From Patescibacteria group bacterium (lineage in GTDB: Bacteria; Patescibacteriota; Minisyncoccia; RBG-13-40-8-A): DNA of 64,000 nt. Shown here piece by piece: positions 1 through 64,000 of the stretch; position 1 is the stretch's first letter, and each line of letters opens with the position of its first letter. The translations under genes were made by a program, and so were the position numbers. The notes under the pieces were generated by a model, which ran no database searches, was not told the DNA's origin, and saw nothing but the letters and a program-made list of their open reading frames with translations. The stretch is from positions 8,464 to 72,463 of the forward strand of contig JAZDGD010000001.1 of NCBI GenBank assembly GCA_043807255.1, in the 5' to 3' direction.

Positions 1-14
1 AATCAAAGAATAAT

Positions 15-734
15 ATGGAAGTTATAAATATCGACATTATTAACAATTCGGTTTTGAAACTTTTGTACGAACATCGTTATATTTTCGCTTTTTTGGGAGC
101 ATTGTTTGAGGGAACGTTTATCATGATTTTAAGCGGGGTTTTATTAAGGTTTGGTTACTTTAATTTTTTTGATTTAATCGTGGTATTAATTGTTGGTTAT
201 TTTTTGAATGGTTTACTTTGGTTTGTGCTTGGGAGAATTGCCGGGCATACAATTGTTGATAAGTGGATAAAACATTTTAAAACAGGGAAGAGGTTTGCAG
301 ACAAGATAGAAGGATATTTTAAGGAGCACAGTTATAGGACAATTTTCTTAACCAGAATTACTTATGGGATTAGTATGTTTAGTTTTATGATTGCTGGGAG
401 TTTAAAAATGAATTGGAAAAAATTTATAACCATAAGTTTATTGGCAACGGTTGGTTGGGTGTTGTTGGTGGGTGGCATTGGTTATGGTTTTGGTGCAAGC
501 ATACAATCATTGAGTAGCGTGACCAAGGGCGTAACAATTGGCATTTCTTTAACCATAATAGCGGTTATGATTTTATTTGCCCTATCAATTGTTTATTGGT
601 TAAGATATTTTGCGCGAACGAAGTTTGTGCAAGAATTAGAAAATCATGATTCAATAATTTTAAGTAAAATTGGTGAAACAATTAGAAAATCGTTTCATCA
701 CAAAAAAAATGATAAAGAAACTTTCGATAAATAA
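15..734 (+). CDS. DedA/SNARE-associated (TVP38) family membrane protein
   Basis: Multi-TM protein matching the conserved DedA core (FLGALFEGTFIMILSG...GYFLNG...RFGY). Confidence 0.55.
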   Translation: MEVINIDIINNSVLKLLYEHRYIFAFLGALFEGTFIMILSGVLLRFGYFNFFDLIVVLIVGYFLNGLLWFVLGRIAGHTIVDKWIKHFKTGKRFADKIEGYFKEHSYRTIFLTRITYGISMFSFMIAGSLKMNWKKFITISLLATVGWVLLVGGIGYGFGASIQSLSSVTKGVTIGISLTIIAVMILFALSIVYWLRYFARTKFVQELENHDSIILSKIGETIRKSFHHKKNDKETFDK

Positions 735-1329
735 AATAGTTTTCTTTTTAATTAAAGCAGATTTTTTCTTTTTTTCAGCATTGGGTTTGGTCGCACCAAT
801 TTTTGCGGTCTTTTTAACGGAAAAATTAAAAGATGGAAGCATTGAAGTTGCTGGTTTTGCAGTGGCAATTTATTGGATTACAAAGTCAATTTTTGAAATT
901 CCTATAGCAAAATTTTTAGACAAGAGAAGGGGAGAGAAAGATGATTTATTGTTTTTGGTCGCAGGGTATTTTGTGGTGGGATTGATTCATTTTGGATATA
1001 CTCAAGCAACTTTGTCTTGGCATATTTATATATTGGAGGCATTATATGGTATTGCTATGGCGATTGCTATGCCTGGTTGGTCGGCAATGTTTACCAGGCA
1101 CATTGACAAGGGCAAGGAGGGCTTTGAGTGGAGCATAGAACATGTTGCTTATAGTATCGGAGTGGGAATTGCGGGTGCATTAAGCGGAATTTTGGTTGCA
1201 AGATATGGATTTAATGTTGTGTTTATAATTGCCGGAGTCGTAGCAATTATTGGTTCACTAATTCCATTATTTGTTTACAAAGACGTTAATATTGGCGGAG
1301 ATAATAAAATAAGATTTTTAAAACCATGA
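670..1329 (+). CDS. 6-TM MFS-like half-transporter membrane protein
   Basis: Hydrophobic helices with an MFS-like pattern; the six-frame ORF overlaps the upstream gene, so the real start is probably near 706. Confidence 0.35.
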   Translation: MVKQLENRFITKKMIKKLSINKIVFFLIKADFFFFSALGLVAPIFAVFLTEKLKDGSIEVAGFAVAIYWITKSIFEIPIAKFLDKRRGEKDDLLFLVAGYFVVGLIHFGYTQATLSWHIYILEALYGIAMAIAMPGWSAMFTRHIDKGKEGFEWSIEHVAYSIGVGIAGALSGILVARYGFNVVFIIAGVVAIIGSLIPLFVYKDVNIGGDNKIRFLKP

Positions 1330-1523
1330 TTACAAAAGAAATGAAAATAGAGGAGGTATTACAAAAATATCCAGAAACAATGGAAATTTTTATGAAATAC
1401 GGATTTCATTGTTTGGGTTGTGCGTCAGCAAGTTTTGAAAACGTTGAAGATGGTGCGACCGTTCATGGAATTGATATTGATAAATTTATTGAGGAATTAA
1501 ACGCAACAATAGAAAAGAAATAA
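1326..1523 (+). CDS. DUF1858 redox-disulfide small protein (hybrid-cluster-associated type)
   Basis: 65 aa with a CLGC motif and the typical DUF1858 layout (ETMEIFMKYGFHCLGC...TVHGID). Confidence 0.5.
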   Translation: MITKEMKIEEVLQKYPETMEIFMKYGFHCLGCASASFENVEDGATVHGIDIDKFIEELNATIEKK

Positions 1524-1529
1524 AATAAA

Positions 1530-2111
1530 TTGTATAAATTGTATTTTTTGTCAGATATGGTATCATATAATTATATGAATATATCAATACCAAAATTAAA
1601 AGCAATTCTATTATATTTTAGTAATTTTACTGAAAGAAAATTTTTAGGAAAAGTGAAGTTAATGAAATTATTTTACTTCTTGGACTTTATGCACGTAAAA
1701 AAATATGGATCACCAGTTACATATGATAATTATGTGAACCTAGAGCACGGTCCAATACCCTCTTCTATTAAAAATTTAGTAGATACCGCAGATGATGATA
1801 TTGATAATTCTATTTTGGCTGATACAATATCGTTCGAAAAGATGGATGGCGAGGGAATTCATAGAATTATTCCGAAGAGAAAATTTACAGAACAGGACAA
1901 AGAATATTTTTCTACAACAGAATTTGATATTTTAACGGAGGTCTGTAAAAAATTCGGGGATAAAAATACCAAATATATAGAAGAAGCTTCTCATAATGAA
2001 TCTCCGTGGAAAGAAACTAAATTTCTAGGGCTGATCCCGTACGCATTAGCTGCCAATGATCCAGATTGCATAGCAAGAAAAGAGGAGATAGAAATGATAG
2101 TAAATCTATAA
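1530..2111 (+). CDS. Panacea (DUF4065) domain protein, SocA/PanA antitoxin-like
   Basis: Panacea core motif KLMKLFYFLDF...YGSPVTYDNYVNLEHGPIPS. Confidence 0.6.
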   Translation: MYKLYFLSDMVSYNYMNISIPKLKAILLYFSNFTERKFLGKVKLMKLFYFLDFMHVKKYGSPVTYDNYVNLEHGPIPSSIKNLVDTADDDIDNSILADTISFEKMDGEGIHRIIPKRKFTEQDKEYFSTTEFDILTEVCKKFGDKNTKYIEEASHNESPWKETKFLGLIPYALAANDPDCIARKEEIEMIVNL

Positions 2112-2114
2112 ATT

Positions 2115-2507
2115 ATGAAGTCGTCAGAATTTGGAGATATTTTTGAATACGAACAAAGAGACTGGATTTTCCTTGCAAAAATTGGAGACATTATGAGTGC
2201 GTGTCGAATATTGGACACAGAGGAAACAAGGAAAATTAATAGTCTCTATGAGTATCGGAGCAAAAGGAACGAAAATTGTATAAACCAAAGTATTTTTTGT
2301 TTTGTGGTATTACAAACAGAAGGGTTTAAAGGTAGAATGGCCCATTTTGCAAAATCTGAATTGGGCGACGTAAAATCTATTTTGTACAAAACAGAAGTGA
2401 AGTTGGATAAAGAGGATTTAATAAAAATTAAAAAAGAAATAGAGAATTTAAATAGTTCTGTGTCTGGCGGGTTGAGAAAAATTATAAAGAATATAGAGAT
2501 AAAATAA
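2115..2507 (+). CDS. Hypothetical 130-aa protein; candidate toxin partner of the upstream Panacea gene
   Basis: Starts 4 nt after the Panacea ORF on the same strand; I recognise no domain. Confidence 0.3.
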   Translation: MKSSEFGDIFEYEQRDWIFLAKIGDIMSACRILDTEETRKINSLYEYRSKRNENCINQSIFCFVVLQTEGFKGRMAHFAKSELGDVKSILYKTEVKLDKEDLIKIKKEIENLNSSVSGGLRKIIKNIEIK

Positions 2508-2565
2508 AATCATTATTTATTATTAAAATCGCCAAATAGGCGGTTTTTTGATATAATAAATCTGT

Positions 2566-4311
2566 ATGACCAATCAGGAGATTTCGCATATTTTAAATAA
2601 TATCGCCGAATATTTAGCGATGGATGATGTCCCATTTAAGCCGCGTGCTTACGAAAAAGCAGCAGTTAGTATTGAAGCACTCGACGAGAGTGTTTTTGAC
2701 ATTTATAAAACTGGCGGGATAAAAGCATTAGAAAATATATCATCTATTGGCAAAGGAATTGCCTTCAAGATTGAAGAATATATTAAAACAGGGAAAATAA
2801 AAGAATATGAACAATTAAAAAAGAAGGTGCCAGTTGATTTAGAAGCATTAACGGCAATTGAGGGGATTGGACCAAAAAGTATTTTAAAATTATATAAAGA
2901 ATTGGGGGTTAAAAATGTTAAAGACCTAGAAATGGCTGCTAAAAATAAAAAAATTAGAAATATTGAAGGATTCGGGCAAAAAACCGAAGACAATATTTTA
3001 ATGTCGATTCAATTTTTGAAAAATTCTGATGGCAGATTTCCTCTGGGATATGTTTTGAATGATTTAAGAAACATTGAGCAAAAAATTAAAAGAATAAAGG
3101 GAGTTAAAAAAACATTATTAAGCGGGTCTGTGCGTAGAATGAAAGAAGATATTGGTGATGCCGATATTCTAGTAGCAGTTGATAACAAAGAAGACACAAA
3201 AGACATTGTAAGCTATTTTATTAATATGCCGGAAGTAGCGCATATTTTTAGCCACGGAGACACCAAGTCATCCGTAAAATTAAAAAATCACATTAATTTT
3301 GATATGCGAGTTGTTGAGGAAAAGAGTTTCGGCGCTGCTTCGCAGTATTTTACGGGAAGCAAGGATCATAATATTGCACTAAGGAAAATTGCGATTAAAA
3401 AAGGATTAAAATTGAATGAATACGGGATTTTTCGAATTAAAAGTCAAAAGTCAAAAATTAAAAGTTTGGCGGAAACAGAAGAAGGGGTTTATAAAAAATT
3501 AGGACTACAATGGATTCCGCCAGAGATGAGAGAAAATAAAGGCGAGATCGAACTTGCTCAGAAGAATAAACTTCCCAATTTAATAAAATACAACGACCTT
3601 AAAGGCGATTTGCAGATGCATTCAACCTGGTCAGATGGATTAAATACAATTGAAGAGATGGCAAATAAAGCAATGGATATGGGATTAGAATATATTGCAA
3701 TTACTGACCATGTTCGGGGCATGTTTGGCAATAAATTAAACGAAAAAGGATTAAGTAAGCAATGGGAAGAAATAGATGAGATAAATCAAAAATTAAAAGT
3801 CAAAAATCAAAAATTCAAAATACTGAAGGGGTGTGAGGTTGATATAATGAATGATGGGAGTTTGTATATGAAAGATGAAATTTTAGAGAAATTTGATATT
3901 GTTGGCGCAGCAATTCATTCTAATTTTAAAATGTCTAAAGAAAAAATGACCGAAAGAATTGTTCGGGCGATGAGAAATCCTAATGTTGATATAATTTTTC
4001 ATCCCACTGGTCGGCTTATTGGTGCGAGAGCTCCGTTTGAAGTTGACATTGAAAAAATTATTCAAGTCGCCAAGGAGACAAATACGATTCTGGAAATCAA
4101 TTCTTATTTTAATCGTTTAGATTTAAAAGACGAATATGTGCGTATGGCAAAAAACGCAGGAGTAAAAATTTCCATTGATTCTGATGCACACAGTATTTCG
4201 CATTTTCAATATTTAGAATTAGGCATCGCCCAAGCCCGCAGGGGGTGGTTAGAAAGAAAAGACGTCATCAACGTTTGGCCACTAGATAAAATGTTAAAAA
4301 TGCTAAAATGA
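2566..4311 (+). CDS. polX: DNA polymerase X family protein with a C-terminal PHP phosphoesterase domain
   Basis: N-terminal HhH/Pol-beta-like region, nucleotidyltransferase motif (GSVRRMKEDIGDADIL) and a PHP histidine motif (MHSTWSDG...ITDH). It carries two in-frame copies of the 30-nt heptamer repeat. Confidence 0.8.
   Translation: MTNQEISHILNNIAEYLAMDDVPFKPRAYEKAAVSIEALDESVFDIYKTGGIKALENISSIGKGIAFKIEEYIKTGKIKEYEQLKKKVPVDLEALTAIEGIGPKSILKLYKELGVKNVKDLEMAAKNKKIRNIEGFGQKTEDNILMSIQFLKNSDGRFPLGYVLNDLRNIEQKIKRIKGVKKTLLSGSVRRMKEDIGDADILVAVDNKEDTKDIVSYFINMPEVAHIFSHGDTKSSVKLKNHINFDMRVVEEKSFGAASQYFTGSKDHNIALRKIAIKKGLKLNEYGIFRIKSQKSKIKSLAETEEGVYKKLGLQWIPPEMRENKGEIELAQKNKLPNLIKYNDLKGDLQMHSTWSDGLNTIEEMANKAMDMGLEYIAITDHVRGMFGNKLNEKGLSKQWEEIDEINQKLKVKNQKFKILKGCEVDIMNDGSLYMKDEILEKFDIVGAAIHSNFKMSKEKMTERIVRAMRNPNVDIIFHPTGRLIGARAPFEVDIEKIIQVAKETNTILEINSYFNRLDLKDEYVRMAKNAGVKISIDSDAHSISHFQYLELGIAQARRGWLERKDVINVWPLDKMLKMLK
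3436..3465 (+). repeat. 30-nt AAAAGTC heptamer mini-repeat (attaaaagtcaaaagtcaaaaattaaaagt), in frame in polX
   Basis: Identical 30-mer at 30385-30414 (leuS). Variants at 3792-3821 (polX), about 14945-14974 (ileS) and 35959-35990 (pth, minus strand); degenerate relatives at 10361-10380 (argS) and 48742-48760 (nrdG). Confidence 0.8.
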
Positions 4312-4730
4312 ATAAATTTTTGAAATTTTGGTTGCCAGTTGTGGTTTGGGCGGGGTTGATATTTGTTTTATCCTCAATCCCAAGTCTAAAAACAAATCTG
4401 GAACAAGATTTTTTGTTAAGAAAGATTGCACATATTGTTGAATTCGGCATTTTAACCTTCTTATTATATAGGGCTATATCCGCCCAGGGCCTGCCTGCCG
4501 GCAAGGCAGGCGGATCGCCCTGCAGGGCAATCATCTATTCTTTTATTTTTGCATTATTTTACGCCTTTTCCGACGAACTACATCAATATTATGTTCCGGG
4601 TAGGCATTGTAGCTTAAAAGATGTTGGAATTGATAGTGTCGGTATTCTTATTTTTTCATTGGCGTGTTATTATAAAAATAGAAAGGCGCCGTTCCCCGTA
4701 GGGAACAGCGCCAGTAGGTCAGGCTATTAG
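4308..4730 (+). CDS. VanZ-like family membrane protein
   Basis: VanZ-like motif SDELHQYYVPGRHCSLKDVGIDSVG. A GC-rich palindromic insert lies in frame at 4489-4511. Confidence 0.5.
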   Translation: MNKFLKFWLPVVVWAGLIFVLSSIPSLKTNLEQDFLLRKIAHIVEFGILTFLLYRAISAQGLPAGKAGGSPCRAIIYSFIFALFYAFSDELHQYYVPGRHCSLKDVGIDSVGILIFSLACYYKNRKAPFPVGNSASRSGY

Positions 4731-4737
4731 TTCAAGC

Positions 4738-5727
4738 TTAGAACAGCTTGAAATTCAGACCGGCCGAAATGCCGGGGGCAAACCCGACTTGGCCCTGAAT
4801 GAACAATTCGGCGAAGTTCATCTCAACGCCGACACGGAAGATATTAACGAACCCGAAACTCGTCGCGCGAATCTCGAATTCGTTCTTGTCGTAGAACGAA
4901 TCGTACGAGCCGTAATAGGAATCGTGGAACCAGTTTTCCTGGTATCCCACGCCGGAATAGGTGGTACCCAAGAACAAGGCCCTGATTCCGGCGGACGCAT
5001 GTAAGATCGCGTTGCCGACGTTGGTCTTGTACGACATGTCGAACCCGGCAGAGAATTCGGAGTGAGACATCTTACGGATATTGGCCTGTTCGGCGTAATA
5101 TCCGTAAGACATCCACCCGAATCCCTCGGTACGGTAGTTGTGGATATTGGAATCCACGGACGACTCGTCCTGCCAGAGATATCTGGCGGTCAGGTTAGTG
5201 AAGAAATGTTCATTGTTGAACGGAATTGTCCATTCAATCTCTCCACCGAAGATCAGCCCGAGTTCGGACTTGTTCTTGAACGGCGTGAAATCGTGTTGCC
5301 GTTCGAACTGTCCGTCCCAACCGTCGTATTTCTCGACGGTCTCGATGGTGCCCCGATAGTAGTCGTAGGCGAGGTTGCCCGTGCCCACGATGCCGGAGAT
5401 CCGGAAGTTCTTGGAGACGAACGAGACTTCGCAGTAGATCCGCGAAACCTGTTCTTCTCCGTCGAGTTCCGAAAGCTTGGTAACCGTGTGCCGGTCATAG
5501 CGTCGGACATCAACTATTTTGGTGTCGTCTCCGAATCCTTTGTACGAGAGATCCTCTCGCACGATGCTGATCTGGAATCCCTTGACCCAGCTGGCCTTCT
5601 CTTCGAACGACATCGCCGAGGCCGAGGAGAGGAGCAATACCACCATCGCCAACAAGACATAAAACTTTTTCACTAGAACCTCCTTAAAAGATTGTGGACT
5701 AAGTCCAGTATATACATTATAGCACAT
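4738..5727 (-). CDS. Secreted beta-rich protein ending in Phe (outer-membrane beta-barrel-like), in a GC-rich island
   Basis: Signal peptide, G/Y/F/W-rich alternating pattern and a terminal ...NFKLF. Local GC is much higher than the flanks. Confidence 0.45.
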   Translation of the reverse strand: MCYNVYTGLSPQSFKEVLVKKFYVLLAMVVLLLSSASAMSFEEKASWVKGFQISIVREDLSYKGFGDDTKIVDVRRYDRHTVTKLSELDGEEQVSRIYCEVSFVSKNFRISGIVGTGNLAYDYYRGTIETVEKYDGWDGQFERQHDFTPFKNKSELGLIFGGEIEWTIPFNNEHFFTNLTARYLWQDESSVDSNIHNYRTEGFGWMSYGYYAEQANIRKMSHSEFSAGFDMSYKTNVGNAILHASAGIRALFLGTTYSGVGYQENWFHDSYYGSYDSFYDKNEFEIRATSFGFVNIFRVGVEMNFAELFIQGQVGFAPGISAGLNFKLF

Positions 5728-5796
5728 ACAAAGAATTTGTCAACTAAAAAAGTCGAGATTTGGATTAATTGGAATAATTAAAATAATTAGAAATTT

Positions 5797-7233
5797 ATGA
5801 ATAATGATTTAATTAATTACATAAAACAATGTCGCGAACAAAAGATTTCTGATGGGCAAATCAGAACCGCTCTTTTAGGTGCGGGGTGGAAGGTAGAAGA
5901 TATAAATGAAGGATTTAATTCATTTAATGGCATAAACGTCCCTGCGCCGAGTGCTTCCAATAGTGTTGGCGGCAAATTGGCATCAGCGCCACAAATTTTA
6001 AAAGAGGCGTGGGGAATTTATAAAAAAAGATTTTTGGTTTTTGTCCTTTTAACAATAATCCCGCTGATTTTAACCACCATATTGATTGCCGTGGTTGGTG
6101 GTGTGGGCTTGTTGGGATTGGCTCTTATTTTTACTGGTCTTGCTGTTTGGAAAATTATATCATTTGCTTTAATAGCAATTTTGTTGTTCTTTTTGTTTAC
6201 AGCTACTCACGTATGGGGACAGGCATCATTAATTTATGCGATTAATGAAAATGAGTCTGGGTTAAAATTTATAGAAGCAATTAAAAAGGGTTGGCATAAA
6301 ATATTCCCTTATTGGATAGTTTCGGCATTGATTGGTGTTATTGTTATGTGTGGGTCGATGCTTTTTCTTGTTCCGGGAATTCTTTTTATGGTTTGGTTTT
6401 CTCTCGCCTTTTTTGTTTTGACAGTTGAAGACACGAAGGGCATGAGCGCTCTTTATAAGAGCAGGGAATATGTTCGAAACCATTGGTGGGCGGTACTGTG
6501 GAGGTTGATTTTTATGTGTCTAATTTCTGTGGTTATTTCTCAAATTTTTAGTTGGATATTTAAATTGATAAATGTCGGCTGGATAGAAATGATCGGTACT
6601 TTATTGGTTTCGTGCGTTCTGCTTCCGCTAATGTTGGTTTATAATTTCTTAACTTATAAAAAATTAAAAGAGTTGAAAGGAGATTTTGTTTTTGTCCCAG
6701 ACAAAAGTACTAGGACTGGCGTAAGAATCGTGGTGATTATAGTGATCACGCTCTTAGTCCTTGGTATTGTCGCAAACTTTCTTTTGGCCGGATTTTTGAT
6801 AAAACGGAATTCTTCAAATAATAACTTACAAAATCCTCAATCTAATGATCCACGAAGAAATCAATCGGTTAGTTACGAAATTGGATCAAGAGACGCCAGA
6901 AGAAGAAGTGATATTATTCTAACGGTTTTCGCGCTTCAAATGTATTACGACGATAATGGTAGTTATCCGAAAACTAACGGATGTAATGTTGATAGCTGGA
7001 GTTTAATGATGAGCACATTGCAAGATAAGAAGATTCTGTCGAATGTTCCGACCGATCCATTAAATTCTGGAGATTACACGTATAAATATAGTAGTGACGG
7101 CAAAGACTATATTTTAAGCGCCTATTTTGAGGATTCTACTAATCATTATTTAGGTACGGACGTTGATGGTGTTATTATGGGTTGTGATTGTGGTGATTCA
7201 CATTATTGTCTTGATTCAGATACTCGTTATTAA
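5797..7233 (+). CDS. Membrane protein with a conserved cytoplasmic N-domain, a multi-TM core and a C-terminal type-II-secretion pseudopilin (GspG)-like domain
   Basis: The C-terminal RRRSDIILTVFALQMYYDDNGSYP resembles the GspG globular domain. The N-terminal about 40 aa are paralogous to the protein at 41523. Confidence 0.45.
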   Translation: MNNDLINYIKQCREQKISDGQIRTALLGAGWKVEDINEGFNSFNGINVPAPSASNSVGGKLASAPQILKEAWGIYKKRFLVFVLLTIIPLILTTILIAVVGGVGLLGLALIFTGLAVWKIISFALIAILLFFLFTATHVWGQASLIYAINENESGLKFIEAIKKGWHKIFPYWIVSALIGVIVMCGSMLFLVPGILFMVWFSLAFFVLTVEDTKGMSALYKSREYVRNHWWAVLWRLIFMCLISVVISQIFSWIFKLINVGWIEMIGTLLVSCVLLPLMLVYNFLTYKKLKELKGDFVFVPDKSTRTGVRIVVIIVITLLVLGIVANFLLAGFLIKRNSSNNNLQNPQSNDPRRNQSVSYEIGSRDARRRSDIILTVFALQMYYDDNGSYPKTNGCNVDSWSLMMSTLQDKKILSNVPTDPLNSGDYTYKYSSDGKDYILSAYFEDSTNHYLGTDVDGVIMGCDCGDSHYCLDSDTRY

Positions 7234-7264
7234 TCAATAAAAAGGTCGGTAATTATAAAATAGA

Positions 7265-7342
7265 AGCAGATAATCGCAGATTAAGACGCAGATAAACGCA
7301 GATCAGCGTAAATCGGCGCTTAGATCCGCGTAGATCTGCATA
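7265..7342 (+). repeat. Intergenic mini-array of degenerate CGCAGAT(A)A(A) decamers
   Basis: agcagataatcgcagattaagacgcagataaacgcagatcagcgtaaatcggcgcttagatccgcgtagatctgc. Related tandem units occur in frame in tatD (26225-26275) and leuS (29299-29338). Confidence 0.7.
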
Positions 7343-7349
7343 TAATTGT

Positions 7350-7721
7350 ATGTTTTATTCATTTTTTGGTTTAGGATTTGTGGCGGGATTTTTGATTATC
7401 GTAGGCATTCTTTTTCTACTAGTGAATTTGGGAATAATCAGTGCTGCGGTTTGGGCGTGGTGGCCAATACTGTTGATTGTTATTGGAATTTATATTTTAA
7501 CTTTAAAAAAGAGAAGAAAGAAAATTGCTGTGCACAATATTTTCTCAAAACTTGCTTCTAACGATAAAATTCAATCGAAACTTAATAAAATTATTGAAAC
7601 CGTTGATCAGGTGGTTGAGAAAAAAATAGATGAATGGCACGACGAAGCAATGAGCGAAAAGGGGGAAGAGGAAATAAGAACAAATGAAACCCATCACACA
7701 AAATCGAAGGTCCAGTTATGA
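7350..7721 (+). CDS. Small 2-TM membrane protein with a charged C-terminus
   Basis: ORF with two hydrophobic helices followed by KKRRKK. Confidence 0.3.
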   Translation: MFYSFFGLGFVAGFLIIVGILFLLVNLGIISAAVWAWWPILLIVIGIYILTLKKRRKKIAVHNIFSKLASNDKIQSKLNKIIETVDQVVEKKIDEWHDEAMSEKGEEEIRTNETHHTKSKVQL

Positions 7722-8133
7722 TTATGAAATATTAGAAACCTACGAGGCTGGTTTAGTGCTTTTTGGTTTTGAGGTGAAAGCAATAAAAACCGGCCATGTT
7801 AGTTTAACTGGCTCATTTGTTACAACCAAAGGCGGAGAGCTTTTTTTGACCAACGCCCTGGTCCCGCCCTATCAACCCAAAAACACTCCCATTGACTACG
7901 ACCAATCACGGCCAAGAAAGCTTCTATTAAATAGGTCCGAAATTAGTTCGTTGATTGGTAAATTAAAAGCCAAAGGGTTGACATTGGTACCAATTCGGTT
8001 ATATACTAAGAAGAACAGAATAAAGCTTGAATTCGGCATAGCCAAAGGAAGAAAGAAGGCCGACAAGCGAGAAGTAATAAAGAAGAGAGAATTTGGCAGA
8101 GAAAAAGAAAGAATTATTAAGGGGGGAATCTAA
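7684..8133 (+). CDS. smpB: SsrA-binding protein SmpB
   Basis: Conserved SmpB motifs (DYEILETYEAGLVL, RPRKLLLNRSEI, TLVPIRLY, KGRKKADKRE). Confidence 0.85.
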   Translation: MKPITQNRRSSYDYEILETYEAGLVLFGFEVKAIKTGHVSLTGSFVTTKGGELFLTNALVPPYQPKNTPIDYDQSRPRKLLLNRSEISSLIGKLKAKGLTLVPIRLYTKKNRIKLEFGIAKGRKKADKREVIKKREFGREKERIIKGGI

Positions 8134-8134
8134 A

Positions 8135-8404
8135 ATGTTTTATCTTTATATTCTGTATAGCGAAAAAGATAAGAGATTATATGTTGGGCAAACAAATAAT
8201 TTAAAAAATCGATTAAATCGTCATAACCTAGGATTGGTCTTGGCGACCAAGGGCAGAAGACCATTGTGCTTGATTCACGAAGAAGAATATCAAACCAGAA
8301 GAGAGGCAGTTAAAAGAGAATATTTTTTAAAGAGTTTGTGGGGTGCGAGAGAAAAGAAAAAGATTTTAGAAACGTATTTAAATGAAGTAAGGGCTAAACC
8401 CTAG
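8135..8404 (+). CDS. GIY-YIG nuclease superfamily protein (UPF0213-like)
   Basis: The motif YLYILYS...LYVGQTNNLKNRLNRHN is the GIY-YIG core. Confidence 0.7.
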   Translation: MFYLYILYSEKDKRLYVGQTNNLKNRLNRHNLGLVLATKGRRPLCLIHEEEYQTRREAVKREYFLKSLWGAREKKKILETYLNEVRAKP

Positions 8405-8467
8405 ATTCGCCAAGGGCGAATCGGGTCGCCCCGAACATAACTGATTTTAAAATCAGTTATGTTCTAG
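8405..8467 (+). terminator. Two tandem GC hairpins (gattcgccaagggcgaatc, and the perfect palindrome gaacataactgattttaaaatcagttatgttc)
   Basis: Inverted repeats read directly from the sequence. They lie between the GIY-YIG gene and the tmRNA 5' end. Confidence 0.45.
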
Positions 8468-8821
8468 GGGGGCGCTAGGTTTCGATCGAAGATCTTTTTA
8501 AAATATGCAAGTCGAGGATTCTAGTATCTCGTTAAAATCTAGAAAAAATAAACGCAAATACAAATTTTGCTTTTGCTACAGCTTAATTTAAGTTGAAGCC
8601 ACTTTGATGGAGATTCTCAATAGGCTATTAAAGTGTTATAGTGTCGAAAGACACTTGAGATAGATATTATGATGCCCAAGTCGTAATATCGAAAATAATT
8701 GGGTAGGATTATTCAAATTTTTGTTTGTTTATGATTTGAATGATTACAACAAACAAACTAAACTTGTAGAATTGTTTTAAAAAAACTTTGACACAGGAGT
8801 TCGATTCTCCTCACCTCCACC
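8468..8821 (+). ncRNA. ssrA: tmRNA (SsrA), with predicted tag peptide ANTNFAFATA
   Basis: The 5' end GGGGGCG pairs with the 3' CACCTCC, including a G3:U70 pair. There is a 3' T-arm GGAGTTCGATTCTCC followed by ACC. The tag ORF GCAAATACAAATTTTGCTTTTGCTACAGCTTAA at 8554-8586 is collinear with the E. coli GCAAACGACGAAAACTACGCTTTAGCAGCTTAA. It lies downstream of smpB. Confidence 0.75.
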
Positions 8822-8912
8822 CTAAACAAAAATTACTTTGTAATTTTTGTCGGGTGCCCGATCATTAAAAATGATTTAGGGCATTCCAAAAGATAAATTA
8901 ACAAAAACATAA

Positions 8913-9548
8913 ATGTTTCAAAAAAAACCATTTTTTAAACCAGCATTTAAGCCAGCGTTTAGACCGACGGGAAGTCGACCATACAATCGATTTGATAATC
9001 GGTTTGTAAAACCGAACAAAGACAGGATTAACGAACAAATAAAATCATTGGAAGTTCGTGTAATCGATGAAAAGGGGGCCAATTTAGGAGTTTTAAACAC
9101 ACAAGAGGCGTTGAAAATGGCCAAGGACAGAGGATTTGATTTAGTGGAAATTACAGAAAATGTCCAACCACCAATTTGTAAAATCATTGATTACGGAAAA
9201 TATAAATACATACAAGAGAAGAAAGACAGAAAACAACAATCAAGTCATAAAAAAATAGAAACAAAGGGCATTAGAATTAGTCTGACCATATCTCCTCATG
9301 ATTTGGGGATTAGGGCCAATCAGATAGAGAAATTTTTTAAAGAAGGTCACAAGGTTAGAGTCGAAATGAAGTTAAAGGGAAGGGAAAAAGCACATTTTGA
9401 CTTAGCAAAAGAAAAATTAGAATTATTTATAAGTACAATTCCGAAAGGCGCGAAGAAAGAAGAGGAGATTAAGCGTAGCCCGCAAGGATTGGCAGTAACT
9501 ATATGTCAGGCAAAACAAGAGGATCGGTCACAAAACGATTCAAAATAA
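8913..9548 (+). CDS. infC: Translation initiation factor IF-3
   Basis: Conserved IF-3 N- and C-domains (RVIDEKGANLGV, CKIIDYGKYKY, HDLGIR). The real start is probably downstream of the six-frame ATG. Confidence 0.8.
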   Translation: MFQKKPFFKPAFKPAFRPTGSRPYNRFDNRFVKPNKDRINEQIKSLEVRVIDEKGANLGVLNTQEALKMAKDRGFDLVEITENVQPPICKIIDYGKYKYIQEKKDRKQQSSHKKIETKGIRISLTISPHDLGIRANQIEKFFKEGHKVRVEMKLKGREKAHFDLAKEKLELFISTIPKGAKKEEEIKRSPQGLAVTICQAKQEDRSQNDSK

Positions 9549-9700
9549 CAAAAAACAAGAAAATCATTCATCGGGCGCCAGGCCAGAATCATTTGAATTC
9601 AAAAGAGGCTGGCGATGAAAAGCGAGCAAAAAGACATTCCAAAACAGTTGAGACCAAAACCAATATGGTTAGGAATATTATTGAATTTACTAATAGGTAA
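9503..9700 (+). CDS. rpmI: 50S ribosomal protein L35
   Basis: Matches the L35 pattern (KRFKIT...KRHSK). Confidence 0.7.
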   Translation: MSGKTRGSVTKRFKITKNKKIIHRAPGQNHLNSKEAGDEKRAKRHSKTVETKTNMVRNIIEFTNR

Positions 9701-9730
9701 ATAGGTAAACCCCGCCTTGGCGGGGTAAAT
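9701..9730 (+). terminator. Hairpin ccccgccttggcgggg after rpmI
   Basis: GC stem-loop downstream of the stop codon. Confidence 0.4.
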
Positions 9731-9736
9731 AGAACA

Positions 9737-10084
9737 ATGACAAGAGTTAAAAGAGGCGTTCAAAAACGCGCCAGAAAGAAAAAAATAATCAAATTAGCCA
9801 AAGGTTTTAAATGGAGACGAAAAACCAATTATCGGGCAGCAAAAGATGCATTAAAACATGCCTGGACTTATGCTTATCGCGATAGAAGAAACAAGAAAAG
9901 AAGTTTTAGAAATCTTTGGAATATTAAGATTAATGCAATTTGCAGAGAGAATGGAATTTCTTATAGTAGGTTTATTAATGCAATAAAAAAAGCTAATATA
10001 GAAATTGATAGAAAGATTCTATCGCAGTTGGCTGAAAATTATCCCGAAACATTTAAGAAGATTCTTGAAGACATCAAAAAATAA
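9737..10084 (+). CDS. rplT: 50S ribosomal protein L20
   Basis: [16 protein letters not shown]...AKGF is the canonical L20 N-terminus. Confidence 0.9.
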
Positions 10085-10161
10085 TATAGATATTATTGGG
10101 GGGCCGGCTGATAAGCTTAGGCCCTCTTTTAAATTAAGTCGAATTAAGTTAAGATTAAAAT

Positions 10162-11919
10162 ATGACAATTCGTGAGGAAATCAAATCCGCCGTCGCTAAA
10201 GCTGTGGCGGACAAGGGAGATTCAATCGAATTTACGGTTGAAGTGCCGGAAAATGCAAATTATGGCGATTATGCCACTAATGTGGCTTTGATTTTAGTCC
10301 CTCGATATGACTCGGGACAATCTCCAATGGAGATTGCGAATGAAATTATTTCAAAATTAGAAATTCAAAATTCAAAATTCATCGACAAAGTCGAGGTGGT
10401 CAATGGTTTCATAAATTTTTATCTAAAACCAGAATTTATTCAAGGCCAAGTTAAAGAAATCCTAAAGCAAAACAAAAAATACGGTAGCAATAAAATTGGT
10501 AAGGGCAAAACAGTTATAATAGATTATTCTTCACCGAATATTGCGAAAAAAATGCATGTTGGGCACTTAAGATCGACGATTATCGGCGCTGCGATTTACA
10601 ACGTTTATAAATTTTTAGGATATAAAGTTGTCGGTGATAATCATTTGGGAGACTGGGGAAAACAATTTGGAATAATGCTTGCCGGAATAAGTAAGTATAA
10701 ATATGATCCCAAAAAAATGAACACCCAGGACATGCTAGATGTTTATGTTAAATTTAATAATGAAATGAAGAATGATTTAACCCTTGATGAGTGGGCTAGA
10801 AATGAATTTAAAGATCTTGAAAATAATTTTAGAGAATATAATAATCACTCCAGAAAGGAAAAATATAATACAGAAAATATCAAAACATGGGAAACGTTAA
10901 GAGAAAAGTCGCTCGAAGAGTTTGAGAAAATCTACAATATGTTGGGCATTAAATTTGACGAGTATAACGGAGAAAGTCATTATGAGTCCGTTTTTGGTGA
11001 GGTGGTTAAAGATTGCGAGACGTTAAATTTGGACGGAAAAGATGAAAAATATTTTTTAAGCAATGGGGCCTATTTAATTAATTTAGACGAATTTGGTCTC
11101 GATCCACTTTTAATTAAAAAATCTGATGGGGCGACACTTTATGCCACTAGAGAGCTCGCGACAATAAAGGAAAGGGCCAAAGATAGTCCAGAAAAAATAA
11201 TTTATGTTGTTGGCAATGAACAATCTTTGCATTTCCAGCAATCATTTCAAGCAGCAGAATTATTAAATTATATTTCTAAAGACAAACTCATTCATGTTAA
11301 GTTTGGCCTTATCTTAGATGAGAATCATAAAAAATTAGCCACTAGAACCGGAAGGTTTATCGGTGCGGAAGACCTAATTAACCAAATAATTGAATTGGCA
11401 GAAAAAATCATAAAAGAAAAAAATCCTTCTTTGTCGGAGAAGGAAAGAAAAAATGTTGCAAAAGCCGTAGGTATTGGTGCATTGAAGTATAACGATTTAT
11501 ATCAAAATCGACAAAGTGATATTGTTTTTAATTGGAATAGAATGTTAAGTTTTGATGGGAATTCTGCTCCATATATACTATATACATATGTGAGATTGCA
11601 AAGCATTTTGGGAAAGACTAAATTTGCGGGAAGTTTTAAGTCCGAATTTCTAAAAGAAAACGAAGAATTAAACGTTATAAAAGAACTAATTAAATTCCCT
11701 GATGTGGTCGAAGATTCAGCGGAAAGCTTTCAAATGAATAATTTAGCTAATTATCTTTACGACTTGGCGAGTTTGGCTAATAATTTTTATGAGAAATTTA
11801 ATATATTAAAGGTAGATCATGATACTCGGGGAGCCAGATTGGCCCTGATTAAAGCCGTTACCATTGTCTTAAAAAACGGGTTAAATCTACTAGGTATAAA
11901 TACCATCGAAAAGATGTAA
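10162..11919 (+). CDS. argS: Arginine--tRNA ligase
   Basis: Class I HIGH motif (SSPNIAKKMHVGHLRS) and ArgRS anticodon-binding C-terminus ending in M. Confidence 0.9.
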   Translation: MTIREEIKSAVAKAVADKGDSIEFTVEVPENANYGDYATNVALILVPRYDSGQSPMEIANEIISKLEIQNSKFIDKVEVVNGFINFYLKPEFIQGQVKEILKQNKKYGSNKIGKGKTVIIDYSSPNIAKKMHVGHLRSTIIGAAIYNVYKFLGYKVVGDNHLGDWGKQFGIMLAGISKYKYDPKKMNTQDMLDVYVKFNNEMKNDLTLDEWARNEFKDLENNFREYNNHSRKEKYNTENIKTWETLREKSLEEFEKIYNMLGIKFDEYNGESHYESVFGEVVKDCETLNLDGKDEKYFLSNGAYLINLDEFGLDPLLIKKSDGATLYATRELATIKERAKDSPEKIIYVVGNEQSLHFQQSFQAAELLNYISKDKLIHVKFGLILDENHKKLATRTGRFIGAEDLINQIIELAEKIIKEKNPSLSEKERKNVAKAVGIGALKYNDLYQNRQSDIVFNWNRMLSFDGNSAPYILYTYVRLQSILGKTKFAGSFKSEFLKENEELNVIKELIKFPDVVEDSAESFQMNNLANYLYDLASLANNFYEKFNILKVDHDTRGARLALIKAVTIVLKNGLNLLGINTIEKM

Positions 11920-11922
11920 TTT

Positions 11923-12492
11923 ATGAAATTTAATAATCAATATTATATTCTTCGTCATGGAAAAGCAGTTTCTAACGAACAGAGAATTGTTAGTTCCCAT
12001 CCAGAGAAATTTGAAAATTCTTTAACCGACGAAGGCAGGGAGCAAATTAAAAATGTGGTTGTTGAAATCGAAAAATTAAACATCGATTTAATTTTTGCTT
12101 CCGATTTATTGCGCACAAAACAAACCGCAGAAATTATTGCTGATACGTTAAAATTGGAAATAATTTTTGATAAAAGATTGCGAGAAATAGATATGGGAAT
12201 TTTTAACGGGGGACCAGAAGACGCATGGAATGAATTTTATGAATGCGAGGCCCAACGATTTGTTAAGAAACCAAAAGATGGCGGAGAAAATTATCGCGAA
12301 GTCAAAGAGCGAGCCAAAGACTTTATTGGAGACATAGACAAAAAATATAAAGGTAAGAACATTTTAATTGTGAGTCATGGTTGCGTTTTGTTTAGTATGC
12401 AAGTTATTGTCGGTGGGCAAACAGAAGAGCAGGAGATGTCTTGTAGAAATAATTTGGTTATGAAAAATGGAGAATTAAAAAAGCTAAATTAA
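11923..12492 (+). CDS. Histidine phosphatase (phosphoglycerate mutase-like) family protein
   Basis: RHG catalytic motif (YILRHGKAVSN) and the downstream conserved H. Confidence 0.6.
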   Translation: MKFNNQYYILRHGKAVSNEQRIVSSHPEKFENSLTDEGREQIKNVVVEIEKLNIDLIFASDLLRTKQTAEIIADTLKLEIIFDKRLREIDMGIFNGGPEDAWNEFYECEAQRFVKKPKDGGENYREVKERAKDFIGDIDKKYKGKNILIVSHGCVLFSMQVIVGGQTEEQEMSCRNNLVMKNGELKKLN

Positions 12493-12493
12493 T

Positions 12494-15280
12494 ATGGAAA
12501 AAATTTCAGACATAGAAAAGAAAATATTAGAATTTTGGAAAGAGAACAAAATTTTTAAAAAATCCCTCGAGAAGAAAGGTAAAAATTTTGTATTTTACGA
12601 AGGACCGCCAACTGCCAATGGCAAGCCGGGAATTCATCATGTTGAGGCTCGAGCATTCAAGGATGCAATTCCACGATATAAAACCATGCGGGGCTATCAC
12701 GTAGAAAGGAAGGCTGGCTGGGATACTCAAGGGTTACCAGTTGAACTGGAAGTAGAAAAAGAATTGGGCTTTAAAAACAAGAAAGATATTGAAAATTATG
12801 GCATAGCGAAATTCAATCAAAAATGCAAAGAAAGTGTCTGGAAATATAAAGAAGAATGGGAAAAAATGACAGAAAGAATGGGTTATTGGGTGGACATGGA
12901 AGATCCATATATAACTTATGACAATAATTACATAGAATCTCTTTGGTGGATTATTAAACAAATTTACGATAAAGGATTGGTTTATAAGGGATATAAGGTT
13001 GTTCCACAATGTCCGCGTTGTGGTACGGCTTTATCGTCTCACGAAGTAGCACAAGGATATAAAAATGTGCAGGAAGAATCGGTATATATAAAATTTAAAG
13101 TAAAAGGAAAAGATAACGAATATATTTTGGCCTGGACAACAACTCCATGGACTTTGCCGGGTAATATTGCTTTGGCTATTGGAGAAAAAATCGAATATGT
13201 AAAAATAAAACAAAATAATGAATTTTATTATTTGGCCAAAAATTTATTGGACAAGATCAATGGCGGATATGAAACGATTGAAGAATTAAAAGGCACAAAG
13301 ATGATTGGATGGGAATATGAACCGTTATTTAATGGCGTAATTAAGGGCAATGAAAAAAATACCGAGAATGCATTTAAAATTTACCCCGCAAATTTTGTTT
13401 CCACAGAAGATGGGACAGGCATTGTACATACCGCGGTTATGTATGGGGTAGAAGATTATGAATTGGGCGAAAAAATTGGACTGCCTAAAGTACACACAGT
13501 TAATCTTGATGGAACTTTTAATGAATTAGTTCCGCAATGGAAAGGAAAGTTTGTTAAAGACGCAGAAAAAGAAATTATCGAGGACTTAAAACAAAGAAAT
13601 GTTTTATATAAAACCGAGGCCCATAATCATGATTATCCATTTTGTTGGCGATGTGATTCCCCATTGATTTATTACGCGCGAGATTCTTGGTATTTTGAAA
13701 TGAGCAAATTAAGAGAAAAATTAATTAAAAATAACGAGAAAATTAATTGGATTCCTGAACATGTCAAAGAGGGAAGGTTCGGAGAGTGGTTGAAAGAAGT
13801 AAAAGATTGGGCAATTTCCCGGGAAAGATATTGGGGCACGCCAATACCAATATGGATTTGTGAAAAATGCAACGAAATGAAGGTTATTGGATCGTGCCAA
13901 GAATTGGGTGTTGATGAAAAATTTGATTTACATAAACCATTTATTGACGAAATAAAATTTAAATGTCCTTCGACAAGCTCAGGGCAGGTTTGTGGTGGAG
14001 AAATGAAACGAACTCCAGAAGTAATGGACTCTTGGTTCGATTCAGGAGCGATGCCTTTCGCCCAACATCATTATCCATTCGAAAATAAAAATTTAATTGA
14101 TAAGGGGGAACAATTTCCAGCAGACTTTATTTCCGAAGCCGTTGATCAAACCCGTGGTTGGTTTTATACATTGTTGGCGGTATCTACAATGTTAGGCAAA
14201 GAATCTCCCTATAAAAATGTTATTTGCCTTGGTCATATTTTAGATAAAGATGGACAAAAAATGTCTAAGCACATCGGCAATGTTGTCGATCCGATATTAA
14301 TGATTGAAAAATATGGGGCAGACGTTGTTCGTTGGTATATATATAACGTTAATCAGCCGGGTGAGCCGAAAAGATTTAGTGAAGAAGGATTAAAAGAATC
14401 AGGAAGCATGTTTAATACTTTATTGAATGTGCTGAGTTTTTATAAAATATTTGCCGAAGGAACCGAAATGAAAGACTTAAACGAAAACAAAGACCCAGTA
14501 AACGTTTTGGACAAATGGATCGGTTCCAAATTATCATTATTAATAAAAAACGTTGAGGAACATTTAAATGATTATGATATTTTTAGTGCCACAAGAAAAA
14601 TTCAGAGTTTTATTGAAGATCTTTCTGTTTGGTACGTGCGAAGGTCGCGCGATAGATTTAAAAATGGAGGGGAAGATAAATTGTACGCATTAAAAACCTT
14701 GCGTTATGTTTTGTTCCGCTTATCAGAATTAATGGCTCCATTTACTCCATTTATGGCAGAGCATATATATAAGGAAGTGGGCGGAGGCAGGGAAAGCGTG
14801 CATTTGGAGGATTGGCCGGAAGTAGACAAGAAATTAATCGACGAAAAGCTGGAAGAGCAAATGCAACAGGTGCGAGAAATTTGTAGCATGGGTTTGCAAA
14901 AAAGAGCAGAAGCCGGAATTAAAGTAAGACAACCACTGGCCAAATTAAAAATTAAAAGTCAAAAGTTAAAAGTTGAGCTACTTGATTTAATACGGGACGA
15001 AATTAACGTAAAAGAGGTGGTCATGGACGACAATCTAAAAGAAGGGGTGGTACTTGATACCACTATCACCGAAGAACTCAAGGCAGAGGGCGCTGTGAGG
15101 GATTTTGTGCGCACTATCCAATCAAAACGCAAAGAAATGGGGTTAACTCCGAAAGACAAGATTCGAGTGTATTATTCTGACAACAAGGAAATCGTCGAAA
15201 AGTATGCCGATCAAATCAAAAAGCAAGTAATTGCAGAAGAAATTGTCTTCGGCGATGAATTTAAAATAGAGAAGACATGA
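12494..15280 (+). CDS. ileS: Isoleucine--tRNA ligase
   Basis: HIGH (PPTANGKPGIHHV) and KMSKS (KMSKHIGN) motifs, editing domain and zinc-binding C-terminus. An in-frame heptamer-repeat variant lies at about 14945-14974. Confidence 0.95.
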   Translation: MEKISDIEKKILEFWKENKIFKKSLEKKGKNFVFYEGPPTANGKPGIHHVEARAFKDAIPRYKTMRGYHVERKAGWDTQGLPVELEVEKELGFKNKKDIENYGIAKFNQKCKESVWKYKEEWEKMTERMGYWVDMEDPYITYDNNYIESLWWIIKQIYDKGLVYKGYKVVPQCPRCGTALSSHEVAQGYKNVQEESVYIKFKVKGKDNEYILAWTTTPWTLPGNIALAIGEKIEYVKIKQNNEFYYLAKNLLDKINGGYETIEELKGTKMIGWEYEPLFNGVIKGNEKNTENAFKIYPANFVSTEDGTGIVHTAVMYGVEDYELGEKIGLPKVHTVNLDGTFNELVPQWKGKFVKDAEKEIIEDLKQRNVLYKTEAHNHDYPFCWRCDSPLIYYARDSWYFEMSKLREKLIKNNEKINWIPEHVKEGRFGEWLKEVKDWAISRERYWGTPIPIWICEKCNEMKVIGSCQELGVDEKFDLHKPFIDEIKFKCPSTSSGQVCGGEMKRTPEVMDSWFDSGAMPFAQHHYPFENKNLIDKGEQFPADFISEAVDQTRGWFYTLLAVSTMLGKESPYKNVICLGHILDKDGQKMSKHIGNVVDPILMIEKYGADVVRWYIYNVNQPGEPKRFSEEGLKESGSMFNTLLNVLSFYKIFAEGTEMKDLNENKDPVNVLDKWIGSKLSLLIKNVEEHLNDYDIFSATRKIQSFIEDLSVWYVRRSRDRFKNGGEDKLYALKTLRYVLFRLSELMAPFTPFMAEHIYKEVGGGRESVHLEDWPEVDKKLIDEKLEEQMQQVREICSMGLQKRAEAGIKVRQPLAKLKIKSQKLKVELLDLIRDEINVKEVVMDDNLKEGVVLDTTITEELKAEGAVRDFVRTIQSKRKEMGLTPKDKIRVYYSDNKEIVEKYADQIKKQVIAEEIVFGDEFKIEKT

Positions 15281-15756
15281 TTAAAACTGAGGCAATAATA
15301 CTCAAAACAACCGACCAGAATGAAACTGGCCGGGTTTTGACTGTTTATTGCGACAAATTGGGAAAGATTAATATTCAGGCGAAGGGCGTGAAAAAGGTGG
15401 AGAGTAAATTGCGCGGACATATTGAAGCAATTTCGTATGTGCAATTCATTCTTGTTGAGGGCAAGAACTCTTTAATTCTAAAAGATGCTTTTTTGTTGAA
15501 TCAATTTTTGAATATTAAAAAAGATTTAGAAAAGATAAAAATCGCCAAACAAATAGCTAATTTAATTGACGAGGCAATGGTTGGGCAGGAGAGAGATGAG
15601 GATGTATGGTTTTTAATTTTAAAAACCATACAGGCGATTGACAGAAGCGACGCTTCTGTCAATTTGGCCGGCATTACAATGACCTTTGAAAAAAAACTGA
15701 TAAATCTTTTAGGTTACGACTCCGAGCACATGCGAGAAATAGAAAATTTGTATTAA
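15277..15756 (+). CDS. recO: RecO-like DNA repair protein (short form)
   Basis: The N-terminal OB-fold pattern (EAIILKTTDQNETGRVLTVYCDKLGKINIQAKGVKK) resembles RecO; it is shorter than typical. Confidence 0.4.
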   Translation: MIKTEAIILKTTDQNETGRVLTVYCDKLGKINIQAKGVKKVESKLRGHIEAISYVQFILVEGKNSLILKDAFLLNQFLNIKKDLEKIKIAKQIANLIDEAMVGQERDEDVWFLILKTIQAIDRSDASVNLAGITMTFEKKLINLLGYDSEHMREIENLY

Positions 15757-15775
15757 AAGTGATATAATTAGAAAT

Positions 15776-17614
15776 ATGGAAGATAATTTTCAATTTAAAC
15801 AAACCAATACACAAATTAATCCCGCGTTTCAACCAGGGACAAAACAGAAGGGCGAAGGATTAAAAAGATTTTTTAACAAGAGGAATTTGCCTAAAACCTC
15901 GGCAATTATTATTGTTGTTGGAATTTTAATTATTATTGGCGCAATTCTTTGGGGCAGAAGCTCTTTTGTTAATTCAAGGGTTGAACTAAAAATCCAAACT
16001 TCGGAAAATATTTCTTCGGGGGAGGAAACAATTATTACAATTAATTATGCCAACAACAATAGGGTTAATTTAAATGATGCACGCTTAATTGTTTCTTATC
16101 CACAGGGAACATTTTCTTCAGACGGGAAAGAAATATATCAGGATTCAAAAACCTTAGGCATAATTGCCAAAAAAACACAAAGTGAAGAAACTTTTAAGGT
16201 GAGATTTTTGGGCGAAAAGGGTAGCACAAAAAATATTACTGCGAAATTAGAATATAAACCAGCAAATATTAATTCTCGATTTGAAGCCGAAGCTTCATCA
16301 AAAATAGAAATTAACACTGTTTCAATCGGGATTCATGTTGAGGGGTCAGAAAAATCAGTTGCCGGACAAGAAGTCAGTTATGCCATAGAATATGAAAACA
16401 GAACAGAAGAAACGGTTAATAATTTGGTTATCAAATTAGAATATCCTGATGACTTTAGCTTTAAAACATCTGATCTTGCGCCAAAATCAAAAGATGAAAC
16501 CAGCACATGGGAAGTAGGATCTCTGAATCCGGGAGAGAAAAAAACGATTAATTTAAGTGGGTCGTTAAATGGTCAAGAAATGGAAAATAAGATTTTAAGG
16601 GCAACAATTGGTCAGATGAAAGATGGAAATTTCTTGAAATATAGTTTATCGGATTTTGTAACCCAAATTTCGCCAGCACCAATTGTTCTGTTGGCCAGCG
16701 TTGGGGGGACAGAAAGCGATTGCAAGGTTGATGTTGGGCAGGAGTTAAAATATACGGTTAGTTTTAAAAATAATACCGACATTGCCTTGAGAGAATTAAT
16801 TTTAAAAGTGTATTTGCAAGACGGGGTTTTTGACTTTAGAGAAATAGATTTAGGCGGTAAGGGATTTTTTGATAGCAGGACAAACACGATCACCTGGAGC
16901 GGAGCAGATATTTTGGAATTAAGTTTATTAGATACCAGCCAATCGGGAGAGGTGAAGTTCTTTGTAAAGGTTAAAAATGAATTACCAATTTATAGTTTTA
17001 ATGACAAAAATTTTAAAGCGGGCATAGTTGCTGAAATCCAGACATTAACTGTTCCAGCAAAGTTCGCAGGCACAGAATTAAAATTTGAGAAAGAATTAAG
17101 TTGTAAGATAAATACTCAATTATTTTTAAATACCAAGGGCTACTATTATGAACCGTCACAGGGAATTTATAATACTGGCCCAATTCCACCAAAGGTTAAC
17201 GAACTTACAAATTATACAATCCATTGGCAAATAATTAATGTTTCTAATGATTTGGAAAATGTTATTGTGAAGTCGGTTTTGCCACAGGGCATTAATTATA
17301 TGAATTATTACATCAACAAGTTGAATAAGGGACAGTTTTCATATAATGACCGAACCAAAGAAATAATTTGGAATATTGGCAAGGTACCAGCGGGAACAGG
17401 AAAAACTCTGCCGTTGTATGAACTAATTTTTCAAGTTGGCATAACGCCGTCCATAAATCAAGTTGGTGATTCGCCGATATTAATTAATCAGTCACAAATC
17501 GAAGGCAAGGATATGTTTACGGGAAATAATTTAAATTTAACAAGTCCACCCGTAGATACGTCTGTTCCCGACGACACAAGAATGACTAATTATGGCAAAC
17601 AAGTAGTTGAGTAA
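15776..17614 (+). CDS. Membrane-anchored extracellular protein with repeated beta-domain (DUF11-like) segments
   Basis: N-terminal TM followed by repeated roughly 100-aa segments. No catalytic motif is recognised. Confidence 0.35.
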   Translation: MEDNFQFKQTNTQINPAFQPGTKQKGEGLKRFFNKRNLPKTSAIIIVVGILIIIGAILWGRSSFVNSRVELKIQTSENISSGEETIITINYANNNRVNLNDARLIVSYPQGTFSSDGKEIYQDSKTLGIIAKKTQSEETFKVRFLGEKGSTKNITAKLEYKPANINSRFEAEASSKIEINTVSIGIHVEGSEKSVAGQEVSYAIEYENRTEETVNNLVIKLEYPDDFSFKTSDLAPKSKDETSTWEVGSLNPGEKKTINLSGSLNGQEMENKILRATIGQMKDGNFLKYSLSDFVTQISPAPIVLLASVGGTESDCKVDVGQELKYTVSFKNNTDIALRELILKVYLQDGVFDFREIDLGGKGFFDSRTNTITWSGADILELSLLDTSQSGEVKFFVKVKNELPIYSFNDKNFKAGIVAEIQTLTVPAKFAGTELKFEKELSCKINTQLFLNTKGYYYEPSQGIYNTGPIPPKVNELTNYTIHWQIINVSNDLENVIVKSVLPQGINYMNYYINKLNKGQFSYNDRTKEIIWNIGKVPAGTGKTLPLYELIFQVGITPSINQVGDSPILINQSQIEGKDMFTGNNLNLTSPPVDTSVPDDTRMTNYGKQVVE

Positions 17615-17626
17615 CACAATATAAAT

Positions 17627-18943
17627 ATGAAAACAGAAAATTTAATGGAGAAAATTGTTAGTTTATGTAAAAGACGAGGATTTATTTATCCTGGTTCCGA
17701 AATTTATGGTGGGTTTCAGGGTTTTTATGATTTTGGGCCATTGGGCGTAGAAATGAAAAACAATTTGAAACAATTATGGTGGAAGTGGATGACCAAAGAG
17801 CACGACAATATTGTGGGAATTGACGGAGCGATTATTACCAATCCCAGGGTTTGGGAGGCGTCTGGTCATGTGAAAAACTTTGTTGACCCGCTTTCAGAAT
17901 GTAAAAAATGTCATCATCGATTCAAAGATGATGATTTGAATAGTAGAAAATGTCCAGATTGTGACGGAGAATTAACCGAACCAAAACAATTTAATATTTT
18001 AGTTCCAACGCAATTAGGCGTAATTGAAGGAGAGAAAACCAATGCTTATTTGCGCGGAGAAGCGTGTCAAACAATTTATCTTGATTACAAAAATGTTTTG
18101 AATACAACGCGCTTAAAAATTCCTTTTGGGATTTGCCAAATTGGAAAAGCGTTTAGGAACGAAGTAACGCCGGGAAATTTTTTATTTCGACAGCGTGAAT
18201 TCGAACAGTGGGATTTGCAATGGTTCTGCCGTCCATCAGAAATGGAGAAATGGTTTGAGTTTTGGAAAGAGCAAAGAATGAATTGGTATAAAAGTATTTT
18301 CACTAATCCCAAAAATCTTGGATTTTATAAACACGAAAAATTAGCACATTATGCCAAAATGGCATTCGATATTACTTATGAAAATTCTCCATGCGAAATC
18401 AAGGAGATGGAAGGAATTCATTGGCGCGGGGATTGGGATTTATCTGGGCACGCAAAATTTTCTGGACAAGATTTAAGTTATACTGATCCCGAAACAAATG
18501 AAAAATTTATTCCACAAATCGTAGAAACTTCTGGCGGGGTTGATCGGGCGTTCTTGTTTTTGTTAATTGATGCTTATACCGAAGACAAGGACCCCGCAGC
18601 AGACGGGGCAGGGAGGGTTGTTTTAAGATTGCATCCCAAAATCGCACCATATCAAGTTGCAGTTTTTCCGTTATTAAAAAATAAACCAGAATTAATTGAA
18701 AAGGCAAAAGGAATTTACGAAAATCTACGAAAAGAGTTTAACACTGCATGGGATGACAGAGGAAATATTGGTAAAAGATATTTTGCCCAAGACGAAATTG
18801 GTACGCCGTTTTGTGTAACGATCGATTTCGACACACTAGAAAAGGATATTGTTACAGTCAGAGACAGAGACAGCATGAAACAGGAAAGTGTGGGCGTTGC
18901 AGGGCTCAAGGATTATCTCAACGATAAATTAAACAAAAAATAG
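17627..18943 (+). CDS. glyQS: Glycine--tRNA ligase (dimeric class II type)
   Basis: N-terminal RGFIYPGSEIYGGFQGFYDFGPLG and class II motifs. Confidence 0.85.
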   Translation: MKTENLMEKIVSLCKRRGFIYPGSEIYGGFQGFYDFGPLGVEMKNNLKQLWWKWMTKEHDNIVGIDGAIITNPRVWEASGHVKNFVDPLSECKKCHHRFKDDDLNSRKCPDCDGELTEPKQFNILVPTQLGVIEGEKTNAYLRGEACQTIYLDYKNVLNTTRLKIPFGICQIGKAFRNEVTPGNFLFRQREFEQWDLQWFCRPSEMEKWFEFWKEQRMNWYKSIFTNPKNLGFYKHEKLAHYAKMAFDITYENSPCEIKEMEGIHWRGDWDLSGHAKFSGQDLSYTDPETNEKFIPQIVETSGGVDRAFLFLLIDAYTEDKDPAADGAGRVVLRLHPKIAPYQVAVFPLLKNKPELIEKAKGIYENLRKEFNTAWDDRGNIGKRYFAQDEIGTPFCVTIDFDTLEKDIVTVRDRDSMKQESVGVAGLKDYLNDKLNKK

Positions 18944-18957
18944 GTATTCATTAATAT

Positions 18958-18993
18958 GTACGGAGAACTGTTCTCCGTACATCTCCGTACATA
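18958..18993. repeat. REP family 1 palindrome TGTACGGAGAACTGTTCTCCGTACA (plus an extra half-site)
   Basis: Inverted repeat read directly; further copies at 19212-19236 (degenerate, inside the CDS) and 19720-19744. Confidence 0.8.
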
Positions 18994-19024
18994 TCTCATT
19001 GTAAATTTGCTATAATCAATTTAT

Positions 19025-19714
19025 ATGGCAATTAAAAGACCACAATTAATTAATAATGAAATTTACCACATCATTATTAGGGGCGTAGGTGACACGAAAA
19101 TTTTTAAAGAGCAAAACGATTATTATCGTATGATTTTTTCTCTTTACGAATTTAATAATTATAGACCAGTAGAAATTAGGACTCGACGACAAAAAAGAAA
19201 AACAGAGAAGATGTACGGAGAACTGTTCTCCGGCACATTCTCTGACGACAGGGACTTGCTGGTAGAGATTTTAGCATTTTGTTTTATGCCGAACCATGTA
19301 CATTTATTGTTGAGGCAAATTAAAAACAACGGCATTACAAAATTTATGAGGAAGCTTGGGGCTGGATATGGAGGTTATTTTAATAGAAGACACGATCGTA
19401 AAGGACATTTATTCCAAAACAGATTTCAAGCAGTTCACATAAACACAGATGATCAATTGCAAACGGTTTTTGTTTACATTCATTCTAATCCAATATCATT
19501 GGTCGAGCCAAAATGGAAAGAGGTGGGCGTAAAAAATACAAATAAAGCGATTAAATTTATAGAAAATTATAAATGGTCTAGTTATCTGGACTATATAGAT
19601 AAAAAGAATTTTCCATCCATAACTAATAGAAAATTTTTAGGAGACGTAATTGGTAAAAACGAAAAGTGTAAAAAGTTTGTTAATGATTGGATAAAGTATA
19701 AAAATGAATTATAA
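19025..19714 (+). mobile_element. REP-associated tyrosine transposase (RAYT / IS200-like TnpA), copy 1
   Basis: HxH motif (FCFMPNHVHLLL) and a catalytic Tyr region, flanked on both sides by REP family 1 palindromes. Confidence 0.75.
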
Positions 19715-19719
19715 ATAGA

Positions 19720-19744
19720 TGTACGGAGAACAGTTCTCCGTACA
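19720..19744. repeat. REP family 1 palindrome, 3' flanking copy
   Basis: TGTACGGAGAACAGTTCTCCGTACA read directly from the sequence. Confidence 0.8.
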
Positions 19745-19755
19745 CCTATATTAAT

Positions 19756-21033
19756 ATGAGCAAATTGTATCAAAAGTTTACATTTAAAAATGGTCTAAGG
19801 TTGGTCACTGTTCCAATGAAAAACACTCAAGCAGTGACTGTTTTAGTTTTAGTTGGAACTGGTTCAAAATATGAAACAAAAGGAATTAATGGCATTTCCC
19901 ATTTTTTGGAACATATGCTTTTTAAGGGAACGAAAAAGAGGCCGACATCACTGGACGTGTCTCTGGTTCTTGATAAAATAGGAGGGGAAAATAATGCCTT
20001 TACCGACAGAGAACAAACCGGTTACTATGCCAAGGTCGACGCAAAACATTTAGACACAGCCATCGATTGGATTTCTGATATTTTTCTAAATTCAAAATTT
20101 GATTCAAGGGAAATCGAAAAAGAAAAAGGTGTGATTATTGAAGAAATTAATATGTACCTAGACGAACCGCGTAGATATGTAGGCACATTGTGGAATAAGT
20201 TGTTATATGGTGATCAACCAGCTGGGTGGGACATTGCCGGAACGGAAGAAACGATAAAAAATATAAAAAGAAACGATTTTATAAATTATTTAAAGAATCA
20301 TTATTCTGCGTCAAATACGGTTATGGTTGTTGCGGGGAAAATAGACAATCTTAATAAATTAAAAAAAGATATTGAAAATAGATTTAAAACGACAAACCAC
20401 AAAAAATCACAAGATAGACTAGGAGTCGTTTTTTCGCAAAACAAACCTCAGAAATTAATTCATTTTAAAAAAACCGATCAAGCCCATTTATGTTTGGGCG
20501 TTCGTTCTTACAATATTTTTCATAAAGATATATATGTGTTGAACGTTTTGACTAGTATTCTGAGCGGAGGATTTAGTTCGAGAATGCTCATAGAGATTCG
20601 AGAAAAGCGAGGATTAGCATATTATGTTGGGACGTCTAATTATTCCAATTTAGATAATGGGTGCCTTGTAACACGCGCCGGAGTAAATAACTCTAAAGCA
20701 GATGAGGCGACAATAGAAATTTTAAAACAATATAAATTAATTAAAAACAAGAAAGTATCTGCACAAGAACTAAGAAAGGCCAAGGACTATATTAAGGGGA
20801 GGGCTATTTTGGGCATGGAATCGTCTGACGATTGGGCATCTTTTTATGGTGATCAAGAATTATTCGAAAATAAGATTTTGACCTTAGAAGAAAAACTTGC
20901 TAAAATAGAAGCAGTGACAGCCGAAGACGTACAAAGAGTGGCAAAAGACATTTTTAAACCAGAAAAATTAAATTTAGCATTAATCGGTCCATTTAAGAAC
21001 AAGAAGAGATTTCAAAACTTATTGGATCTATAA
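19756..21033 (+). CDS. M16 family (insulinase-like) zinc peptidase
   Basis: Inverted zinc motif HFLEHMLFKGT. Confidence 0.8.
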   Translation: MSKLYQKFTFKNGLRLVTVPMKNTQAVTVLVLVGTGSKYETKGINGISHFLEHMLFKGTKKRPTSLDVSLVLDKIGGENNAFTDREQTGYYAKVDAKHLDTAIDWISDIFLNSKFDSREIEKEKGVIIEEINMYLDEPRRYVGTLWNKLLYGDQPAGWDIAGTEETIKNIKRNDFINYLKNHYSASNTVMVVAGKIDNLNKLKKDIENRFKTTNHKKSQDRLGVVFSQNKPQKLIHFKKTDQAHLCLGVRSYNIFHKDIYVLNVLTSILSGGFSSRMLIEIREKRGLAYYVGTSNYSNLDNGCLVTRAGVNNSKADEATIEILKQYKLIKNKKVSAQELRKAKDYIKGRAILGMESSDDWASFYGDQELFENKILTLEEKLAKIEAVTAEDVQRVAKDIFKPEKLNLALIGPFKNKKRFQNLLDL

Positions 21034-21035
21034 GC

Positions 21036-22076
21036 ATGCAAGAAACAAAAACAATTAATATTTCTACGAATACAATAATTAGAGTTATTTTAATAATTCT
21101 CGGTTTGGGATTTCTTTATCTTATTAAGAACGTTATTGTTCTATTTATTTTTGCCTTAATTATTGCTTCGGCAATAGCTCCAGCCATTAATTTTTTCGAA
21201 AAAATTAAAATACCTCGAGTAATCGGGGCGTTAATTGTTTATATTTTGGTTATTGGTGCAATTGCGCTTTTGGCTTCTCTGATTGTTCCAACGATTGCAA
21301 GAAACGTTAAGGATTTAGCAACCAACCTGCCATCTTATATTGAGTCGTTGTCAGAAAAATTTCAATCATTCGAAAAAGCATCATCGAAATATGGGATGAT
21401 TATCGACAGGATGCAGGAGTATTTGAGTAATATTGGTGAAACGTTAAAATCGTTAAGCGCAAATATCTTCTCAACGGCAGTCAGTTTCTTCGGTGGAATA
21501 TTCTCATTCTTTTTGGTTATAGTGATGTCTTTTTATATTTCAGTTCAAAAGAAGGGGGTGCAGAGGGTTTTGACTGCAATTATGCCCATACATTATCGTG
21601 ATTATGTTTTGGATCTTTGGGAAAGGGCACAAAAAAAACTGGGCAGATGGCTCCAGGGTCAATTATTTCTTGCTTTGGTTGTTGGGGTGTTGGTTTATAT
21701 TGGGCTTTCTCTTTTGGGCGTTAAATATGCCTTGATTTTAGGGATAATTTCAGGAGTTTTAGAATTGTTCCCATACATCGGTCCTGTTCTTGCGGGCATT
21801 CCGGGCGTGATTTTGGGGTTATTGCAGGCGCCGATTCTTGGTTTATGGGTCTTGATTTTGTATTTAGTTGTTCAGCAGGTGGAGGCTTATTTAATTGCGC
21901 CACTTGTGATGGGCAAGGTTGTTGGCTTAAATCCGATTGTAATTATTTTAGCATTATTGATTGGTGGAAAATTGGGAGGAATATTGGGCATGGTTTTGGC
22001 TGTTCCCTTGGCAGCAGTTTTCGCAGAATTGTTGAGAGATATGCTTAAAAAACGAAAAGAAGCAGAAGCGCAATAG
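21036..22076 (+). CDS. AI-2E family transporter (UPF0118/PerM-like)
   Basis: 8-TM architecture and the conserved C-terminal region typical of AI-2E proteins. Confidence 0.6.
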   Translation: MQETKTINISTNTIIRVILIILGLGFLYLIKNVIVLFIFALIIASAIAPAINFFEKIKIPRVIGALIVYILVIGAIALLASLIVPTIARNVKDLATNLPSYIESLSEKFQSFEKASSKYGMIIDRMQEYLSNIGETLKSLSANIFSTAVSFFGGIFSFFLVIVMSFYISVQKKGVQRVLTAIMPIHYRDYVLDLWERAQKKLGRWLQGQLFLALVVGVLVYIGLSLLGVKYALILGIISGVLELFPYIGPVLAGIPGVILGLLQAPILGLWVLILYLVVQQVEAYLIAPLVMGKVVGLNPIVIILALLIGGKLGGILGMVLAVPLAAVFAELLRDMLKKRKEAEAQ

Positions 22077-22521
22077 CGATAACGATGATTTGGGTAAATA
22101 ATTCAAGGAAGGTAGGCCTACCTTCCTTTTGTGATTTATAGTTTATTTTATTGTTAAAGTCTCTATATTTGGAAAATATTTTATTATTAAAAATCATTGA
22201 CAGCCCCCAAATAAAATCAGGCAAAACAGAGAAAAATATTCCAACAACAACCAACATTATTTGTCTAAAATCTAACTGATGATTAAAAACACAAACAAAG
22301 AAAACAATTAGCCCTGCAATCACATCAATTGATGTTTTAAGGATAATTTTAATTTTTTTATTCTTTTTAAAATCGACAGCATCTTGATAGGTTAAATAAT
22401 CCCAGTGTGGAATTTGATCTAATATAAAATGAAAAATAATCGCTAACAATGCGACTAATCCAAAACTATCTATTTTTGAACCGATTACTGCGCCGACTAT
22501 AATATGTGGTAATAAAACCAT
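22045..22521 (-). CDS. Membrane protein, possibly a DUF457/YdjM-like membrane-bound hydrolase
   Basis: Hydrophobic, with an HxxxD..H pattern. It overlaps the 3' end of the convergent gene; the perfect palindrome ggaaggtaggcctaccttcc lies at 22107-22126. Confidence 0.3.
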   Translation of the reverse strand: MVLLPHIIVGAVIGSKIDSFGLVALLAIIFHFILDQIPHWDYLTYQDAVDFKKNKKIKIILKTSIDVIAGLIVFFVCVFNHQLDFRQIMLVVVGIFFSVLPDFIWGLSMIFNNKIFSKYRDFNNKINYKSQKEGRPTFLELFTQIIVIAIALLLLFVF

Positions 22522-22568
22522 AGTATTTCAATATTAACAAATATTTAATTCACTGTTAAGCTTAAGAC

Positions 22569-23237
22569 ATGGGGAAGCTATACATCGTTGCAACACCAAT
22601 AGGAAATTTAGGAGACATAACCTTAAGGGCATTAGAGGTTCTAAAAAGCGTTGATTTGGTTTTGTGCGAAGACACAAGGGTTGCACAAAAATTATTAAAT
22701 CATTTTGAAATCAAAAAACCATTACAAAGTTATCATCAACATAGCGATTCTAGAAAAACAGATTATATTGTAGGAATTTTGGGAGAAGGCAAGGATGTTG
22801 CGTTGATTTCTGATTCTGGTACGCCGGGAATATCTGATCCGGGCAACGAATTAGTTGCAATAATTAATAATCAATTATCACTAATTAATATTATTCCAAT
22901 CCCCGGGCCAAGCGCGATGACTGCGATTGCGAGTGTCGCTGGAATTCCAATGGATAAATTTGTATTTATGGGATTTCCTCCACACAAAAAAGGCAGGCAA
23001 ACAATGTTTAGAGAAATTTCTGAATCAAAATATCCGGTGATAATTTACGAATCAGTGCATAGAATAATTAAAACCCTAAAAGAATTGCAAGTATTTAATG
23101 ATTTTGATATAGTGGTAGGACGAGAATTAACCAAGAAATTTGAAACAATCTACCGTGGTAAAATTTCCGAAGTCATTCCCCAAATCGAACCACGAGGAGA
23201 GTTTGTAGTAATAATTTGCCCAAACCATGAAAAATAA
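22569..23237 (+). CDS. rsmI: 16S rRNA (cytidine1402-2'-O)-methyltransferase
   Basis: GKLYIVATPIGNLGDITLRA...CEDTR is the RsmI N-terminal motif. Confidence 0.85.
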   Translation: MGKLYIVATPIGNLGDITLRALEVLKSVDLVLCEDTRVAQKLLNHFEIKKPLQSYHQHSDSRKTDYIVGILGEGKDVALISDSGTPGISDPGNELVAIINNQLSLINIIPIPGPSAMTAIASVAGIPMDKFVFMGFPPHKKGRQTMFREISESKYPVIIYESVHRIIKTLKELQVFNDFDIVVGRELTKKFETIYRGKISEVIPQIEPRGEFVVIICPNHEK

Positions 23238-24738
23238 ATTTTATATCACAACTACATTGCCATACGTAAATGCCGCACCACACGTGGGGCATGCATTAGA
23301 AATTGTGCAAGCAGATGTTATCGCTCGATATCGTGCCTTACAGGGCGACGAGGTGTTTTTTAATACTGGGACAGATGAACATGGACTTAAAATTTATCAA
23401 AAAGCATTAGAAGAAAAAAAGGATCCACAAGCATACTGCAATGAATATGCGGCAAAATTTGATTTATTGAAAGAAAAATTAAATTTATCTTACAATAATT
23501 TTATTCGCACAACCGACAAACATCACATCGAAGCATGCCAGGAATTTTGGAAACGATGCGAAAAAAATGGAGATATCTATAAAAAGAACTACAAAACCAA
23601 ATATTGTGTTGGTTGCGAATTAGAAAAAACCGATTCCGAATTAGTTGATGGCAAGTGCTCAAATCATCCCAATTATAAATTAGAAATTATTGATGAAGAA
23701 AATTATTTTTTTAGATTTTCAAAATACCAACAACCACTGTTAGATCTTTATGATAAAAATAAAAATTTTGTGATTCCTACTCATCGTCAAAAAGAAATTT
23801 ATAATTTTGTAAAAAATGGTTTACAGGATTTTAGCATTTCGCGACTTAAAACAAAAATGCCATGGGGTGTGCCAGTACCAGGGGACAGTGATCATATAAT
23901 GTATGTTTGGTTTGATGCTTTGATTAATTATATTTCTTGTTTGGGGTGGCCCTTCGACTACGCTCAGGGCAAGCCCGAAAATAAAAATAAGTTTAAGGAA
24001 TTTTGGGGCACAGACAAAAAACCAAACGCAATTCAGGTTGCCGGCAAGGATAATTTAAGACAACAAACTGCAATGTGGCAAGCAATGCTTTTATCGGCAA
24101 AGCTTCCATTGTCAAAACAAGTATTTATTCATGGCTTTATCAATTTGGAAGGGCAAAAAGTGAGTAAGTCGTCAGGCATAACTTTGCCCAGCCCAATTGA
24201 ATTAGTTGATAAATACGGTATCGATGCCGTTAGATATTATTTATTGCGAGGGATTCCGTCTTATGAAGATGGCGATTTTTCTATTCAAAGATTTGAAGAA
24301 TTGTATAATGCTGACTTGGCAAACGGACTTGGAAACTTGGTTGCGAGAGTTCTGGGACTAATAGAGAAAAATAATTTATTTAATGAGACCTCAAAAGATA
24401 AGGCCGACATTCGATACCAAACCAATGTAAATAATTTAAAAAAAGCAGTTGACGATTGTATTAATAAATTTGAATTTACGGAATTTTTGGAAGCTGTCTG
24501 GGCGGGGATTAGGGTGTTGGGAGATAAATATATCGACGATAAGAAGCCGTGGGAATTAATAAAAAACAATAAAAACGAAACAAAACAAGTCTTATCCAAT
24601 CTTCTGTATCTTATTTCCGAAATTGCTGACTTGATTGCACCGTTTTTGCCAGAAACTAGCGAAAAAATAAAAAATCAATTAAAAACAGGGAAATCGGAAA
24701 TATTGTTTCCGAGACTTGTCCCACCACTGCGGGGTTGA
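23227..24738 (+). CDS. metG: Methionine--tRNA ligase
   Basis: HIGH-type motif (NAAPHVGHAL), zinc knuckle (CVGCELEK...C) and KMSKS (KVSKSSG). Confidence 0.9.
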   Translation: MKNKFYITTTLPYVNAAPHVGHALEIVQADVIARYRALQGDEVFFNTGTDEHGLKIYQKALEEKKDPQAYCNEYAAKFDLLKEKLNLSYNNFIRTTDKHHIEACQEFWKRCEKNGDIYKKNYKTKYCVGCELEKTDSELVDGKCSNHPNYKLEIIDEENYFFRFSKYQQPLLDLYDKNKNFVIPTHRQKEIYNFVKNGLQDFSISRLKTKMPWGVPVPGDSDHIMYVWFDALINYISCLGWPFDYAQGKPENKNKFKEFWGTDKKPNAIQVAGKDNLRQQTAMWQAMLLSAKLPLSKQVFIHGFINLEGQKVSKSSGITLPSPIELVDKYGIDAVRYYLLRGIPSYEDGDFSIQRFEELYNADLANGLGNLVARVLGLIEKNNLFNETSKDKADIRYQTNVNNLKKAVDDCINKFEFTEFLEAVWAGIRVLGDKYIDDKKPWELIKNNKNETKQVLSNLLYLISEIADLIAPFLPETSEKIKNQLKTGKSEILFPRLVPPLRG

Positions 24739-24815
24739 CCAATCAACATTAATGGCGTATAGTTGAATCAGTTCCTTTGTGGAGCTGATTTTAAATTAAA
24801 GAAAGAGAGGATACT

Positions 24816-25832
24816 ATGAGAAAGTCAGTTTGTGTGGTTCTTTTCATTGTTTTGGTTGTTTTCTCGTTGCCTTTTTCGGTTTTTGCCCAGAGGGTCGAAC
24901 CCAATAAAGTCGTACCCAAGAAAGTCGTCAGGATCAATTCTGCTCCGCTTAAAATTGGCGGGGTTCACAATGAACAAGAATTGATGGATTTGCTTAATTC
25001 TGAGCAAGAGGCTATCGCTGTTGTTTTTGGTCACAACGATACATTGATCAAGATTTTTATTCAGCATCTGTCTGGAGACATAGAGATCGAGTCTCGATGG
25101 TTTAAAAAGGGTGACAGATTTTTATCCAATATTTATCGTTATAATGGTAAAATTTTTAACGTGGGAGAATGGGAATGGGCAGGCGAAAAGCCGTTTGATG
25201 CATTTGTATTTCCCATCGAACAAGACCTAGGAGACATTATAAGGCAATATTGGGTTGTGGTTATTAAAGATTGTGCAAATATTGTTCTATGGGAAATTGT
25301 CGATCTTCCTATTCCGATCGAGAAGGTTGAAGAAAGGCAAGTCATTCCGCAAAGGGAAGAAAGAGAAATTCTCGAATTTCCGTCCAGGTTGTCGCTTAAA
25401 AACGACACCAAACAGCCAGCTCAAATAGATTTCTTTGCTGGAGCTGGAGTTGGCGGGTTTTATTCCTGTTTTATGGAGTATGGAACCATAGAGTGGGGAG
25501 TGGAACGTCAAATCTCTGGCCCGGTTAGCGTATTAGCATCCATTGGTGTTGGTGTGCCCGTCGGTCAGAATAAACGCGGTTGGTACACTGTACCAATGGT
25601 AAACCTCGATTTGGTTGGAACATTATTTGAACCAGTTTATCTGGGGGCAGGAATCGGATTTTCCGGTAAAATGAAAGAGGGACAAGAGTCCCAATTGGAA
25701 TTTGGTCCAACCGTCGGGTTTCGCGTGGGAGGTGTGGATTTCTCATTTAGGGGGAGAGTTCCTTTTAAAGGAGACCCAAGGGGGGTAAAGGGGAACTACA
25801 AAATTCTCCTTGGGATGAAAATATTTTTTTGA
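24816..25832 (+). CDS. Secreted beta-rich protein ending in Phe (outer-membrane beta-barrel-like), GC-richer than its flanks
   Basis: Signal peptide MRKSVCVVLFIVLVVFSLPFSVFA and a G/F/V-rich C-terminal half ending ...GMKIFF. Confidence 0.4.
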   Translation: MRKSVCVVLFIVLVVFSLPFSVFAQRVEPNKVVPKKVVRINSAPLKIGGVHNEQELMDLLNSEQEAIAVVFGHNDTLIKIFIQHLSGDIEIESRWFKKGDRFLSNIYRYNGKIFNVGEWEWAGEKPFDAFVFPIEQDLGDIIRQYWVVVIKDCANIVLWEIVDLPIPIEKVEERQVIPQREEREILEFPSRLSLKNDTKQPAQIDFFAGAGVGGFYSCFMEYGTIEWGVERQISGPVSVLASIGVGVPVGQNKRGWYTVPMVNLDLVGTLFEPVYLGAGIGFSGKMKEGQESQLEFGPTVGFRVGGVDFSFRGRVPFKGDPRGVKGNYKILLGMKIFF

Positions 25833-25852
25833 ACATTTTAGAAAGCAAGACG

Positions 25853-25890
25853 AAGGGGGTCCGATGGTCATCGGACCCCCTTTTTTATTT
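25853..25890 (+). terminator. Rho-independent terminator (gggggtccgatggtcatcggaccccc followed by a T-run)
   Basis: Perfect 10-bp GC stem followed by TTTTTTATT. Confidence 0.7.
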
Positions 25891-25916
25891 CTTTAAATAG
25901 TGATATATTCTAAAAT

Positions 25917-26744
25917 ATGTTAATCGATACACACGCGCATCTAAATTTTAAAGATTTTGATGATGATCGAGAAGAAATTATCAAACAATGTCAGAAGAAC
26001 GACATCGTCGTTCTTAATATTGGCGTAAATTATACTACCTCCAAAGAGGTGATTGAGCTTGCGGAAAAATATAATAATTGTTGGGCGACAGTCGCTGTTC
26101 ATCCACACGATATTGCCGAATCGCGCGACGGGGTTGGTTTTGATTATAATAAATTTTTGGAGCTTGCTAAACATTCTCGCGTTGTAGGAATTGGTGAGTG
26201 TGGTTTGGATTATCAACTCATAGAGGCAGATAAACGCAGACTTGGAACGCAGATCGACGCAGAAAAAGCGCAAAAACAACAACAAGAAATTTTTATACAA
26301 CATTTAAAATTAGCACAAGAAGTAGATAAGCCAATAATCATTCATTCCCGTAGATTGTTCCCAGAAATTTTAGAAATCATTAAAACATTTCAAGCATCAA
26401 GCATCAAGCATTTAAATGGTGTCCTGCATTGCTATATGGGTCGCTGGTCTTACGCTGAAGAATATTTGAAATTAGGGTTTTATTTGAGTTTTACGGGACT
26501 GATAACTTATGCGCGAGATTATGATAAAGTTATTAAAAATTGCCCATTGGATAGAATTTTAATTGAAACCGATTCGCCATACTTAACGCCGGATCCTTTG
26601 CGAAAAAAGGACGAAATTGTCAGAAATACACCGCTGAATGTTGAATTAGTCGCTCGAAAAATCGCCGAAATAAAAGGAATTAGTTTTGAAGAAGTTGCAG
26701 AACAAACAACCAAAAACGCACAAAAGTTATTTAAAATACAATAA
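25917..26744 (+). CDS. tatD: TatD family Mg-dependent DNase/hydrolase
   Basis: IDTHAHL, GEcGLDY and HSR motifs. It carries an in-frame CGCAGATAAA repeat insert at 26225-26275. Confidence 0.85.
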   Translation: MLIDTHAHLNFKDFDDDREEIIKQCQKNDIVVLNIGVNYTTSKEVIELAEKYNNCWATVAVHPHDIAESRDGVGFDYNKFLELAKHSRVVGIGECGLDYQLIEADKRRLGTQIDAEKAQKQQQEIFIQHLKLAQEVDKPIIIHSRRLFPEILEIIKTFQASSIKHLNGVLHCYMGRWSYAEEYLKLGFYLSFTGLITYARDYDKVIKNCPLDRILIETDSPYLTPDPLRKKDEIVRNTPLNVELVARKIAEIKGISFEEVAEQTTKNAQKLFKIQ

Positions 26745-26745
26745 T

Positions 26746-27085
26746 CCTTGATTTTTTTAAAATAACAGATTATAATGATTTCGCAGGTAGCAGGCATAAG
26801 TTCGTTCCTTTTCTCGACGGCGGAACACCTCATTGGTACCCAATGAGTCTAACGGCGAAAGCCAGGTACTGTCCTTATCGGGCGAAAGCCCGAAATAGGA
26901 ACATTGCGTGGATCAAGCCGATTCTCGGCTTGGTCTGCCAGATCGGGGGTTCGCGGGAGATACATTGAGCGTCAAGGGACACCCTCTCTCTCCCTCTCCA
27001 CAACGCCCAGCCATGAATGCCTGTGTCAACACCTGTGGCCCTTGCCCAAACAAGGGCCATCTTTTTTAAGTAAATCAACCAAAAA
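26746..27085 (+). ncRNA. Candidate retron msr/msd non-coding RNA (GC-rich, hairpin-dense)
   Basis: About 340 nt, far GC-richer than the genome. It contains multiple hairpins, including two GAAA tetraloops, ctcattggtacccaatgag and aagccgattctcggctt. A candidate a1 (ccttgatttttttaaaa) and a2 (ttttttaagtaaatcaacc) inverted pair lies at the ends. It sits directly upstream of a retron-type RT with an SD (aaaggag) between them. Confidence 0.5.
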
Positions 27086-27096
27086 GGAGAAATGGG

Positions 27097-28143
27097 TTGA
27101 AAAAATATACCGTTCCGAGGATATTAGGAGAATCAGTTCTTTTTATGTTAATCAGAAGGTACGGTAATTGTAAGACGCAAGAGACAATTACGGCAGAGGT
27201 ATTATCAAAATTAATTTCTTGTCCGCCCTACACGACCAGCAGAAGCCTTATTAATGGTAAGGTTCGCGAATTAAGTATTCCAAGCAGAGAACTTAAAATG
27301 GTTTTAAGGGTAATTCTAAAAAATATTTTTGATTATTTTGGTGTGTCGGGCTTTGCTCACGGCGGAGTGTGTGAAAAATCTATCGTTACGAATGCCGAAA
27401 TACATCTTGGGGCAAAGTCTATCTTCAAAATTGATTTTAGACATTATTATCCATCGATTACTCAAAAAATGGTCGTGGATTGCCTCTCTCGATTGTTAGA
27501 AAAAAACGTTGGATGTATTGCTACTTTAGAAAATTGCGGCATGTCTTCTTTTCGAGAGGCAAGAGGATTGGCGGGAATTATTGGTCGTTTAGCTACACAC
27601 AAAGGAGTGTTGCCTCAAGGGGCACCAACTAGTTCGTGTTTACAAAACCTGATTTTTAGAGATCTAGATGAAAAGATCTCCAAAGTAGCCGAAAAATATT
27701 TTCTTCGTTACACTCGCTTTGTGGATGACCTAACTTTTTCTAGTGCCTGGCCAGAGATATCACAGTCAGCGTTAAATGAAATAATGGCACTGATTAAAAA
27801 CGAAGTTGGTGAATTTCTTAAATTGAATCGTAAGAAAATTCACTACAGAAAAGGGAAAAGAGAGGTACACAAAATCACAGGCGTAACAATTGTTCCTGGA
27901 CTAGACAATATTTCAAAAACATCTTTAACGCGAAGGCAGATAGAGCGATACAGAAGCGTATTGCATTTAGCTAGTTTGGGTCGCGTAAGCACGGATCAGG
28001 CATGGGGTGTAATCGCGTTTGTAAGAATGGTTTGTGGGGAAGGAATTCCCAATAGACTGAGAAAACCGTTTACACAATTTTTAACAAATTGCTATCCTGA
28101 TTCGTGGGACAGGAGGATTGAACCCTATAAGAATTGGTTGTAG
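27097..28143 (+). CDS. Retron-type reverse transcriptase (TTG start)
   Basis: RT motifs are collinear with retron RTs: NAxxH (VTNAEIHLG), KIDFRHYYPSI, LPQGAPTSSCLQNLIF, RYTRFVDDLTFSS (FVDD in the YADD position) and a VTG-like KITGVTIV. Confidence 0.8.
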   Translation: MKKYTVPRILGESVLFMLIRRYGNCKTQETITAEVLSKLISCPPYTTSRSLINGKVRELSIPSRELKMVLRVILKNIFDYFGVSGFAHGGVCEKSIVTNAEIHLGAKSIFKIDFRHYYPSITQKMVVDCLSRLLEKNVGCIATLENCGMSSFREARGLAGIIGRLATHKGVLPQGAPTSSCLQNLIFRDLDEKISKVAEKYFLRYTRFVDDLTFSSAWPEISQSALNEIMALIKNEVGEFLKLNRKKIHYRKGKREVHKITGVTIVPGLDNISKTSLTRRQIERYRSVLHLASLGRVSTDQAWGVIAFVRMVCGEGIPNRLRKPFTQFLTNCYPDSWDRRIEPYKNWL

Positions 28144-28215
28144 CAGGCATTGGTTGCAAAACCGATGCCTTTTTTATTTGAAATTTATCTGTAAATTTGA
28201 TAAGATAAAGATAAT

Positions 28216-30651
28216 ATGGATTATAATCCTCAAGAAATTGAAAAAAAGTGGCAGGAAAAATGGGAAAAACTTGGTCTATATAAAGCCGAAGATTTTTCTA
28301 AAAAGCTAAAACAATATATTTTGGTTGAATTTCCATATCCCTCCGGAGATGGTCTTCATGTTGGTCACGCTCGCAGCTATTCTGCGCTTGATGCTATGGC
28401 ACGCAAAAAGAGAATGCAGGGGTATAATGTTTTATTTCCAATTGGCTATGATGCGTTTGGACTTCCTACTGAAAATTATGCAATTAAGACTGGTATTCAC
28501 CCAATCGAGGTAACTAAAAAAAATACAGCGATTTTTAGAGAACAGTTGAAAAGTTTAGGATTATCGTTTGACTGGTCTCGAGAGATAAATACTACCGATC
28601 CCAAATATTATAAATGGACACAGTGGATATTTTTACAATTTTTTAAAAAAGGATTAGCTTATCAATCAGAAATGCCAATAAACTGGTGTCCGAAATGTAA
28701 AACAGGGTTAGCCAACGAAGAAGTTGTAAATGGAAAGTGTGAACGTTGTGGCACGCAAACCGAAAAAAGAAATAAAAAACAATGGTTATTAAAAATTACT
28801 GATTATGCGGATCGATTGATTGATGACTTAAAATTGGTTAATTATCCAGACAGAATTAAAAACCAACAGATTAATTGGATTGGAAGATCCGGTGGAACAA
28901 ATATAAAATTTAAAATCGGAGACAACGAATTAGAAGCATTTACAACAAGAATAGACACAATTTTTGGTGTAACCGCACTTGTATTAGCTCCCGAACATGA
29001 ACTAATTAATCAGCTGAAAAATAAAATCGAAAACCTAAACGAAGTCCAGGAATATATTAATCAGGCAAAGAAAAAATCGGAAATTGAGCGCATGGATTTT
29101 GCGAAAGAAAAAACGGGCGTTGAATTGAAAGGAGTTTATGCAATCAATCCATTAAATAATGAAAAAATTGCAATTTGGATCGGAGATTATGTAATTGCCA
29201 CTTATGGCGGGGGAGCAGTAATGTTTGTGCCCGCACACGATGAACGTGATTATGAGTTTGCAACGCGTCACAACATTCCCATTCGGGAAGTGGTGACGCC
29301 GCAGATAAGCGCAGATTTAGACGCAGATAAACGCAGAGATGGGGCGTTTACGAGCTATGGTTATTTAATTAATTCAGGAGAATTTAATGGATTGGACTCG
29401 GAAAAAGCAATAAAAGAAATTACAAAATTATTGGAAAAGAAAAAATTGGGTAAAAAAACGATTAATTATCATTTGCGAGATTGGGTGTTTACGCGTCAAC
29501 ATTATTGGGGTGAGCCAATACCAATTATTCATTGCGAAAAGTGTGGGGTAGTGCCAGTTGATGAAAAGGACCTACCAGTAGAACTCCCTTATGTTGAAAA
29601 ATATGAACCAACCGACAGCGGAGAATCACCATTATCAGTAATTGATGAATGGGTAAATGTAAAATGTCCTAAATGCGGAGGAAAGGCAAAAAGAGAAACT
29701 GACACAATGCCAAATTGGGCTGGTTCTAATTGGTATTTTCTTAGATATTGCGATCCGAAAAATGATAAAGAATTTGCAGATATGAAGAAATTAAAATACT
29801 GGATGCCCGTAGACCTATATAACGGTGGGATGGAACATGTAACCCTTCATTTGTTATATTCAAGATTTGTTTATAAATTTTTATATGATATTGGCGTTGT
29901 GCCAACTCTTGAGCCATATCAAAGACGATGTGCCCATGGCATGGTCTTGGGGTCTGATGGCAAGAAAATGAGTAAGTCTTTGGGCAATGTTATCAATCCG
30001 GACGAAGTCGTAAAAAAATATGGCGCAGACACGGTTCGTTTGTATGAAATGTTTATGGGACCGTATGAAGATGAAATTTCTTGGAGCACGGAAAGCCTAG
30101 AAGGTTGTGCAAGGTTCTTAAGAAGAATTTGGAATCTATTTAGTAATGATGAAAAGTTTGCCAAAGAAACCTCAAAAGATTTAATTCAAAAATTGCATTA
30201 CACGATAAAAAAGGTTAGTGACGATCTAGACAATATGAAATTTAACACCGCAATTTCAAGCATGATGGAATTTGTAAACGCATGGAGTGGAGAGAGGCAA
30301 GTTTTATCGAAAGCTGATGCAGAAAATTTCCTGAAAATTCTATCGCCGTTTGCACCACATATCACTGAAGAATTATATTCTAAAATTAAAAGTCAAAAGT
30401 CAAAAATTAAAAGTATTTTTGACGAACAATGGCCAGAATATGATGAAGAGTTAATCAAAAAAGACAAAATCGATTTGGTGATTCAAATCAATGGCAAAGT
30501 TAGAGATAAAATCGAAGTAAAAGCAGACATTTCCGAAAAAGAGGCAAAAGAACTAGTTTTATCGAACGAAAAAATAAAAACCTGGCTAAATAACCAAGAA
30601 CCGAAGAAAATAATTTTTGTAAAAAATAAATTAATTAACATCGTAATTTAA
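28216..30651 (+). CDS. leuS: Leucine--tRNA ligase
   Basis: HIGH-type motif (PYPSGDGLHVGHA), CP1 editing domain and KMSKS (KMSKSLGN). In-frame repeat inserts lie at 29299-29338 and 30385-30414. Confidence 0.95.
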   Translation: MDYNPQEIEKKWQEKWEKLGLYKAEDFSKKLKQYILVEFPYPSGDGLHVGHARSYSALDAMARKKRMQGYNVLFPIGYDAFGLPTENYAIKTGIHPIEVTKKNTAIFREQLKSLGLSFDWSREINTTDPKYYKWTQWIFLQFFKKGLAYQSEMPINWCPKCKTGLANEEVVNGKCERCGTQTEKRNKKQWLLKITDYADRLIDDLKLVNYPDRIKNQQINWIGRSGGTNIKFKIGDNELEAFTTRIDTIFGVTALVLAPEHELINQLKNKIENLNEVQEYINQAKKKSEIERMDFAKEKTGVELKGVYAINPLNNEKIAIWIGDYVIATYGGGAVMFVPAHDERDYEFATRHNIPIREVVTPQISADLDADKRRDGAFTSYGYLINSGEFNGLDSEKAIKEITKLLEKKKLGKKTINYHLRDWVFTRQHYWGEPIPIIHCEKCGVVPVDEKDLPVELPYVEKYEPTDSGESPLSVIDEWVNVKCPKCGGKAKRETDTMPNWAGSNWYFLRYCDPKNDKEFADMKKLKYWMPVDLYNGGMEHVTLHLLYSRFVYKFLYDIGVVPTLEPYQRRCAHGMVLGSDGKKMSKSLGNVINPDEVVKKYGADTVRLYEMFMGPYEDEISWSTESLEGCARFLRRIWNLFSNDEKFAKETSKDLIQKLHYTIKKVSDDLDNMKFNTAISSMMEFVNAWSGERQVLSKADAENFLKILSPFAPHITEELYSKIKSQKSKIKSIFDEQWPEYDEELIKKDKIDLVIQINGKVRDKIEVKADISEKEAKELVLSNEKIKTWLNNQEPKKIIFVKNKLINIVI

Positions 30652-30777
30652 AGCTCGAATTATTTATATAAAAGACACGTGTTGATTTTTTTAATAAAAA
30701 AATCACACTCTATCTCGGTCCGATGGCGATCGGACCTGCGATGCGGACTTTTATATAAACAATTCTCGCCAAGATTT
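30652..30777 (+). promoter_or_regulatory. Conserved roughly 125-nt leader element, copy A (upstream of purN)
   Basis: Near-identical to 39270-39404 apart from a central hairpin whose two arms are both replaced while staying complementary (ggtccgatggcgatcggacc versus agccgactgctgtcggct). It also contains an AT hairpin (gtgttgatttttttaataaaaaaatcacac). Confidence 0.5.
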
Positions 30778-31383
30778 ATGAAAAATATAGCGGTACTGGT
30801 GTCTGGTAATGGGACGAATTTACAAGCGATAATTGATAATGTAAAAGACGGGAAAATAAACGGCAAAATTGTTGCTGTGATTTCGAATAAAGCCGATGCT
30901 TATGGATTAGAAAGAGCAAGGCAAGCAGGAATTCCGGAATATTTTATTGATCACAAAGGAATTACGCGAGAAGAGCATGAACAAAAAATAATTGATATTT
31001 TAGAAAAAAATAATGTTGATTTAGTTGTTTTGGCCGGATATATGCGCGTTGTAACTTCGTTGTTTGTGAATAAATATAAACACAGATTAATTAATATCCA
31101 TCCCGCACTTTTGCCTGCATTTCCTGGAACCGACGGCTATGGTGATACATTTAATTATGGTTGTAAGGTTGGCGGATGCACAGTACATTTTGTTGACGAA
31201 GGAGTTGATACTGGTCCGATAATTATTCAAAGAGTTAACGAAATCAAAGAAGACGATACGTTAGAAAGTTTTAAACAGCGTGGATTAGAAATCGAACATC
31301 AAGCACTCCCCGAGGCAGTAAAACTTTTTTGTGAGGACAGATTAAAGATCGAGGGAAGAAAAGTGAAAATCTTACGAGGCTAA
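30778..31383 (+). CDS. purN: Phosphoribosylglycinamide formyltransferase (formyl transferase family)
   Basis: NIAVLVSGNGTNLQAI, the INIHPALLPAFPG motif and a catalytic HxxD region. Confidence 0.75.
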   Translation: MKNIAVLVSGNGTNLQAIIDNVKDGKINGKIVAVISNKADAYGLERARQAGIPEYFIDHKGITREEHEQKIIDILEKNNVDLVVLAGYMRVVTSLFVNKYKHRLINIHPALLPAFPGTDGYGDTFNYGCKVGGCTVHFVDEGVDTGPIIIQRVNEIKEDDTLESFKQRGLEIEHQALPEAVKLFCEDRLKIEGRKVKILRG

Positions 31384-31395
31384 GCCTCGTAAGAT
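31369..31395. repeat. Palindrome ATCTTACGAGGCTAAGCCTCGTAAGAT overlapping the purN stop codon (TAA in the loop)
   Basis: Perfect inverted repeat; an identical copy at 31976-32002 overlaps the udg stop. Confidence 0.8.
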
Positions 31396-31408
31396 TTTAG
31401 AAAATTCT

Positions 31409-31990
31409 ATGACAAAAAAAGAACAATTAGAACAACTAAATAAAAAAATGTTAGTTTGTTCAAAATGTGTTCTGCGAAAAACGTGTCGGACGGTGGTTCC
31501 GGGGGAGGGCAATGCCGATACGGAAATTATGTTTATTGGCGAAGGGCCTGGGAAAAAAGAGGACGAACTTGGTCGTCCTTTTGTTGGTTCTGCGGGGAAA
31601 TTTTTAGATGAAATGTTTGCGGCGATAAAAACTAAAAGAGAAGATATTTATATTGCCAATGTTGTAAAGTGTCGTCCGCCGGCAAATCGTGATCCATTAC
31701 CAAAAGAAGCGATTGCTTGTTGGCCATGGTTAGAACAACAAGTTAAAATCATCAATCCTAAATTAATTGTTTTATTAGGCAGACATTCAATGGAAAAATT
31801 TTTGCCGGGACAAAAAATTTCTCAAATTCATGGAAAAGCGTTGCGTAAAGACATGCCCGGTTTTGGACCAATGGTTTTTTATGTTCTCTATCATCCCGCT
31901 GCCGCACTCTATAATGGCAGTATGCGTGGAACATTAATCGAAGATTTCAAGAAGATTCCAAAAGTTTTAAGGGCAATCTTACGAGGCTAA
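31409..31990 (+). CDS. Uracil-DNA glycosylase, family 4
   Basis: GEGPG...GRPFVGSAGKFLD and Cys cluster (CSKCVLRKTC) typical of family 4 UDG. Confidence 0.8.
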   Translation: MTKKEQLEQLNKKMLVCSKCVLRKTCRTVVPGEGNADTEIMFIGEGPGKKEDELGRPFVGSAGKFLDEMFAAIKTKREDIYIANVVKCRPPANRDPLPKEAIACWPWLEQQVKIINPKLIVLLGRHSMEKFLPGQKISQIHGKALRKDMPGFGPMVFYVLYHPAAALYNGSMRGTLIEDFKKIPKVLRAILRG

Positions 31991-32028
31991 GCCTCGTAAG
32001 ATATTCGGTCCTTCAAGGACCGAATATT
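31976..32028. repeat. Palindrome family 3 copy fused to a REP family 2 copy (AATATTCGGTCCTTCAAGGACCGAATATT)
   Basis: Both palindromes read directly from the sequence, overlapping the udg stop codon and extending just beyond it. Confidence 0.8.
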
Positions 32029-32046
32029 AAAAAAGAATAAAAAATA

Positions 32047-32070
32047 GGGAGCGTTCGACAGAACGCTCCC
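32047..32070 (-). terminator. Rho-independent terminator for the minus-strand gene (gggagcgttcgacagaacgctccc, with a T-run on the minus strand)
   Basis: Perfect 10-bp stem located 11 nt after the stop of the gene at 32081. Confidence 0.6.
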
Positions 32071-32080
32071 AGCGATAATT

Positions 32081-32347
32081 TTAGTGAGAACCCCACCATC
32101 TGTCTCTGGCGTCTTTGTTGTTTCCTCTCAGTTTTTTATAATCGGACCAAAGCTGAATTAATTCCGGATATTTTTTGTTAATTTCGTCGTTATCAAGGAT
32201 TTTGCTGATTTTGTCTGTGGTTTTGATTATTTCATCCGCCCGTTGCAATATCTTACACGTTAGATCGCCTTGCACACAGTCGCATTGGCACACCCATACA
32301 TGGCCATGCACCACTCGCAATAATGTACATTTGTCACAATAACGCAT
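32081..32347 (-). CDS. Cys/His-rich small protein (putative zinc-binding), hypothetical
   Basis: 88-aa ORF with an N-terminal CxxC...HxH...CxCxC cluster and its own terminator. Confidence 0.35.
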   Translation of the reverse strand: MRYCDKCTLLRVVHGHVWVCQCDCVQGDLTCKILQRADEIIKTTDKISKILDNDEINKKYPELIQLWSDYKKLRGNNKDARDRWWGSH

Positions 32348-32462
32348 TCTCCACCTCCTTAATGTGTTTCTCGTTATTTAACGAGACTGAAAGAACAATT
32401 ATAGATTAACAGACAAGGAAAATCTTGTCAATCAAAATTTGAAGTGCATACGATCCTCTTTG

Positions 32463-32546
32463 TGCCCGGGGAGGGAGTCGAACCCTCATGACCTTGCGAT
32501 CACACGATTTTGAGTCGTGCGCGTCTGCCAATTCCGCCACCTGGGC
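32463..32546 (-). tRNA. tRNA-Leu (anticodon CAA)
   Basis: 84-nt cloverleaf whose D-arm (GGCGGAATTGGCAGACGC) is nearly identical to E. coli tRNA-Leu. Anticodon loop CUCAAAA, long variable arm, T-arm GAGGGTTCGACTCCCTC; one A:C mismatch in the acceptor stem. Confidence 0.85.
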
Positions 32547-32597
32547 ATGCTTGCCCCGCATTTGTGCGGGGGTTTATATCCAAATTACCACAAAATT

Positions 32598-34787
32598 TTA
32601 GGAATTACAATCTCTGTTACTACATTTTTTGCCGGTTTTTGTTTCGACCATAAAAAATCCACAGTTCGGACACTTTTGGTAGGTGCCCGCCTCTTCGGCG
32701 GGTAAAGGTTTACCCCAAAACGCAAAATCACATTTCGGATATTCGGTGCATCCATAAAACATTCCTTTCCTACTGCGCTTCATTGTTATCTTTCCGGTTT
32801 TACATTTTGGGCAATTTAAATTTAAATCTTTTTGTGCTTCTTTCTTGATGTATTTACATTTGGGATATGCCGAACAACCCTTGAATGAGCCATATCGTCC
32901 TTGTCGCATAACCAAGCTTGCACCACAATCAGGACATTTTTCTTCTAGCATCACGGGTTTTTCTCTGACTATCTCATTGCCTTCGCTGTCCAATTTTTTA
33001 GTGTTTTTACATTTCGGATAATTTGAACAAGCTAAAAACTTTCCATATCTTCCAACTTTTATTATCATTGCTGAACCACATTTTTCGCATACCTGGTCTG
33101 TTTTTGTTTCGGTAATATTTTTTTTGACTAATTCTTTTTCTTTGGCTACGATATTTTTGCCAAAAGGACCATAGAATTTTTTTAATGTTTCTCGCCATTT
33201 TTGTTCTCCTTCGGCAATTTTATCTAAATCGTTTTCCATTTTGGCAGTAAAATCAAAATCGACAATATTGAAAAAATGTTCCATTAATAAATCATTAACA
33301 ATAAAAGCAATTTCGCTTGGCTTAAGACGCTTATTCTCTGTTCTTTCGGCATAACCGCGATCGATGACCGTGGAAATGGTTGGCGCATAGGTTGATGGGC
33401 GACCAATTCCTTTTTCCTCTAAGATTTTAACGATAGTTGCGTCAGAATAACGAGCGGGGGGTTGAGTAAATTTTTGTAATGGATTTATTTTAATGCAATC
33501 AATGTTTTCTTTTTTTTCTATTTTTGGTAAAATTTCTTCTTTAGTAGAAGAGGGGTAGAATTTTAAAAAGCCGTCAAATTTTATAATTTGACCATTTATT
33601 TTAAAAGTATATTTATCGTCTTTAGTGTTAACATCAACTGAAGTAGCGTCAAATTTTGCTGGACTCATTTGACTTGCAACTGCCCTTTGCCAAATTAATT
33701 GATAAAGCCTAAATTGACTCCTGTTGGGGTCATTTTTTAATTGTTCGGGAGTTTTGCTTGTATCCGTTGGTCGAATCGCTTCGTGTGCTTCTTGTGCTCC
33801 TTTGCTTTTGGTTTTAAAATTTCTGGTTTCTGAATAATTATTTCCTAAAGTATTTTTGATATAATTTTCTGTTTCGCCAATAAATTTTTGTGATAAATTT
33901 AAAGAATCAGTTCTCATGTAGGTGATAAATCCCATTTCATATAATTTTTGAGCGGTCATCATTGTTTGTTTTGCAGAAAATCCTAAACGTCTATTTGCTT
34001 CTTGTTGTAGGGTAGATGTGGTGAACGGTGGCAGGGGATTACGGCTAACTTCTTTTTTGATTATTTCGGCAACATAATAATTTTCTTTAGACAATATTTC
34101 TAAAAGTTTATCGGCTTCTTTTTGTGACTTAATTTCTATTTTGTCTATTGTTTTGCCGTCTATTTTTTGTAGTTTAGCAGAAAATTCTTCGTTCCTTGGC
34201 GTTTTAAAATCTCCCAGTATTTCCCAATATTCTTCAATTTTAAAACCCTGAATCTCCCTTTCTTTCTCCACGATAAGGCGGACAACAATGGACTGAACTC
34301 TGCCGGCGGAAAGTCCCATGGCTACCTTTTTCCACAATAACGGAGAAAGCTTATAACCTACCAATCGATCCAAAATTCTTCGCGCTTGTTGAGCATCTAC
34401 CAAATTTAAATCAATTTTGCGTGGATTTTTTAATGCTTCTTCAATTGCGTGTTTAGTGATTTCATGAAAAACAATTCTCTTGGGATTTTTTAATTTTAAT
34501 GCCTCGGCTAGATGCCAGGCGATGGCTTCTCCTTCGCGGTCCTCGTCAGTTGCCAAGATAACTTCGTCTGATTTCTTAACTTTTTCCTTTAATATGGCAA
34601 TGTTTTTTTTCGCCTTGGGTATAATTACATATTTTGGTTCAAAATCGTTTTCAATATCAATCGCTAGTTCCTTTTGTGGCAAATCCCTTACGTGGCCAAA
34701 AGATGATTGAATGTCAAAATTAGATCCCAGAAACCCTTGGAGTGTCTTGGCTTTTGTCGGTGACTCTACGATAATTAATGTTTTCAT
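32598..34787 (-). CDS. topA: DNA topoisomerase I
   Basis: TOPRIM N-terminus (LIIVESPTKAKT), catalytic Tyr region and C-terminal zinc ribbons. Confidence 0.95.
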   Translation of the reverse strand: MKTLIIVESPTKAKTLQGFLGSNFDIQSSFGHVRDLPQKELAIDIENDFEPKYVIIPKAKKNIAILKEKVKKSDEVILATDEDREGEAIAWHLAEALKLKNPKRIVFHEITKHAIEEALKNPRKIDLNLVDAQQARRILDRLVGYKLSPLLWKKVAMGLSAGRVQSIVVRLIVEKEREIQGFKIEEYWEILGDFKTPRNEEFSAKLQKIDGKTIDKIEIKSQKEADKLLEILSKENYYVAEIIKKEVSRNPLPPFTTSTLQQEANRRLGFSAKQTMMTAQKLYEMGFITYMRTDSLNLSQKFIGETENYIKNTLGNNYSETRNFKTKSKGAQEAHEAIRPTDTSKTPEQLKNDPNRSQFRLYQLIWQRAVASQMSPAKFDATSVDVNTKDDKYTFKINGQIIKFDGFLKFYPSSTKEEILPKIEKKENIDCIKINPLQKFTQPPARYSDATIVKILEEKGIGRPSTYAPTISTVIDRGYAERTENKRLKPSEIAFIVNDLLMEHFFNIVDFDFTAKMENDLDKIAEGEQKWRETLKKFYGPFGKNIVAKEKELVKKNITETKTDQVCEKCGSAMIIKVGRYGKFLACSNYPKCKNTKKLDSEGNEIVREKPVMLEEKCPDCGASLVMRQGRYGSFKGCSAYPKCKYIKKEAQKDLNLNCPKCKTGKITMKRSRKGMFYGCTEYPKCDFAFWGKPLPAEEAGTYQKCPNCGFFMVETKTGKKCSNRDCNS

Positions 34788-34799
34788 GCTTACTGATAC

Positions 34800-35672
34800 T
34801 TATTTTAGAATATAATTATTTTTGCCTAAATTTCTTATTGCATTTTCCATCTCTAAAATTGTTAATGTTGAATTTACAATAGAAGTTGGTAGCTTGCTAA
34901 GTTTTATGACCTCATCAATGTGTGTTGGTTGCAAAGAAAGAAGTGATAAAATAATTTCTTCTTCTTTGTTTTCTGGCTTGGCTTTGATTTTTGGCGTTTC
35001 TGAAAGTAAATGTGATAAATTTAATTCTTCTAAAACGTCTTCAATGCAAGTAACCAATTTTGCTCCCTGTTTAATTAGCTTGTGTGTGCCTTGTGAATTT
35101 TGATCATAGACATTTCCTGGCACTGCAAACACTTCTTTGTTTTGTTCAAGTGCTAAATTTGCCGTGATCAATGCTCCACTTTTTTCTGGTGCCTCAATAA
35201 CTATTACTCCCAAGCATAATCCACTAACAATTCTATTCCTTTCGGGAAAAGTATAAATTGCACCAATTGTTCCTTCGGGATATTCAGTGATTACTGCGCC
35301 ATTTTGAGCAATTTCTTCGCTTAATGCATAATTTTGTGATGGAGAAAAACTCCCTTGATCCATTCCGCTACCCAATACTGCGATTGTTCTTCCTCCGGCC
35401 TCAAGCGCTGCCTTGTGTGCAAATGTATCAATGCCTCGAGCCAAACCGCTAACAATTGTAATTCCAAGTTTAGCTAATTTTGAAGACAAGTCAAGCGCGA
35501 CTTGTTTCCCGTATGCAGAATATTTGCGCGTTCCGACGATTGCAATCGCAACTTTGTCCTGGTTTTTGATCTCTCCCTTAATAAATAATTGTTTGGGAGG
35601 ATTGTGTATCTCCTTTAAGGAAGGGGGATATTCTTTATCATTAATTGTGATTTTTCTTGAAGTACTTGACAT
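34800..35672 (-). CDS. dprA: DNA processing protein DprA (Smf)
   Basis: Rossmann-like DprA core (IAIVGTRKYSAYGKQVA...IVSGLARGID...AVLGSGMD). Confidence 0.85.
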   Translation of the reverse strand: MSSTSRKITINDKEYPPSLKEIHNPPKQLFIKGEIKNQDKVAIAIVGTRKYSAYGKQVALDLSSKLAKLGITIVSGLARGIDTFAHKAALEAGGRTIAVLGSGMDQGSFSPSQNYALSEEIAQNGAVITEYPEGTIGAIYTFPERNRIVSGLCLGVIVIEAPEKSGALITANLALEQNKEVFAVPGNVYDQNSQGTHKLIKQGAKLVTCIEDVLEELNLSHLLSETPKIKAKPENKEEEIILSLLSLQPTHIDEVIKLSKLPTSIVNSTLTILEMENAIRNLGKNNYILK

Positions 35673-35852
35673 AAAATTGACCGTATGCTATACTTAGTGC
35701 ATAATAAGATATTCGTGTTTCTGGTCCTGCCTGATGAGTGACGAGAACCAATCTACCCTCCTTGATTTGGTTGTTAGTCAAAAAGCGTTTAGGGTCTCTT
35801 GCTTTTGTGAGAGAATCTAAACCACTCGCGGGTAGGACCAGGGACAAGAGAT

Positions 35853-36374
35853 CTAAGAAAGCGGTATGGAAATCATTCCAACTGCTTTTTTAATTATCTC
35901 AGGTAGCTTTTCTTCTTCGGTCTTTGAAAAGTTCTTTAAAACAAAATCCGTCGTATTAACTTTTAATTTTTGACTTTGGACTTTTAATTCGGGCTGGATT
36001 CCTATACGAATTCGGGTGAAATTCTGGGTACCTAATTCATTGATAATCGATTGTACTCCCTTGTGTCCCGCGGATGAAGAATCCTTACTTACGCGAACAT
36101 CCCCAAACAACAAATCGATATCATCGTGAATGACAATTAAATTAGATACAGGAATTTTTTCATAATCAAGATATTCTTTTACTGCTCTGCCGGAGTCATT
36201 CATAAAATTATCGGGCTTCAAAAATATGATATTTTTATCCCGAGCGTTTATTCCGAGCAAAGTCGAGGAAGAGTCGAGGGACTCTAATCCATCAATAACT
36301 CTAAATCCGACATTGTGTCGGGTTTTTTCGTATTTTTTTCCAGGGTTGCCAAGTCCCGCAATTAAAGTTTTCAT
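35853..36374 (-). CDS. pth: Peptidyl-tRNA hydrolase
   Basis: LIAGLGNPGKKYEKTRHNVGF, the canonical Pth N-terminus. A heptamer-repeat copy lies in frame at 35959-35990. Confidence 0.9.
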   Translation of the reverse strand: MKTLIAGLGNPGKKYEKTRHNVGFRVIDGLESLDSSSTLLGINARDKNIIFLKPDNFMNDSGRAVKEYLDYEKIPVSNLIVIHDDIDLLFGDVRVSKDSSSAGHKGVQSIINELGTQNFTRIRIGIQPELKVQSQKLKVNTTDFVLKNFSKTEEEKLPEIIKKAVGMISIPLS

Positions 36375-37375
36375 AAATTGATTAATAAGTTATTAATATA
36401 ATTTTTTATTTCTTGATAATTCTCTATTCCATTTTTGGGAATTACAACTGAAGCAATTTCTCCACTTAAATTTTTTGTATCAGAGATTACTAATGGGGGA
36501 GCAATGGTATTGAATTGAATTTTGCTCAAATCGGTCTTCTTTATTAATTTTAGAACATATTTAATGTCAATCAAACCGATATTTGTTTCTGCATTCTGTT
36601 TGAGATCGTTCCAAAGTCCCAAAATCGTGGGAAAGTTCCAAAGAACATTTAATTTCAATGCCTTGTCTTTTATCGCAGAAATAACTTGTTGTTGATGTTC
36701 TATTCTAGAAAAATCTCCATTGACTTGATTTCTAGTGCGAATGTATTTTAAAGCGGTCTCTCCGTTTAAATGCTGAACACCTTTTTGTAAAGAAAACGTC
36801 TCATAAGAATTATATTCTGCGGGGAATTTGGGGTCATAGATATCTTCTTCTATCTCGACATCAATTCCGTCTAATTTGTCAATTATTTGTTTTACGCCAC
36901 TTAAATCCAAAACCAAATAATAATTAATATCTAAATCGGTAATTTCTTTAATTTTTGTTTTAATTATTTCAATCCCGCCATATTTATATAAAGCATTGAT
37001 TTTTGTATAATAATTTTTTTCTGGATATTTAACCAATAAGTCGCGAGGAATAGATATGGCAATCGGATTCTCTCCTTTGGGCGAACTATTGATAATTAAA
37101 ATTGTGTCTGTTAGTTGTGGCGCAGAATTGCCTTCGCCGGGAATTCCTAAGAATAAAAAATTAATCCTGTCTTTTTTGAGTTGGCTCAATGTTGTTTGAT
37201 CGATCTTGCCAAAATCAGTAATCTGTGCAAAATTATTATTATTAATAACGATTTCTTTTTTAAAAGAAATTTTAAAAGTTGATTTTATTACGATTATGAT
37301 TGAACAAATTAAAAGAACAATAGTTATGCTTAAAATACATAATTTTTTGATTTCTTTTTTAGGGTTTTTGTTCAT
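36371..37375 (-). CDS. LytR-CpsA-Psr (LCP) family cell-envelope phosphotransferase
   Basis: N-terminal TM and LCP motifs (NFLFLGIPGEG...TDTILIIN...SIPRDL). Confidence 0.75.
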   Translation of the reverse strand: MNKNPKKEIKKLCILSITIVLLICSIIIVIKSTFKISFKKEIVINNNNFAQITDFGKIDQTTLSQLKKDRINFLFLGIPGEGNSAPQLTDTILIINSSPKGENPIAISIPRDLLVKYPEKNYYTKINALYKYGGIEIIKTKIKEITDLDINYYLVLDLSGVKQIIDKLDGIDVEIEEDIYDPKFPAEYNSYETFSLQKGVQHLNGETALKYIRTRNQVNGDFSRIEHQQQVISAIKDKALKLNVLWNFPTILGLWNDLKQNAETNIGLIDIKYVLKLIKKTDLSKIQFNTIAPPLVISDTKNLSGEIASVVIPKNGIENYQEIKNYINNLLINL

Positions 37376-37505
37376 TAATTATATTATAACACATAAGAAA
37401 TTCGGAAAATATAATCGGGCTCATAATTAACTGCGCTTAATTTTTGTAGATATTCTTTACATTGCTATTGACAAGATATTTTACAAGAACTATACTTATA
37501 AGCAT

Positions 37506-38282
37506 ATGCTTTCAAAATTTATTCAACAATTACGTCAGAAAAATAATTTAACCCAAGAATATTTGGCGTCTAAGTTAAACATGTCTCGTCCCACATACGC
37601 CCAAATAGAACAAGGAGAGAGAGAGTTAAATATTTCAGAAGCAAACAAATTGTCTGAAGTTTTTAATGTTTCACGGGAGAATTTATTAAATGAAATAGAT
37701 TCTAGTATTATGATAGATGTTCAAAATGATAAGGCCTTAAGCACAAAAGAGAAGATGGGGATTAGAATCAATGTTCCTCAAAAAAATATTAAGAAGTTTA
37801 AAGAAATATTCTTGTACGTTTTGTCGAAGATTGGTAGCAAGCTTAATGTCGGCGAAAGTGTTTTAAACAAACTTTTTTACTTTATCGATTTTGATTATTA
37901 TGAAAAATATGAGGAACAAATAATCGGGGCCACTTATATAAAAAATCATTATGGGCCAACTCCGTGCGAATTCAAAAAAATCATAGAAGAAATGAAGAAA
38001 AGTAATGAAATCGAAGAGGTAAAAAGTAAATATTTTCAATTTGATCAGAAGAAGTTTTTACCATTAAGGAAGCCGAACCTTGATATTTTGACCGCCAGAG
38101 AAACGGAGCATATTGATGATGTTTTAAGTCGTCTTTCTGATAAAAGTGCCAATGAAATCAAAGAATATTCACATGGCGATATGCCATTTTTGGTGCATAG
38201 GGACGGAGAAAAAATAAACTACGAAAGCGTTTTTTATCGTGATGAAAAGTATTCGGTAAGAACATATGACGATGAGCTTTGA
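37506..38282 (+). CDS. HTH-XRE + Panacea (DUF4065) domain fusion, antitoxin-like
   Basis: N-terminal XRE HTH (LTQEYLASKLNMSRPTYAQIEQGER) followed by a Panacea core (LNKLFYFIDFDYYEKY...GATYIKNHYGPTP). Confidence 0.65.
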   Translation: MLSKFIQQLRQKNNLTQEYLASKLNMSRPTYAQIEQGERELNISEANKLSEVFNVSRENLLNEIDSSIMIDVQNDKALSTKEKMGIRINVPQKNIKKFKEIFLYVLSKIGSKLNVGESVLNKLFYFIDFDYYEKYEEQIIGATYIKNHYGPTPCEFKKIIEEMKKSNEIEEVKSKYFQFDQKKFLPLRKPNLDILTARETEHIDDVLSRLSDKSANEIKEYSHGDMPFLVHRDGEKINYESVFYRDEKYSVRTYDDEL

Positions 38283-38607
38283 TGAATTACCAGAATTTCT
38301 AAAAGAATTTAAGCATTATATCAAGAAATATAAATCACTGAGTGCCGATTTGTTAGAGTTTCAGAAAATTTTGTTAGTACGACCATTGGGCAACGGAAAA
38401 CATTTTAATGTTATTACAATTTTTGATAACGTAAAAATAGTGAAGGCAAGACTATTTTGTCGTTATTTGAAAGGGGCCTCTAATCTTAGAGTAATTTATG
38501 CTTATTGCGAAGATAGTCAAAAAATAGAATTTATAGAAATTTATTTTAAAGGAGAAAAAGAGAACGAAGACAAAGAAAGAATAAAAAATTATTTAAAAAA
38601 TTTATAA
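38266..38607 (+). CDS. RelE/ParE-superfamily-like toxin candidate
   Basis: 113 aa, overlapping the upstream stop by 17 nt. The C-terminal pattern RVIYAYCEDSQKIEFIEIYFKGEKEN resembles the RelE/ParE beta-strand core. Confidence 0.4.
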   Translation: MTMSFDELPEFLKEFKHYIKKYKSLSADLLEFQKILLVRPLGNGKHFNVITIFDNVKIVKARLFCRYLKGASNLRVIYAYCEDSQKIEFIEIYFKGEKENEDKERIKNYLKNL

Positions 38608-38696
38608 TTTCTATTTAATTATTCGTATGTCCGACGAAATCGGATGTTTTTTGTTTTAATTTGCATTTTTATAAAAAACCTTTATAATAGAGCTAT

Positions 38697-39266
38697 ATGA
38701 TGGAAGAGAATAAACCAAAAATCTCTGGTTTTAAGTACGGGTTAGATTTCGTTTGGGAAATCTTAAAAATTGTTGTAATCTCTTTGGCAATCATTGTGCC
38801 GATTAGATATTTTTTAATTCAACCGTTTTTTGTTAAGGGTGCGTCAATGGAGCCGAATTATTTAGATGGTGATTATTTAATTATTGATGAAATTAGTTAT
38901 AGGTTTGAAACGCCAAAAAGAGGAGAGGTAATTATTTTTAGATATCCTTTGGACCCAACACAGTTTTTTATAAAAAGAGTTATTGGCTTGCCAGGAGAAA
39001 CCGTTAAGGTTGAAAATGGGAAGGTAATCATTGAAGAGCAGTCTGGTAATTCATTTATTTTAGATGAATCAAAATATTTAGATGGAGTTAATACCGCCGG
39101 CAACATTGAAACAACGCTTGAGAATAACGAATATTTTGTTTTAGGGGATAATCGTAATGCGAGTTCGGATTCGCGAAGATGGGGCGAGGTTGATAAGAAA
39201 CTTATTATTGGTCGTGCTTGGTTACGTGCTTGGCCATTTAATCGTTTAGGGGCATTGTTAAAATAA
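38697..39266 (+). CDS. lepB: Signal peptidase I
   Basis: GASMEPN (catalytic Ser), KRVIGLPGE and GDNRNASSDSR boxes. Confidence 0.85.
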   Translation: MMEENKPKISGFKYGLDFVWEILKIVVISLAIIVPIRYFLIQPFFVKGASMEPNYLDGDYLIIDEISYRFETPKRGEVIIFRYPLDPTQFFIKRVIGLPGETVKVENGKVIIEEQSGNSFILDESKYLDGVNTAGNIETTLENNEYFVLGDNRNASSDSRRWGEVDKKLIIGRAWLRAWPFNRLGALLK

Positions 39267-39269
39267 TTA

Positions 39270-39404
39270 ATTGCTCGAATTTTTTATATAAAAGACACGT
39301 GTTGATTTTTTTAATAAAAAAATCACACTCTATCTCAGCCGACTGCTGTCGGCTTCCGATGCGGACTTTTATACAAATAATTCTCGCTAGGAAATAAAAG
39401 AATT
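39270..39404 (+). promoter_or_regulatory. Conserved roughly 125-nt leader element, copy B (upstream of hisS)
   Basis: See copy A. Outside the central hairpin it is near-identical to copy A. Confidence 0.5.
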
Positions 39405-40736
39405 ATGAAACAAGAAAAAAAGAAAAGAGGAAGGCCTTCAAAGCCAAGAAAACCAAAAATTTCTAAAATCAAAATTCAAGCACCAAAAGGGGTGCATGAT
39501 ATTTTGCCAGAAGAACAAAAGTACTGGGAAAAACTTTATGCCGTGATTGCACAAGTTTTGCCAGGATATGGATTTAAAAGAATTGATGTTCCAGTTTTTG
39601 AGGATGCGCGTCTTTATTTGCGCGGCACTGGGGCAAGCACAGACATTGTGCAAAAAGAGATGTACACTTTTAAAAAGGGCGATGCGGAGCTTTTCGCATT
39701 GCGTCCAGAATTTACTCCGGGGATTGTTCGTGCTTATATTGAACACGGAATGAAAAATTTACCACAACCAGTAAAACTTTATACAACTGGACAATTATTC
39801 AGACATGATAAACCACAGGCAGGCAGATTTAGACAATTTAATCAAATTGACTGGGAGATTATTGGTGACCAAGGAGCAGTAAGCGATGTGCAGGTTATTC
39901 AAACATTTACAAGCATTTTAAAGAAACTTAATCTAAAGAAATATACATTATATATTAATAGTATTGGTTGTTCGATTTGTGTTCCTAAATACAAAAAAGC
40001 GTTAATTGGTTATTATCGACAACGCTTAAATAATGTTTGCCCGGATTGTCACCGCAGGTTCAAAGAAAACCCATTAAGATTATTGGATTGTAAAAATGAG
40101 AAATGTCAGAAAACATCTCTAAAGTCACCACAGATATTAGATTTTCTTTGTGACGAATGCCATAAACATTTTAAAGAAGTTTTAGAATTTCTTGATGAAT
40201 TAGAAATTCCTTATCAATTAAATCCTCAATTGGTCAGAGGCCTTGATTATTATACAAAAACAGTTTTCGAATTTTATGAAGATACCAAAGAGACCTCATC
40301 CCAGGGAGCATTGATGGGTGGGGGCAGATATGACAATCTTGTAGAAATGTTTAAAGGCAGATCAACGCCAGGAGTTGGTGCGGCAGCGGGAATGGAACGA
40401 CTTATAAATGTAATAAAAAAACAGGACGTTAAATTGATAGAAAAAGAAAAATCAAAAGTGTTTCTTATTCAACTGGGAGACATGGGCAGGAAGAAGTGTT
40501 TAAAATTATTCGAAGAGTTTCATTCCAAGGGCATAAAAATTGGCGAAGCATTTTCAAAAGAGAGCATTAAGTCACAGCTAAAGGTCGCAGACAAAGAGGG
40601 CGCGGAATGGGCATTGATTATGGGTCAGAGAGAAGCACTCGAAGACACCATAATTATCAAAGATATGAAAACAGGCGCTCAAGAAACAATAAGATTAGAT
40701 AGAATAATTAACGAGGTTAAAAAAAGAATAGGGTAA
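39405..40736 (+). CDS. hisS: Histidine--tRNA ligase
   Basis: Class II motifs (RPEFTPG, GGGRYDNL). It has a Lys/Arg-rich N-terminal extension and an internal Cys4 insertion. Confidence 0.9.
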   Translation: MKQEKKKRGRPSKPRKPKISKIKIQAPKGVHDILPEEQKYWEKLYAVIAQVLPGYGFKRIDVPVFEDARLYLRGTGASTDIVQKEMYTFKKGDAELFALRPEFTPGIVRAYIEHGMKNLPQPVKLYTTGQLFRHDKPQAGRFRQFNQIDWEIIGDQGAVSDVQVIQTFTSILKKLNLKKYTLYINSIGCSICVPKYKKALIGYYRQRLNNVCPDCHRRFKENPLRLLDCKNEKCQKTSLKSPQILDFLCDECHKHFKEVLEFLDELEIPYQLNPQLVRGLDYYTKTVFEFYEDTKETSSQGALMGGGRYDNLVEMFKGRSTPGVGAAAGMERLINVIKKQDVKLIEKEKSKVFLIQLGDMGRKKCLKLFEEFHSKGIKIGEAFSKESIKSQLKVADKEGAEWALIMGQREALEDTIIIKDMKTGAQETIRLDRIINEVKKRIG

Positions 40737-40743
40737 AATCAAT

Positions 40744-40956
40744 ATGCAAGTTACAAAAAAACCAAGAGAAAATGTATCTTCTTTAATGAGACGTTTTTCG
40801 CAAAAGGTAAGAGAAAGTGGGATTTTAATGGAAGCAAAAAAGTCACAATTTCGTACAAAACCACAAAGCAGAATTATACGCAGAAAAGGTGCCTTAGAGA
40901 GGGTCTCAATTAGAAAAGCGAAGATGCGTTTAAGAAAATTTGGAAAAATTAAATAA
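40744..40956 (+). CDS. rpsU: 30S ribosomal protein S21
   Basis: 70-aa basic protein matching the S21 pattern (PRENVSSLMRRFSQKVRESGIL...RKAKMRLRK). Confidence 0.85.
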   Translation: MQVTKKPRENVSSLMRRFSQKVRESGILMEAKKSQFRTKPQSRIIRRKGALERVSIRKAKMRLRKFGKIK

Positions 40957-41012
40957 TTAAATATTATTCGTAGATTCGTATATCAATTCGTAGATTCGAA
41001 TAATACATTCAT

Positions 41013-41501
41013 ATGTTACGAGAAAAAATTAATAGCGATATTAAACAAGCAATGATTGCGAAGCAAGAATTGTTGCTTTTAGTTTTAAGGGGAGTCAATG
41101 CTTCAATTAAAAACAAAGAAATTGAAAAAAGGACGAAGCTCGTCAAGACTGAAAAAGATTTAACAAAATTAGAGGGATTGTGTAAGTTAAATGACGAAGA
41201 AATAATTGACGTTATTTCTGGCGAAGCAAAAAAAAGAAAAGATTCAATTTTTGAATTTGGAAAAGGAAATAGACAGGACTTGGTAGATAAAGAACAAAAA
41301 GAATTGGAAATTTTAAAACAATATTTACCAGAACAAATGTCAGAAGATGCAATAAGAGAAATTGTGAAAAAGGCAGTCGAAGAAACTGGCGCAGTTGGAC
41401 CGAAAGATACCGGGAAGGTAATGTCCAAAATTATGCCACAAGTCAAAGGCAAAGCCGATGGCTCGATGGTCAGTAAGATCGTTGGAGAATTGTTAAAATA
41501 A
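41013..41501 (+). CDS. GatB/YqeY domain protein
   Basis: YqeY-like C-terminal motif (AVGPKDTGKVMSKIMPQVKGKADGSMVSKIV). Confidence 0.75.
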   Translation: MLREKINSDIKQAMIAKQELLLLVLRGVNASIKNKEIEKRTKLVKTEKDLTKLEGLCKLNDEEIIDVISGEAKKRKDSIFEFGKGNRQDLVDKEQKELEILKQYLPEQMSEDAIREIVKKAVEETGAVGPKDTGKVMSKIMPQVKGKADGSMVSKIVGELLK

Positions 41502-41522
41502 TTTAATAATTAATTTAATAAT

Positions 41523-43100
41523 ATGAATCAAGAATTACAAGATTACATTAAAAAGGCCCGAGTGGCAGGGATGAATGACGGGCAAATAAAGCAAGAACTA
41601 TTAAAAGTGGGATGGCAAGAACAAGATATTAATCAAGAGTTTAGCGGTGTGTCTGCCTCTCTTCCTGCACCGATATCGAATTCTATTCCGCAAGAAACAA
41701 TCGAACGAGAAGATTTTTCTAAATATGTTAAACCGGAAAAGAACAATAAATCTAAAATTTTAATTTCAATTATTGTTTTGGCATTGATTGCAGTCGGGGT
41801 GTTGGGTTACATGTTTTTAATTAAGCCAGCAATCTCTAAAAATGCTGGTTCGTGGGAAACATATGAGGACGATCTGTATGGGATTCAATTTAAATACCCA
41901 GAAGCTTTGAAGTTGGTAAAAGATACTGGAGTTTCAAAAGAATTTTTTGGAGGTGGGAATGCGGTATTGCGAACCGAAACCTTTTTGAATTTAGGGGAAT
42001 ATAAATCGGAGGATCCTTTAAATAGCTCACAAACAGTAGATATAAATGTTTATAGAAACGCAGAAGTGGATGAAATTCCATTTTTGGGAGATTGTACAAA
42101 TATGGATAAAATAAGCGAAAATGATATTTCTTTCGGTAATAAAACCGCAAAAGAAATGGTTTGTGGTTTTCAAATTGATAAATATCCGGACATTTATAAA
42201 GATTACAAGGGTCCAAAAGTTATAAGAGAATATATTGTTAAAAATGCAGATTTTAGTTATTTTATAAAAACTTTTGTTTGTGACGGAGAAAGTAAAAGCG
42301 ACGACTGTAATAAATTTATTTCAAACTTTAAATTTGTTGAGTCAAAAATAAATTTAATGGCTTTCGGGAAAATTTATAAACAAAATTCAGATTGGTACCT
42401 GAGCCATATGAAGCCAGGGGTGGGATACGGCGGATTTTTTAGTTACACCAAAGAAGAAATTAAATTAGACATAGATAATGCTATTTGTGGAGAGACAAAA
42501 GATACAAATCAATTAGACTTTGACCCAACAAAAATCGAATCTATCTCATACAAGGATTGCAAAGAATACCTTGCGGGTAATGCACCAGATGAAGCAGGCA
42601 TAGAGGGAACATTAAATGGAAACGAAATAATTGTTAAACGAATAATACTTAAATCAAGCCAAGAAATTTTAAATAATTCAGGAGATCAGCCAAATCAGGA
42701 TGCAAACAAGAACTTAACAAAAAATTGTGGCTTGATCGAAAATATGAGGGCAATTGTTGATACGGATGATCCTTACTTAAATACAGAGTTTAATGATGGT
42801 TTTAAGTGTATGCAGGGGGCGCTTTTGAATGATTGTCAAATGGCTAGTTTGGATACGGCGAGTACGATGGATGGAGATGTTATTAAAATGTTTTATAAAA
42901 TTCGAGGCAAGGAAAAAGAAAGTTGTTTAATCTCCGTTGAAATTCCGGGCATGAAACCTAGTATTTGTAGGATCCCATTAAATAAAATACCAGAGTTCAA
43001 AGCAGAGAATGATAAAAATGAGCACAGTGACGCAAGTTTGTTTAATTTCGTGGTTGACGGGGCCATGAAAGATGATCCAAGGGTTATTTGTGAAGATTAA
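41523..43100 (+). CDS. Membrane-anchored extracellular Cys-rich protein; N-domain paralogous to the protein at 5797
   Basis: Shared N-terminal motif (YIKxxRxxGxxDGQIxxxLLxxGWxxxDINxxF), a single TM and a large Cys-containing ectodomain. Confidence 0.4.
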   Translation: MNQELQDYIKKARVAGMNDGQIKQELLKVGWQEQDINQEFSGVSASLPAPISNSIPQETIEREDFSKYVKPEKNNKSKILISIIVLALIAVGVLGYMFLIKPAISKNAGSWETYEDDLYGIQFKYPEALKLVKDTGVSKEFFGGGNAVLRTETFLNLGEYKSEDPLNSSQTVDINVYRNAEVDEIPFLGDCTNMDKISENDISFGNKTAKEMVCGFQIDKYPDIYKDYKGPKVIREYIVKNADFSYFIKTFVCDGESKSDDCNKFISNFKFVESKINLMAFGKIYKQNSDWYLSHMKPGVGYGGFFSYTKEEIKLDIDNAICGETKDTNQLDFDPTKIESISYKDCKEYLAGNAPDEAGIEGTLNGNEIIVKRIILKSSQEILNNSGDQPNQDANKNLTKNCGLIENMRAIVDTDDPYLNTEFNDGFKCMQGALLNDCQMASLDTASTMDGDVIKMFYKIRGKEKESCLISVEIPGMKPSICRIPLNKIPEFKAENDKNEHSDASLFNFVVDGAMKDDPRVICED

Positions 43101-43280
43101 AAATCGTTGGAGAATTATTAAAATAAATTATGAAAATATGAACAACGAAATAAATATTTTTACGAAAAAATTGCCAGGATGGATATTTGTCGTGGCAATG
43201 TTTTTCGCAGCAGTCGCGGTTGTTTTAATCGCGCAAGGCGCTTTTTTAATAATTGATGACATGAGCAGAATATAATAGTA

Positions 43281-43673
43281 ATGAAAGTCGAGATAAATAA
43301 ATTAGTTTCCGATAAGATTGATTTGAAATTTTTAGAGAAATTTGCACAAAAAGTGCTAAAATTAATGAAGTTGAACGTCGTTAATTTGAGTATCGCGATT
43401 GTTGATGACGCAAAAATGAAGGCGTTAAATAAGAAGTATCGCAAAAAAAATAAAACAACGGACGTATTGTCGTTCGATTATGGGGAAATAATTATTTGTT
43501 TAAATCAGGCCAAGAGACAAGCAAAAAAAGAAAAACATTCCTTAGAACAAGAATTAGAAATGTTGTTACTTCATGGTATACTGCATTTAGCGGGGTACGA
43601 TGACCAAACAAAAAAAGATTATAATAAGATGATAATTAGGCAAGGGGGAATATGGCGAGAAATCAAATTATAG
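43281..43673 (+). CDS. ybeY: Endoribonuclease YbeY (rRNA maturation factor)
   Basis: HGILHLAGYDDQ zinc-binding motif. Confidence 0.8.
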   Translation: MKVEINKLVSDKIDLKFLEKFAQKVLKLMKLNVVNLSIAIVDDAKMKALNKKYRKKNKTTDVLSFDYGEIIICLNQAKRQAKKEKHSLEQELEMLLLHGILHLAGYDDQTKKDYNKMIIRQGGIWREIKL

Positions 43674-44911
43674 TTGGGTTAGATGTTGGCACGAGCAAGG
43701 TTAGGACCGTGGTGGCATCAATTAAAACCAAAGAGGAGGCAAAGCCAAGAATTATTGGTATTGGCGAGAGCAATTCTTTTGGTATGCGCAAAGGTATGGT
43801 CGTGGATATTGAAGAAATGACCAAAAGTATTAAAAAATCAATTGAACAAGCCGAGAGAATGATTGGCGATCCGATTGACAAGGTCTACGTAGCAGTTGGC
43901 GGGAGCCATATTAAGGCCAGAAGCAGTAAGGGAGTCGCAGCTGTTTCGCGAGCAGATAATAATGAATTTACTGATGGCGATATGAATCGCGCAATTACCA
44001 ATGCTTCTGCTGTTTCTCTGGGGCCGAATAAAGAAATTTTAGACATTATTTCACAAGAATTTAATATTGATGGTCAGGGAGGAATTCAAGATCCAAGAGG
44101 AATGAGTGGTGTGCGACTCGAGGTAGACACACTAATTATTGAAGGACAGGCACAATATTTGAAAAATTTAAGAAAGTGTTTAACTTTAAATAGAATTGAA
44201 CCAGAGGCGTTAATTTTAGATGTTTTGGCCGCGTCTGACGCGGTGCTTTCAAAAAAACAAAAAGAATTAGGAGTATTGGTTTTAGATTTAGGCGCGGGCA
44301 CAACTGGCATGGCAGTGTATGAAGAAGGTAAGTTGTTAGATGTACAAATTTTGCCAATTGGTTCTAGCCACATTACGTACGATATAGCAATTGGCTTAAA
44401 AACCAGTCCCGATGTTGCGGAAAAAATTAAAATTGCTTATGGTACCTGTTTGCCAGAAGAAATTGGCAAAAAAGATATTATTGATTTATCAAAAATAGAT
44501 GAGAACGAAGAAGGGGTTGCGAGTCGAAAAGAAATGTCACGGATTATTGAGGCGAGAATTGATGAGATTTTTGAATTAGCAAACAGAGAATTAAAAAGAA
44601 TTAACAGAGAAAGAAAATTGCCCTCGGGAGTTATTTTGGTTGGCGGTGGTTCGAAAATTTCAGGCATTATTGATTTAGCAAAAGACAAATTGAAATTAAA
44701 TGTTCAGATTGGATATCCGCAAGAAATTGATGGTTTAGTTGATAAGGTTGATGATCCATGCTTTGCGACGGCGGTGGGGTTAATTCACAAAGCAATGGAA
44801 TTACAAGACAGGGGGGAGAATATGAGAATTCCGTTTATTGGAAACTTGAATCATAAAAGCAAGGGCTTGTTAGATAGAATTAAGAAGTTGTTTAGACCCT
44901 TTATTCCCTAG
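43652..44911 (+). CDS. ftsA: Cell division protein FtsA
   Basis: Actin-like fold motifs (IVGLDVGTSKVR, VLDLGAGTT, ILVGGGS). Confidence 0.9.
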   Translation: MARNQIIVGLDVGTSKVRTVVASIKTKEEAKPRIIGIGESNSFGMRKGMVVDIEEMTKSIKKSIEQAERMIGDPIDKVYVAVGGSHIKARSSKGVAAVSRADNNEFTDGDMNRAITNASAVSLGPNKEILDIISQEFNIDGQGGIQDPRGMSGVRLEVDTLIIEGQAQYLKNLRKCLTLNRIEPEALILDVLAASDAVLSKKQKELGVLVLDLGAGTTGMAVYEEGKLLDVQILPIGSSHITYDIAIGLKTSPDVAEKIKIAYGTCLPEEIGKKDIIDLSKIDENEEGVASRKEMSRIIEARIDEIFELANRELKRINRERKLPSGVILVGGGSKISGIIDLAKDKLKLNVQIGYPQEIDGLVDKVDDPCFATAVGLIHKAMELQDRGENMRIPFIGNLNHKSKGLLDRIKKLFRPFIP

Positions 44912-44969
44912 CCCTTGATTATTTTTTTGATTTGATATAGTATGGAATTCTAGTAAAATACTACAAAAC

Positions 44970-46121
44970 ATGCCCCAAATCAAACCAGAAATTGAAACAT
45001 TTGCCCGCATTAAAGTTGTGGGAGTTGGCGGAAGTGGTTGTAACGCCATTAGTCGTATGATGTCCTGTGGAATCAAGGGCGTTGATTTTGTTGCCATTAA
45101 TACTGATGTTCAGGCATTACACAACAATAAGGCGCAACACAAAATTCATATTGGAAAAGTTTTGACGCGAGGTATGGGTGCGGGCATGAATCCAGAAATT
45201 GGCAGAAGAGCAGCTGAAGAAAATAAAGAAGAAATTCAACAAGCACTTCGTGGTTCAGATATGGTTTTTGTAACATGTGGTTTGGGTGGTGGCACAGGTT
45301 CGGGTGCTTCGTCTGTTGTGGCAGAACTTGCCAGAGAAACAGGAGCATTAACCGTGGCCGTTGTTACCAAGCCTTTTTCTTTTGAAGGCACACAAAGAAT
45401 GAGAATCGCCGAAGAGGCATTGACGGACTTAAAGCAGAAAGTAGATACAATAATTGTAATTCCTAATGATCGACTTTTAAATATTATCGATAAGAAGATT
45501 TCTCTTTTAAATGCATTTGGAATCGTTGATGATGTTTTGCGTCAAGCAGTTCAAGGAATTTCTGATTTAATTATTTATCCAGGTATTGTCAATTTGGATT
45601 TTGCAGACATTAAAACAATAATGGAAAACTCTGGTCCAGCAATCATGGGCATAGGACGAGCTACGGGAGAAGACAGGGCGATTGAAGCAGCAAAAGCAGC
45701 AATCAGTTCTCCGTTATTAGAATTTTCAATTGAAGGCGCAAAAGGGGTTTTATTTAATGTTACTGGTGGTTCTGATTTAGGAATGATTGAAGTTGCCGAA
45801 GCGGCGAAAGTAATTACCGAATCAGCGGATAAAGATGCAAAAGTTATTTTCGGCGCAGTTATCGATGAAAAAATTAAAAAGGGCGAAATAAAAATCACAG
45901 TTATTGCAACTGGGTTTAACCACAATGGTTCGAGTCATTCTAATCAAATGTCGATAACTTCAGAAATGAATGCGCCAATTAATGTTGAGGTTGAAAAAAG
46001 AAGAATAATTAGCAAAGAAATTATTAAAGAAGAAAATACAAAAACAGGATACAAGAGTCCATTGGCCGATGACAGCGGTGACGAATGGGACATTCCTACA
46101 TTTTTAAGAAAAAAGAAATAA
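44970..46121 (+). CDS. ftsZ: Cell division protein FtsZ
   Basis: Tubulin signature GGGTGSG and IKVVGVGGSGCNA. Confidence 0.95.
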   Translation: MPQIKPEIETFARIKVVGVGGSGCNAISRMMSCGIKGVDFVAINTDVQALHNNKAQHKIHIGKVLTRGMGAGMNPEIGRRAAEENKEEIQQALRGSDMVFVTCGLGGGTGSGASSVVAELARETGALTVAVVTKPFSFEGTQRMRIAEEALTDLKQKVDTIIVIPNDRLLNIIDKKISLLNAFGIVDDVLRQAVQGISDLIIYPGIVNLDFADIKTIMENSGPAIMGIGRATGEDRAIEAAKAAISSPLLEFSIEGAKGVLFNVTGGSDLGMIEVAEAAKVITESADKDAKVIFGAVIDEKIKKGEIKITVIATGFNHNGSSHSNQMSITSEMNAPINVEVEKRRIISKEIIKEENTKTGYKSPLADDSGDEWDIPTFLRKKK

Positions 46122-46205
46122 AAAATTTGTTTTATTAGATCAAAAATTTCGCCCCTTGCGCGAAATTTTTTAATAGTTTAAAATTAAGTATCGGGTTTCA
46201 ATTTT

Positions 46206-48305
46206 ATGAAAAATAAATTTACACAACTAAAAAAAAGAGACGGACGGATTGTTGATTTTGATCAGGACAAGGTTACCGAAGCAATTTTTAAAGCGCTAAC
46301 AGCTACCAATGAGGGAGGGCGAGGTATCGCCAAAAAACTCTCCAATAAAGTGGTAGTTTTTTTAAATAAACGATTTAAAAAAGATCACATTCCTGCGGTT
46401 GAAGAGATTCAGGATTTAGTTGAAGAGGTTTTAATTCTTGCTGATTATGCAGAAACTGCACGTTCTTTTATTCTTTATCGCGAACAAAGAAGAAAGATTA
46501 GAGAAATCGAAAAAGCAACCCAAGAGAGCGTGGATATGGTGAGCAGTTATATTGAAGAACTTGATTGGCAGGTGCATGAAAATAGTAATATGAATTATTC
46601 TCTACAGGGACTTCATGATTATACTTCAAGTTCGATTACAAAAATTTATTGGTTGAATAAAGTTTATCCACAAGAAATACGAGAAGCAGTACAATCGGGC
46701 GATTTTCATATTCACGATTTAGGATATTTGGCTCCTTATTGTTGTGGTTGGGATTTAACAGATTTATTAATTAAGGGATTCAAGGGTGTTGCGGGCAAAA
46801 TAGAGACCAAACCAGCAAAACATTTTCGTACCGCCTTAAATCATATTGTGAATTTTTTCTATACATTACAGGGCGAAACGGCAGGAGCAGAAGCGTTTTC
46901 TAATTTCGATACATTATTAGCGCCATTCATTCGGTATGATGATTTAGATTATTTGCAGGTAAAACAATGTTTGCAAGAATTTTTATTCGGTTGCAATGTG
47001 CCAACTCGCGTTGGATTTCAAACCCCATTTACAAATATAACTATGGATTTGGTCGTGCCAGAAAATTTAAAAAACAATCCAGTAATTATTGGTGGCAAGG
47101 CACAGAAAGAATCTTATAAGGAATTTCAGAAAGAAATGGATATGTTGAATAGGGCATTTGCAGAATTAATGGCAGAAGGAGATGCAACCGGAAGAGTGTT
47201 CACTTTTCCCATCCCAACATATAATATTACCAAGAATTTTCAATGGGACAATCCGGTTTTAGATTCGGTTTGGGAAATGACAGCAAAATATGGTATTCCA
47301 TATTTTGCTAATTTTATCAATAGTGAAATGAGCCCTGAAGATGCGCGATCAATGTGTTGTCGCTTGCGACTTGATAACAGAGAATTATATAAAAGAGGAG
47401 GAGGGTTGTTTGGTGCGGCACCTTTGACTGGTTCTGTGGGCGTAGTTACAATTAATATGCCAAGAATTGGATACCTTTCAAAATCAAAAGAAGAATTTTT
47501 AAATCGCTTGAAACAATTAATGGATTTGGCAAAAGATTCTTTGGAAATAAAAAGAAAAACCATAGAAACATTTACGGAAAAAGGATTGTATCCTTATGCA
47601 AAATATTATTTAGAGGGCGTGAAAAAAATGCGTGGAAGTTATTGGGGAAATCATTTTTCAACAATCGGATTGATTGGCATGAACGAGGCATTGCTTAATT
47701 TTATGAAAAAAGACATTACTAGTTCTGAGGGCAGAAAATTTGCAATTGAAGTTCTAGAATTTATGCGCGAGAGAATGAAAATATACCAAGAGGCAACTGA
47801 CAATATGTACAATCTCGAAGCGTCGCCAGGAGAGGGAACCGCATATAGATTAGCGAAAATGGACAGAAAGCAATATCCGAACATTATCACTGCGGGTAAT
47901 GGCGAACCATATTATACTAATTCCACACAACTTCCAGTTGATCACACCGACGATTTATTTGAAGCAATAAAAATGCAAGACGATTTACAAATTAAATATA
48001 CTGGCGGAACAGTGTTTCATGGATTTATTGGTGAAAAAATTTCCGATAATGAAACAGTAAAAAGTTTAATTAAAAAAGTATTTACAAAATTTCATTTACC
48101 ATATTTTACAATTACTCCCACATTTAGTATCTGTCCAACACACGGATATATCTCGGGGGAACATTTTACTTGTCCCAAATGTACAATTGAACAGCCGTGT
48201 GAGGTTTATTCTCGCATTGTGGGCTATATTAGACCGGTACAGCAGTGGAACAAGGGTAAACAGCAAGAGTTCAGAGAGAGAAAGAAATTTGAAATAAAAA
48301 TTTAA
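46206..48305 (+). CDS. nrdD: Anaerobic ribonucleoside-triphosphate reductase (class III)
   Basis: N-terminal ATP-cone; the C-terminal glycyl-radical motif RIVGYIRPV...WNKGK and a CxxC zinc ribbon. Confidence 0.9.
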   Translation: MKNKFTQLKKRDGRIVDFDQDKVTEAIFKALTATNEGGRGIAKKLSNKVVVFLNKRFKKDHIPAVEEIQDLVEEVLILADYAETARSFILYREQRRKIREIEKATQESVDMVSSYIEELDWQVHENSNMNYSLQGLHDYTSSSITKIYWLNKVYPQEIREAVQSGDFHIHDLGYLAPYCCGWDLTDLLIKGFKGVAGKIETKPAKHFRTALNHIVNFFYTLQGETAGAEAFSNFDTLLAPFIRYDDLDYLQVKQCLQEFLFGCNVPTRVGFQTPFTNITMDLVVPENLKNNPVIIGGKAQKESYKEFQKEMDMLNRAFAELMAEGDATGRVFTFPIPTYNITKNFQWDNPVLDSVWEMTAKYGIPYFANFINSEMSPEDARSMCCRLRLDNRELYKRGGGLFGAAPLTGSVGVVTINMPRIGYLSKSKEEFLNRLKQLMDLAKDSLEIKRKTIETFTEKGLYPYAKYYLEGVKKMRGSYWGNHFSTIGLIGMNEALLNFMKKDITSSEGRKFAIEVLEFMRERMKIYQEATDNMYNLEASPGEGTAYRLAKMDRKQYPNIITAGNGEPYYTNSTQLPVDHTDDLFEAIKMQDDLQIKYTGGTVFHGFIGEKISDNETVKSLIKKVFTKFHLPYFTITPTFSICPTHGYISGEHFTCPKCTIEQPCEVYSRIVGYIRPVQQWNKGKQQEFRERKKFEIKI

Positions 48306-48309
48306 ATAT

Positions 48310-49071
48310 ATGAAGATTGGGGGTTTGCAAAAATTAACTCTCGTTGATTATCCAAACAAAATTGCAGCAACAGTATTTTTAACTGGCTGCAATTTTAAAT
48401 GTGGCTTTTGTCATAATCCTAGTCTTGTAGACGTAAAACGGAGGACAGACCTCCGTAATTACGGAGGTCTGTCCTCCGTAGAATTCTTTGATTTTTTAAA
48501 ATCAAAACAAGGATTGATTGATGGAATTTGTGTTACTGGCGGAGAACCAACCATAAATTCTAATTTAGTTGAATTCATCAAAAGAATAAAAGAATTAAAT
48601 TTTTCAATTAAACTAGATACCAACGGGAGCAACCCTGAAATGTTACAGGAGTTAATCAAACAAAAATTATTAGACTTTATTGCCATGGACATCAAGACAT
48701 CTGTGGATGTTAAAAATCCAAAATCCCATGCCTACCGGCAGGCAGGCAAAATCCAAAATTCAAAATACGACAAAGCGACGGGAACGAACGTAAATATCGA
48801 AAACATAATGAAAAGTGTAGAAATAATAAAAAATTCTAAAATAGATTATGAATTTAGAACAACGGTTGTGCCAGGCATAGTTAATAGGGAAGATATTGAA
48901 AGAATTGGTAAATGGTTAAAGGGCGTAAAAAAATTCTCCTTACAGCAATTTAGAAATCAAAAGGTTTTAAACAAAGAATTTGAAAAAGTTATACCATACC
49001 GGGACGATACATTAAAAGAGTTTAAAAAAATATTAGAAAAATATATTAAAAACGTGGAACTAAGAATTTGA
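48310..49071 (+). CDS. nrdG: Anaerobic RNR activating protein (radical SAM)
   Basis: CNFKCGFCHN radical-SAM cluster motif. It contains an in-frame perfect 41-nt palindrome. Confidence 0.85.
   Translation: MKIGGLQKLTLVDYPNKIAATVFLTGCNFKCGFCHNPSLVDVKRRTDLRNYGGLSSVEFFDFLKSKQGLIDGICVTGGEPTINSNLVEFIKRIKELNFSIKLDTNGSNPEMLQELIKQKLLDFIAMDIKTSVDVKNPKSHAYRQAGKIQNSKYDKATGTNVNIENIMKSVEIIKNSKIDYEFRTTVVPGIVNREDIERIGKWLKGVKKFSLQQFRNQKVLNKEFEKVIPYRDDTLKEFKKILEKYIKNVELRI
48439..48479. repeat. Perfect palindrome cggaggacagacctccgtaattacggaggtctgtcctccg inside the nrdG CDS
   Basis: Read directly from the sequence. It encodes RRTDLRNYGGLSS in frame. Confidence 0.85.
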
Positions 49072-49115
49072 CTTTATTTAAAAAAAGAGTATATTGATGA
49101 ATAGGGAGGAACGAC

Positions 49116-49298
49116 ATGAAAAAAGAAAGTTGGATTTGTCCTTTTTGTGGCCAAGCGAACCGGAGAAACAAAACCAAGTGTGAGTTTTGCAAGCAGAAAA
49201 AGCCAGCGTATCAACTTCCTTCGGACGCAGGGGGCAAGGAAGAAAGTGCATTCGGCAAGACGTACTATGGGTTGACCGGGATCTTTGCGGGGGAATAA
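49116..49298 (+). CDS. Small zinc-ribbon protein (RanBP2-like CxxC...CxxC)
   Basis: WICPFCGQANRRNKTKCEFC; followed by a terminator hairpin gcgggggaataacccccgc plus a T-run at 49290-49320. Confidence 0.4.
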   Translation: MKKESWICPFCGQANRRNKTKCEFCKQKKPAYQLPSDAGGKEESAFGKTYYGLTGIFAGE

Positions 49299-49330
49299 CC
49301 CCCGCTTTTATTTTATGATAAAATTAACTT

Positions 49331-50740
49331 ATGAAGATATCAAACATTTTTTTGATTATCTGCCTGATATTTATTATTGTTGTATTTTTTGTGTCTCCGG
49401 AAATGTTAGAAAAAAATATCCCTCAATTCCTGCCGGACGAGGGAATGCTTGCCCCGCAAAATGCGGGGTTTGTTGGGAAAATTATTAAAGAGCCGACTAT
49501 CAAAAGTAACAGTATTCAGTTAACAGTTAAAACCGAATTTGGGAAAATTTTAATTACCATCCCGAATTATCCGGAATATTTTTATGGAGACATCTTAAAA
49601 ATTAATGGCAAAATACAATTCCCGGTTATTTTTGTCCTAAAGTCGCCAGAGGCGACTCGGACCCCGACCGCCGAAGGCGGTCTAGGGGACGAATTTAATT
49701 ACAAAAACTACTTAGCCAAAGATAAAATTTATTATGTTAGTTATTATCCGAAAATAGAAATTTTAGACAGAGGTCAGGGCAATAAGATTTTTTCTGGAAT
49801 TTTAAAATTTAAAAATAATCTTACGAAAAAAGTAGAAACTTTAATGCCGTTTCCAGAAGTTTCAATTTTGGAGGGAATTATTTTGGGTAATAAACAAATA
49901 TTTTCAGAACAAATTAAAAACAATTTAAGTATCACCGGCACAAGTCACATTACGGCAATTTCAGGAATGAACATCGTAATTATTTCTGAAATTTTAATGA
50001 TTGTTTTGATTGGATTGGGATTGTGGCGGAAACAAGCGTTTTATTTTGTTTTAGTTTTAATTTTTCTTTTTATTCTAATGGTTGGTGCGCCCGCTTCAGC
50101 TGTACGTGCGGGGATTATGGGTATGATTTTTCTTTATGCAAAAAAAGTTGGCCGCTTGAGCGGTGCAATGCGAATTATGATTTTTGCGGGCGCAATCATG
50201 CTCGCGTTTAATCCGTTGTTATTAAGATACGACGTTGGGTTTCAATTGTCTTTTATCGCTGTAATTGGCTTGATTTACATCAAGCCAATTTTTGATGGGT
50301 GGTGGGGGAAATTATTGAAAAGAGAATATATTGGTTCTATTTTAGAGATTATTGATACGACGATTGCTGCACAAATATCGGTTTTGGGTATTTTGGTTTA
50401 TAATTTTGGAAAAATTTCTTTTATTTCGCCAATTACCAATATTTTAATTGTGCCATTTATAACCCTGCTTACAATTATTGGGATGATTTTTGTTGGGGGA
50501 GTGATGGTGTCTGGTTTTTTGGGAAAAATTTTACTTTGGCCGGCATATCTAGGTTCGGCCTATGTTCTACGAATAATTGATTGGTTTGCCAAAATTTCAT
50601 GGGCATCAAAAGAAATTTCAGGCGTGCATTGGCTTTGGGTTGTTGGATATTATGTTGTATTGGTTGGATTAATTGTTTTATATAATTATTATCAAAAGAA
50701 GAAATATTCGGTCCTTGAAGGACCGAATATTATGGGTTAA
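49331..50740 (+). CDS. comEC: ComEC/Rec2 competence-channel domain protein
   Basis: Competence domain motif (ITGTSHITAISGMNIVII) in a multi-TM protein. The C-terminus (YSVLEGPNI) is encoded by a REP family 2 copy. Confidence 0.75.
   Translation: MKISNIFLIICLIFIIVVFFVSPEMLEKNIPQFLPDEGMLAPQNAGFVGKIIKEPTIKSNSIQLTVKTEFGKILITIPNYPEYFYGDILKINGKIQFPVIFVLKSPEATRTPTAEGGLGDEFNYKNYLAKDKIYYVSYYPKIEILDRGQGNKIFSGILKFKNNLTKKVETLMPFPEVSILEGIILGNKQIFSEQIKNNLSITGTSHITAISGMNIVIISEILMIVLIGLGLWRKQAFYFVLVLIFLFILMVGAPASAVRAGIMGMIFLYAKKVGRLSGAMRIMIFAGAIMLAFNPLLLRYDVGFQLSFIAVIGLIYIKPIFDGWWGKLLKREYIGSILEIIDTTIAAQISVLGILVYNFGKISFISPITNILIVPFITLLTIIGMIFVGGVMVSGFLGKILLWPAYLGSAYVLRIIDWFAKISWASKEISGVHWLWVVGYYVVLVGLIVLYNYYQKKKYSVLEGPNIMG
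50703..50731. repeat. REP family 2 palindrome (AATATTCGGTCCTTGAAGGACCGAATATT)
   Basis: Read directly; other copies at 50896-50923 (inside the RAYT CDS), 51401-51429 and 32001-32028. Confidence 0.85.
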
Positions 50741-50750
50741 AATAAAATAT

Positions 50751-51401
50751 ATGGCAGAAATTTATCATATTTTAAATAGGTCAATAGATAAAAAGAAAAT
50801 ATTTTTAAATGACAAAGATTATTTTAGATTTGTCCACGATTTATTTGAATTTAACGACGAAAGCCTAGCAAGTAAATATTCGGTCCTTGAAGGACCGAAT
50901 ATTAGAAAGCCAAGAAAATTGCTGGTAAATATTCATGCGTTTTGTCTGATGCCGAATCATTATCACTTATTGATAAGTGAAATAAGAGAAGGTGGGATTT
51001 CAAAATTTATGCAAAAACTTGGCGCTGGCTATGTTAGATATTTTAACGCCAGATACAAGCGCAAAGGAACCATCTTCGAGAGTCGTTATAAATCAATTTT
51101 AATCAGTAACTCTAATCATTTTCTCAATCTTCCGTATTATATTCATCTAAATCCGCTAGATCTTAAGTTCCCAGAATGGAGGGAGAGAAAAATAAAAGAT
51201 TACAACAAGGCAACAGAATATTTAGACAAGTATAGATGGTCTAGCCATATGGACTATTCAAATATTAAGAATTTTCCGTCAGTTACAGACCGAAAATTAT
51301 TATTAGATATATTTGGCGGAGAAGAGAAGTATAAACAAAGCATAAATAGATGGTTAAAAGAAATGGAAATAGGCGACATGGGGGAATTGATATTAGAATA
51401 A
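50751..51401 (+). mobile_element. REP-associated tyrosine transposase (RAYT / IS200-like TnpA), copy 2
   Basis: HxH motif (FCLMPNHYHLLI) and a Tyr region (YKRKGTIFESRY). It is about 50% identical to copy 1 and flanked by REP family 2 palindromes. Confidence 0.75.
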
Positions 51402-51429
51402 ATATTCGGTCCTCGAAGGACCGAATATT
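51401..51429. repeat. REP family 2 palindrome (AATATTCGGTCCTCGAAGGACCGAATATT)
   Basis: Read directly; it overlaps the RAYT stop codon. Confidence 0.85.
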
Positions 51430-51435
51430 TATTTA

Positions 51436-52329
51436 TTGTTGAATAAAAAAAGCCCGTGGCGAAACAAATTTATCACAATGATTAGAAAATATCAAGGGAA
51501 AATTTTATTAAGCCTATTGACGATTACGATAATCGTTTGGATTTTTGTATTTCAAGAGTCAATTCCGAATAAGTTTTTGGAGATTGATTTTTTGGATGTC
51601 GGACAGGGCGATGCAATTTTTATTGAAACATTAAACAAAAAACAAATGTTAATCGACGGCGGACCGAATTTAAGCGTTTTAGAAAAATTGGGCGAAGTTA
51701 TGCCGTTTTATGATCGATATATTGATGTTGTTTTGTTAACCCACCCCGAACAGGATCATATGAATGGTTTAATTGAGGTTCTAAAGAGATATAATGTTGG
51801 AGTTATTGTATTTAATGGGATTATCAGAGACACGGCACAATATCATGAATTTGTAAATTTAATTGGAAACAAAAAAACTCCAATCTATATTGCACAAGCC
51901 GGTGAAAAGATTGATTTTGGCAACGGTATCAATTTAGATATTTTGTATCCATTTGAAAGCATGGAAAACAAAAAATTGTCTGATTCGAATAATTATTCGG
52001 TTGTTGGGAAATTAATCTACAAGAATTTTAGCGTACTATTTACGGGCGATATAGAAAAGAGCACTGAAAATAAATTAATTAAAGCAAAAGTTGATTTAAG
52101 TGCTGATATTATAAAAATTGCACATCATGGTAGTAAAACCTCGACCAGTGACGCATTTTTGAACGCAGTAAATGCAATAATGGCGATAATTGAGGTCGGA
52201 AAAGATAATTCTTATGGCCATCCGCACCCAGACGTTATGAGCCGACTGAAGAATTTAATTGTTTTACAAACTAGCAACGAAGGCACTATACAAATTCTAA
52301 CCGACGGAGAAAAGATTATTAAAAAATAA
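51436..52329 (+). CDS. Metallo-beta-lactamase fold protein (ComEC C-terminal-domain-like), separate ORF
   Basis: N-terminal TM, then MBL motifs (DVGQGDAIFIE, THPEQDHMNGL, AHHGSKTS). Confidence 0.7.
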   Translation: MLNKKSPWRNKFITMIRKYQGKILLSLLTITIIVWIFVFQESIPNKFLEIDFLDVGQGDAIFIETLNKKQMLIDGGPNLSVLEKLGEVMPFYDRYIDVVLLTHPEQDHMNGLIEVLKRYNVGVIVFNGIIRDTAQYHEFVNLIGNKKTPIYIAQAGEKIDFGNGINLDILYPFESMENKKLSDSNNYSVVGKLIYKNFSVLFTGDIEKSTENKLIKAKVDLSADIIKIAHHGSKTSTSDAFLNAVNAIMAIIEVGKDNSYGHPHPDVMSRLKNLIVLQTSNEGTIQILTDGEKIIKK

Positions 52330-52355
52330 GTGAAATTGTGATAGAATAGAGGTAT

Positions 52356-52751
52356 ATGAAAAACTACGAATGGTATCAGCAATTAATTAGGCCGTCGTGG
52401 GCTCCGCCTTCGTGGCTTTTTGGTCCGGTTTGGACGGTTTTGTATGCTTTGATTGCAATTTCGTTTGGCAAGGTTTTTATGATGGCATTTCAAAAGAAAA
52501 TTAGTTTTATTGTTGTGCTACCATTTATTTTAAATCTCATTTTTAATTTTGCGTTTACGCCGATCCAGTTCGGCTTACAAAACAATATTTTAGCAGCAAT
52601 TGATATCTTGTTGGTGCTTGGTACATTAATCTGGGCAATGATCGCGATTTTCCCACACATGAAATGGGTTGCATATATTAACATTCCATATCTTTTGTGG
52701 GTTTGTTTCGCAACAGTGTTGCAATTAACGGTAACATTCTTAAATAGGTAA
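52356..52751 (+). CDS. tspO: TspO/MBR family tryptophan-rich membrane protein
   Basis: WYQQLIRPSWAPPSWLFGPVWTVLY signature. Confidence 0.75.
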   Translation: MKNYEWYQQLIRPSWAPPSWLFGPVWTVLYALIAISFGKVFMMAFQKKISFIVVLPFILNLIFNFAFTPIQFGLQNNILAAIDILLVLGTLIWAMIAIFPHMKWVAYINIPYLLWVCFATVLQLTVTFLNR

Positions 52752-52760
52752 AAATAGAAC

Positions 52761-53159
52761 ATGTTTAAAGATTTATTGGAAAAATTAAAAAAACTAAATT
52801 TGCCGAAAGGTAAATTTGCGATATTTGGAAGCGGACCAATGATAGTAAGGGGACTGAAGGAATCGGGAAACATAGATCTTGTTGTAACGCGAGATGTTTT
52901 TGAGGAATTTAGAGATAAAGAAGGATGGAGTGCAAAACTTGAAACTTGCGATGGACTGCAAAATGGTGATATTGAAATGTATTATGAGTGGGGACCGGGC
53001 GAATGGGATGTTGAAAAATTAATAAACGAAGCGGAAATAATAGATGGTTTGTCATTTGCAAGAATGGAAGAGGTTTTAAGGTGGAAGAAAGTATATAATA
53101 GAGAAAAGGATCAAAAGGACATAGAATTAATTGAGAAATATTTAGAAAATAAAAAATAA
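52761..53159 (+). CDS. Minimal nucleotidyltransferase (MNT)-fold protein, hypothetical
   Basis: GSGxx...SDIDL-like motif (FGSGPMIVRGLKESGNIDLVV). Confidence 0.3.
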   Translation: MFKDLLEKLKKLNLPKGKFAIFGSGPMIVRGLKESGNIDLVVTRDVFEEFRDKEGWSAKLETCDGLQNGDIEMYYEWGPGEWDVEKLINEAEIIDGLSFARMEEVLRWKKVYNREKDQKDIELIEKYLENKK

Positions 53160-53161
53160 AA

Positions 53162-53196
53162 TAAAAAAGACAATCCGAAAAGATTGTTTTTTTTAT
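53162..53196 (+). terminator. Rho-independent terminator (gacaatccgaaaagattgtc followed by a T-run)
   Basis: Stem-loop followed by TTTTTTTT. Confidence 0.6.
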
Positions 53197-53232
53197 TGGG
53201 CAAGCCGTCGCCAAGGCTATGGCATTGCGAGG

Positions 53233-53303
53233 TCGGGCTGCCGAGAATCGAACTCGGGCCACACCCACCCCATGGGCGCGTACTGCCACTATACTACAGC
53301 CCG
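53233..53303 (-). tRNA. tRNA-Pro (anticodon GGG)
   Basis: Acceptor CGGGCTG/CAGCCCG, anticodon stem CGCCC/GGGTG, loop AUGGGGU (GGG with G37) and T-arm CCGAGTTCGATTCTCGG. Confidence 0.8.
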
Positions 53304-53313
53304 TAATTGGGGC

Positions 53314-53502
53314 TTATTTCTTTTTTCCAATTTGCTTAATACACTTTACACAAGCTTTAATTCTTTGACCATTAGCCAAAGTTGTCCATTGTAAATTTGG
53401 ATATCTTCTTGATTTGCAAGTAGGATTATATTTGCTGCGTAGCTTTTTTCGTGTTACGCTCATTATAGATGTTTTCCCGCAAAGGGAACATATTCTTGAC
53501 AT
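53314..53502 (-). CDS. rpmB: 50S ribosomal protein L28
   Basis: MSRICSLCGK...RRYPNLQ matches L28. Confidence 0.8.
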   Translation of the reverse strand: MSRICSLCGKTSIMSVTRKKLRSKYNPTCKSRRYPNLQWTTLANGQRIKACVKCIKQIGKKK

Positions 53503-53609
53503 AAAATTATTCCCCGCCCGCAACGCCAAGCGTAGCTTTGGCGGGCAGGTAATTATTCTAATTTCTAATTAACCTAATTAAATTTAACACGGAATTAAAA
53601 ATTTAGCAA

Positions 53610-54203
53610 ATGTCTTCAATTGAAACAAAAATATTCATATATATAATCATAATCTTCTCTGCGATCATTCACGAGTACTGTCATGCTTGGGCTGCTTTTG
53701 CTCAGGGTGATCATACTGCCAAGAACGCAGGGAGATTGACCCTGAACCCAATCCCACATATTGATATTTATGGGACAGTGATTATTCCATTGTTCTTTTT
53801 GTTTTTTGTTGGCGGTTTTCTGGGTTGGGCAAAACCAGTGCCAATCAATCCTTATAACTTTAAAAACCAGAAATGGGGATTAACCTTCGTTTCTTTGGCC
53901 GGGCCAGCTTCTAATTTATTTATCGCTTTGGTTCTGGGATTGTTAATTAGGTTTTCCGTTTTTCCATTTTTGACTATGCCATTTGGATGGATAGCTTACA
54001 TTAATATATTTTTGGCATTGTTCAATTTGATTCCCATGCCACCGCTTGATGGCTCAAAGTTATTAATCAACAAATTTCCCAAATTGGAAGAAAAATTTGG
54101 CAAATCATTTGTTGGGACATTTATTGCTTTAGCGATTGCAATTACAATCTTACCAACCATCGCAAGTTTCATTTTTACAATTTTCGCCGGACATACGATA
54201 TAA
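53610..54203 (+). CDS. Site-2 protease family (M50-like) membrane zinc metalloprotease
   Basis: HEYCHAW (HExxH) at the start of a TM helix, and a downstream LDG motif. Confidence 0.6.
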   Translation: MSSIETKIFIYIIIIFSAIIHEYCHAWAAFAQGDHTAKNAGRLTLNPIPHIDIYGTVIIPLFFLFFVGGFLGWAKPVPINPYNFKNQKWGLTFVSLAGPASNLFIALVLGLLIRFSVFPFLTMPFGWIAYINIFLALFNLIPMPPLDGSKLLINKFPKLEEKFGKSFVGTFIALAIAITILPTIASFIFTIFAGHTI

Positions 54204-54295
54204 GATGGGGATATATTTGACAAGAGATTTTTTTAACGCTATTATTTGAATAACTCAATAATTGAGAGAGTTATTTTTTTATACAGAATTTATTT

Positions 54296-54742
54296 ATGCC
54301 GACAATACATCAATTAATTAAACGACCAAGAAAAGCTTTGAAGTCAAAAACAACAACGCCTGCTTTAAGGCGTGGTTTTAATGTTAAAAAAAATAGACCA
54401 ATAAAAGGTTTTTCTCCATTTAAACGAGGTGTTTGTTTAAAGGTTTTTACAATTACACCCAAAAAACCAAATTCAGCATTGAGAAAAGTTGCCAGGGTTC
54501 GTCTCACCAATCAAATGGAAGTAACGGCATATATCCCAGGCGAAGGTCATAATTTACAGGAACATTCCGTGGTTGTGCTTCGTGGTGGGAGAGTAAAGGA
54601 TTTGCCAGGTGTTAGATATCATATTGTTCGAGGGATATTAGATACCGTTGGAGTTGAGGGTAGAAAACAACAAAGATCAAAATATGGTGCTAAAAAACTC
54701 GCCGCAAGCGCGAAGCGCAAGCAGGCGAGCCCGCCACAATAG
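54296..54742 (+). CDS. rpsL: 30S ribosomal protein S12
   Basis: [12 protein letters not shown]...[15 protein letters not shown]; the C-terminal extension is basic. Confidence 0.9.
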
Positions 54743-54782
54743 TCGCATAGCGACTTTTGGGCGGGGATTCTCCCCAAAATTT

Positions 54783-55256
54783 ATGAGAAGAAAACAAGCG
54801 GCAAAAATTGAATTAAATCCAGATCCAAGATATAACAGTATTTTGGTTTCTAAATTTGTAAACAATTTGATGATTGGAGGGAAGAAATCAACTGCTCAGA
54901 CTATTTTTTATACCGCGATGGATACGGCAGCAAAACAATTAAAAAAGGAAGAAAGCGCTTTAGAAATCTTTGAACAAGCGATTAAAAACACTTCACCGCT
55001 TTTGGAGGTTAAGTCTAAAAGAGTTGGAGGAGCTAATTATCAGGTTCCTTACGAGGTAAAAGGCAAAAGGAAAGAAGCATTATCAATGCGTTGGATTATT
55101 GGTGCGACTCGAAAAAGCAAAGGCAAACCAACCGCGGAAAAATTAGCCAAAGAACTAATGGATGCTTATAATAATACTGGCGAGGCAGTTAAAAAGAAAG
55201 AAGAAACACATCGTGTAGCGGAAGCAAACAGAGCTTTTGCACATTTTGCATGGTAA
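54783..55256 (+). CDS. rpsG: 30S ribosomal protein S7
   Basis: [19 protein letters not shown]...[11 protein letters not shown] is the S7 N-terminus. Confidence 0.9.
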
Positions 55257-55260
55257 ATAT

Positions 55261-57366
55261 ATGAGAGATTATCCTTTAGAAAAAGTTAGGAATTTTGGAA
55301 TCATTGCGCATATTGATGCTGGTAAAACCACCACGTCAGAAAGAGTTTTATATTACACGGGGATGATTCATAAAATAGGTGAAGTTCATGAGGGCGAAAC
55401 AACCACCGATTGGATGGAACAAGAAAGAGAGCGTGGCATTACAATTACGGCCGCAGCAATCACTTGTTTTTGGAACCCAACATATATGCCAGCCTCTGAT
55501 ATTTCAAGAAAGGTTCGTTTTAATATTATTGATACTCCGGGACATATTGATTTTACAGCCGAAGTTAAAAGATCGCTCCATGTTTTAGATGGGGCGGTTG
55601 TTGTTTTCGACGGAGTTGCAGGAGTAGAACCACAATCAGAAACAAATTGGCGTTATGCTGACGAAGAAAATGTTCCCAGATTATGCTTCATTAATAAATT
55701 AGATAGAATGGGGGCATCTTTTGAAAAATCTTATCAATCAATCTTAGATCGTTTAGATAAAAATGCAGTAAGGGTGCAAATCCCTATTGGCCTAGAAGAA
55801 AATCATGTGGGAGTTATAGATTTACTCAAGATGAAGGCATTTTATTTTGAAGGAGATAAGGGAGAGCAAGTGATTGAAGCAGAAATCCCTGCAGAATATT
55901 TAGAAGATGCTAAAAAATACCGAGGAGAATTAATTGAAAAAATTGTTGCTGAAGACGAAGCACTAATGAGCCAGTATTTAGACGGCAAAGAAATTACAGT
56001 CGACGAATTAAAAGTTGTTTTACGCAAAGCAGTAATTGCTAATAAAATTTTTCCAGTTTTTGCTGGGTCAGCATTGAAAAATAAAGGAGTACAATTAATC
56101 TTAGATGCGGTTGTTGATTATTTACCAAGTCCGTTAGATATCCCGCCAGTCAAAGGAATTGATCCAAAAACAGGAGAGGAAATAGTAAGACACGCATCAG
56201 ACGAAGAACCATTTTCTGCATTAGCATTTAAATTGCAAAGCGATCCATTTGTTGGTCAGCTTACCTTCTTTAGAGTTTATTCCGGAACAGTTTCGGCTGG
56301 ATCATATATTTATAATTCCACGCTTGATAAAAAAGAAAGACTAGGAAGAATTGTACGTTTACAAGCAGACAAAAGAGAAGAAGTGGAAACAGTTTATTCC
56401 GGAGAAATTGCAGCTGCCGTGGGATTAAAAGACGTTAAAACCAGTCATACGTTTTGTGATGAGAACAAGCCAATCGTGCTTGAAATAATTAAGTTTATGG
56501 AGCCAGTTATTGCGATGAGTATTGAGCCGAAAACCAAAGCAGATCAAGAAAGAATGGGTATGGCATTAAAACGTCTAACTGACGAAGATCCGACATTTAA
56601 AATTAAAACCGACGAAGAGACAGGTCAAACAATTATTTGGGGCATGGGCGAATTACATTTAGAAATTATTGTTGATAGAATGAAGCGAGAATTTAAAGTT
56701 GAGGTGAATGTTGGTAGACCACAAGTTGCCTATAAAGAAACAATTAAGAAAACTGCAGAAGCACAAGGAAAATATATCCGACAATCGGGTGGTCGTGGAC
56801 AATATGGCGATGTTTGGATAAAAATTGAACCACTTGAAAGGGGAAAGGGGTTTGAATTTATTGACGCAATTAAGGGGGGGGCTATTCCAGCAGAATACAT
56901 CCCAGCAATTAAGAAAGGAATTAAGGAAGCAATGGATAGGGGTGTTTTAGCCGGGTATCCTTTTGTTGATGCACAAGTAACATTGTTCGATGGGTCTTTT
57001 CATGAAGTCGATTCTTCTGAGGCGTCGTTTAAGATGGCTGGTTCGTTTGCTTTACAGGAAGCAGCCAAAAGGGCAGATTTAATTTTGCTTGAACCGATTA
57101 TGCAACTTGAGGTAGTTATTCCTATAGAATTTTTAGGCGACGTTACAGGAGATTTAAATAGTAAAAGAGCGAGAATAGAAAAAATCGATGATCGTTTAAG
57201 CGCGAAGATTATCGGTGCAAAGGTTCCTTTGTCTGAGATGTTTGGTTATGCAACCAGAATTAGATCGATGACTCAAGGGAGGGGAACGTTCACAATGGAA
57301 TTTTCTAATTACGAAGAAGTTCCTAAAAATGTGGCGTTAACCATAATAGAGGGCAGGCAGAGGTAA
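55261..57366 (+). CDS. fusA: Elongation factor G
   Basis: G-domain motifs ([18 protein letters not shown]) and EF-G domains IV/V. Confidence 0.95.
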
Positions 57367-57441
57367 GGAGACTTGACTGATTATTAATAATCAGTTAAAC
57401 TGTAAAATAAATAAATAAATAATTAAGTAAACAAAAATAAT

Positions 57442-58638
57442 ATGGCAGGGAAATTTGAAAGAACAAAACCGCATGTTAATGTGGGAACAATTGGTCACAT
57501 TGATCATGGCAAAACCACTTTAACTGCAGCTATTTTAAGGCAATTAGGGCTTAAGGGATTTGTTGCGTCTAAAAAAGGAGTTAATGAAATTGATGCCGCC
57601 CCAGAAGAAAGGGAGCGTGGTATTACAATTGCATTAGCACACGTTGAATATGAAACAGAAAAAAGACATTACGCACATATTGATTGTCCGGGTCATACTG
57701 CTTATATTAAGAATATGATCACCGGCGCAGCTCAAATGGATGGCGCAATTTTGGTCGTATCAGCAGCTGATGGTCCTATGCCCCAGACCCGAGAACATAT
57801 ACTTTTGGCTAATCAAGTTGGAGTGCCAAATATTATTGTTTTCTTGAATAAAATTGATCAGGTTGATGATCCAGAACTTATTGATTTAGTTGAAGCAGAA
57901 GTTAGAGAGCTTTTAACAAAATATAATTATCCAGGAGACAAAATTCCATTTATTAAGGGTTCAGCATTAAAGGCCTTAGAGTCAAATGATCCTAATTCAG
58001 AAGACGCAAAATGTATTTTTGAACTTGCAAAGGCCTTAGACGAATATATTCCAGAACCAAAAAGAGAAACCGATAAACCATTCTTAATGCCAATTGAAGA
58101 TATTTTCTCAATTGAAGGCCGTGGAACAGTTGTTACGGGAAAAATTGAAAGAGGTACGGTTAAGGTTAATGATGAAATTGAGGTTGTTGGCATAAGACCA
58201 ACCCAGAAAACAGTTGTAACTGGAATCGAAATGTTTAATAAATCACTCGACTTTGGTCAAGCTGGCGACAATGCCGGTATTCTTTTAAGAGGATTAAAGA
58301 AGGAAGATGTTGAAAGAGGTCAAGTTATTGCAAAACCAGGATCAGTTACTCCTCATAGTGAATTTGAAGCCGAGGTATATATATTATCTAAAGAAGAAGG
58401 TGGTAGACACACTCCATTTTTGAAGGGATATAAACCTCAGTTTTATATTAGAACAACTGACGTTACCGGAGATGTAGTCTCTTTGGCTGATGGAGTTGAA
58501 ATGATTATGCCAGGAGATAATGCAAAAATTACAGTTAAATTGATTGCCCCAGTTGCGTTAGAAGAAAAGCAAAAATTTGCCATTAGAGAAGGTGGAAAAA
58601 CAGTGGGAGCGGGATTTGTCACTAAGATCATTAAATAG
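57442..58638 (+). CDS. tuf: Elongation factor Tu
   Basis: [18 protein letters not shown] and NKID motifs. Confidence 0.95.
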
Positions 58639-58655
58639 TTGAGTAAGTTATAGCT

Positions 58656-59000
58656 ATGGCAGTCAAAAAGAAGGAAAGCGTGGCTCAAGAAGAAGTTAAA
58701 CAACGCCTTAGGATTAAAATTAAAGCATTTGATCATAAGATTGTTGACCAATCAGCAAAACAGATTATTGAGACCGCCGAGAGATATGGTGCCGAGGTAG
58801 TTGGTCCAATACCATTGCCAACCCATATTCAAAAATATACAGTTAATCGTTCGACCTTTGTGCATAAAAACGCAAGGGAGCAGTTTGAAATGAGAACTCA
58901 CAAACGGGTAATTGATATATTTAATCCTGCACCGAAAATCATTGATGCATTGATGAATTTGAATTTGCCAGCCGGAGTCGACATTGAGATTAAGATGTAG
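58656..59000 (+). CDS. rpsJ: 30S ribosomal protein S10
   Basis: [16 protein letters not shown]...GPIPLPT matches S10. Confidence 0.9.
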
Positions 59001-59101
59001 AATGTACAAATTGTTATGGATTTGTATTTACAATATAACTAGTTAAAAAGTATAATTATCCGCGTAAAAAATACCGGACAATCGGTATTTTTTATTAAAA
59101 A

Positions 59102-59707
59102 TTGATTAAGATTATGAAGTTCATTACTGGAAAAAAAGTCGGAATGACACAAATATATGACAAAGACGGGAATGTAACGCCAGTTACAGTTATTGAAGCT
59201 GGTCCTTGTTTTGTTACTCAAATTAAAACTAAAGAGAAAGATGGATACGAAGCAATTCAAATTGGTTTTGAGGCATTAAAAGCAAAAAAAGTCAAAAAAC
59301 CACAAAAAGGAAAAGAATATCGATTTTTAACTGAATTCTGCGGAACAATTGAAGAATATAAGGCCGGAGACAAGATTGACGTTTCTAAGTTTATAGAAGG
59401 AGATAAAGTGAAAATTGCAGGAATCTCTAAGGGGCGAGGTTTTCAAGGCGTAGTTAAGAGACATGGGTTTAAAGGTGCTCCAGCATCACATGGTCATCCA
59501 CACGATCAAAGAAAGCCTGGTTCAATTGGTTGCAGTTTCCCCGAAAGAGTTATTAAAGGGATGAGAATGGCAGGACACATGGGCGTGGCCAGGAGTACAA
59601 TTAAAAATTTAAAAGTTGTTGTTGTTGATTTGGAAAATAATTTATTAGCTTTGTCTGGAGCAGTGCCGGGTCCAAACAATGGGTTGATTGAGATACAAAC
59701 AATTTAA
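59102..59707 (+). CDS. rplC: 50S ribosomal protein L3
   Basis: [27 protein letters not shown]; matches L3. Confidence 0.9.
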
Positions 59708-59709
59708 AT

Positions 59710-60351
59710 ATGACTAAGACAGATTTATATAATTTGGAAGGAGAAAAAACTGGAACAGTTGAATTGCCAGAAAATATTTTTAATATTGAAATTAATGATG
59801 ATGTAATTTATCAGGTTGTTAATGTGCAGATGGCGAATAGTCGTCAAAATTTAGCACATACCAAAAACAGAGGAGACGTGCGAGGTGGTGGTAAAAAGCC
59901 GTGGAGACAAAAAGGAACTGGTCGCGCAAGACATGGTTCAACCAGATCTCCGTTATGGAGAGGCGGTGGTGTTACTTTTGGGCCAAGAAATGATGAAAAT
60001 TTTTCAAGGAAAATTAATAAGAAAATAAAACAAAAGGCATTATTTATGGTTTTATCCTCAAAATTACGGGACAAAGAGTTAGTCGTTGTCGATGACCTTA
60101 AAATAAATGAACCAAAAACAAAATCAATGTCCATTGTTTTAAAAAAGATTTTTAAAGATAAAAAGAAAATTAGTGTTTTGGTAACAGTATCGAAAAATAA
60201 AGAGAACGTAAGCATTGCAATGAGAAATATTCCCGATTCGAAAACGATTTTTGCTGACAGTTTGAATGTTTTAGAGTTGTTATCATTTAAATATTTATTA
60301 TTAGATAAGGAGGCGATTGGTGTAATTGAAAAAACATATGGCAATATTTAA
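59710..60351 (+). CDS. rplD: 50S ribosomal protein L4
   Basis: L4 pattern (GGGKKPWRQKGTGRARHGSTRSPLWRGGG). Confidence 0.9.
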   Translation: MTKTDLYNLEGEKTGTVELPENIFNIEINDDVIYQVVNVQMANSRQNLAHTKNRGDVRGGGKKPWRQKGTGRARHGSTRSPLWRGGGVTFGPRNDENFSRKINKKIKQKALFMVLSSKLRDKELVVVDDLKINEPKTKSMSIVLKKIFKDKKKISVLVTVSKNKENVSIAMRNIPDSKTIFADSLNVLELLSFKYLLLDKEAIGVIEKTYGNI

Positions 60352-60745
60352 TATTTTTAAAAAGTCCCGACCGCAGTCGGGATCCTCGACACCAATGGTG
60401 TCGGGAAAGCCAGTCATTGATAGCGGGAAATCCATCAAAAAAGCCCCAACCAAAAGGAAGGAGATTGCAATTGCCGAGCTTTTAAAGGAACCCCACATTA
60501 GTGAAAAGGCAACAATATTATCAGAGAATGGTAAATATGTTTTTAGGGTTTATGCCGATGCCAATAAGTCGGAAATAAAAAAAGCCGTTGCCGGTCTTTA
60601 TGGCGTAGCAGTTAAAGATATTAATATTATTAACATTAAACCAAAGGTTAGGATAATGAGAGGAATGAAGGGCGAAAAATCGGGCTATAAAAAAGCGATT
60701 GTTACCCTAGAAAAGGGACATAAAATTGAAATTTTGCCTCATTAA
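60338..60745 (+). CDS. rplW: 50S ribosomal protein L23 (with N-terminal extension)
   Basis: Conserved L23 core from [13 protein letters not shown]. The extension contains GC-rich hairpins. Confidence 0.8.
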
Positions 60746-60768
60746 AAAGTCTAACTTCTCTATCGATT

Positions 60769-61611
60769 ATGAAACATTTTAATCCAACAAGTCCAGGTAC
60801 CAGAGGAAGAATTGGTATCGAATACAAAAAATTACTATCCGGGGATAAACCTAAAAAATCTCTACTTTTGTCATTTAAAGAACAAGCGGGGAGAAATAGA
60901 AAAGGCAGAATTACAGTTAGACATCAGGGTGGTGGACATAAAAAATTATTTAGAGTAATCGATTTTAAAAGAGAGAAGTTTAACATTCCAGCAAAAGTTA
61001 AAACAATAGAATATGACCCAAACAGATCGGTGTTTATTGCCCTGATTTGTTATGCAGACGGAGAACAAAGATATATTTTATTGCCCCAAGATTTAAAGAT
61101 TGGAGACGAAATTATTACTTCAGAAAAGACGACATTAAAGCCGGGCAATAGATTGTTATTAAAAAATATTCCCGTAGGAACGTTTGTTCACGATATTGAA
61201 TTAATCCCAGGACAATGCGGAAAAATAGTTCATTCTGCTGGTTCAAGTGCGCAAGTAACCGCTAACGAAGGAAGATATGTTCATTTGACACTTCCCTCCA
61301 CTGAAACAAGAATGATTTTAGCTGATTGCATGGCAACAATTGGAGCATTGAGCAATCCAGAGCATATGTTTGTTAATTTGGGGAAAGCAGGAAGAATGAG
61401 ATGGAAGGGAGTAAGGCCAAGGGTTCGAGGAACCGCAATGAATCCAGTTGATCATCCACACGGTGGAGGAGAGGGTAGATCGCCAATTGGATTGCGCAGG
61501 GGTCCAAAAACGCCTTGGGGCAAACAAGCATTTGGCGTCAAAACAAGGAAAAAGAAAAAATATTCAAATAAATTTATAGTTCAAAGAAGAATACATAAAA
61601 AACGAAAATAA
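60769..61611 (+). CDS. rplB: 50S ribosomal protein L2
   Basis: L2 signature ([13 protein letters not shown]). Confidence 0.95.
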
Positions 61612-61622
61612 AAAATAAAAAC

Positions 61623-61955
61623 ATGCCAAGAAGCTTAAAAAAGGGTCCCTGGGTGGACGAAAAATTAATCGCAAAAGTCAAACTGGCCAAGGGTGGAGAA
61701 AAAAAAGTAATTAAAACATGGGCCAGAGACTGCACAATTACTCCGGAAATGGTTGGGGTTACTTTTGGCGTACACAATGGCAAGGACCATATTGCGGTGT
61801 TTGTTACAGAAGAAATGGTCGGACATAAATTGGGAGAATTCTCTCCAACCAGAAAATTTGTTCGTCATGGAGGAAAAATGCAGAAAGACATTGAAAAGGG
61901 CGCTCCGATTGCTTCTGCTCCAGCTTCAGTCCCAACCGCCAAACCAAGCAAATAA
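61623..61955 (+). CDS. rpsS: 30S ribosomal protein S19
   Basis: [14 protein letters not shown]...[29 protein letters not shown]. Confidence 0.9.
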
Positions 61956-61960
61956 AATAT

Positions 61961-62458
61961 ATGGAAATTAAAGCTAGTTTAAATTATTTAAGAATTGCTC
62001 CAAGAAAAGTTAGATCTGTGATAGATTTAATAAGGGGCAAAGAGATCAAGGAGGCCGAGGCTCAGCTTAAGTTTTTGAGTCGCAGAGCATCGGCCCCAGT
62101 TTATCGACTTTTAAAATCAGCGATTGCTAATGCAAAGAGTAATTTCAATGTTGACAAAGAAAATTTATTCATAAAAGAAATTAAAGTTGATGAAGGAGTA
62201 CCCTTTAAAAGACAGAGGGCAATGTCTCGCGGTAGAGCATTCCCGATCATGAAAAGAACAAGTCACATTATTATATCTTTGGGGGTTAAAGAAGGAGTTA
62301 AGATTGAGAAGAAACAATCCGTAATTAGGGAGACAAAAATAAATACAGAAACAAAAACCTCTTCAAAATCGATTAATAAAAAACCAGTTAAAGAAACAAC
62401 AATAAAACCAAAAAAACAAAACTGGGCTAAAAGAATTTTTAGAAGAAAATCAATTTAA
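61961..62458 (+). CDS. rplV: 50S ribosomal protein L22 (Lys-rich C-terminal extension)
   Basis: L22 core (RIAPRKVRSVIDLIRG...AKSNF). Confidence 0.9.
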   Translation: MEIKASLNYLRIAPRKVRSVIDLIRGKEIKEAEAQLKFLSRRASAPVYRLLKSAIANAKSNFNVDKENLFIKEIKVDEGVPFKRQRAMSRGRAFPIMKRTSHIIISLGVKEGVKIEKKQSVIRETKINTETKTSSKSINKKPVKETTIKPKKQNWAKRIFRRKSI

Positions 62459-62460
62459 TT

Positions 62461-63111
62461 ATGAGCCACAGAGTACATCCAAAAGTTTTTAGAATAAAAG
62501 GCATTGAAGACTGGCAGTCACAATGGTATAGCAAAAAAAACTACAAGAATAATTTGGAGCAGGATATTGCTATCCGTGATTTTGTAAAAAAAGAATTAAA
62601 ATCAGCAGCAATTGATGAGGTTATTATAAAGCGCTCAGCAAACTCAGTGCATATTATTATTAAAGCAGCCAGGCCGGGCATTATTATTGGTCGTGGCGGA
62701 GCGGGAATACAGGAAGTCAAAAAACAAATTATTAGTAAAATTTTTAAAAGCAAAATTAAAGGCATTGACATTAAAATTGATGTAGAAGAAATTAGAAAGG
62801 CTGAAATTCAGGCAAGCATTATCGGCCAAGCGATTGCCGAACAACTGGAGCGCAGAATGCCATTCAGAAGAGTGTTGAAGCAAACCATTGAAAAGGTAAT
62901 ACAAAATTCAGAAGTTAAGGGCGTGAAAATTTTTGTTTCTGGACGTTTGAATGGATCAGAAATGGCACGAGAAGAGTGGCTTAAAAAGGGCAGTTTGCCA
63001 CTTCAAACAATTAGGGCAAATATTAATTATGCCCAGGTTAATGCGCATACAATTTACGGAGTAATCGGAATAAAGGTCTGGATAAACAAAGGGGAAGTTT
63101 TTGATAAATAA
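62461..63111 (+). CDS. rpsC: 30S ribosomal protein S3
   Basis: KH domain ([14 protein letters not shown]) and S3 C-domain. Confidence 0.9.
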
Positions 63112-63113
63112 TT

Positions 63114-63521
63114 ATGCAACCGAAAAAAGTCAAACATCGAAAATGGCATAAAGGCAGAAGAAGGGCCTTGGGACTATCAAAGGGCGGGACGGAATTAAAT
63201 TTCGGAAGTTTTGGCTTAAAGGCAGATGGAACCAAATGGATTACGGCCAAACAAATTGAAGCAGCCAGGCGTGCCATGACTCATCATCTCCAAAAAGGCG
63301 GAAAGCTTTGGATTAAAATTTTTCCAGACAAACCAGTTACCCAAAAAGGACAAGAAGTGCCCATGGGAGGAGGAAAGGGAAGCGTTGAGCATTATGTGGC
63401 GGCCGTAAAACCAGGAAGAATACTTTTTGAAATTGATGGCGTAACCGAGGAAGTTGCCAAAGAAGCAATGAGGCTGGCTTCGCATAAATTACCAATTAAA
63501 ACTAAATTTGTTAAAAGATAA
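63114..63521 (+). CDS. rplP: 50S ribosomal protein L16
   Basis: [15 protein letters not shown] is the L16 N-terminus. Confidence 0.9.
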
Positions 63522-63523
63522 TT

Positions 63524-63727
63524 ATGAAAGTACAAGAGTTAAAACAAAGAACAGAAAAAGAATTACACGATACCTTAATTCATTTAAAAGATTCTCTTAG
63601 AGAATTAAGATTTAATTTGGTTGGTGGAAAAGTGAAGAATATTAATGAAATTCATCGCACCAGACGCGATATCGCAAGAGTATTAACTTTGATTAAACAA
63701 AATGAAAAAGCAAAACGAAACAAATAA
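63524..63727 (+). CDS. rpmC: 50S ribosomal protein L29
   Basis: ELKQRTEKELHDTLIHLKDSLRELRFN. Confidence 0.85.
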   Translation: MKVQELKQRTEKELHDTLIHLKDSLRELRFNLVGGKVKNINEIHRTRRDIARVLTLIKQNEKAKRNK

Positions 63728-63944
63728 ACAAACACTAAAAGGAACAGTAGTTTCAGACAAAATGGATAAAACCATTGTAGTTTTAATTGAAAGAATCAAA
63801 GAACATAAACAATATCGCAAGAGATATAAGGTTTCAAAAAGATATAAAGCACATGACCCGGAGAACAAATATCATCTTGGCGATAAAGTTATAATTAAAG
63901 AATGTAGGCCGATATCAAAAGATAAAAAATGGATAGTGCTATAA
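63702..63944 (+). CDS. rpsQ: 30S ribosomal protein S17
   Basis: GTVVSDKMDKTIVV...KYHLGDKVIIKECRPISKDKKW. Confidence 0.85.
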   Translation: MKKQNETNKQTLKGTVVSDKMDKTIVVLIERIKEHKQYRKRYKVSKRYKAHDPENKYHLGDKVIIKECRPISKDKKWIVL

Positions 63945-63948
63945 TTAT

Positions 63949-64000
63949 ATGATACAAGTTGGAACAAATTTAAAAGTCGCCGATAATACCGGAGCAAAGG
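63949..64000 (+). CDS. rplN: 50S ribosomal protein L14 (5' partial, runs off the window)
   Basis: MIQVGTNLKVADNTGAK is the canonical L14 start. Confidence 0.7.
   Translation, partial: MIQVGTNLKVADNTGAK

Follow-up and report, generated by a model that had tools for sequence, protein, structure and literature searches.

The locus at positions 49331 to 52329 of the window (the whole 64-kb stretch of DNA that was analysed) raises the question of whether a transposase gene and its palindromes have split comEC into two genes or have settled at a boundary that already existed. The sequence-only reading had offered both possibilities. The reading that we favour, with high confidence, is that of an ancestrally two-gene ComEC which later received a REP-RAYT-REP insertion in the ancestor of a subclade, inherited mainly vertically since then. 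The features on which the argument depends are listed below.

49331 to 50740, plus strand: comEC channel gene, 469 aa (Pfam Competence, E 5.7e-49; DUF4131/OB fold).
50703 to 50731, no strand: upstream REP2 copy with a 14-bp stem, a 1-nt loop and a central G, encoding the end of comEC.
50751 to 51401, plus strand: RAYT-like Y1/HUH transposase gene, 216 aa (Pfam Y1_Tnp, E 3.2e-9).
50875 to 50903, no strand: internal REP2 copy, in frame, forming codons 42-51 of the RAYT gene (KYSVLEGPNI).
51397 to 51433, no strand: palindrome of the downstream REP2 copy (core 51401-51429), with a 17-bp stem and taking in the stop codon of the RAYT gene.
51442 to 51485, plus strand: orphaned 3' end of the pre-insertion comEC, recognised by similarity to the comEC end of the relative L007.
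51478 to 52329, plus strand: ComEC-type metallo-beta-lactamase (MBL) gene, 283 aa (Pfam Lactamase_B; HPEQDH metal motif).
18956 to 19745, plus strand: second REP-RAYT-REP unit, its three copies arranged as at the junction but with another REP sequence.
32000 to 32028, no strand: lone REP2 copy away from a RAYT gene, from the REP2 pattern search of the window.

Every element of the anatomy described by the sequence-only reading was recovered, with two coordinates corrected. The comEC gene ends at 50740, and its last codons (K-YSVLEGPNI-MG and stop) derive from the palindrome AATATTCGGTCCTTGAAGGACCGAATATT at 50703-50731, the stop lying two codons past the repeat. The RAYT gene follows at 50751-51401, with a Pfam Y1_Tnp match and intact catalytic residues. 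The REP2 copy reported inside its coding sequence is indeed present and in frame, at 50875-50903 instead of 50896-50923, and is identical in sequence to the upstream copy. The copy over the RAYT stop was found at 51401-51429 with one mismatch; its loop is CGA, as opposed to the single central base of the other copies, and it has one base in common with the TAA stop. The statement that the REPs code for protein is therefore supported for two of the copies, those in the comEC tail and in the RAYT loop; the third contributes that one stop-codon base only. A separate ComEC-type MBL gene does run to 52329; its start had been put at TTG 51436, which is merely the longest possible ORF start, and the true start is probably ATG 51478 (MIRKYQG...), because all relatives begin at the equivalent position. 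The MBL product has an N-terminal hydrophobic helix, as judged by eye, and both comEC parts look intact in the window. It is very improbable that the junction is an assembly artefact formed by a chimeric join at the REP copies. In favour of an artefact, the genome is metagenome-assembled, a stretch of 730 bp contains three near-identical repeats of 29 nt, and a 100%-identical RAYT protein is on record from an NCBI Patescibacteria MAG. Against it, the comEC-REP-RAYT-REP-MBL order recurs in several related lineages whose assemblies are independent and come from different samples, repeats of 29 nt are shorter than typical reads or k-mers, and synteny with relatives extends over both flanks.

The suggestion that the REP/RAYT insertion split a formerly fused, three-domain comEC draws on two observations: the element does sit at a domain boundary, and distant relatives carry fused DUF4131-Competence-MBL proteins that are colinear with the window genes. 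Residues 95-513 of a fused 813-aa ComEC align colinearly with the channel product and residues 552-810 with the MBL product, and in the TIGR00361 model (ComEC_Rec2) the two products occupy positions 114-371 and 424-660, respectively. One window gene thus carries the OB fold and the Competence domain and the other a ComEC-type MBL, colinear with fused ComEC, as is characteristic of a two-gene ComEC. The fused ORFs of 750-995 aa were found only at ≤43% identity in the loci examined, whereas comEC and MBL were separate in every examined locus that contained both and had an MBL identity of at least 62%. The MBL domain was absent from all 120 ComEC homologues among the matches listed (49-83% identity); these comprised DUF4131 and Competence alone, full-length ones having approximately 410-465 aa, and the window ComEC aligns over its full length with homologues of 426-451 aa, none of which has an MBL domain. 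The comparison of comEC in relatives proposed by the sequence-only reading gave the outcome that it had named as refuting a split by insertion. In the RAYT-free relatives L004, L005/6, L007/L019, L013 and L039, a comEC of 426-450 aa and an MBL gene of 283 aa are divided at this same boundary and either overlap by 4-8 bp or lie a few bases apart; the boundary is also shared by the RAYT-free L015 and L016-18. Two overlapping genes are already present in RAYT-free relatives at 76-81% ComEC identity. In L004, L005/6 and L007 the overlap of 4-8 bp occurs within the conserved order ftsA-ftsZ-nrdD-nrdG-comEC-MBL, which suggests that the two genes are translationally coupled in these relatives. Over its full length, the window MBL shares 78-86% identity with its 283-aa counterparts in relatives. 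The comparison with the closest RAYT-free ComEC (P0001) was made at the protein level, and a ComEC search of genome contigs returned three loci, none of them close enough to inform the comparison. Since the close relatives examined already have two pieces, the RAYT did not break comEC. By sequence comparison the channel gene is an ancestrally separate gene and not a truncated fusion, and a split caused by the insertion is refuted; the orphan tail described below, in which the former stop of comEC still overlaps the start of MBL, also stands against it.

The second possibility raised by the sequence-only reading, an element settling in a gene that was already split by nature, is supported as far as the ancestral split is concerned; the element itself landed inside the end of comEC. 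Downstream of the RAYT gene, positions 51442-51485 read *KKPVAKQIYHND* in the old comEC frame, and the ComEC of the RAYT-free relative L007 terminates in KKPVAEPIYHND*. The orphan tail matches the 3' end of L007 comEC at 34 of 40 nt and 10 of 12 aa, and its TAG stop (51483-51485) overlaps the MBL ATG by 8 bp, exactly as in L007. The survival of this overlapping stop 3' of the RAYT indicates that the stop is older than the insertion. These matches support a landing site 12 codons upstream of the old comEC stop, not cleanly between the genes. The variable 12-codon tail of comEC was replaced by REP-encoded residues, and the old overlap with the MBL start was broken. Homologous REP-encoded tails occur in the ComEC proteins P0003, P0011 and P0015, and a recent origin is made less likely by the fact that lineages at 70-84% identity share this tail. 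A candidate target-site duplication (AATAAAAAG, flanking a solo REP in L012) was dropped, as it was indistinguishable from lysine-codon runs.

The inserted gene has the properties of a Y1/HUH transposase. The HUH histidines (H70/H72) and both tyrosines of the YYIHLNP motif (Y129/Y130) are intact; among 90 homologues H70, H72, Y130 and N134 are invariant and Y129 is nearly so. The protein thus combines the HUH motif with a single catalytic tyrosine on a Y-x-x-x-N-P helix, as in the Y1 HUH fold, and its gene is flanked by two inverted cognate REPs, the arrangement described for RAYTs (Nunvar 2010). The NCBIfam model REP_Tyr_transpos (NF047646) was the sole NCBIfam match of both RAYT genes in the window, with scores of 40 bits (RAYT1, at the junction) and 47 bits (RAYT2), below the curated cut-off of 80. 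The AF2 model of the junction RAYT (pLDDT 87.9) had as its top PDB fold match 4ER8, the structure of TnpA_REP in complex with a REP hairpin (E 2.6e-6; target-normalised TM 0.67; Messing 2012). RAYT2 (19025-19714, 229 aa) is 43% identical to RAYT1. No tnpB adjoins either RAYT in the window, and a viral-contig search with the RAYT alignment gave no match.

The REP2 pattern occurs at four sites in 64 kb (eight strand matches) versus 0.00 expected in 100 shuffles, and the single-stranded REP hairpins have predicted energies of -12.7 to -16.2 kcal/mol (z approximately -8.5); taken together, the shuffles and the hairpin stability exclude a chance origin. One copy only lies away from the RAYT gene, and this copy (32000-32028) abuts a family B REP at the 3' end of ORF 31409-31990. 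The second unit uses its own family A repeat, with an upstream (18956-18982), an internal (19210-19237, in frame, KMYGELFSGT) and a downstream (19719-19745) copy; family A copies away from RAYT2 were not found in the 64 kb. In the relative L095, one extra REP copy was present in 20 kb. The GTAG/CGTC tag of classical REPs is absent from REP2 (AATATTCGGTCCTTGAAGGACCGAATATT) and its variants as well as from family A, which contains GTAC. The central base of the upstream and downstream repeats was G and C, respectively, in L008, L091, L095 and L097, which indicates an inverted orientation of the flanking REPs; the pair was A/T in L093 and T/A in RAYT2, with L090 (C/C) as the exception. When 24 REP copies were aligned, no gaps were required, compensatory changes were observed at 10 of the 14 stem pairs, and 96.8% of the stem cells were paired, compared to 71.5% in shuffles (0/500). 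As judged from this alignment, the copies show compensatory evolution of the stem and a hairpin under selection.

The internal in-frame REP is a family trait and not a local accident. A copy of the gene's own flanking REP was found inside seven of the nine RAYT genes compared at the DNA level (window RAYT1 and RAYT2, L011, L090, L093, L095 and L097), a frequency which is overestimated, since palindrome-compatible loop peptides were the reason for choosing L093, L095 and L097. Of the genes that were not chosen in this way, the L091 RAYT has no internal REP, and the L008 RAYT has a decayed one. Five different REP sequences are represented among the seven carriers, and the copy always precedes the HUH motif by 17-19 residues. 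In RAYT1 it falls in the loop that joins helix 1 to the strand leading into this motif. The codon phase is the same in the six genes with 29-nt REPs, the paralogue RAYT2 being off by one. The REP-encoded segment is predicted to be a disordered loop: in the AF2 model, residues 42-50 have a pLDDT below 50, as does one other segment only, the last four residues. The encoded peptide differs wholly between lineages, and the internal REP changes its sequence in step with the flanking copies. At the peptide level, loops compatible with a perfect stem of at least 13 bp were present in 27 of 112 homologues (approximately 24%), versus 33 of 112 for the whole remaining protein; this can be read as rough enrichment only, as codon degeneracy makes background stems of 11-12 nt common and the test noisy.

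The internal REP may serve in cis-regulation or reflect concerted evolution. It is possible, and is put forward tentatively here, that the internal copy is a functional cis element kept since before the RAYT paralogues diverged. The alternative, which we consider unlikely, is that the internal REPs are independent neutral insertions without function, gathered in the only tolerant loop of the RAYT and favoured by an enzyme acting near its own gene. The predicted disorder of the encoded peptide fits such a view, and in-frame REPs or hairpins are also present in comEC, in nrdG and at the ends of ORFs 30679-31383 and 31409-31990; furthermore, the L091 RAYT looks intact without an internal copy, and intragenic REPs are known in other bacteria (PMC3733652). 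Independent insertions would, however, be expected to scatter. Instead, all five REP sequences, including that of a paralogue of 43% identity, occupy the same position, the codon phase is identical wherever the REP is 29 nt long (six genes), and the internal copy follows the flanking copies through compensatory changes.

The junction unit itself appears to have been inherited mainly vertically. The comEC-REP-RAYT-REP-MBL arrangement is also present at the junction in the independent assemblies L011, L090, L091, L008-10/L014 and L024, and the junction RAYTs form one cluster in an NJ tree. The history is read from NJ trees without support values. Rather than one ancient insertion followed by losses, the junction could have been reached repeatedly, or the comEC-MBL region could have been spread by homologous recombination, which we regard as less likely. 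The RAYT-free P0001, P0005, P0006 and P0008 are nested with the window ComEC among RAYT-bearing lineages in the NJ tree, and L011 is clearly recombinant with L091 inside the RAYT gene, whose 3' third is 95-98% identical between the two. The orphan tail of the window has kept the same degree of similarity to L007 as the coding sequence, and these organisms encode a DNA-uptake machinery. Against repeated arrival, the junction RAYTs are monophyletic and have diverged to a similar degree as the adjacent genes (70-84% identity versus 70-77% for ComEC and 78-80% for MBL). The solo REP without RAYT at the junction in L012/L020 and the RAYT pseudogene of L008 (in-frame TAA) are the decay expected after vertical inheritance, and E. 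coli likewise loses tnpA_REP while keeping the flanking repeats (PMC3333891).

Under the favoured reading, a single ancient insertion, this Portnoybacteria-like Patescibacterium builds its ComEC from two genes, one for the OB fold and channel and one for a membrane-anchored MBL nuclease part. A unit made up of one REP-associated Y1/HUH transposase gene between inverted copies of its own 29-nt hairpin would have inserted 12 codons before the comEC stop in the ancestor of one subclade, to be lost later in some lineages (once leaving a solo REP), to decay in one and to be exchanged by homologous recombination in another. By analogy with E. coli TnpA_REP, the RAYT would bind and cleave the hairpin as single-stranded DNA. 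Strand exchange or gene conversion mediated by the RAYT, selection for cis-regulation, or both may maintain the similarity of the three copies, and the internal hairpin could act on the DNA or the mRNA of the RAYT gene. A promoter-like site (TTGAAG-17-TAAAAT, 50715-50743) overlaps the upstream REP2 and ends 7 nt before the RAYT ATG, and the TTGAAG at the centre of this repeat could be the -35 element of a putative RAYT promoter; were the RAYT to bind there, its gene could be silenced. The site matches at 9/12 positions and comes from a weak scan, in which 21 such sites were detected in the region versus 15.5 expected. The same weak scan called neither a plus-strand terminator at the downstream REP nor a promoter before the MBL gene.

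The arrangement resembles the REPtron of E. coli, in which tnpA_REP (YafM) is flanked by REP/BIME sequences (Ton-Hoang 2012, PMC3333891; Corneloup 2021, PMC8266576), in that a Y1/HUH gene is bracketed by cognate hairpin repeats at a fixed chromosomal site, as well as in its old acquisition followed by loss in some lineages while repeats remain (PMC3333891). In contrast, the window RAYT is approximately 14% identical to the E. coli protein and is extended at its C-terminus by a conserved region of about 70 residues, its REPs are near-perfect palindromes with 14-bp stems lacking the GTAG tag and the stem mismatch, the copy number is very low, and a third REP is in frame inside the gene. No mention of such an in-frame copy within the enzyme gene was found in the REPtron papers that were searched. 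As in the RAYT/REPIN systems of Pseudomonas and enterobacteria (Nunvar 2010, PMC2817692; Bertels & Rainey 2011, PMC3116915), each RAYT paralogue has its own REP family and inheritance looks vertical; unlike in those systems, the RAYT gene carries an internal in-frame REP and belongs to an ultra-small Patescibacterium, and the window data give no evidence of REP doublets (REPINs) or of copies dispersed in their hundreds. Short palindromic repeats in frame in genes, often at their ends and with the peptide tolerated, have been described, as with the palindromic elements of Rickettsia (Di Nocera 2013, PMC3733652). The window REPs follow this pattern of insertion; here, however, the host gene is the repeat's own transposase, and the copy has a conserved position and co-evolves with the flanking ones. 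The window RAYT further shares its catalytic fold and the hairpins at both gene ends with IS200/IS605 elements (IS608, ISDra2), and the single-strand 'peel and paste' chemistry of that family is likely its ancestral mechanism. Elements of the IS200/IS605 family have distinct left and right end hairpins, often carry tnpB, are present in several copies and move as a unit. The window unit, by comparison, lacks tnpB, has end hairpins of the same sequence and shows no sign of multiple identical whole-element copies. Its classification as an IS200/IS605 element was rejected on the absence of tnpB, on the two RAYTs being just 43% identical with different REPs, and on the synteny of the junction across lineages.

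For ComEC, the locus bears on how competence genes are surveyed. ComEC proteins commonly consist of DUF4131 and Competence only (the 'DC' profile), and Lactamase_B is documented to have been both gained and lost (Pimentel & Zhang 2018, PMC6299819). In that study domains were scored per protein, and the words 'split' and 'separate' are absent from its text. The window protein has the DUF4131-plus-Competence architecture reported in such surveys (PMC6299819; Silale 2021, PMC8579336), but differs from a 'DC' ComEC in that the MBL is kept in an adjacent gene with its own membrane anchor, the two genes overlapping in relatives. Annotation pipelines would call such genomes ComEC without a nuclease domain, though the next gene encodes the nuclease, and the 'domain loss' recorded for competence genes in surveys may therefore often be gene fission. 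The RAYT unit places 0.7 kb between comEC and MBL and breaks their coupling, and neither gene decays. If the internal REPs are neutral passengers, they are one more in-frame palindrome insertion of an already known kind. If they are a functional cis element, the enzyme would recognise its own substrate inside its own gene or mRNA, besides the promoter copy. Expression would then limit itself, or the internal repeat would serve as a protected 'master copy' through which the specificity of the enzyme and the repeat sequence continue to evolve together. Three 29-nt hairpins and a 216-aa protein would offer a compact test system for the long-term matching of single-copy RAYTs and their repeats. 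Such an element would add a new layer to the persistence of domesticated hairpin transposases and their repeats, in bacteria with among the smallest genomes.

The sequence and its Pfam and NCBIfam matches bore out the order of channel, transposase and metallo-beta-lactamase (MBL) genes that the sequence-only reading had claimed for the comEC region:
49331-50740, comEC channel gene, 469 aa, Pfam Competence (E 5.7e-49) and DUF4131
50751-51401, RAYT gene (RAYT1), 216 aa, Pfam Y1_Tnp (E 3.2e-9)
51478 (likely ATG) to 52329, MBL gene, 283 aa (MIRKYQG...), Lactamase_B and NCBIfam TIGR00361 ComEC_Rec2
The MBL product covers the C-terminal third of the ComEC_Rec2 model (positions 424-660 of 663). Its gene had been read from a TTG at 51436; the most likely start is the ATG at 51478, as in all relatives. 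The 29-nt palindrome AATATTCGGTCCTTGAAGGACCGAATATT (REP2) was located at 50703-50731, 50875-50903, 51401-51429 (one mismatch) and 32000-32028, against an expectation of 0.00 in shuffled sequences, and all copies were predicted to fold into DNA hairpins of 13-17 bp (−12.7 to −16.2 kcal/mol, z about −8.5). The RAYT-internal copy had been recognized, but at 50896-50923 instead of 50875-50903. The claim that the REPs here code for protein holds for the comEC tail and for the RAYT-internal copy; the idea is not new in itself, as earlier work had described in-frame REPs in ordinary genes, gene ends included (Di Nocera 2013, PMC3733652).

For the channel ORF, 120 homologs were listed (49-83% identity; the named ones Candidatus Portnoybacteria or Patescibacteria); all contain DUF4131 and Competence only, and the full-length ones measure approximately 410-465 aa. 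In the related loci L004, L005/L006 and L007 (76-81% identity), the gene order ftsA-ftsZ-nrdD-nrdG-small ORF-comEC-MBL is that of the window, the RAYT gene is absent, and comEC overlaps a 283-aa MBL gene by 4 or 8 bp. Among 77 loci retrieved via the MBL protein, comEC and MBL were separate wherever both genes were present and MBL identity was at least 62%, and fused ORFs (750-995 aa) occurred only at 43% identity or below. An 813-aa fused ComEC was colinear with both products (channel ORF, residues 95-513; MBL ORF, 552-810), which places the two-gene break in the linker preceding the last hydrophobic helix. We rejected the proposal that the transposase had split comEC because RAYT-free relatives have separate genes at the same boundary, an observation that the sequence-only reading had itself named as decisive. 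Its other option, an element settled in a naturally split gene, was upheld: judged from these loci, the RAYT element lies in a gene pair whose split came first, which is an ordinary situation. ComEC proteins lacking the MBL domain are amply documented (PMC6299819); that survey scored domains per protein, and the words 'split' and 'separate' are both absent from its text. One contig labelled Melioribacteraceae (L001, JBAYVI010000170.1) carried a comEC fragment 79% identical to the Patescibacterial gene, covering residues 22-316 only and matching the 527-aa homolog P0115; the contig is probably mis-binned and its comEC disrupted or rearranged.

Downstream of the third REP, 34 of the 40 nucleotides at 51442-51481 are identical to the comEC 3' end of the RAYT-free L007. 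In the old frame, this orphan tail reads KKPVAKQIYHND between two stops, the L007 equivalent being KKPVAEPIYHND followed by a stop, and between the old comEC end (stop at 51483-51485) and the MBL ATG there is the 8-bp overlap that L004 and L007 also show. The tail match and the overlap place the entry of the REP-RAYT-REP unit 12 codons upstream of the old stop. The comEC C-terminal tail varies freely among relatives at this point; its last residues are now encoded by the upstream REP, with the stop two codons further on. A gap of 737 bp now separates the two genes, each of which is still full length and shares 70-86% identity with its counterparts in relatives. At the C-terminus of many ComEC homologs there are KKAR(S/G)xFTGA-like tails, which look as if encoded by an A-run and a subsequent GCCCG...CGGGC hairpin; this would be another repeat or terminator read as protein.

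The order comEC-REP-RAYT-REP-MBL recurs in independent assemblies, with the following junction RAYT genes:
L011, 83% identical to the window RAYT
L090, 84% identical
L091, 70% identical, with a different REP, AATTAATGACGTTSAACGTCATTAATT
L008-L010/L014, 77% identical, with an in-frame TAA
L024, partial
At L012/L020, a single REP without a RAYT gene lies at the comEC end and is followed by an orphan tail matching the genuine ComEC tail of P0001, a homolog free of REPs; this is a solo-REP scar. The junction RAYTs formed a single cluster in a neighbour-joining (NJ) tree, and their divergence was similar to that of ComEC and MBL, which fits one old insertion with later losses, a history also described for E. 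coli tnpA_REP (PMC3333891). Although this clustering and divergence argue against it, the unit may instead have reached the lineages by allelic transfer, since the ComEC NJ tree placed RAYT-free lineages within RAYT-bearing groups and L011 and L091 show recombination within the RAYT gene. Positions 1935-2222 of L011 (the RAYT 3' third and the downstream REP) are 95-98% identical to L091, versus approximately 72% over the rest of the locus; the two contigs derive from the same metagenome. L011, with REP2 upstream and internally and an L091-type REP downstream, is by this mosaic a recombinant, and because the near-identity is limited to that segment, recombination between lineages at the junction is to be regarded as real. 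Misassembly of the comEC-RAYT-MBL order is very unlikely, because the order recurs across assemblies.

Between the RAYT gene or solo REP and the MBL gene, relatives have one or two small ORFs that the window lacks (51-78 aa and, by eye, hydrophobic), and the junction seems to collect insertions:
L011 2230-2440, minus strand
L090 2620-2830, minus strand
L091 6750-7095, minus strand
L012 3710-4195, minus strand

Further in-frame palindromes and insertions were present in the window:
31366-31398 and 31976-32002, REP family B, AATCTTACGAGGCTAAGCCTCGTAAGATT, last codons (K/A)ILRG with the TAA stop in the hairpin loop
48438-48479, perfect 42-nt palindrome with nested hairpins, encoding part of KRRTDLRNYGGLSSV, in the nrdG-like radical SAM gene (48310-49071)
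48706-48759, 18-residue insertion VKNPKSHAYRQAGKIQNS in the same gene
49452-49468, hairpin-bearing LAPQNAG insertion (CCCCGCAAAATGCGGGG) in the comEC N-terminal part, common to some relatives
49634-49690, insertion VLKSPEATRTPTAEGGLGD with two GC-rich hairpins, comEC N-terminal part
Family B ends two consecutive genes, PurN-like (30679-31383) and uracil-DNA-glycosylase-like (31409-31990) by eye. Because the L093 RAYT has a closely similar REP, there may be a third RAYT beyond the window. At the 42-nt palindrome, relatives have shorter, unrelated sequence. The VKNPKSHAYRQAGKIQNS insertion is missing in five relatives and looks like a small insertion with target duplication because 12-nt direct repeats (AAAATCCAAAAT, 48713-48724 and 48748-48759) flank it. 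A different insertion in P0005 at the VLKSPEATRTPTAEGGLGD site suggests a hot spot.

The RAYT protein retains the histidines of the HUH motif and the tyrosine helix YYIHLNP, both showing little or no variation across 90 homologs. Its confident AlphaFold model (pLDDT 87.9, pTM 0.85) best matched, among solved structures, E. coli TnpA_REP with a REP hairpin (4ER8, E 2.6e-6), with the IS608 and ISDra2 transposases next. REP_Tyr_transpos was the sole NCBIfam match, at 40 bits against a cut-off of 80. The flanking REPs are inverted (central G upstream, central C downstream in most loci), as judged by this single asymmetric base. Classical REPs carry a GTAG/CGTC tag, whereas those studied here lack it and are few in number, hence the term RAYT-like. 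By sequence and model, the protein is a RAYT-like enzyme that would work like a RAYT, while standing outside two formal bounds of membership.

The internal REP is, on comparison of homologs, not peculiar to RAYT1. The L011 and L090 orthologs carry it at the same codons, and a second unit in the window (18956-19745; RAYT2, 19025-19714, 43% identical to RAYT1) has its own family, ATGTACGGAGAACTGTTCTCCGTACAT, flanking the gene at 18956 and 19719 and repeated nearly identically in frame at 19210-19237. After the upstream REP of RAYT2 there is an additional, partial repeat, CTCCGTACAT. The homologs L093, L095 and L097, chosen because their loop peptides could be palindrome-encoded and lying in unrelated genomic contexts, each possess their own, different REP in three copies, one upstream, one in frame within the coding sequence and one over the stop codon. 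The intact 29-nt internal REP starts at codon position 2 in six of six genes, and in all eight genes having an internal REP (including RAYT2 and a decayed L008 copy) 17-19 residues separate its end from the first HUH histidine. There is little similarity among the encoded peptides (KYSVLEGPNI, QYNDLEGRYI, KYLDIQCPNI, ESYEVKPRKI, KMYGELFSGT), and residues 42-50 are one of only two model segments with pLDDT <50, the other being the last four residues. In an ungapped alignment of 24 REP copies from nine loci, compensatory changes were found at 10 of 14 stem pairs, stem cells were paired in 96.8% versus 71.5% in shuffles (0/500), and the three copies agreed within each locus; this pattern indicates that the constraint acts on the nucleic acid and that the copies evolve in concert. 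The L091 RAYT has no internal copy, and in L008 the copy is decayed and followed by a stop codon. The left arm of the decayed copy resembles REP family B and the right arm REP2, and the in-frame TAA stands directly after it (L008/L009/L010/L014; RAYT gene at L008 6368-7054). As the identical sequence is found on many contigs, this is a fixed pseudogene or a recoding site. By a noisy peptide-level test, the loops of about a quarter of 112 homologs could be encoded by a long perfect stem.

If it acts as TnpA_REP does, the enzyme would bind and cut the REP hairpin in single-stranded DNA. Strand exchange mediated by the enzyme, or gene conversion, could make the three neighbouring copies uniform, or selection could keep them alike. 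In six of nine RAYT genes, 18-21 nt lie between the end of the upstream REP and the ATG. In the window, TTGAAG at the centre of this REP, a 17-nt spacer and TAAAAT form a weakly matching sigma-70-like site ending 7 nt before the RAYT start; the same spacing to TAGAAT or TATAAT was seen by eye in L011, L008, L091 and L095. Because this geometry places the putative promoter over the REP, enzyme binding there would repress the RAYT gene. A limited term search of Nunvar 2010, Ton-Hoang 2012, Quentin 2018 and Corneloup 2021 yielded nothing on REPs within RAYT genes. The conserved in-frame cognate REP within this RAYT family is a new variation on the known RAYT/REP system and merits systematic attention.
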